Positions 1 to 37,935 are shown, counted from the stretch's first letter. The stretch: DNA of 37,935 bases from Hyphochytrium catenoides (GCA_900088475.1 FLMG01002404.1:1-37935), one strand, 5' to 3'. The notes: generated by a model not told the origin, from the letters alone. Translations and numbers: made by a program.

Positions 1-21
1 TCTCTCTCTCTCTCTCTCTCT
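1..21. repeat. (TC)n microsatellite
   Basis: tctctctctctctctctctct at the window start. Confidence 0.9.
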
Positions 22-412
22 GCTCTTTCACCTTCGCCCGCGCCAGTCTCTCCAGGGGTAACAAAAAGCATTGGGACCTATATTATCTAAGTAAAGTGTA
101 TTGACTCATGTTCCAGTGTCTTCCAATACCCGTGAAACGCCATTGTACAACTGGTTGAGGTGCCCATAAAACAGACTTCGTCTCTCCCAAAACAGCTTCA
201 GAGCTCTAACAACTAAAACCACTAATAATAAGAGAGGCGTCAACTAAACAAAGCTTCAGAATGATCTTCATAAAGCTCACGAAGTACTTCTCAACTTGCA
301 AAGCAAAGCACCAAGCACAACCAGCTCCATTACAACTTACAGAGATTGCCTGAGACGCCTCTTCTAGGCACTCAGCACATACAACGTTCTCTAGGTTATG
401 GGTGGCAACTGC

Positions 413-581
413 TACCTGAAGGAGGTGCCTGACCGCAGCGCAGGGGGAGAACTCATTTACGCCGTGACTGGTACGAGACTGGACCTTGCACACTCAGTAG
501 GAGTTCTTAGCCGTCATCTCTCCAAGCCAAGCCATGTTCATTGGCAGGCAGTCAAACGCTGGCTCCATAACCTAAAGGAAA
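413..581 (+). mobile_element. Degenerate Ty1/copia LTR-retrotransposon pol fragment (end of RT, before RNase H)
   Basis: YLKEVPDRSAGGELIYAVTGTRLDLAHSVGVLSRHLSKPSHVHWQAVKRWLHNLKE matches the copia pattern VPYRSAVGSLMY...TRPDLA.AVGVLSR..S.P...HW.AVKR.LRYLKG. No other pol motifs or LTRs are recognisable nearby. Confidence 0.8.
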
Positions 582-758
582 TTGTATCTGCTGAGCGCTA
601 GAAGAGCCGCTTCTGACAAACTTTTGTGAGTTGTAACGGAGCTGGTTGTGGTTGGTGCTTGCGCTTTGCTTGTGCAACTTGAGAAGTGATATGCAGTAGC
701 TGCTGCTGCCGCCCGCCGCTCTCCTCTTCTTTTCCGAGAGCTCCACCAGCTGTCTTCT

Positions 759-3504
759 TCACTCAGCAGATAAGTTAATCTCGTCGACCCCAGAGGCCTT
801 GATAGTTCTTCGGGTCCGAGCTAGGCTTTCATCTCTTTAGCTGCTTGCGCAAAGAATGGATCTTTGGGGGTGGGGTCAATGCTCTTCTCACTGTCCCATT
901 ACGTCATAGCGCTCGACGCTCGAATGAAATCAAGAAGTACAAGGGCCGTAAGGACCGTCAGTTCTACTCCGATAGGGCTTTCGTGGGGGTGGGGGAGGGC
1001 TTAGAGATGCTAGACTGCTAGAGACATTATCCTTTCAATCAGCATGAGGTGGTTCTTCACTGGCAGCACTCATGCTCTAGCGAGTCGGTTCAGCATAGAG
1101 GTGGCTACCGTACTGTTGACAGATTAATATATAAGGGTTCTATAGCCATGCACAGCTCCCTCTAGCTCCACTGTCGGCGCAAGGAACCCCTCCCTACTAA
1201 GGAACACGCCTTCTTCATGAACCAGTTGATCTTAGGGTCTCGCCACGCAGTATCTTCCTAGCATTGACTGCTTGCCCGCTTCAAACCGGGTGCTTTATGC
1301 CTTAAGGTGTAAGTCCGGGGGACAAAGATGGAGTCCATCACAAGACCTCCAGCCATGGAGAGGTCACCTTTTCCTCTCAAGCTCTTCTGTTCGTCTGGCA
1401 TGCTCCTCATGAAACTGAGAAGAAGGAGGGATGTCGGCAGAGAAAAAAATGAGGATGGCTTATTAGCATCGGAAAAGCCGTGACAATAGATGAGACAGGG
1501 AGGGGAAGCATAGATATATGATTGAAGACTCTCTCTCTCCTGTCCTGTGCACACCGGCAAGCCCACAGAGAGTCACGTACCTCCTCCATTCTTTGTCGAC
1601 TTCGGCCGAGAATCTCTTCTCTCTTTGCCGACAAATTGTCTCTGATACTTTCAGCGCCCTCCTGTAAGAGTCAAGAGACAAAGCATCAGATTGCTGAAGC
1701 TGGTAACCCCATTAGACATATTGACTCTGTCCAATCGCAACCTACCTGCGACAGCTTTTGAATAGATTTTCTTATCAAAGACTCTCTCTGCTCTATGAGG
1801 CCTTGTATGTCCTCCTCTGGAGAGAAGTCACAAAGATGAGTGAGAGAGATAGAGAGCAATCTGGTTACGAAATGACATTATTGAACAAAAGCCATGAACA
1901 GAGCGTTGCTCTACCTGTGACCATCATATCACTCGATGACATAGAGCTATCGGATTCTAAGGCTGGATCTTCCGCGACGACAGCCCCAGTTTCCCAGTCC
2001 TCCCGTGAGTGATTATTTAGCAGCTAGAATGGGCAGCCTGGTCAGTCCTCTGCCCTCTTCAAGCCAGAGACTTGATGGCCGATATGTGATCCCGCTACTT
2101 TAGTGCGAACTTCCACTTCTTCTCTTTCACGCGTCTCTTCTGCCCTGAGCACTGTCAAGCCGATGCCGAATTCACAGCCACTTTGTGCCTCCACATACGT
2201 CCCCACCAAGAGAACAATGCCTCTAATGCTCAATTGTACCTTAAGGTTAGGCAGCCCTTCATATAGCGGCTCGAAGAAGTACAGCTTTTGACAACAAGGG
2301 TTCCCTTCTAGCTTCAGGAACACTACGGAGTTTGGGATCTCCGCTGCACAAGCAGACCAGTCTCACTTTAACACTAGATTAGAATACTTTCAGGCATGGC
2401 ACGTACAGATTTGAAGCTGCTGAATCTGGTTGTGGGATAGGTCGAGCACTTTTAGCTGAGAAGAGAAAGGTAGGGGAGGGCAGAAGCGTTAAGCATCCAC
2501 ACTTGTTGTCGCTTGAACAGAACGGTGAAGATCTTCAGCCATCAATCATAAGTCTAATCACTCTGCTAGCAGGCTTAGAGTATAACCAAATAGGGGATGG
2601 TGAACCAAGGAAAGAACAATAGGAGAGGAGCGATGTTAAGCAGGTTAAAAGCGAGTCGCTTAGACCAGGACGAGAATTTACCTTCATCATGTGTGAAAGG
2701 TTCTCTATCTGAAGATGGCGGAGAAGTGTGAGAAGTTAGAGGTGGAAGGTGAGGCTGTCAACAGACTGGCAGGTACCCGCTCTATCTTGTTGCCTGCAAG
2801 CGATAGGAACTCAAGGTTTATCTGGCTCTCCAGATTCTCAATTCTGCTGATCAGGTTCTAGGAGTGCAAAAAGTCATGAGAGGAACAGGACCCTGATCTG
2901 ACTACCCATACAGAGTTCTACAGAGACAGACGTGCTTCAAACCTCCTTCTTCTCTTCTATAAGGACTATCTAAATCTGTGGAGCACAAGTTCTCTATCCC
3001 ACTTTTTCTACTTTTTCTCTTCAGTCACTGGCTCTCTCTCCCCTCTCAATAAGCAATTTCTTTGCTTGGCGACTTACATATTGCAGATAGAGTTCCTTCA
3101 AGTTAGTGTATGGCTCAAGGTTCTCTATAACCGTGATGTTAAGCCATTCCAGGTGCATCACCGAAGAGGAGAGGATCATCTCGGCGCTTCGGTGAGGCGG
3201 ATGTGACGAAGAGGAGTGAGGACTGTGAAGAAGATGGTGAAGGAGAATGTAACTGCAGACCCAGATAAGTCGAAAGAAAGAGGATGCTTACACCGAAACG
3301 AAGGGTACATAGGAGCATAAGATTGAGAAAGACAAAGCAAAAACTCTCCAAGATAGAGCGACAGGCAGTACATTTCGCTCACATCTGTTCCGCATTTTTA
3401 TTCTGTGTTTCCTGTGGCGTGAAATTGGCATTCTTGATCACGTCAATGGAGATTGTTTTCAGCTCGGGCTTCCGAAGCTCCTCCTCTCCCTCCAATGAGG
3501 TCAT
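759..3504 (-). CDS. LRRC46: Leucine-rich repeat protein, LRRC46-like (SDS22-type LRRs plus C-terminal coiled coil), about 11 exons
   Basis: Spliced translation from ATG 3504: MTSLEGEEELRKPELKTISIDVIKNANF.../AEMILSSSVMHLEWLNITVIENLEPYTNLKELYLQY/NLISRIENLESQINLEFLSLAGNKIER/IENLSHMMK/LKVLDLSHNQIQQLQI/SEIPNSVVFLKLEGNPCCQKLYFFEPLYEGLPNLK/..., then charged helical exons (EGAESIRDNLSAKREEILGRSRQRMEE/FHEEHARRTEELERK). Splice phases are consistent. The last exon and stop (759) are uncertain, and the LRRC46 orthology is from recalled similarity. Confidence 0.75.
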
Positions 3505-4238
3505 CTCTCCAAATAACAACAATCAATCACGCAAGGATGGTAGCTATGTCCTGAAGCGATGCTAGCAAATGGAGTGCGAAGAAGAACAGGTAGAAACGCT
3601 ATTCTTGTCCTCTGGCTTCTGCTGTGGCCCTCAATCCTTGCATTTGCAGCGCCCAAAGATGAGTGACCTGATACAGTGGCGCTGCCCAAGAGCTCCAATC
3701 ACTGCCCCGTTCTTCGAGGATTGAGCTCTTTATCCTCTGCCCTGGGGCCGTAAAGCTCAACTCTGTCTGCATCTGCACTCACAGCTCGCCGCCTGCGGAC
3801 ACTGACCCGCCAGACACTAAGTTCTTTTGTGCCGTTTCGTGGAAGTCTCATTCCCGATGGAGAGGCAGTAAGGGTTCCGATACAAGAATAGCTCTGCGTC
3901 TTATTTGGTATAATGCATGGTAGAAGGTCCTAAGTGTAACACAGAGTGGATTCTGAAGGTTCTGCCCTGTAGTAGCTGTTAATTGTTGTCTGTGCCGTTG
4001 AAGTTGTGTATCCTGAGGCGATGCGAAAGGGAAAAGCTGAGGAGAGAGAAAGATTTTCTCTTCCACTTTCCTCCTGCCTTGCAGCCCGCGCCCGACGCCG
4101 CCAAGCTCTGCCACAGCGAAAGACAGAGCTTCACTATCTGCCATTGACACAGCGCATAGGACTCAGAGGAGATACTATTGGAGTGCTCTCTTCCTGCATC
4201 GCCTTCCTGCCATTCAGAACCAGGATTTGTTTCTTACA

Positions 4239-4635
4239 ATGGAAAGCAAGCATTCTCCATTTGAAGCCAAGGAGATAAGCCAGGCTGCCAAGGGGCTGAA
4301 GGAAGCGAAGACGGATGATCATTCCTCTCTCAAGGCCAGCCTGGAGTATGACTCTAAACTTGCCAATTCTGTTGCCAAACTATATGAGGAGAAAGAAGGA
4401 GATCTAAGGTACAGTTCTCCTTTTGTCATAGCTTTTCCTGCTCTTTAACATGAATTAACGCACTGACCTCGGATTCTCTTTGAATCACTATTGTCCTTGC
4501 CTATATCTCTATGATGGCAGAGCTGTTTTTGAGGAGCTGAATGAGAACCCATCCAAGGCTTTGAAGCATCCTCCAAAGGACGCTGATGACTTTGGCAAGA
4601 AGTACGCTCAAGGCTTCTACGCATTGGCAAAGTGA
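4239..4635 (+). CDS. Small hypothetical protein (at least 2 exons, may extend to ~4930)
   Basis: ATG 4239 MESKHSPFEAKEISQAAKGLKEAK...GDL, donor ag|gtacag at ~4408, acceptor ggcag| at ~4520, continuing in frame as RAVFEELNENPSKALKHPPKDADDFGKKYAQGFYALAK. No recognised domain. Confidence 0.4.
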
Positions 4636-4999
4636 TAGCAGTTGCTGGAAATTTTCATAAAAGACAGCCAAAAAGGTAGCCTGACAGCCAAAGAGGTAGC
4701 TGTATTGTCTGTCATCGTCTGCGTAAATAAATAGTGAAAAGGAAGATTGTCGTGACAACCGTTACTGCCTACTGAGACTGTTCGAGTGGGGAGAGTTGTC
4801 CCATTCTTCTTCACTGCTATCCGCATAGAAAGCATTCAGAGTCTCTGAGGCCCTATCATGGAGCAGTTCAACGCTTTCCAAGCGTGGTGAACTCTCCCCA
4901 ACCTTGTAGTCGTCCGCAGGTTCTGCTATAAGAACGGGCTTTTAGCGAACAGCAAGGGAAAGCATTTCTCTTGGTTTGTTTGTGCTACCTTCTAATGAC

Positions 5000-6400
5000 T
5001 TGTCAGTGCCATGATACATCTTCACAGCCTTGTAGGCCATCAGATCCTTCTGAAAAGCGTCGGCCAACGCGTCTCTTCTGCAAATGCAGCCAGATTATAC
5101 GAAATGGAGCACATAACTGATAGATGAAGGAAAGAGGAGCCGACCTTGACTGATTTATCTCCTGGAGTCTGCTCTCCTTCGCTAGCGCTCGCTTCCCCTC
5201 GATGATTTCTAGCTGCAACATCTACGGAGAGCGTCCAGAGTCAGAAATACGTTTTTCTCTGGGGCAGTGGAAATATAAAGTACCACAGAAGCGGCATATT
5301 CCGCATTTTCCGCCACGAGTCGCTGCTCCGCTACCTCCGCCAATTCCTCTTCAACAGCGTCCACCTCCTTAGCAGTTTGTTCAAGGGACAGTCTGTGGAC
5401 GATAAGTCAGTAGAGAAACTCGCACCTCAACATCAGACGACGGAGGACCTGAGAGCTCTCATCGACTCTTGAATAGTATCAAAACTCCGAAGGTGCTCTT
5501 TAAAGATCTTCTCCGCTTTCTCGGAGTCCGAGACTCGTCTTCTCGCTTCCGCAAGCTCAGCGGCATAGTCGTCAGATCTGTTAAAAGGACACTCCCTCTG
5601 AGTACCACGTTGAGGATTGGTATAAAGTCAGTTGAGCGACCTTTCTATTAGAGCTGCAGTGTTTGCTGCTACGACATTCCAACTAAGTTCGTTTTCTTCA
5701 AAGAACTCCTTGCCAATGATGTCGTCAATCGAAACAGCACGCGACTGCTTGTCCCTGTTGCTGGGCCTAGATGCCTGAATAGGGCCATGATGAGGTTGAC
5801 GTGGTGCGAGTCAACTCTTATGCAGATCCTCCTTACATTGGTACTCAACGAGGCCGAGAGAGTGCTCTGGGCTTCCCTAGACACTAGACGCCAATCGAAG
5901 TAATGGAGGTTACTAGGCTGGCAAAAGAGTTGCTTGGCCCGATTAGCAGCTAGTACCTTTTTGAGCAGATGCAGATACGCTCTCTACTACCTCTGATATT
6001 ATGCTGTTGACGAAGTTTCACTTAGTGGACGAGGCCGAAGAATGAACACTGAAGGCCAGTGATACCTGCCATCAAGCTTGGCAACTAGATTCTTGAGCTG
6101 GATTCCTCCTTTGCCAAGCATAATGGAATTCTAAAAGTGCCCCAGAGGTCCCTCTCTACAAGTACTCTGCTAGCATTTGGCCGATGTGCTTACGGAGCTG
6201 TGCTTTCAAACATGCAAATCCCGTTGAAGGGCAGGATCGCCAAGATGGAAGTAGCCCACGACCATAGTGTATTCTAAGAATGTGAACACATCCTAGCTCC
6301 TGAAAGGCGATGGGGCACGTTAAGCTACTTTGAGACAATCCCCAGCTCGTGTCCTCAACGTTTTTCAAAAGAGGAAGTCTTTCACCCACTTATATGACTA
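5000..6400 (-). mobile_element. Decayed, 5'-truncated non-LTR retrotransposon (L1/Tx1-type ORF2 C-terminal part)
   Basis: Collinear disrupted ORF2 motifs on the minus strand: LRKHIGQMLAEYL*RG (FLW.G-like, ~6200-6150); frameshifted LGKGGIQLKNL (K..GGLG..NL-like, ~6115-6085); EFLY*LIVHRL (zf-RVT FLWRL.H.RL-like, ~5425-5390); KCGICRFCGTLYFHCP (C-terminal zinc knuckle, ~5310-5260); IIWLHL (~5100). Stops and frameshifts throughout. Confidence 0.6.
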
Positions 6401-6493
6401 AAATAAAAGAAGACTGCTCTTGCTTACGCTCCGTGGATTCCTGCACGAGTTCCGATCTGTCGAGGAAGAAGTCTTGTTTTGTGTGTCTTTGTA

Positions 6494-6571
6494 TGCAGAC
6501 GCAGATGCAGATGCAGATGCAGCTGCAGACAGAGATGCAGATATTCTACAGACGCAGATGTAGATGCAGAT
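6494..6571. repeat. Imperfect (GCAGAT)n hexanucleotide tandem repeat
   Basis: tgcagacgcagatgcagatgcagatgcagctgcagacagagatgcagat...cagacgcagatgtagatgcagat. Confidence 0.85.
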
Positions 6572-7139
6572 AAAATGTACTCTCACGATTGAGATGTTCC
6601 CCAGGAGTGTAAAGGATCAAACAGTGGTATCAGTCATCTCATACTCCTTTTGATTATCGTTTGAGATTTCAGAAGGCCGAACGGAGACTTCAACATGCCA
6701 ATCCCTTCGATTATGTTCCACCTGAATACTTCCGATTGTTTCTTTCACCTACATTCAAACTAATATGCGGTTCTGGAACATTGAAATCACCATGACTTCC
6801 GAAAGCTTCAACTAAATTTCGTGCGTACATCATTATCTGAGACGGAGCTTCTTCCTTCTTCTCATTACCAAACCGACAGAGCTCGCGCGCTGCCTGCTTT
6901 GCTGCTGAAGCCCGAACAGAGCTCCGGCGGGCAAGATCCAAGCCTTGCATGAAGCTTATTACCGGGTTCCTTACTATATTGAGCTCCACATAGCTCTTCT
7001 CTTGCTTTCTGCCAGATAAGGTTCATCACTTGCAGCCTCCTCCATCAACAGTCCCTCTGTTCACATCGCCCTCGAGGTTGGGAAGTGGTGTTAGGTGGAG
7101 TGCCTGGGTTGCAGGCTGCCTGGAAGCAGCTATTTCTTG

Positions 7140-9205
7140 ATGGACGGGGATAGGGAGCACGCAAACCTCTTTAGATACTCTTTTTATCGTCTCTTTCCCT
7201 CAGCCTTGCCTCGGCACGCTTATGATAGTGGGTCGTCAGACTCATCCTCCTCGTCAGACCAGGATATGAGTTTCTCGGGTGCTGGAAGCGGCTTCCACGG
7301 GAGAGGTATCCCGGGGCTTCTCCCAAGACGTCGGGCATCGCATGGTGCCACTCGACGGGGTTCAAATACTGATGTCAAGGATCTTAAGAGCTCCGATCTC
7401 TATCTTGAGCTTCTGCCACAACTGAAAAACGATAACACACAGAAGGTTCTGGCAGGATGCCAAGTCAGGGGCCCAACTTCACGTAAGAAGAGGCACATGC
7501 TTGCGGCAAAATACCTTCCAAATCAGGCCAGCCACCTCTGCCAGTTCGAGACTCGACAATACGAAGGTAGGGTCATGTCATCTGGTGACGCTTGGGACAG
7601 ACCTCTGACTCTCATGGCTGTTGTTCAGGAAAGTTCAGTCGGCAAGGAAACGTCTTTAGTCTGGCTGGGTCAGATGGATCCGTGAGGTTATACAATGTGG
7701 CATCTTGCCTGAGACATATTCACAACCAGGAAAAGTCTCAAGTTGAGATGCCGGTCAATGCAAAGCCTATGAGATACATCAGCTGTTCTCTGACATCCCC
7801 AAGGTCTGGCTCACGTGAGGCACGGGGAGTGACGGACCTCCGGGCAGGCCTAACATCGCTTTTACAGATCTGTGGATTTTTCCTCTGATGACATGTGGAT
7901 GGCCTACTCAGGATGGAGCGACCTGATCTATCTCTGCAATATAACGGGTGACTATGAGATTCATGAGGAGGTGCGTTCGTCTGAAACGATTGAGCTTTCT
8001 CATGTCTAGGCTGCGCTGTTATCTTTCCCGTGTCGCCTAGACCACTCTTATATCTTCCTTCACGCCTAAGCCCTTTGTATACCGTTTTCTTAAGTGCCTG
8101 CATCGCTGGCTGAGTCTTTGACAAATCCATGGCAGATCCCTCTGCATGAGGCAGTCGTGGACCGCGGTTGGGGCTTCTGCTTGTTCAGCATAAGCTTTTC
8201 TTCAGACTCCCTCCACCTTGCAGGTGAGAAGTCCTCTTGCATCGTCCGAGGCTTCGTGTTGGTCGTTTACCTCTGTTCTGGCCCTGTCGTCTTTGGCAGG
8301 TGGTGCTAACGATTGCAGGGTCCATCTCGTCAATCTTGAGAGGAAGACGCAGAGCTGCATTGATGCTCACGACGGTGAGAACTACCCGTCGTATCCTGCT
8401 GTTCAATAGTACTGACGCTAAGTATATTCAAGAGGATGTCAACGCCGTTGCGTTCCTGGATGATGGGACTACTGCGGGCTCTAATGTATGTGGGCATGAG
8501 TGGACACGTGACATGAGCTTCAGGGAACCTTAGTAAAGACATAATCTAACGTCCAACTGCTGTGTAGGTGATCATATCAGGCAGCGATGACAGAACCGCT
8601 AAGATCTGGGATCTTCGAGCGGGGACGACGGCCCCAGTCACCGTCTTACGCGGTCATACCAATGGGCTTACATGTGTCTCTTCCCGTAAGGACGGTCGTC
8701 ACATTATAACAAACGGGAAGGATGACTGTCTCAAGGTCTGGGACCTGCGCAAATTGAACGCTAAGCGCGACATGAGCCTGCTTTCCTTCAAGGGTAAGAG
8801 GTACTGTTACTATCCTGATCGTTTCCTGCATAACCGTTGCCCCGCTCTTCGGCAGATCATTATGTGTCCAGGACACTGGTCCGCTGTTCGTTCTCACCAG
8901 ATGAGACTACGGGCAGTCGATACGTATGCACGGGTTGCGCTACAGGCGCCATGGTTATCTATGACATTCTAACAGGTGCGTGTGCACGGAAGGAGTTAGA
9001 AGGAACGGTTCCAATAAATCTAACCCCCTGTACTCCAGGGAAGACTGTGAGGTGCCTCCGGATCCATACCAGCGTGGTTCGTGATACTTCCTGGCACCCT
9101 TCACTGCCTTTGATCGCTTCCACCTCCTTCGACGGAACTGTGGGTTTCTGGCAGTATGTTGCTGACCCATCAGAGGCGGATGCACTCCCTGCCATCGCTG
9201 GTTAG
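7140..9205 (+). CDS. DCAF11: WD40-repeat protein DCAF11/WDR23/LEC14B family (CUL4-DDB1 substrate receptor), multi-exon
   Basis: Spliced exons give KYLPNQASHLCQFETRQYE/GKFSRQGNVF..., DVDFSSDDMWMAYSGWSDLIYLCNI, FCLFSISFS, GGANDCRVHL, EDVNAVAF, IISGSDDRTAKIWDLR (DWD box), GHTNGLTCVSSRKDGRHIITNGKDDCLKVWDLRK, RTLVRCSFSPDETTGSRYVCTG and VVRDTSWHP...STSFDGTV. These are characteristic of the family. Confidence 0.9.
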
Positions 9206-9522
9206 GTGTGTGCAGCCACGACTCCATCTCCCTTCTGCGAAACGGAGGGGATTCTGGCAGTTTTGTTGCCGACTTCTTGGTGCTGAGTCAGAGGCGGATG
9301 AGCTTTCAGCGACCGCTGGGGAGCGCCTTCCTGGAGTCGAAGACGTAGCGTTTTGTACAGAGACATGAACCATCTGCCGATGCCGAAGTTAGGCGGTTGT
9401 GCTCTAGGTATGCATAAGCAAATACCACGACAAGCGTAAAGCATTGGCATCTTTGAGTCCTGCTTATCCGATGCTTTTGGCTTTGGGACCCATGTGGGGC
9501 TTCCTTTCCGTCTGGCTTAGTC

Positions 9523-12220
9523 TCAGGGAAGCAGCCTTAGAAGGGCAGGCTGAAACTCGGCCGACTTCGGGTTCTGGTATATTATAGGTTGAGCTTCCGC
9601 CAGGGATCTGTCCTTAGTCTTTGAATACGGGCTTTCTGTAGCTAGGATATCTGAGACTCGACATAGACCGATGGCCACGAGCTGCCGCTCACTTCGTGAC
9701 TTCCTCCCTGAAGTCACGTATCCTATGACGTTTGGTGGCTGCTGTTCCTGGTTTCATTCATACAAAATCTTGTCAGAAAGGAGTGCATAATGAGAGATTG
9801 GACAAGCCTGCTCTCACCTTAGTCGCCGTGTTCTCGCCTTTTTGTCCTGCATCCTCATCCTTCCCTGGCCAATAGAGCTAGATGAGGGTCGTGAGTTTGC
9901 TATGTCCATGCCCGACCCTCAATGGAGCAGTGTGTCTAATGGCTTACCACTGCACCACCTCCGGGGGCAACACCTCCTTGGCTCAGAAGACCTACTGTCA
10001 CCCAGGCCCCTTCTACCCGCTTCGCCCCTATCGATGACAGACAATGGTGGTTAAAAACTGCTCAAGTGGCGAGTCAAGGGCCCTCAACGATGCCTCACCC
10101 CCAGCTTGATATGCATCCTCCATCTCTTTCCATCGATGGAATCCTCGAACCACAAAGTGCCCTTCTGCTAGGCAAAAGATGTCGTTAAGTTGTATGTGAG
10201 TCTCCTTCTGATTGCTGTTCGTCGGCCGCTGATTGTGATTGTCCGCCCGGGAGAAGTCTGGAAAATCTGTTGGAAAGCTATGTCCATGGGTATCAGCCAC
10301 TTGCAGTCATCTAAGATACGGCACAAGGTTATACTCTAGGACCACAGACCTTAAGAGACCCAAAGAAGCACGCAAGATGTTCCGCTCCTGCAAGCCAATC
10401 TGTTCAAGGAGAGAGCAGCCCCGTCAGTATCAAGTGTTAGAGCCGGATATAAGGTCATGCTGCGGCCCATCTAAAGCTATGGCTTACCGCTCTAGCTCCC
10501 ACGAGTGAGAGCTTGACCCACACAGCTCCGGCGTCCTCAACGCCGCAAATTAGGTCATAGCCGCCCTCCATAGCTACCAGTCGGAGACTTAGTTCACTCT
10601 TGCACGCATGCTGGTGGCCTTTCTTAGGCCCTTCTTTCGCTATCCTAGCTACATCATTAGCCACTGCGGCTGGCTGCGCGTCTAAGAGAAGGCTCGTCTC
10701 TAGTCGCTGAATTGTGGCCGAAGTAGTGTCGATAAAGCTCTTCCATAACTGGTGCGTTCTTTCTGTATAGTCATCCAAAGCAATCTCCGTCTTCAGGATA
10801 GGGCAGAAAATAGTCTCAACAGAGTTCTCCTCTTGTTTCTCTGTGGACGCTCCTAGAATGAAAGTACTTTTGCTACATTGAGCGTCTTCCACTTGCCACG
10901 CGATGTCCTGGATGCTGTGCTCTGTCAACACTTCCACGGGTAGACCGGGTAGTGCAGCTGATAGAATATCAGCTGCCTGACTGCCTCGCAGCTCAAATCG
11001 ACACCAGGTGGCTCTTCGATCCCGTACGCCTAGCCTAGGAGTGCCGTTTTGAGGACCTAGGTAAGCGGTCAAAACCGTAGTATTGCGGGCTCGTCTCTTA
11101 CCGAACTGAGCTTTCCTTCTGTGCGACAGAAAGCTGTTGGAGAAAGTCCGGCAGAGCTGCTGCGTGGACCCAGACGAGAACACTTCGGACGCTGGACTCT
11201 GCCGATGCGGAAAGCCAGTAAAAGCTCACTGGGCAGATGGCATGGCGTGGAAACTTGCCACTTCCGTAGAGCATCGCTAGGCCCTAGCCAGCACTCAGGG
11301 TTAGCTGGTATGACACTGTCAAGGAGAGGGCATGCGACTACCTGCGTCTTGCCTTCTAGATGCCTAGGATCTTGAAACGGGGAGCCGAAGGGATCCTAGC
11401 GACCCATACAACCATGAATAACAGAACAACAGACAGGAAGAAAGCAACAGACAGAGGGACGGAGAGAGCTGGGAGGAAGGGCAAGGAAAGAGGAAGATTG
11501 CCGGATAGGGGAGGATGACGAGAGAGAGACACACAGTTGAGTGTGCAGAGAGGAAGCCACACACCGTCATACACTGGATCACGGCGAGAATGTCTTCAGG
11601 TTCTCCTTCTAGCTCGATCGGGATCTCATAGGAGACGTCACAAAGCGTAGCCCTCTTTCTATGATACTAACAGGAGGTTGAGGTCAGCCTTTGTCCTTCT
11701 CTCTTTGACTCTATTATCTCCTCTCTTATCTCTCCCTGCTTCTCTTTTTCTCCTGACGTTTGGGGAGCCTCAGAGGCAGAACACACCTCTAAAATATTGT
11801 CAGCACTCCAGCTGTTGGACTGCAGAGCTAGCCTGTAACCCCATCGATCAACCATCTTCATTCTCTTTGCATGCCATCGGTGAGTTGCCAGGCGGATGGT
11901 GCGGGCGCTGTCCTCCTTCTTGGCTCCCGATGCATTGTCGACAAGCTAATAGTCTCACTGTCAGAGCTAGAACGAGCTTTGATGTACGCAACGGACTAGG
12001 CAGGTTTTACCTTTTTGGCACGTGCTTTGTCTTTCTTGTGCTTCTTATGGACCCTTCTCCATCGCAGGTGTGCATTAGTGCGCCTTCTGATATGAGCTCT
12101 ATCCGCCTTGCCCGTCCCTGGGACATTACTTGGCTGGTTCACCTTTGCCGCTTGATGAAGTAGACGGAGCTCTGGTAGGCGGACCTCTGCAAAGTGCTCC
12201 AGTGCTAGCGTACGATTCAT
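9523..12220 (-). CDS. POP1: Ribonuclease P/MRP protein subunit POP1, multi-exon
   Basis: N-terminal FAEVRLPELRLL...RAHIRRRTNAH; W-box LATHRWHAKRMKMVDRWGYRLALQ; DVSYEIPIELEGEPE; WCRFELRGSQAADIL; GYDLICGVEDAGAVWVKLSLVGARA; DFPD motif; C-terminal AIGLC...IIYQNPKSAEFQPALL. Confidence 0.88.
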
Positions 12221-13185
12221 ATTTGGGAGGACGCCTTACAGACTCTGTGGCAGCTAAACCCTGGCACTAGCCACTCATCTACATTGGGCTTGGCCTCGCT
12301 GTCAACCACAGAGCTCTCTTCTCTGTCGCCTGAGTGAGTGTTCTAGAGAGAGTTCTGCAGGCTGAAGCTCTGCCATCGGCAGTTCGCATCTCTTCTTCCC
12401 TTCAGTGATCTGTTCCCCTGCTGCCAACGCCATCAGCAGCTTCTTCTGATTCTACTCTCCTAACATCAGAACCGTGTACTACGCGCACAGACAGCGCTAA
12501 CAACAGGTACGGCACGAAAGTGGCGATAGAGATCAAGATACAAAATCTCTTCTGAGGTGATGAGATCTCTGCAAAGCTTTTTTCAAGCTGCAGATTATTG
12601 CTGCTGGCGTGGTGACTCTTGCTTGTTGCCCCGCCGCCCCTGGAACGTGAAGCAGCTCTGGCGTCGCAAGAAGGTGACTTCCATTTCACATTGGTCATTG
12701 ATAGAGAAGGAGCGTGGTCCCCCGGTGTGGCCTGTCTCGATGGGGAGGTGTTGGGCCCGTTCCGGGGCCGAGAAACTCACCTGTCGCTTTGTCGTACTTT
12801 TCAGCGGCAGCTGATGAATTGCACGGGTTATTGCGGGTGGAGCTGACCTGTCTCGCAGCTATGCATGGTGGAGAAAGAGGTATGTCTTGGTGCAGTCCAG
12901 CGTCTGTCATCTCTAGAAAAGAGCTGTCCGTGATTCGGCTTTGGCCCCGGCTTTGATGGATGGAGTAACCCTACACTGCTGGAGGAGGGGCAGGGCTCGA
13001 ATCCTATGAGGAGTCAACAGATGAAGGTGCCATGGTCTTTATAAAAAAGAACGCTAAATAAGTGTTTATTTGATGATGAATGGTGGGAACGGCTATTGAG
13101 GACACGGCAGACGGAGGCGCTGGCCTTTACATCTAACGACTAATAGCTCCGAAAGGTCAAGCCATAAAGGGAGGCTCTTAGGCAG

Positions 13186-15603
13186 TTACTTGACCTGCCT
13201 GTAGGCAAACGGGGAGCTGCACTTGCGATCAGGGGCATCCACACAGGGCCTGCTGCAAGCGTTGCGGACCTCATCACTGTTGAGGTCCTTAGGGATGACG
13301 CCAGTTCGGACGCCAGAGAGATAGTTCCAGCGAATGTCATCATTCTCTGCCTTGAAGTTCCAGAAGAACCAGCCGTCGCCTTGAGCATAGGCGTAGAGCA
13401 TCCGAGCGTATAGCTGCCGGATGAACTGCTTTGGGGCATCAGCAGTGATGGGGCACTTGCAGTCCACGCTTGGTCCCATGCCCCAGGTGTGAAGGTCTTC
13501 AGCAGAGTTCTTTTTTGGAAACATGGGCGTGCATTGGTCGCACGTTCTGCTGCCGCAGGCGTCGAGCTCTCCAGCTCCATTCCTCAGGTCTGCCGCGAAA
13601 GAGCAAGGCAACGCTCAGAATGCCACATACTCATTAGGGCTGGAGAGTGTAGAGACTGAGCTAAATCTTACCAACACGGCCCTGGTTCCAGCCATTGAGC
13701 CACAAGGTGCAGGTGTCCGTTGCAGAGGACCTAAAGTGGAGGTGCTTAGCTTTAGAGTCCAAGAAGTATCGACCACTCCTGGATATGGAGAAGAAAATAG
13801 AGAGATGTTGACTTACCACTCGCCCACAATGACTCTCAGCCCAGCGTCTCGTACTCTCTTGATTTGTTCAGCGACATCACAGATCTATGCAGGACAACCA
13901 AGTAAGAGCCGACGTCTTTAGACTAACAAGCTTGAGCCCAGACGCCCTGCATTCCTCTTACGTACCTTAGAGAGCACCTCTTGAGCGGGCCGGGAAGGCA
14001 CCCAAGCTTCATAGATGTGAACGTCAAGAGTTGTCTCATTGCGTGGAGTTGGCAGACCACTTGGTCCAACCCAGGCATCCATGCCCTTGAAGGAGTCACT
14101 ATACCCTCTCTGCCAATGCGGGGCGATTTTCTTGATGGCATCGTCAACCTTCTTATACCACTGCTTCAGCACATCCTGGTTGGAAGTCTGCCAGGGCTCA
14201 TTGATAACATCGAGCACGCCGACCACCACCTTGTTGCCTATCAAATGTTCAACAGGTGGAAGTTGAAGGGGAGCAGGTCAGGGATAAGGCAGGCTACTTG
14301 AGTCAGAGCCGCTTTTCTATATACACCTGCATAGCGTTCGGCCATAAGTTCCAAAGCGTGCGTGGTAAAGTCAAGATTCTTCCAGCTAGGCTGCTGGTTC
14401 CTAGAGTACACAGGGACAAAGTTGCCTGGTGGACTGCTCTCTGTCTCGCCGACGATGCTTCCTTCGGAGAGGTCTTCGTACATCCATGCAGGATCCAACA
14501 GCTTGGTGTACTCACCGCGTCCTGGTAGAGGTGAGACGCGGACGTCAATCTTAAAAGATTCGGAAGGGCAATATAGAGCTAGACTCCTTGGTCTCACCAG
14601 TCCAGTAGATGCGTCTGGCTTTGCCACCATTGTCAAACCCGTTCTGCCCTCCCTTAGTAGCATGAAGATCAAGGAAGACTGACAGACCGTGCTTGCCGCA
14701 CCAGCCAATAATGCGGTCCACATAGCGGAGACTGTCCTTATAACAGCCGTTGTAAGGCTGGTAGTCTACGAACTGCCAGTCTCCCACTGGCAGCCGAATA
14801 GCGTTGATGCCATAGCTGGCCAGCTCTACAATATCTTCCTCGGTCACAAAGGTCTCCCAGTGCTGCTTGAGCTGACGGTTGGCTTCCTCAGCGCCAAGGA
14901 CCTGTTAACATACAAGGGAAGGTAATTATGAAAGAGGCATCAGGGTTAGACGAACGCAAGTTGGTTGAGAAACAACCAAGAACCAAGTGCTACCAGCCTT
15001 ACCTCACAGAATCTATAGTTATCGATGGCCGTCTTCTCCACAGGCTTCTCCTGGAACTGATAGAAGAGAGAAGGAGTGATCCACGGCTCGATAACGAAGA
15101 TGCCGCCAAGGTTGACACCTGACAGTACGGGATGTCAGCTGACAGGACCGAATTTCCGCTGCAACTGATCTTTGACAGGCGTGTCGGCGGCACTTACCTC
15201 GGTATTGCCATCTTTCGCCAATGTCTGGGGAAGGAGCAGGCGTGCCATCAATCCTGCAGAGGCCAGATCGTACTCCTCCAGCAGGAATCTGACGTGGGTT
15301 TCCGGTCTTCAGCCAGCAGGTCCCACCGTTGAAGTTGCTCCAGGAGAAGCAGGAGCACTGAGAGTTATCGAGACATTTCTGCACACAGCTCTCCGCGTTG
15401 GGCCCGGGCACGTTACCGATGTTGTTCTCGTAGAGATCTACGTTATCGAGTATCTTACAAGTGGCGCCGGAGCGTTCACCGGTTCCTCCAGTGGCGTGGG
15501 ACACACTATAGTCAGCCGAGGGACCTGTGGCACTGACGGTGATGGCGGAAGCAGCCAGCAGAAGCGCCACCTTTGCCGTCGATAAAGTAGCAGCGCACTT
15601 CAT
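13186..15603 (-). CDS. Secreted glucan 1,3-beta-glucosidase (GH5 exo-beta-1,3-glucanase) with an N-terminal PAN/Apple domain, about 8 exons
   Basis: Signal peptide MKCAATLSTAKVALLLAASAITVSA; Apple domain CKILDNVDLY...CVQKCLDNSQCSCFSWSNFNGGTCWLK; GH5 motifs GVNLGGIFVIEPWITPSLF, RLPVGDW, LDLHATKGGQNGFDNGG, acid/base INEPW, DVHIY, nucleophile VIVGEWSSATDTCTLWLNG, GWFFWNFK. Splice phases are consistent. Confidence 0.92.
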
Positions 15604-16199
15604 CGTGTTGAGAGAAGTCCAAGCCCGTGATCCTGCTGCTGCAGGCTGACACTGTGACAATGAGCTGGAGAGCTTTGATTTACTCTGCTCGGCCTTGAAA
15701 GTTGAAGAATGAGCAGTTTGGAGCGGGAGTCGGAAGCCAAGTAGCTGTCCTTTCTCTGCTCCGCACTCATCTCCCTTCTTAGATATCACACTGTCACCGA
15801 CCCCCAACTTGCTTAATCATCGCTTCTGTCCCTATCGATAGCGAGGGAGGGAACCCTGGTCTGCTGACGAGGTCTACGAAGTCAAGGAAAGGCTGTGTCG
15901 AAGCCGAACTATAGCGTCTGAGATCAAGCTCGTGAGCCTCTCTTCTCCACTGACATCAGTAGAAGACCAAAGGAAAAGAATCAAGCGGCAGAATGTCGAA
16001 GCTTGCTTTCTTCAAAGAGCCTTTTGAAGGAGCTCTCGTCAATGATAGTAGGGACATCAATATATTAGTGGTCGGAAGCATAGACCTGCTGTCGGAGACA
16101 CTTGAGTAAGGGGAGAGGGCGTCTGCTAGTGCCATGATGGGGATAAGAGGCGTCGCCTCACATGCTTGTTGGCTCTGGTTCATCACATCCTCTCATTTG

Positions 16200-18650
16200 C
16201 AGACCAGCTCCCAAGTATTCGCTGTATCTAAGCTAAATTAGTTCTAGAGCACGACTGTTGTCCAACTTGCTGGTGACAAAGAGACAGGAGGAAAAGCTCC
16301 CTCCACTACAGCTGATGCCTTTGAAGAAGTGTACCTACGATACGACAGGTTGCGTGTCAATACTTCCTCACCTTCTGGTCGTCCTTTCCTTTTATGGACT
16401 CAGTCAGAATAGCCTGTCCCACCGTCTTGAACTATGCTCCTGCCGCCGTCTTGAAGTCTCATCCTTCAGGGCGGACAACAGCGCAGCAGGTCACTTGCCA
16501 GCAGAATCCTAAGAACCCAGCAACTACCAAGAAACTTATGAGGTGTTGACCTTCGATTGATTGACACTAGCCAAGAGGGGCAAGGAGCAAGGAGAGAGAA
16601 GAACAGGCTCTATGACGATAACTTCCAGGCGGCAAAGAAGCAAGCCAGCGGTCATTATTGACAACCCGCCTCCGTCAGCTTCTCCATAGTCAAGACGAGC
16701 GATACTTTGGTCAGTGGTAAGGCATCACTCAGTCATCAAGCGAAAAGTCCCTGTCTGTCGATCTTTTCGAGCAGAGAAGCCGCGCTTGGTTTATTCTTCA
16801 ACCTCGGCGTCAAGTATCCAGGTCAACCAACACCATACCCATATCAACCATGAATTAACAACTCAGTCCTTGAGCTATTGTCAAGATACCCATATTGTGC
16901 CGCGTAGAGACCTGGGTCTAGAGCCGCGATTCACAGTCTTAGTCTCTGTCCTAGATTTATAAAGGATTTCTGCAGCTTTGGCTTTTGAAGAAGGGAGAGA
17001 AGTAGACCTGAGACCGGCGATTGATACTTTCTCTATTAGAACGGGGTAAGACAGGTCATTAATGACTAGTCTTGTTGCTCTTGCGCTCCGCTGATCCGCT
17101 GGGCATGAACTGCTCTCTAAAGGAGAGCGCATGAAAGTCAGATAGTAGGCGGAAGTGCTTGGGAATAAGTTGGCGGACGAGCCGATCAAACCACTCCACC
17201 AGTGCAGGTCAATGATAGAGACAGTTCTATCACTAGCAGAGGCAAAGTGTTATTGTTGCAGCTGCTGTGCGGAGCAAGCTGATGGCAGGATGTGCAGTGA
17301 CGGGCCGGCAATCATTTGGACGGTCTATCAAGGCATTCTTAGCCTGCTTTGGATATCAATTGCAGACTTCCGATATCATTGTCCTACTTCTCTTCCTGCA
17401 AAATTCTAGGAATCATCAGCTCCTCCATGTCTACCTCTACTCTGAAGATAGAAGGCGAAGGTAACTCTCTATTTGACATACAGGCTCGATGCTTTGTCTG
17501 TTGAGGTTGTAAGAGAAAAAGTGCGGCGGTGGCTGGTGAAGTGATGTCTCTCTTTGACAGCATTAATGAAGTGTAAAAACGAGGGAGAATAGACTTATCG
17601 CCACTTCTAAAGGACGTCAGTTGTCCGACATCGAAGACAGAAGCCAGTTGAAACCAGTAGATATCCTGCAATGGCTATAGCCCCGCCGTCCATAGAAGCG
17701 GATTCGTAGGCGAAGCGCTTTATCTCTTGTACCATAGGACAGGCTTGGGTCGCCTCCTCGACATGCAACAGATGAAGCCAGCGAAACCTTGCCTTGGATT
17801 ATCCTGGAACGTTCAAGGTGTAAAGCCACCACCCTTCCTTTTGCTTGCCACATTTCCACATCTATCTTCGCAGTGTGAGTATCGCTCTCTGTTGACCAAG
17901 CCTCAACATCACTATCTTCCAGCTTGTACTCGTATGTGCTGGGCCGCTTGGGAGATAGAGCACTTGCTTGTAGGATGCAGTCACAGTTGAATCAAGTGAA
18001 AGGATCTCGCACATTCAAAGGCGGGAAATATGAGGAACTACAAGAAGAGGGTCCTCCCCCGCCGTCCCTTCTATCCTTTACTTCTTGAGACAACAAGAAC
18101 TCCAATCGTTGCGTGCGGATAAGCTCTGCATCCAAACTTCATCTTACCCTTTATAAAATATCAGAAAACTGTCTTCAGTGCTGGATTGCTATGAGCTGAT
18201 GGCGGCATGAAGCTTTCTGACAGAAATTTACCATTACTTGGGAACAGTTGTAGGCGAAGGTCAAAGTAATGAAGAATTAGTGCTATTAGATACCGATGAG
18301 CGGCCATAGGGCTCTTCGAAGAACGTCTAATCTGCTTACTAAGGTCTGGCTGCAATGGAAGACGTGGCGCTACATGTGCCTAGATAGACATGTGGTGATT
18401 GCTGGTCCGTGTGGAGACCAGAGAGTCACGACCAAGCAATCCATGTACCAACCGCCCGAGGCTTGGAAAAGAGTTCGCTGTCAGTCTGCACCTACATTGC
18501 TTTAGGGAGATCAGATAACGTTTCCTCTTCAAAAGGATTAGAAGCGAGTCCCTTCCTTTCCAACCAAAAGTAGGAATGGCTTAGTTTGAGTACAGCACTT
18601 TTAGAGAAGTAGATGGCCGTGGAAGCCATTGAGCAGCTGTGTAGCGGCAG
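16200..18650. mobile_element. Probable highly decayed LINE remnants (possibly two copies tail-to-tail)
   Basis: No spliceable gene found. The plus strand has VLGNKL...PLHQCRSMIETVLSLAEAKC...IWTVYQGILSLLW (resembles the zf-RVT/zinc-knuckle end of ORF2, 17155-17355). The minus strand has WKGR (~18560) and SWKIVMLRL (~17910). All are weak motif-level matches. Confidence 0.3.
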
Positions 18651-19080
18651 ATGATCTCTCAGGCGCGGGTTCTCTCACGCAGCGCTGCCTCCTACTGCAG
18701 CAAAAATGGTGTGCACTTCCACACTTTCATCTTCTGCAAGTCGTTGGTACTGACAATGTCGCCGCTCATGCTGCGTGACATATGGGGTTGAAGGAACCCT
18801 CTGACATCTGAGGCCAGGAGCAATTGTTACCATGAAAGACCCAGCAGTCGCTGAGTGGGGCCTATAGAAAACCACAACCAGGGGATAAGAAGGGATTCTC
18901 TGGAGCTTTGTCTCTTTCTTTTGCACAATCTGTTGGCAAATCTTCAGATCTCCATCGACACGAGTGCTCCTTGTCACCAGGATCATCAGGATCCAAAGCA
19001 GGGGTGTGACATGTAGAGGAGAGACCTTGAGGAGAAAGCCCATCAGAGGCCAACATAGACTTAATAAGGTCGGCCGTTGA

Positions 19081-19375
19081 GAAAGAGACAAAAAAGGAGG
19101 AAGAGGAAATGATGAGGGGAGAACGATAGAGACAGAGAGAAAAAGAGGGAACAGAGAGAGAGAGAAAGAGAAAACAAGCCATTGCTATTTTTCATAACGT
19201 ATATTTATACCGTCAACGGCTAGGATTGTGGCGGGAATCTTAGGTTCTGTGACCATCACTCGTTAGGGCGGGAACTGCGAGACAGAGTGAGGATGCAGAG
19301 AGAGGGAGAGATAGAGACTGTTACTAAAGAGGGTGAGAGAGAGAGAGTGCTACCATAAAGAGAGACAGAGAGAGG
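19081..19375. repeat. GA-rich low-complexity / (GA)n tracts upstream of the ABCC gene
   Basis: Several gagagaga/gacagaga runs, e.g. 19130-19170, 19297-19316 and 19336-19373. Confidence 0.7.
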
Positions 19376-20304
19376 ACGCTCTCCAAGTCCCAAGAGGAAT
19401 ATTCTGTGGCGGCGGGGAGAGATGACAATAGGAACTTTTCGGAAGGTTTAGGTTAGGCAAGGGCGCGGTTGAAGTGGTCCAACTCTCTGTATAGATGTAT
19501 AGGCTCGTCTAAATCCTGTTCTAGATAAAACCTTCCTCGTCCAAAATAGTACGCCGTTCATGAGTTATAGGTCTATCTGTAACTATATTACCACACCCTG
19601 TCTCTATGATCGTCTCGGAATACGATTAGATCAAGCTTCTACATTACCGATAGACTGATTGCCCAGGGAGGTATATTTACGGGTCAGGCGGACATCATGA
19701 TCCTCCAACCTTTGTCCGCCCGCCGCTGCCCTTCGCCGAAAAAGTGCACTCACTCATCAGCAGCAGGAAGGAAGAACTGAGAGTGCCGTCATCTGCGCGC
19801 CGTTTGTTCCTTTATTTAACTTCTCCGTTCCTCCTCTCATGCCAGAGGATCATCCAGACAGAACTGTTCTCAAAGTTTGGATCGTAGCATTGGGAGGAGC
19901 AGTGCGTGCGACAGTGAGAAGAAAGAGATGTTCCAGGTAGTGAGATAGAGAGAGGGATCATTAGGAAGGAGAAGACAGTTCAGGCGGCTGTGCTCATGAC
20001 CAATCAGACGGATCCGTGCACCCATCAAAAGGTTTTCTTCTCTAAGCTGCCTCATTTGTCGCACACACCTCCACTTCCCTGATGAGCTCTAGGAGGTGAG
20101 AGGTCCGTGGCATCTATATTCTGACTGGCTCCTCTCTTAAGTGGATCTGTCTCAGTCCTTAACTTCCTTGATGGACGGCAGGTGGACAACTGCTACCACG
20201 GATCTGGCCCTTTAGGTGATTGTTTGCTTAGCCCTGAGAAGGGCCGTTCACTTGGAAGGCAGCAAGTACCAACACCCTTTCTTTTCATCAAAAGGCTTAC
20301 CATC

Positions 20305-25237
<4,933 letters not shown>

Positions 25238-25620
25238 TGACTTTCTTTTACTCTCTTATACTCTGCAATGTTTATGTGGCATGTCTTCCTTCCAACGTGA
25301 GCCTAGATGGGTCTCTCGTTCCTCGTCCGGTTGCGTCTCTTTTCCAATTTCGTCAAACTAATACATGGAGCTGTAACAAGAAGAACTTTTTGCTCCTCTT
25401 CCTCATAATGGCTGGCGGTTTCTTCGACAAATGTTAGAATAGCACTCTGCCAGAATACCTCCGACCTAGGCACATAACAGTCAATGACGTGCATTTCTTA
25501 TCTCAGTGCCCGCCAACCCGTTAGGTCTCGTCAGTAAGACGATTGAGACAGAAGCAGTGCTTGTTCTAGTAACGTAGAGCCTTATGTTACATTTGAAGGT
25601 AGCCTAGAGTCCATGATGCA

Positions 25621-28600
25621 CTAGCCCCTTTCCTCTGTACATATCCTCCTCTCACTCTCGCTCCCCTCTCTCATAATCTCTCTCTCCCGCCGTTCTCCTA
25701 CTGTGCATAGTTCTGTCAGTGGTTTTTGGTGTCTATTCACATCTCCACTTTGCCCATATACTTTGACGGATGGTAGCTCTTCTTCTGCTTCTTTTTGTCT
25801 CCTTTATCCTTCGCCTCTTCCTGGATCTGCAGCTGCATGGGATCAACAAGACTCTTCAGGTGGGCAACCACATTCTGAGCTAGAGTCGTGCGGTCTAAGG
25901 TAATGTGGGATCCTGTCTTAGGACCTTTAACTTGGCCCTTGGCGGGGCAACATCGGCCGTAGCCACCCTAAAGGGAGAGCAACCACAGTCAGAGAGACTT
26001 CGGCCGGAAAAGAGACGGCTAGACCAAGGAGGATTAGAGGATGGCAATCTGACAACATTGCGCTAAAGCCACGAAAAGAGTTTTCTACAGGGAGAGCAGA
26101 AGACGCTGCGGCATGGGCTACCTCGAGGACAGATATTAACCGCCCATTGCAACAGACGTCAGCCACCTCCTGCGGTAGAACAGTTATCAGTAAGGCTGTT
26201 TCATCATTGTCATCCTATCGAAGAGAGAGAGATGCGCAGATTGATGGTGCTCTGCATTTGCAAGTGGTGCGACTGGAGATATGGCAAGAGCATCGCCTGT
26301 CTCTCATCTCTCTTTCCAACTCTATCTTTCCAGCTCTCTCTTCCAACGGCCTTCCTTTCTCTCCCTACTAGCTTATTTCTTATGATTCCTCATCCATCCT
26401 ACCTGAACTCTCTCGGTGACCCAAGCATAGTCTTCTTGCTCCAAGTCTATTCCTTGGTTTCCTGGACGGTCGTGCTTGGCATTGCCCACGTCATCCCGCC
26501 CGGCATCAAAGCCTGAGCTGAGCAGGATAAGGTCGGGATTGAAAGCGCGAAGAGGCGGAAGAAGGCGCTTGGTAATCTGCCAGAGACAGAAACAGCAGTG
26601 CCCCAGCGGTGGAGAAATGCGTGAAAGACGTCAGGGAGTGTGCACTAGTAGGTATGCAGGCGTACAGCAGAGCCCACAGAGCAAGAAGGGGATGGAAATA
26701 GGAAGAGAATCCAGTGTGTTTGCGCCAATGATAGGTGGAACCTCAGAAGCAGGGGAGGAGTTGGTTGGTGCTAAGATTGAGCACGAGCGATTACAGGGAA
26801 AGAAACAAAGCGCACAAAAGAGGAGGGAGATTGAGGGAGAGAAAGATAGTCCGTCGTACCTGGGTCCTGAACTCAGTTCTGCCGTAGACCTTAGGTTTCC
26901 CGTCATTGCCTTGAGATCTAGTCGCACTCCTTCACAGGCAAAAAGGGCACAAAGTTATGGAAAGGCCCTTTAAGGCATTTCATTGACGCCTCTTCCCCAA
27001 GACAGCCTCGTACACTCCCTCTAGCGTTCACCGGTGCTCTCTCTCGTGCCCAATGTTGCCCCACAGCTTCCTTCTTCGGCACTTCTCCTTCCTTCCCGAT
27101 ATATCTTCTTATCTGTTCTCTTTGTTAGCGATAATAAGCCTCAGCTCACCTCGTCCCTACTCCTCCCTCCTGCTTCCAAAAAGGCGCCAATGGAACGTTG
27201 ATGATGTTCTTTTGGATGTCATCATCGTCTCCAGTACCAGGGTAGAACTCATAATTATTAGCCTCATCGTGATCAAACAGGTGGATGGAGAAGAAGAACA
27301 GCTTGTTCCCGTCATTATGTTGCCTAGACAGCGTAAAGCGCGAAAAAAAGAAGCTCCTTCAGATCAGCACTGCTGAACAAGACCACGAGAGTGACAACAG
27401 GAATGCGGTATATTTGCCTGGCAGTTGGAGGACTATGCAGGGACAAAAGCAAGCTCAAGAGAAGGGAAGGTCCAAACAGTGGCGATGTACCCTGCCGCGA
27501 AATGAAAGTGAGAGCATGCCAGCACCTGACGATCTCCTCTGTCCCATTGCCATGGTGAACATCAATGTCCACAATCGCCACCCGCTCCGCATTGTGACAG
27601 TGTACAGCGTGCAAAGCCCCTGCAGCCACGTTATTGAAAATGCAGAACCCGCACGAAGACGCGTCAGCGAGAAGGCCATTCACGCCTGCATGATNNNGGG
27701 GGGGGGGAATAGCAGACATGTAGGGCAAGGGAAGAGGCAGGGAAGATGTAGCCATAGTAGAGCAAGCATGATTTTAGGGGGGGAGTGTCAGCCAAGAGTG
27801 CCTATTACGTCTTGCCCTACCTGGCGGCCTCACAAGGCAGAAAGCATTCCTGTTAAGTCCAGACAGAATGCGGTCTACGGCGTGGCACACTGCCCCGACC
27901 GCGCGGCGGGCTGCACTAAGGGAACCGGGAGAGAAGTACGTGTCGCAGTTGTCCTCTGCCTTCACATCCTGTGATGACTGCTTATGGATCTGCTTCTGAA
28001 CGTGTGGGGTGAATGGAATGGACAACTGCAGATAGGTTAACAACAGGTCGTGAGTGCGGGCTCATAGGATAAGAGAGCAGCAGCCACACGAAGGTGGCGA
28101 AAATAGCCCAGGGAGCAGTTGTTATCAAAGGCATTATCCCACTCTAGTGCTCTTGCCTTCTGCGGATCATTCCTGATCTGGTTGGAGAGGTCATTGACAA
28201 ACTTTATATAGTTTTTAGAGTGGGCCCGTGAGAGCACTTCCACTGAGGCACGAGGGAAGTCTGAGGACACTTCAAGCTCGTGCTCTCGAAAGGATGGTTG
28301 ACTCTTGATCTCGTCCCAAATTGCAGTGATGCGAGCTGGAGCCTTAAAGAGAGGAAAGGTGCCAATGCAATGAGGTCGGTGAGCGAGCCTGGACAACCAG
28401 AGGATGAAGCAGACCATTTAGCGCTTACCTCCCAGTCGGCCTCTTTTCTAGGCACGTGCTCCAAGCATTCGGGATGATGCAGTAACAGCGTCCTAGTCCG
28501 CGGCTCAATTTTAAAAAACTCACGCCGAACCTCGGGTCTCTGAGGGTTTACTGAGGCTGAGTTTAGCTCAATCCCCGCCACGTCTAGCGCGGTCCGATAT

Positions 28601-31536
28601 TCACTGTTCCGCAGCGTCCTAGGTCACAAGTGATATGGAAGAGAGATTGGGGGTCATATAGGAGAAACACATGGACGTTTAGATAACTGGACGGCTAATG
28701 GCACAGGCTAAAGACATGAAAGGCAGTAGCGGAGCTACTCAACGTACGGATTGGCTCTCTTTCTCAGTAAGAATCGTACAACGTCTCCATGCCCATTTCT
28801 GGAAGCTAGATGTAGCGGTGTCTCCCTCGTGCATGTCAGCGCATTGCGATCGGCTTTTCTGTTTTGGAGTCAAGATATGCTTAGTTTGAGGCAAAGCGGT
28901 AGGTAAGGAAAGGCAGCCCATGGAGTTACCTTTCAAGGAGAAGCTTAACAGCTCCGAGATTACCAAGACCTGCAGCCCAGTGCAGCGCTGTCTTACCCTC
29001 CTGATCTACAGCCTGAACCTGCGCACCATGGTCCAATAAGAGCTTCACAACCCGGCTGGATGCTTCCGCAGACATCTCAGGTTTACTGGACAGTCCGCAA
29101 GCGAGCATCAGCAAAGTGAGGCCCTGATTGTCTGCTGTCTCTGAAGCAAAGTTGCGGAGGATTGGAAGAGATCTCTGAATCCCGCTTTCTGGCACCTTTC
29201 CTTCCGCTACTTTCGAACGAAGGTGCTCCTCGTGTGCACTCTGCAATCCTGCGAGCGTTTTCTCTATCGTTTCCACGTCGCCCCTCCAAAGAGCGTCATA
29301 TAGTTGACTAAAACGACCTGTCATGTTGGAATTATTATATAACATGTCAACGGTACCATAGATAGGAGGACAGTGCAAGACATAGTGGGGCACTTTGGAG
29401 TCTGAGGGACAAAAAATACGAGCAAGTGGAGCGATCTCATAGCCAGGGACATGTGACATGACGATATTAGAGTTAGAACTTGTTGCCCGGGCACCCATGC
29501 TGCTGGAGAAAGTGAGAAACGATAGCAGACCTTTGCAAAGCCCAGCCGAAAGCGTAAGCGTCGTGCTCGTCTTCGTCGTCTTGGGCTCCCCTCCTGTGGC
29601 CTGTGCTGCCAGCCTCTCTAGATGGCCCTCCCAAGGTGTGCCAGGTCCAGCGCCCATGGGAAAGCCTGTAGGTCCAATCCTCATTGGGTGTGCGCTAGAT
29701 ATTCTGTCCGGGTTAATGATTTTTAAACTCCGAGGTTTGCCCTTGAGGGCTTGCGGTCTCACACTTGAAAAGTGGGCCGTTGGATCTTCAATGCGATCTA
29801 TAAAGGAACAAGTTGTAAGATGTTTTGGAGACTCTCTGGGGCTGTAGATTGGAGGACGGCAGGAGGAGGTGGTGTGCGACTTGGGAACAGGAAATCAGCC
29901 GATTATAAAAGAAACGTTAAAAGAAGAAGGGCCACAATCATCAGTGGAGAGGAGGCAGATGGTACAAACGGAGGAAGAAGGCGTGGCCCACCATGCGGAC
30001 GCTTTCCCTCGCCCAGTCCTTCCACTTTCATCCGTTCGTCGGCTGCTACCACCAAGCTTGCCAGCCCGCTGTTTGTGCCACTATAAATATCGTTATAATC
30101 TCCTGTTCCTTGCACTTCTCCCTTCTTGCTCTCTGTGTCCAACTTCCGCTTGGCGGTCACTCCTTTGATCAACTCTTTGGCCACGTCTGAGGACTCAACC
30201 ATCTCGAGGCCCAGAAGCATAGGACCTCCTGGAGTGAACTCTTCACCTTCACCGCTTTGTGCCTTGGCAACCTTCTGGAAGTATTTCTGGGCGTGAGTTC
30301 GGGTTTGAACGACAGTACGCGTCTTCACCATGGCGGCGACCTAAGGGGCGATAGGAATAGGAACGCGAGAAGTCAGACCTTGTTTCAATTGTTAGGCGAA
30401 TCACTCTATAAGGTACCTTCTTCCACTCTTTGCCATACAGCTGCAACCCTTTAAGGAAGAGTAAATGTTCCTCCTTTGTCCACCTGCCTGTCTGCTCCGC
30501 TGAAAGACTGCTTAAGGGTCCCTCAGCCTTAGCGAGGACAGGTGCAGGATATGGAAGTGTCTGGGTAGGCTGCGAGAATGATAGAAAGGACCTGTCAACA
30601 CTGTCTTCCTTCCTTGAACTTCTTAGTTGACCTCTACCTCTTCCCCCACTACCGAACAGGAGAGCCTACCCATTTGTCCTTCCTCCTTCTCACTAGGAGG
30701 ATGACACCTCTTGACCCTTCTCCTAAGCTCATACGCCGTCTTTTAGCTTCTACTTCGGCTCCTCTAAGCGCTTGTATCCCTCTATATGTCTAGCCATATA
30801 TCTTAGTCACGTACCCCTTCCGTGCTAGTGCTCTCTTTTCGCTCCTCCTTCACCTTCTTTTGCTGTTGACGCTTCTGAATCTCTTGCACCCTCTGCTGGA
30901 GCGTTAAGCTCGCGTTTGAAGATCCTCTGCCATCATCTGATCCTGTCTCTTCCCCTGAAAGGACGTCATCGGGAGTTTGGCGAGAGGGGAGAGACAAAGC
31001 AGCGCTTCCATAGTGCCTTTCCTCTGATGCCGTTTGAGTTCAGAGGTTAATTAGGTGGTTAGCCCATCGCTGAATAATAGATTGCTCCTTGGGTGGTTTT
31101 CATACATACCTCTCTCGTTGCTAAAGGGTCGAAGAGCACCTTCTCGTATGCCTTGCGGTGCTGAGGACGGCTCCTCCTGGATGAGAATGGGGGGACGAGA
31201 TCGCTTCACGGGTGGCGTTGGCTCCACAGTCGTCCGATCGTCAGCATCATCTTTCTCGGAGCTTAGCAAGCTGCTTAATCGACGCTTGCTCTCAAAGTGG
31301 GTAGAACTCAGCTCAGCTTCAGTGGCTGCCGCTAGAGCTTCAAGCCCACTAAATAATGATGGGAGAGGAGCCATTGATGCTTTATCATCATTTCTCTTCA
31401 TTGGAGCTGTGGTCACAGGCTCCTTGGATCCTGACACGCTCTCTTCATCATGCTCTCGCTTCGGACTGTCTATACGAAGAGGGTTGACAGACTCTGTAGC
31501 CGTCGTAAGCGATTGGAGGTTCTCCACTGTCTCCAT
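25621..31536 (-). CDS. Myb (SHAQKYF-class) / ankyrin-repeat / class II-type histone deacetylase multidomain protein, multi-exon
   Basis: Myb [46 protein letters not shown] (~30490-30270). Ankyrin repeats GLTLLMLAC...[50 protein letters not shown] (~29130-28570). [12 protein letters not shown]...WE/APARI, DTYFS, VRPPG/[H][25 protein letters not shown]...FYPGTG, INVPL, SSGFDA, VLE/GGY (~28500-25850). Start (31536) and 3' end are approximate. Confidence 0.85.
27695..27697. other. Assembly gap (nnn) next to a poly-G run
   Basis: tgatnnngggggggggg. It hides a splice acceptor and part of the G-H-H codons of the HDAC. Confidence 0.95.
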
Positions 31537-33000
31537 AGCACTTTGAATAGCACCGGGAGATGGAGTGAGTCTACGTGGAGAGAGGGCGTGATCCGTCAAA
31601 TTGGACTGCTATTTTGTAAGAGAGAACACTTCTTTCTGCAAAGTATGAGCATCCTTGCGTTTCCTTTCTACTTTCACCCTCGTGGGTAGTACAGAGACAA
31701 GATGTCCAAGAACACGCACGCCCAATATCAGAACGCCATCTATCTGGGCAGCACAAAGTCCCCTAAGCTATAGGCACGTCTTGCTGTACAACCCTATTCC
31801 GGATGGCGGGTTGAGAGAGCCGTGCCACCTTCAAAGCCCTGGCCGCAGGCCCGCCCTCGGCTACAATTTATACGATTTATAGTGGTTTGAGTTTCGCAGC
31901 AAGGTCCCGTCCGCCCCTCAGCCTTGATCGCCCTTGAAAAGGAACGCGCTTGCCGGATATCAGAAGCGGACGATGCAAAGCTTCCGGCGTTGCTAGGTCC
32001 GAGGGCGATCTTCTTTACCTGTCAACGCCGCGAAGCTCTGATCTTTGGCTGGTCCTCGCGGGGCTGCTGCTGCTGAGTCTCTAAGATCTGACGCCGTGAT
32101 GGCTGCTGCCGCGGTTACAGGGCCGAGAAATGCGATGTCTCCTCCGTCTGACCGCCGCCCTGAAAAAATCTATGACCATCTCTTGATGTGACACACACCG
32201 TCGGGAGAATATATATACATGCTGCTTTTCCAAGGATTCTGCTGGAGAAATACCTAGAAAGCAGTGATAAATGGACTTAGCAGCAGGATGCTGGGGAACC
32301 TTGAGGGGAGTTGCTCCCGAAGAGGTTCCTTCACGATTCCCTAGCGGCTTTAGCCGGAGTCGGGTCTCTTACCGAGCGCTGAAGCAAGTGGAGCTGTTTC
32401 CGTTTTGCTTGGATTCGGATCGGGATCTGTAATATAATAAGTACGGATTCATAATAGAACAGGATCTTGCAAGGATTTTTCCTGTTCTGCCACCCAACAA
32501 CCGCCCACCCATCCTTCAGACTCTCTTTGTAATCAAGGGATTACGACTCCTCCTGACATCCTCCTGGACATTTTCAAAAAGGAGATCCATGGATCGAAAG
32601 AACAGATCATGGCTAGGTCAGCGAGTAGGTAACCGATACATGATAACCTAAGTAGATAGAGATCTGAGTCCCCCGGGAGCTGCAAGCCCATTTCTGGCGG
32701 CTAACGGCAAGTCACTCAGGGCTAAAATAAGGTTTGAATACTGTTCTTTAACAGGCTCTGTGAGAAGTATTTGACAGACAAAGCATGAGAGAGCCCCGTC
32801 TGATCTGAAGCCTTTTGGCGGCTCTGGCTGATGCGTTGCGGCCTGATGCCTGCCTGTCCGTGGGCAGAGTTAACGCTGTTTCCCTTCACGAACCCTCAGC
32901 TGTCCTCTCCTCTGCTGCTTCCTGCCTGGTGCTACCGCGAAGTGTATGCCGTACAGCCATTTTAGTCTATAGACAGGGAGGAAGACTTCAGGCAGGTACC
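31537..33000. promoter_or_regulatory. Divergent intergenic region (putative bidirectional promoter plus 5' UTRs) between the Myb-ANK-HDAC and BCL7-like genes
   Basis: Head-to-head genes; TATATATA at ~32210-32217; 11 RGATY motifs in 32411-32664; palindrome GATCCATGGATC at 32584-32595. Confidence 0.5.
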
Positions 33001-36000
33001 ATGACGACGCGCTCCCAAAGAGCATCAGCGCGGATTGCAGCTCAGAGTCAGGCGAACTATGCCGTCGAGGGAGCAGGGTATGCTGCGCGAGGAAGAGGAG
33101 ATCAAACCAGTGCTCTCGCGCCTCCAGAAATCAAGGTGCTGACGAATGCCCTTGCAACTCCCCTGACCTGTGACAGATACTTCCGTAGAGGTTTACCCTA
33201 CTTACATCGCTCCTCAGGCTAGAACCTGGCACAAGATAATCGTGAAAGTAGGCCACTTTCAGCTCCCGCGATGGGTCCCAAGAGGTAAGCTGCCTGCGAT
33301 TCAGTCTCCCGTCACATAGCTAATAACCCTTTCCCATCCTTTTCTATCAGAGCAAGAGGTAAGTATCCTACATGGTGTGTCGCTGCAATGAAGCTCTTTG
33401 TCTGACATAGAAAGCACAGAAACCCACCCCCGAACTTCAAAGCGGGTCTTTCGCTTGGAGGCCACGAGGTAAGCAGACAAGGGACTCTCTTGGTTTTTAA
33501 CTCCTTTATTCTAGGAAGTTGTCCCTGCGAAACGCGTGTGAACTCTCTCGCTAAATGTACGTCTCTCCTTTCCTTGCAGTGCGTCGTGACAGGCGTGAGA
33601 GAGGTGGTCAAGCTGAGAGTGGAACCTCATCTTCAAAGGCATCTCCCGGTCCAAGCGGGTTTGAAAGACCTCTTCTGGGCCGCGGTGTACGTGTGTTGGA
33701 GCGATCTTGCAACTCTTCTTTCAGGACACTCTGTTGACACACCTGCGTATTACTCTTCTGTGCCATGATGGCTGGGCTCAACAGGGTGATGACGCGAGTG
33801 GCAATGAGAGCCTTCCAAACCCGTCTCCGCCCCCTCGGTCCTCTCCAATGTCTGATACTATGGAGGAGCAGAACAGAAAGCTGGTGGGAATTGCCTTTTA
33901 CGAAGGAGCTCAGGAAGCCGAGCTATCTGCAGGTAACTCACCCATATATTAGTGGCAGCTGACGGCCACGTTAGCGGTCAGTAAACTCCTGACGTCTCTC
34001 TGCTCCCTAATTTCTTTCCCTTCTCAAGCGGATGCAATGGACACGTCGGAACCACTGAAGCCGGAAAGCATCAACAACGAGTCGGAAAGCGCAGGGACCC
34101 GTTCCGCTGCCAGCCCTAGCCCTAGGCTTGAAGATGCAAGTGCCGAGGATGTGGAGATGAGAGATGCAGATGATGGTAAGATGCGTTTCCGTCACCTCCC
34201 ATTGCCACACGTTGGGCCTCCTCTTCAGCCTACCCCCAGCTTATATTGACCAAGTGCTTCTTGTCGTTGCTTAAGCTACGGAGGCATCGGTTGCACAGGA
34301 AGAGAAGACAGCTCCTTCGTCACCCATTAGCGCTGCTTCTCCGCTTCAGAGACCTCTAAGTCCGCCCTCTGCTTCCGGGCCACGCTCACCGCCTCGCTCA
34401 TCTCTCTCTTCGGCAGCGACCTCACCTGCAAAGAGTGTTCTGTCGCCCAAGAGAACTCAATCTCCTCAGCGGGAGGCGTTGGCTACGGAAGCGTCGTCGC
34501 CATCCCGGCTTTCAGCCAATGCGTCCCCTCGACGCCCACATTCCCCTAGCCGTCCAGTGTCGCCCCAACAAAGGGCATCACCTGCTAGAGCTGAGTCCCC
34601 TCGACAGCCCAGCTCCCCTTCGAAAGCGGTCGGCCCCGAAAGTTTGACCACGGTGCCTCCGGCTTCGCCCTCAAGATCGCCAACCAGGACACCTTCTTCT
34701 CCTCAGAAGGGCTCCCCTCGTCGTGTACCCTCCCCAAGCCATCAGCCATCTGCTCAACGTGTGGCCTCCCCTCTCCCCTCTGATCCTCCTCTTCAACAGA
34801 TGCTTTCTCCCCGGCTTTCCCGCTCTTCTTCTCTCTCTCCAAGACGAGTAATAGAGCCAAATGACACTGCCACAAACGACGCCTTGTCTCTGACTGTCAG
34901 AGAAGTTACCAATGGAGTCATTGAGAATCATGGAGGAGCTAGAGAAGGTTCAGTAGCCGATGAAGAGGTAGAAAAGGCCTCGGTGGCCGCAACTGCTGGT
35001 TCTCCAAAGGCCCCGAGCCTTACTCTGGGTACGTTGCCTGTCCTCTTAATGCAATGCCCGTCTTCACGAGTTGCCGTTTCTAGCTCAGTCACTTAACGGG
35101 ATTCTGCTTGTCAAACACTTACAACTCCTTCGTCTACTGCGGCTCTTGCAGAAGAAGTCCACACTTTGGCCCAGGACGGTTCAGAGATAGCGAGCAGGAC
35201 AACGGAGAGCGCAGGAGATGATGCTCTAAGTGGAGATATTTCACTTGAAAGGTATGGAAACCACGCGAATCACTGGGACGGATGACAGGACACGGGAAAA
35301 AGCTGGATAAGATGTGGATCAAGACTTGATCTAATAGCACCACGTCTCATAGGGATGAGACGACCAGAACAGATCCGAACACGGCTGCGACGAGAATCCA
35401 AAGCTTCGTAAGGCGACGATCAGCTGAAAAGAAGCATCTACAGGAGCTAAGAGGTAGGGCAGATGGTTAACATGAATGTACAGGGTCATAGAGGAACTCG
35501 AGCCGTAGCAAGAGGGAAGGACAACCAAGGCTTACTGTCTAAACGGTGGAAACTCATGACAGAAGGAAACTGAGGCTTTCTTAACTCTCGTTCCCCTCAG
35601 CGCGGAGAGTGGTCGAAGATGGCGCTGCTAGGACTATTCAGGCGATGGTGCGGCGCCAATCTGATAAAGGACGGGAGGCAGATGGAGATGATCAGACGGG
35701 GACAGGTAAAGCAATAACCACCTTATCTTACCTTTCGTGCAGTCTCTCTTGCCTTCTCATGCAGTCCTCCTTCGTGCCTTCTCTTGTGGTCTCTCCCTTT
35801 TCTCTCTCTCCCTTTCTTGTCTGTTCTCTTCCTTTAATACCTGCACTGTCAGCCTGGTGAGGTGCCTAAGTCCTATACTTTCCTTGCAGTCCATCCAGAC
35901 GTAACCTCACTAGCAGAAGAAACCGGCGATGATGCAACAAACGAAGAAGTGCTGACAACGGACATAGCGCAGACTGAATCCAGGAAGAGAAGCCTTGAAG

Positions 36001-36092
36001 GGACTGATGAGCAGGCGGAAAATCCTAGAAAGAGACCTTCAGTAGAGCACTCCGAAGAAGAAAGAAAGGAGGAGGAGGAAGAAGAGAGCTGA
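33001..36092 (+). CDS. Probable nuclear protein with a BCL7-like N-terminal motif, S/P-rich disordered region, two IQ motifs and an acidic C-terminus, about 12 exons
   Basis: Exons 33001-33135, 33191-33284, 33351-33358, 33411-33468 and onward splice in frame: MTTRSQRASARIAAQ...PEIK/VYPTYIAPQARTWHKIIVKVGHFQLPRWVPR...; long SP-repeat exon 34276-35028; AATRIQSFVRRRSAEK (~35384-35431); AARTIQAMVRRQSDK (~35624-35668); RKRS...RKRP basic motifs and an E-rich end at TGA 36090-36092. Confidence 0.7.
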
Positions 36093-36542
36093 AGAGAAGA
36101 AGGCGACGTATCCTATTGACCTGAGGAAAGGGAACAGATGGAGGAGGAGTCCTGACGGTCCATTTTGAAGCCATAGTGCGTCTAGCTTGACCACTGTCGG
36201 TAATTTGTTAAAGTTCTTTAATTTATTTTTAAGTGTCTTGCATGCCGCCGTGGATGGAGCAAGAGGGAGTCGCAGACAAAGTCCGAGAGCTTGAGAGAAG
36301 ATGAAGGGGATGGAAGGAGGCTTCAGCGGGGCGGCTTCTCTGTGTCTTTGCGGACCCTGTTTCTTAGGATCCTAACGTTAGAGTAACTCCGTCCTCTGTC
36401 TGCTGAGCACTCCATAGTGCCAGGCACAGGGAGGAGATGATGTTCTATTCTTCGTCGTAGCTCTTGGGTCCTCTGTCTGTTGTCTGTTCACTAAGAAGGA
36501 GCCGACGCTGCCGTGGGAAGTCATCGTAGCGACCATTTTCTT

Positions 36543-37935
36543 CTACCGCTTTGATTCTCTCTGGTCATTGTGTTCATTTTGAACTCCCTCTTGCTTTCCC
36601 TCTAGGAGCCTCTTCTTCCTACTCTTCACTGTCCAGATGACGTCAAGAAAGTTCTCGACAGCGTTGCTTCTCAGCTCAGACGGCTGGGCGAATTTCCTGG
36701 CACCGCAGTGCTTCGCAATGACAGAAAGAGCGCGAAGAGTATGCGAAAGGGCAGCCTCGGGCGTTCGTCCCACTGATAAAAGCCCAAGTTTCCCAACGAT
36801 AAGCCTCTCATAGAGCATGAAAGCAGTGCCCGTACAGTCCTACGCTCATTGAGCAGGGTAAGAGCAGGGCGGAGCGGGAAACAATGAGAGAACAGATGAG
36901 ACAAAGATTGCGTAAGGCACAGGGGAAGGGCGATGGTCACAAGGGCAGTAGGTCCACCCTGACAATCCACTTCCTCTATCTAGCCCGGCCAGGCCCCTGT
37001 GTGTACCTTGATATCGAACGCCACTCTATTGAGTCTGCAGAGGTTGAAGAAGAGTTCAAGGCGAAGTTCTGCCAGAGCTGGATGGTCGATCCAATCGTGC
37101 GCGACGAAGCAACGCTCAGATCGAGCCGTTGCGGGCAATCCGGAGGAAGAAGAACGGGAGGATAGTGACCCTCGGCGGCTAACTGAGTCTCTTGCTTGTG
37201 AGTCTGAGGAGCGCAATTGGCCAAGCAGAGAGAACAAAAGCACTAAGAACAGCTTACTCTTTAGCTGACGGAGATGCTATGTGTGAGCATGGGAGACTGG
37301 AAAGACGAGTGAGGATGTGAAGGACGAACGAAGGGATGGCTGAAGAGATGGAGAGACCCGAGAGGAGAGGCATGCCAAACCTGCGCCTACAGAACTAGCA
37401 GATTCCAAGCTGCTTAATGAAGAAGAGGACCGAGCGGTGTCTCCTCCGGCTCCGCCCATGTCTTTTTTGCCTTCTTTTGCCCCAGATATCTCGAGGTCTT
37501 GGCAGAGGTAACGTCCGGTGGCAGAGTCCACCGCCCCCGCGGCCAGCAGATCAAACAGGACAAAGGTGACTGCGCCTTCTGTTAAGCGAAGGTGGACTGC
37601 CAAAGCCACAGTAGACGGGTGACGAAGGACGAACAGGAGGGATAGGTGTAGAGTAAACGAACAGAACAAGCAAGAGGGCGACGAAGAAATGAAGAGAGCG
37701 AGAGAGCGAGAGAGGGAGAGAGAGAGAGAAGAAAGGGAGTCAGCGAGGGCGAGACGTGGTAGGGTGAGCGTACAGTTCTTTCCTTATCAATCTCCTTGGC
37801 TATCAAGTGCCATGGTGCTGCCCTCTTCTGCATCCGCTTTACGCACTTAAACTAGTTCTCCACTCTCTTCCCTATTCCTCACACCAACGGTTCGTTGTTC
37901 TGCCCCCGATTACCTTCATTGACCCACATCTTCTT
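36543..37935 (-). CDS. IQCH: IQCH-like (IQ domain-containing protein H family) gene, 3' part only
   Basis: Spliced exons HLRLTEGAVTFVLFDLLAAG...; RCFVAHDWIDHPALAELRLELFFNLCRLNRVAFDIK/DCTGTAFMLYERLIVGKLGLLSVGRTPEAALSHTLRALSVI match the recalled IQCH C-terminal pattern FF..C....I.FD...GT.F.LYE.L....LG.L.IG. The 5' end lies outside the window and the exact stop is uncertain. Confidence 0.7.
37693..37732. repeat. (GA)n microsatellite within an IQCH-like intron
   Basis: agagagcgagagagcgagagagggagagagagagagaaga. Confidence 0.8.

What the first reader, a model, noticed from the sequence alone, without database searches (positions are those of the whole stretch)
25621..31536. One gene appears to fuse a SHAQKYF Myb DNA-binding domain, ankyrin repeats and an intact histone deacetylase
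Seen in sequence: the Myb-containing exon ends ...KRPH-g|GTGGGC (donor 29991) and joins in phase 1 to the acceptor TAG|at-cgc (29797), giving ...[14 protein letters not shown]... in the frame of the ankyrin exon. The ankyrin exons then splice in frame into the HDAC domain (LLER/KADRN..., RANP/TLRNSEY...HHPECLEH). HDAC Zn ligands (DVH, GFDA) and the catalytic Tyr (LEGGY) are present. Established: Rpd3/HDA1-family HDACs are normally recruited to DNA by separate transcription factors and corepressors, and SHAQKYF Mybs (CCA1/RVE/MYBS type) are sequence-specific DNA binders. Inference: this would be a self-targeting, sequence-specific deacetylase/repressor with an ankyrin interaction scaffold. I recall ankyrin-HDAC fusions from some protists, but the Myb-ANK-HDAC triple architecture is rare and I know of no functional characterisation.
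Basis: partly seen in the sequence, partly recalled or inferred. Interest (0 to 1): 0.8.

Follow-up and report, generated by a model that had tools for sequence, protein, structure and literature searches.

The report
Myb-ankyrin-HDAC fusion gene, conserved family
This minus-strand, roughly 15-exon gene very probably encodes one protein joining a Myb DNA-binding domain, ankyrin repeats and a class II histone deacetylase, but the same three-part protein already sits uncharacterised in the databases for many diatoms, brown algae and golden algae, so it is a new member of an existing family, not a rare invention.

Summary
Pfam finds half a Myb domain, ankyrin repeats and a collinear class II HDAC domain in the minus-strand exons.

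No RNA run was listed, so the 29991/29798 junction is untested. It is only one of several in-frame GT..AG pairs.

Comparative evidence supports the fusion.
- Six environmental relatives carry Myb, ANK and HDAC in one stop-free ORF of 1121-1377 codons.
- 85 of the best 120 protein clusters have all three domains. They include transcriptome-derived diatom proteins, Triparma, Ectocarpus and chrysophytes.
- A profile of 87 full-length members matches the window's exons in strict order.
- A family-specific linker motif lies in the ankyrin exon upstream of that exon's first ATG. The ANK-HDAC part therefore has no start of its own.

"Rare" is wrong: the architecture is common in ochrophyte stramenopiles, though I found no paper on it.

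"Intact" is nearly right. The Zn ligands and catalytic Tyr are present, but the first His of the catalytic pair falls on NNN (27695-27697).

The Myb domain is the best-conserved part of the family (80% identity against 60% for the HDAC core). That fits a DNA-targeted deacetylase, but this function is inferred, not shown.

The parts
31110..31536 (-). Exon 1 (model): ATG at 31536, then an N-terminal low-complexity region with an NLS-like PPVKRSRPP. Ends in phase 1 at donor GTATGT.
   Evidence: It lies in a 182-codon open frame. There is no Pfam hit and no match to the family profile. The start and the splice to exon 2 are unverified.
30815..30954 (-). Exon 2 (model): a Lys/Glu/Gln-rich stretch. 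Phase 1 in, phase 0 out.
   Evidence: The phases fit exons 1 and 3. No homology was found, so this exon is unverified.
30417..30569 (-). Exon 3: first half of the Myb domain (GRWTKEEH...YGKEWKK).
   Evidence: Pfam PF00249 6e-07, profile positions 2-25. Family profile positions 123-155. It is contiguous with exon 4 in intronless relatives.
29992..30340 (-). Exon 4: second half of the Myb domain with the recognition helix [12 protein letters not shown], then an acidic/basic tail with an NLS-like AKRKLD.
   Evidence: Family profile positions 156-211, E 9e-22. The helix is identical to that of 90 of 120 family members. If unspliced, the frame runs on to TAA at 29905-29903.
29798..29991 (-). Disputed intron (194 nt): donor GTGGGC, acceptor TTGTTCCTTTATAG.
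   Evidence: 68% pyrimidine, like most introns of this gene and unlike its exons. No frame of it matches the family profile. Other in-frame junctions are possible. No RNA data were available.
28930..29797 (-). Exon 5: conserved linker motif SLKIINP...[10 protein letters not shown] (residues 23-60), a poorly conserved insert, then the first ankyrin repeats.
   Evidence: Family profile positions 349-536, E 3e-25. Pfam Ank_2 1.6e-10. The motif starts 15 residues upstream of the exon's first Met, and there is no ATG back to the frame's stop at 29897-29895.
28748..28858 (-). Exon 6: ankyrin repeat.
   Evidence: Pfam Ank 4.7e-08. Family profile positions 543-573.
28429..28618 (-). Exon 7: end of the ankyrin region and start of the HDAC domain ([11 protein letters not shown]).
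   Evidence: Family profile positions 577-642, E 1e-21. It abuts exon 8 at profile positions 642|643.
28157..28342 (-). Exon 8: HDAC domain. It ends at a GC-AG intron (AAG|GCAAGA).
   Evidence: Pfam PF00850 positions 5-58. Homology to the family stops exactly at 28157, although the frame stays open to 28040.
27821..28025 (-). Exon 9: HDAC domain, ending ...NAFCLVRPP plus one base (phase 1).
   Evidence: Family profile positions 712-778, E 1e-38.
27695..27697 (.). NNN after a run of ten C. It covers the codons expected for Gly and the first His of RPPGHHA.
   Evidence: The family profile leaves exactly two positions (779-780) unfilled between exons 9 and 10. The family consensus there is VRPPGHHAG[IV]N.
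27526..27697 (-). Exon 10: HDAC core (H)HAGVNG...GFCIFNN...[10 protein letters not shown], with the Zn ligands Asp and His. The 5' edge is uncertain because of the Ns.
   Evidence: Pfam PF00850 1.9e-16. Family profile positions 781-835, E 6e-36. The best solved relatives are HDAC6 and HDAC10.
27150..27323 (-). Exon 11: HDAC domain (FFFSIHLFD...FYPGTG).
   Evidence: Family profile positions 839-892, E 1.5e-26.
26860..26917 (-). Exon 11b (model): a short exon ending ...YGRTEFRTQ.
   Evidence: The phases fit both neighbouring exons (worked out by reading). The profile match is only weak, so this exon is unverified.
26403..26576 (-). Exon 12: HDAC domain with SGFDA (the third Zn ligand, Asp).
   Evidence: Family profile positions 948-1007, E 3e-29.
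26122..26169 (-). Exon 13: ...GRLISVLE.
   Evidence: Family profile positions 1008-1023. It abuts exons 12 and 14 on the profile.
25737..25967 (-). Exon 14: GGY (catalytic Tyr), a basic C-terminal tail and the stop codon TGA at 25739-25737.
   Evidence: Family profile positions 1024-1093. LEGGY is present in 105 of 120 family members.

Best explanation
The region holds one minus-strand gene of about 15 exons, from ATG 31536 to TGA 25737, encoding about 1160 codons. It is the local member of a conserved stramenopile family. From N to C terminus the family has a variable region, one SHAQKYF-class Myb repeat with the near-invariant helix [12 protein letters not shown], a variable linker carrying the motif LxIxNP...TPW(D/E)GxLExL, three or four ankyrin repeats, and a class II (HDAC6/HDA1-like) zinc deacetylase domain.

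Shown: the domains, their order, their match to the family, and single-ORF or single-transcript fusion in relatives.

Inferred:
- The window's Myb exon 4 is spliced to ankyrin exon 5 somewhere between 30000 and 29790.
- The strongly basic Myb binds a specific DNA element.
- That binding brings the tethered, catalytically competent deacetylase to local chromatin, where it removes acetyl groups and represses transcription.
- The ankyrin repeats serve as a partner-docking or histone-tail-docking surface.
For: - Pfam domains are found in successive exons.
- Six environmental loci carry Myb+ANK+HDAC in a single stop-free frame of 1121-1377 codons, with all three Pfam domains.
- 255 database proteins score E<=1e-20, and 85 of the best 120 clusters have all three domains. 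They include MMETSP transcriptome proteins marked 'complete' and proteins of Skeletonema, Thalassiosira, Fistulifera, Amphora, Triparma, Ectocarpus and Epipyxis.
- An 87-member profile hits the window's exons in strict order, and several exon ends abut on the profile.
- The distance from Myb to RPPG in the model is about 619 residues. The family range is 481-927.
- The conserved linker motif starts at residue 23 of exon 5, before that exon's first Met at residue 38. The frame has no ATG upstream, so exon 5 must be an internal exon.
- The disputed segment has intron-like composition.
- The Myb domain has 80% mean pairwise identity across the family, against 60% for the HDAC core and 32% for the linker.
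- By my count the Myb core has 12 Lys/Arg against 3 Glu.
- The closest solved Myb is a SHAQKYF-family DNA-binding protein, 6nvz.
- The HDAC is closest to HDAC6. The D-x-H, GFDA Asp and GGY Tyr are all present.
Against: - No transcript evidence exists for this genome: no RNA run was listed.
- The donor GTGGGC is weak, and other in-frame junctions are possible.
- The first catalytic His is hidden by NNN, and no AG acceptor is visible before it. Two alternative in-frame acceptors (an AG inside the Ns, or the CAG at 27688-27686) would delete one or both His residues (my reading).
- Exons 1, 2 and 11b have no homology support.
- DNA binding, deacetylase activity and nuclear location are all untested.
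- Some family-like proteins lack the Myb (28 of the 120 listed clusters), so ANK-HDAC alone is a viable form.
Confidence: 0.78

Rival explanations
1. There are two genes. A small Myb gene ends at TAA 29905-29903, and a separate ANK-HDAC gene starts at the first ATG of exon 5 (about 29685). That would be a recent fission of the family gene.
For: The Myb frame does reach a stop 86 nt past the proposed donor. The donor GTGGGC is weak. ANK-HDAC proteins without a Myb exist in the database and in oomycetes. No RNA data are available.
Against: The conserved linker motif begins 15 residues upstream of the first Met of exon 5, and that frame has no ATG back to its stop. The gap between the stop and that Met is only about 220 nt and has intron-like composition. 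Order, strand and spacing match the fused family exactly.
Confidence: 0.06
2. It is one fused gene, but the deacetylase is catalytically impaired. The true acceptor would lie inside the Ns (NAG|AT, giving RPP-D-HA) or at CAG|GC at 27686 (giving RPPG-VNG), removing one or both catalytic His residues. The protein would then act as a scaffold or acetyl-lysine binder.
For: No AG precedes the Ns in the assembly. Both alternative acceptors keep the reading frame (my reading). Another note of this scan reports a dead class I HDAC elsewhere in this genome (unchecked).
Against: The in-frame CAT-GCA (His-Ala) directly follows the Ns. The family profile leaves exactly two unfilled positions, Gly and His, which is the number of codons that the exon 9 overhang, NNN and AT supply. 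All other catalytic and Zn residues are kept. 108 of 120 relatives have RPPG followed by two residues and Ala, nearly all reading RPPGHHA. An N run after a homopolymer is a typical assembly flaw.
Confidence: 0.08
3. It is one fused, active gene, but the Myb-like domain works as a SANT-type module that binds histone tails or activates the deacetylase, as the SANT domains of CoREST or SMRT do for class I HDACs. It would not be a sequence-specific DNA reader, and targeting would come from partners bound by the ankyrin repeats.
For: Myb/SANT domains of CoREST and SMARCC also score against the family's Myb, E about 2e-4 to 4e-4 for the best. SANT-HDAC partnerships are well established (my own knowledge). 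A single Myb repeat often binds DNA weakly.
Against: The domain is strongly basic, whereas histone-binding SANT domains are typically acidic (my own knowledge). Its best solved match, by far, is a SHAQKYF DNA-binding Myb (7e-13). The recognition helix is invariant in 90 of the 99 family members that carry it, as expected for a fixed DNA target.
Confidence: 0.25

Closest known systems
Unnamed Myb-ANK-HDAC proteins of ochrophyte stramenopiles. Examples are UniRef A0A6S8HTR1 from Amphora coffeiformis ('histone deacetylase'), Fistulifera solaris FisN_5Hh340, Triparma laevis TL16_g08191, MMETSP diatom transcripts, and JGI entries named 'SHAQKYF class myb-like DNA-binding protein'.
   Same: They share the domain order, the same Myb helix [12 protein letters not shown], the same linker motif, the same [20 protein letters not shown] and LEGGY motifs, and a similar length.
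   Different: The window's copy is split by about 14 introns, whereas many relatives are intronless. It is not close to any one member, with 60-81% identity in the best exons and roughly equal total scores to many. Its N-terminus and part of its linker are unique.
Ankyrin-bearing class II HDAC subclass of green algae and heterokonts (Uhrig et al. 2017, PMC5499015), and Phytophthora HDA2, listed as '[ankyrin repeats], histone deacetylase' (PMC4030286).
   Same: Ankyrin repeats lie directly N-terminal to a class II HDAC domain.
   Different: Those descriptions mention no Myb domain. PMC5499015 has no occurrence of 'Myb'. Here, and in 85 of 120 relatives, a Myb is added upstream.
Corepressor complexes that pair a Myb/SANT protein with an HDAC in trans: CoREST-HDAC1/2, the SMRT/NCoR DAD-SANT with HDAC3, and plant MYB96-HDA15 (my own knowledge, not checked here).
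   Same: A Myb/SANT fold and a zinc HDAC act together on chromatin. CoREST SANT domains give weak matches to the family's Myb, and HDA15 is among the solved relatives of the HDAC domain.
   Different: Those are separate polypeptides, mostly with class I HDACs. Here the parts are covalently joined and the HDAC is class II.
Ankyrin readers and adaptors of chromatin enzymes: the G9a/GLP ankyrin repeats that read H3K9me1/2 (cited in PMC10470533), and RFXANK/ANKRA2 binding class IIa HDACs (my own knowledge).
   Same: Ankyrin repeats are associated with histone-modifying enzymes as docking modules.
   Different: No evidence here shows what the repeats bind, and no sequence relationship beyond the repeat fold was tested.

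Membership tests
Ochrophyte Myb-ANK-class II HDAC family (database family, unnamed) | A single SHAQKYF-class Myb repeat with the helix [12 protein letters not shown] | tested here: met
   Exons 3 and 4 hit family profile positions 123-211. The helix is identical to that of 90 of 120 members. Every consensus position conserved at 90% or more is matched (compared).
Ochrophyte Myb-ANK-class II HDAC family (database family, unnamed) | The linker motif LxIxNP ... TPW(D/E)GxLExL between the Myb and the ankyrin repeats | tested here: met
   Both halves are present within 80 residues in 68 of 87 full-length members, and TPW in 86 of 87. The window has SLKIINP...[10 protein letters not shown] in exon 5.
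Ochrophyte Myb-ANK-class II HDAC family (database family, unnamed) | Ankyrin repeats immediately N-terminal to the HDAC domain | tested here: met
   Pfam Ank hits in exons 5 and 6. Profile positions 349-642 are collinear.
Ochrophyte Myb-ANK-class II HDAC family (database family, unnamed) | All three modules on one polypeptide | tested here: inconclusive
   This is shown for relatives (single ORFs; transcriptome proteins). For the window it is inferred from collinearity and the internal-exon argument. No RNA run was listed.
Class II zinc-dependent histone deacetylases (HDA1/HDAC6-like, Pfam PF00850) | Zinc ligands Asp-x-His and a second Asp | tested here: met
   DIDVHHGNG is in exon 10 and SGFDA in exon 12. 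The best solved relatives are HDAC6 and HDAC10.
Class II zinc-dependent histone deacetylases (HDA1/HDAC6-like, Pfam PF00850) | The tandem catalytic His-His in RPPGHHA | tested here: inconclusive
   The second His and the Ala are read (CAT GCA). The Gly and first His fall on NNN at 27695-27697, and the acceptor site is not visible.
Class II zinc-dependent histone deacetylases (HDA1/HDAC6-like, Pfam PF00850) | A catalytic Tyr in the (L)EGGY motif (class IIa enzymes have His instead) | tested here: met
   VLE|GGY spans exons 13 and 14. LEGGY occurs in 105 of 120 relatives.
Class II zinc-dependent histone deacetylases (HDA1/HDAC6-like, Pfam PF00850) | Deacetylase activity on acetyl-lysine | not testable with these tools
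   This needs an enzyme assay.
SHAQKYF-class 1R-MYB DNA-binding proteins (CCA1/RVE/MYBS type) | The (S/T)HAQK(Y/F)F motif in the third helix of a single Myb repeat | tested here: met
   THAQKYF is in exon 4. The family's Myb best matches the solved 'Myb family DNA-binding protein SHAQKYF family' 6nvz at 7e-13.
SHAQKYF-class 1R-MYB DNA-binding proteins (CCA1/RVE/MYBS type) | Sequence-specific DNA binding | not testable with these tools
   This is inferred only, from the net positive charge and the invariant recognition helix.

The most novel reading that the evidence does not exclude
The whole family, this gene included, could be a single-chain, sequence-specific deacetylase. Its Myb recognition helix is nearly invariant from diatoms to brown and golden algae. 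That would mean it reads one conserved cis-element and deacetylates chromatin there without a separate transcription factor or corepressor. No organism has a characterised repressor of this design. The conserved linker motif LxIxNP...TPWxGxLExL could be a regulatory or docking element of this machine.
Probability: 0.4. Interest if true: 0.6.

Novelty: new member of a known kind. Interest (0 to 1): 0.4.

Why it matters
Histone deacetylases are normally brought to genes by separate DNA-binding proteins and corepressors. A lineage-wide protein that carries its own DNA reader would be a compact natural model for targeted deacetylation. It occurs in diatoms and brown algae, groups of great ecological weight for which (to my knowledge) genetic tools exist, so its binding site and target genes are directly testable. 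For this window the practical point is narrower. The fusion is real-looking and conserved, but it is not rare and not new to the databases. What is missing is any functional study.

Tried and rejected
1. RNA evidence: the look-up of sequencing runs listed no run, so read laying could not be used.

2. Word search with the ankyrin exon: it returned only generic ankyrin proteins covering 14-25% of the query, with no self hit and no orthologue. The length filter excluded full-length kin.

In hindsight this was a poor choice of query, and it says nothing about the fusion.

4. Neighbouring ABC transporter ORF, used to find the organism and an annotated locus: the best hits were oomycete ABCC proteins at 39% identity, with no self hit. 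The genome is therefore not in the protein collection, and its identity stays open beyond "probably a stramenopile".

5. Eight literature searches: none turned up a paper on a Myb-ANK-HDAC protein. Only the ANK-HDAC subclass is described.

6. Scanning all three frames of 32500-25300 against the family profile: this found no extra exon, no coding match inside the disputed intron, and nothing for exons 1 and 2.

7. Considered and rejected: a sequencing frameshift instead of an intron between 29905 and 29894. Both read-through peptides are pyrimidine-rich, low-complexity and unmatched.

8. Considered and rejected: the longer exon 8 ending at 28088. Homology stops exactly at the GC donor at 28157.

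9. Structure prediction was not run, because the tool returns no inter-domain contacts and the joined protein may not be built.

Full report
**Observation.** The gene lies on the minus strand.
- The Myb-bearing exon ends ...KRPH plus one base before GTGGGC, so the intron begins at 29991.
- TTTATAG ends at 29798, and the next exon starts at 29797, so a phase-1 splice gives [10 protein letters not shown].
- LLE(R)/KADRN and RAN(P)/TLRNSEY are in-phase splices.
- [14 protein letters not shown] and VLE|GGY are present.
- Pfam, run exon by exon by reference, finds the first half of a Myb domain in 30569-30417, ankyrin repeats in 29795-28750, and Hist_deacetyl pieces at profile positions 5-58, 54-110, 119-161, 163-206 and 218-263 in successive exons.

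**Gene model.** I read 15 exons from ATG 31536 to TGA 25739-25737, about 1160 codons (and the parts list).
- Exon 8 ends at a GC-AG intron (AAG|GCAAGA at 28156). Homology to relatives stops exactly there, although the frame stays open.
- A short exon, 26917-26860, is needed to keep the frame between exons 11 and 12.

Exons 1, 2 and 11b rest on phase and open frame only.

**The disputed junction.** The Myb frame continues to TAA at 29905-29903, and the ankyrin frame is open from 29894. Between them several GT..AG pairs keep the frame. One is GTACCA at 29965 with the AG at 29880, a donor type this gene uses elsewhere. An in-frame splice is therefore weak evidence by itself. The segment is 68% pyrimidine, like most introns here (58-69%) and unlike the exons (28-53%). 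No RNA run was listed for this stretch, so no read-level test was possible.

**Routes that failed.** Searching with the ankyrin exon found only generic ankyrin proteins. The one exhaustive search was swamped by giant ankyrin-repeat proteins. The neighbouring ABC transporter ORF found no self hit, and its best hits were oomycete proteins at 39% identity. The genome is therefore not in the protein collection. Other notes of this scan call it an intron-rich protist of unknown identity.

**Relatives.** A scan of metagenome contigs with the 55-residue HDAC core exon returned 80 loci. I laid each of my exons separately on them with tblastn.
- Nine loci (L001, L002, L003, L005, L006, L007, L011, L012, L013) have the Myb 1.8-2.5 kb upstream of ANK and HDAC on the same strand. 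In them, exons 3 and 4 are contiguous.
- In six of the nine, one stop-free frame covers everything: L001 1377 codons, L002 1191, L003 1229, L006 1121, L007 1374 and L011 1281.
- Pfam finds Myb_DNA-binding, Ank and Hist_deacetyl in each of the six.

I then used the L003 ORF as a full-length query. It gave 255 proteins at E<=1e-20. By my count of that table, 85 of the best 120 clusters carry PF00249, ankyrin families and PF00850 together.

Named members include Skeletonema menzelii, Thalassiosira exigua, Nitzschia sp., Pseudo-nitzschia, Cylindrotheca, Fistulifera solaris, Amphora coffeiformis, Epithemia, Mayamaea, Triparma laevis and Ectocarpus fasciculatus. There are also MMETSP transcriptome proteins marked 'complete'. 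Further members are the chrysophyte Epipyxis and the diatom Detonula. The three domains are therefore on one mRNA in many ochrophyte stramenopiles.

**Is the window's gene one of them?** A profile built from 87 full-length members matches the window's exons in strict order:

| Exon | Profile positions |
|---|---|
| E3 | 123-155 |
| E4 | 156-211 |
| E5 | 349-536 |
| E6 | 543-573 |
| E7 | 577-642 |
| E8 | 643-702 |
| E9 | 712-778 |
| E10 | 781-835 |
| E11 | 839-892 |
| E12 | 948-1007 |
| E13 | 1008-1023 |
| E14 | 1024-1093 |

Per-exon E-values run from 1e-6 to 1e-38. Several exon ends abut on the profile, which validates those splice sites. The Myb helix [12 protein letters not shown] is identical to that of 90 of 120 members. 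The distance from Myb to RPPG in the model, about 619 residues, lies inside the family range of 481-927.

**An argument from the window itself.** The family has a conserved linker motif, LxIxNP followed 15-35 residues later by TPW(D/E)GxLExL. TPW is present in 86 of 87 full-length members, and both halves in 68 of 87. In the window it reads SLKIINP...[10 protein letters not shown] and starts at residue 23 of exon 5. The first Met of exon 5 is at residue 38, in the middle of the motif. The frame has no ATG back to its stop at 29897-29895. Exon 5 must therefore be an internal exon fed by an upstream exon, and the nearest one, 194 nt away on the same strand, is the Myb exon. I put the single-gene reading at about 0.9. 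The exact junction stays open.

**Is the HDAC intact?** The zinc ligands (D-x-H in DIDVHHGNG, and the Asp of SGFDA) and the catalytic Tyr (GGY) are present. The domain is class II, closest to HDAC6 and HDAC10.

The tandem catalytic His pair cannot be read in full. Exon 9 ends ...VRPP plus one base. The assembly then shows ten C, NNN (27695-27697), and AT CAT GCA GGC, which reads ?-His-Ala-Gly. The family consensus is VRPPGHHAG(V/I)N, and the profile leaves exactly two positions, Gly and His, unfilled. That is the number of codons the overhang plus NNN plus AT would supply.

No AG acceptor precedes the Ns, however, so the assembly is locally wrong or incomplete. Two other in-frame acceptors (an AG inside the Ns, or the CAG at 27688-27686) would remove one or both His. 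I think the canonical reading is much the likeliest, but 'intact' is not proven.

**How it probably works.** The following is shown.
- The Myb domain is the best-conserved part of the family: 80% mean pairwise identity, against 60% for the HDAC core and 32% for the linker.
- Its closest solved relative is a SHAQKYF-family DNA-binding Myb (6nvz, 7e-13).
- By my count it carries 12 basic residues against 3 acidic.

From this I infer that it binds a fixed DNA element and tethers an active class II deacetylase to nearby chromatin, giving local deacetylation and repression. NLS-like stretches ([15 protein letters not shown]) fit a nuclear protein. The ankyrin repeats may dock partners or histone tails. 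The main functional rival is a SANT-like, non-DNA role for the Myb fold, because CoREST SANT domains give weak matches. None of this was tested.

**What is known.** Ankyrin-bearing class II HDACs of algae and heterokonts are published (PMC5499015), and Phytophthora HDA2 is listed with ankyrin repeats (PMC4030286). Neither mentions a Myb. Eight searches of the held library found no paper on the triple fusion. Many journals are not in that library.

The proteins themselves are in public databases under automatic names, such as 'histone deacetylase' and 'SHAQKYF class myb-like DNA-binding protein'. The scan also noted, unchecked, an ANK-HDAC-chromodomain gene elsewhere in this genome (s1-365023).

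**Rules followed.** The joined protein was never built, searched or folded.

**Verdict.** It is a new, intron-rich member of a widespread but uncharacterised ochrophyte family. It is not a rare architecture. Interest is moderate.

Noticed in passing
window 29729-29617 (exon 5, residues 23-60); also in family proteins such as P0383 residues 375-420: A conserved bipartite linker motif, LxIxNP then TPW(D/E)GxLExL, lies between the Myb and the ankyrin repeats in nearly all family members. No Pfam family covers it and its role is unknown.
   Followed up: partly
window 27695-27707: A run of ten C followed by NNN sits at the 3' end of an intron, exactly where the codons for Gly-His of the catalytic RPPGHHA should be. 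It is probably a local assembly flaw at a homopolymer.
   Followed up: partly
window 28026-28156: A GC-AG intron (AAG|GCAAGA ... CTGCAG|). It is the only non-GT donor in the gene. Homology to relatives ends exactly at the GC.
   Followed up: yes
window 20182-25237 (+): A large ABCC/MRP-type ABC transporter gene, convergent with the HDAC gene. Its stop codons lie about 500 nt from the HDAC gene's. Two long exons of 469 and 911 codons carry ABC_membrane and ABC_tran domains. The best database hits are oomycete ABCC proteins at only 39% identity.
   Followed up: partly
L001-L013 (metagenome contigs, e.g. Ga0099797_100646, Ga0307401_10002286, PJEL010008775.1): Relatives of this gene are intronless or nearly so, with G+C from 34% to 50%. 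The window's copy has about 14 introns. Intron load in this family therefore differs greatly between lineages.
   Followed up: partly
L014:6035-8125; also L004, L008-L010, L015, L016 and L018: These loci show ANK-HDAC without a detectable Myb upstream. Some are cut by contig ends, but L014 has a 697-codon frame with no Myb. A Myb-less sister form therefore coexists with the fused form.
   Followed up: no
cluster of P0480: One family member is filed under the foraminiferan Bolivina argentea in EukProt. Given the otherwise ochrophyte distribution, it may come from diatom prey or kleptoplast-associated material rather than from the foraminiferan.
   Followed up: no
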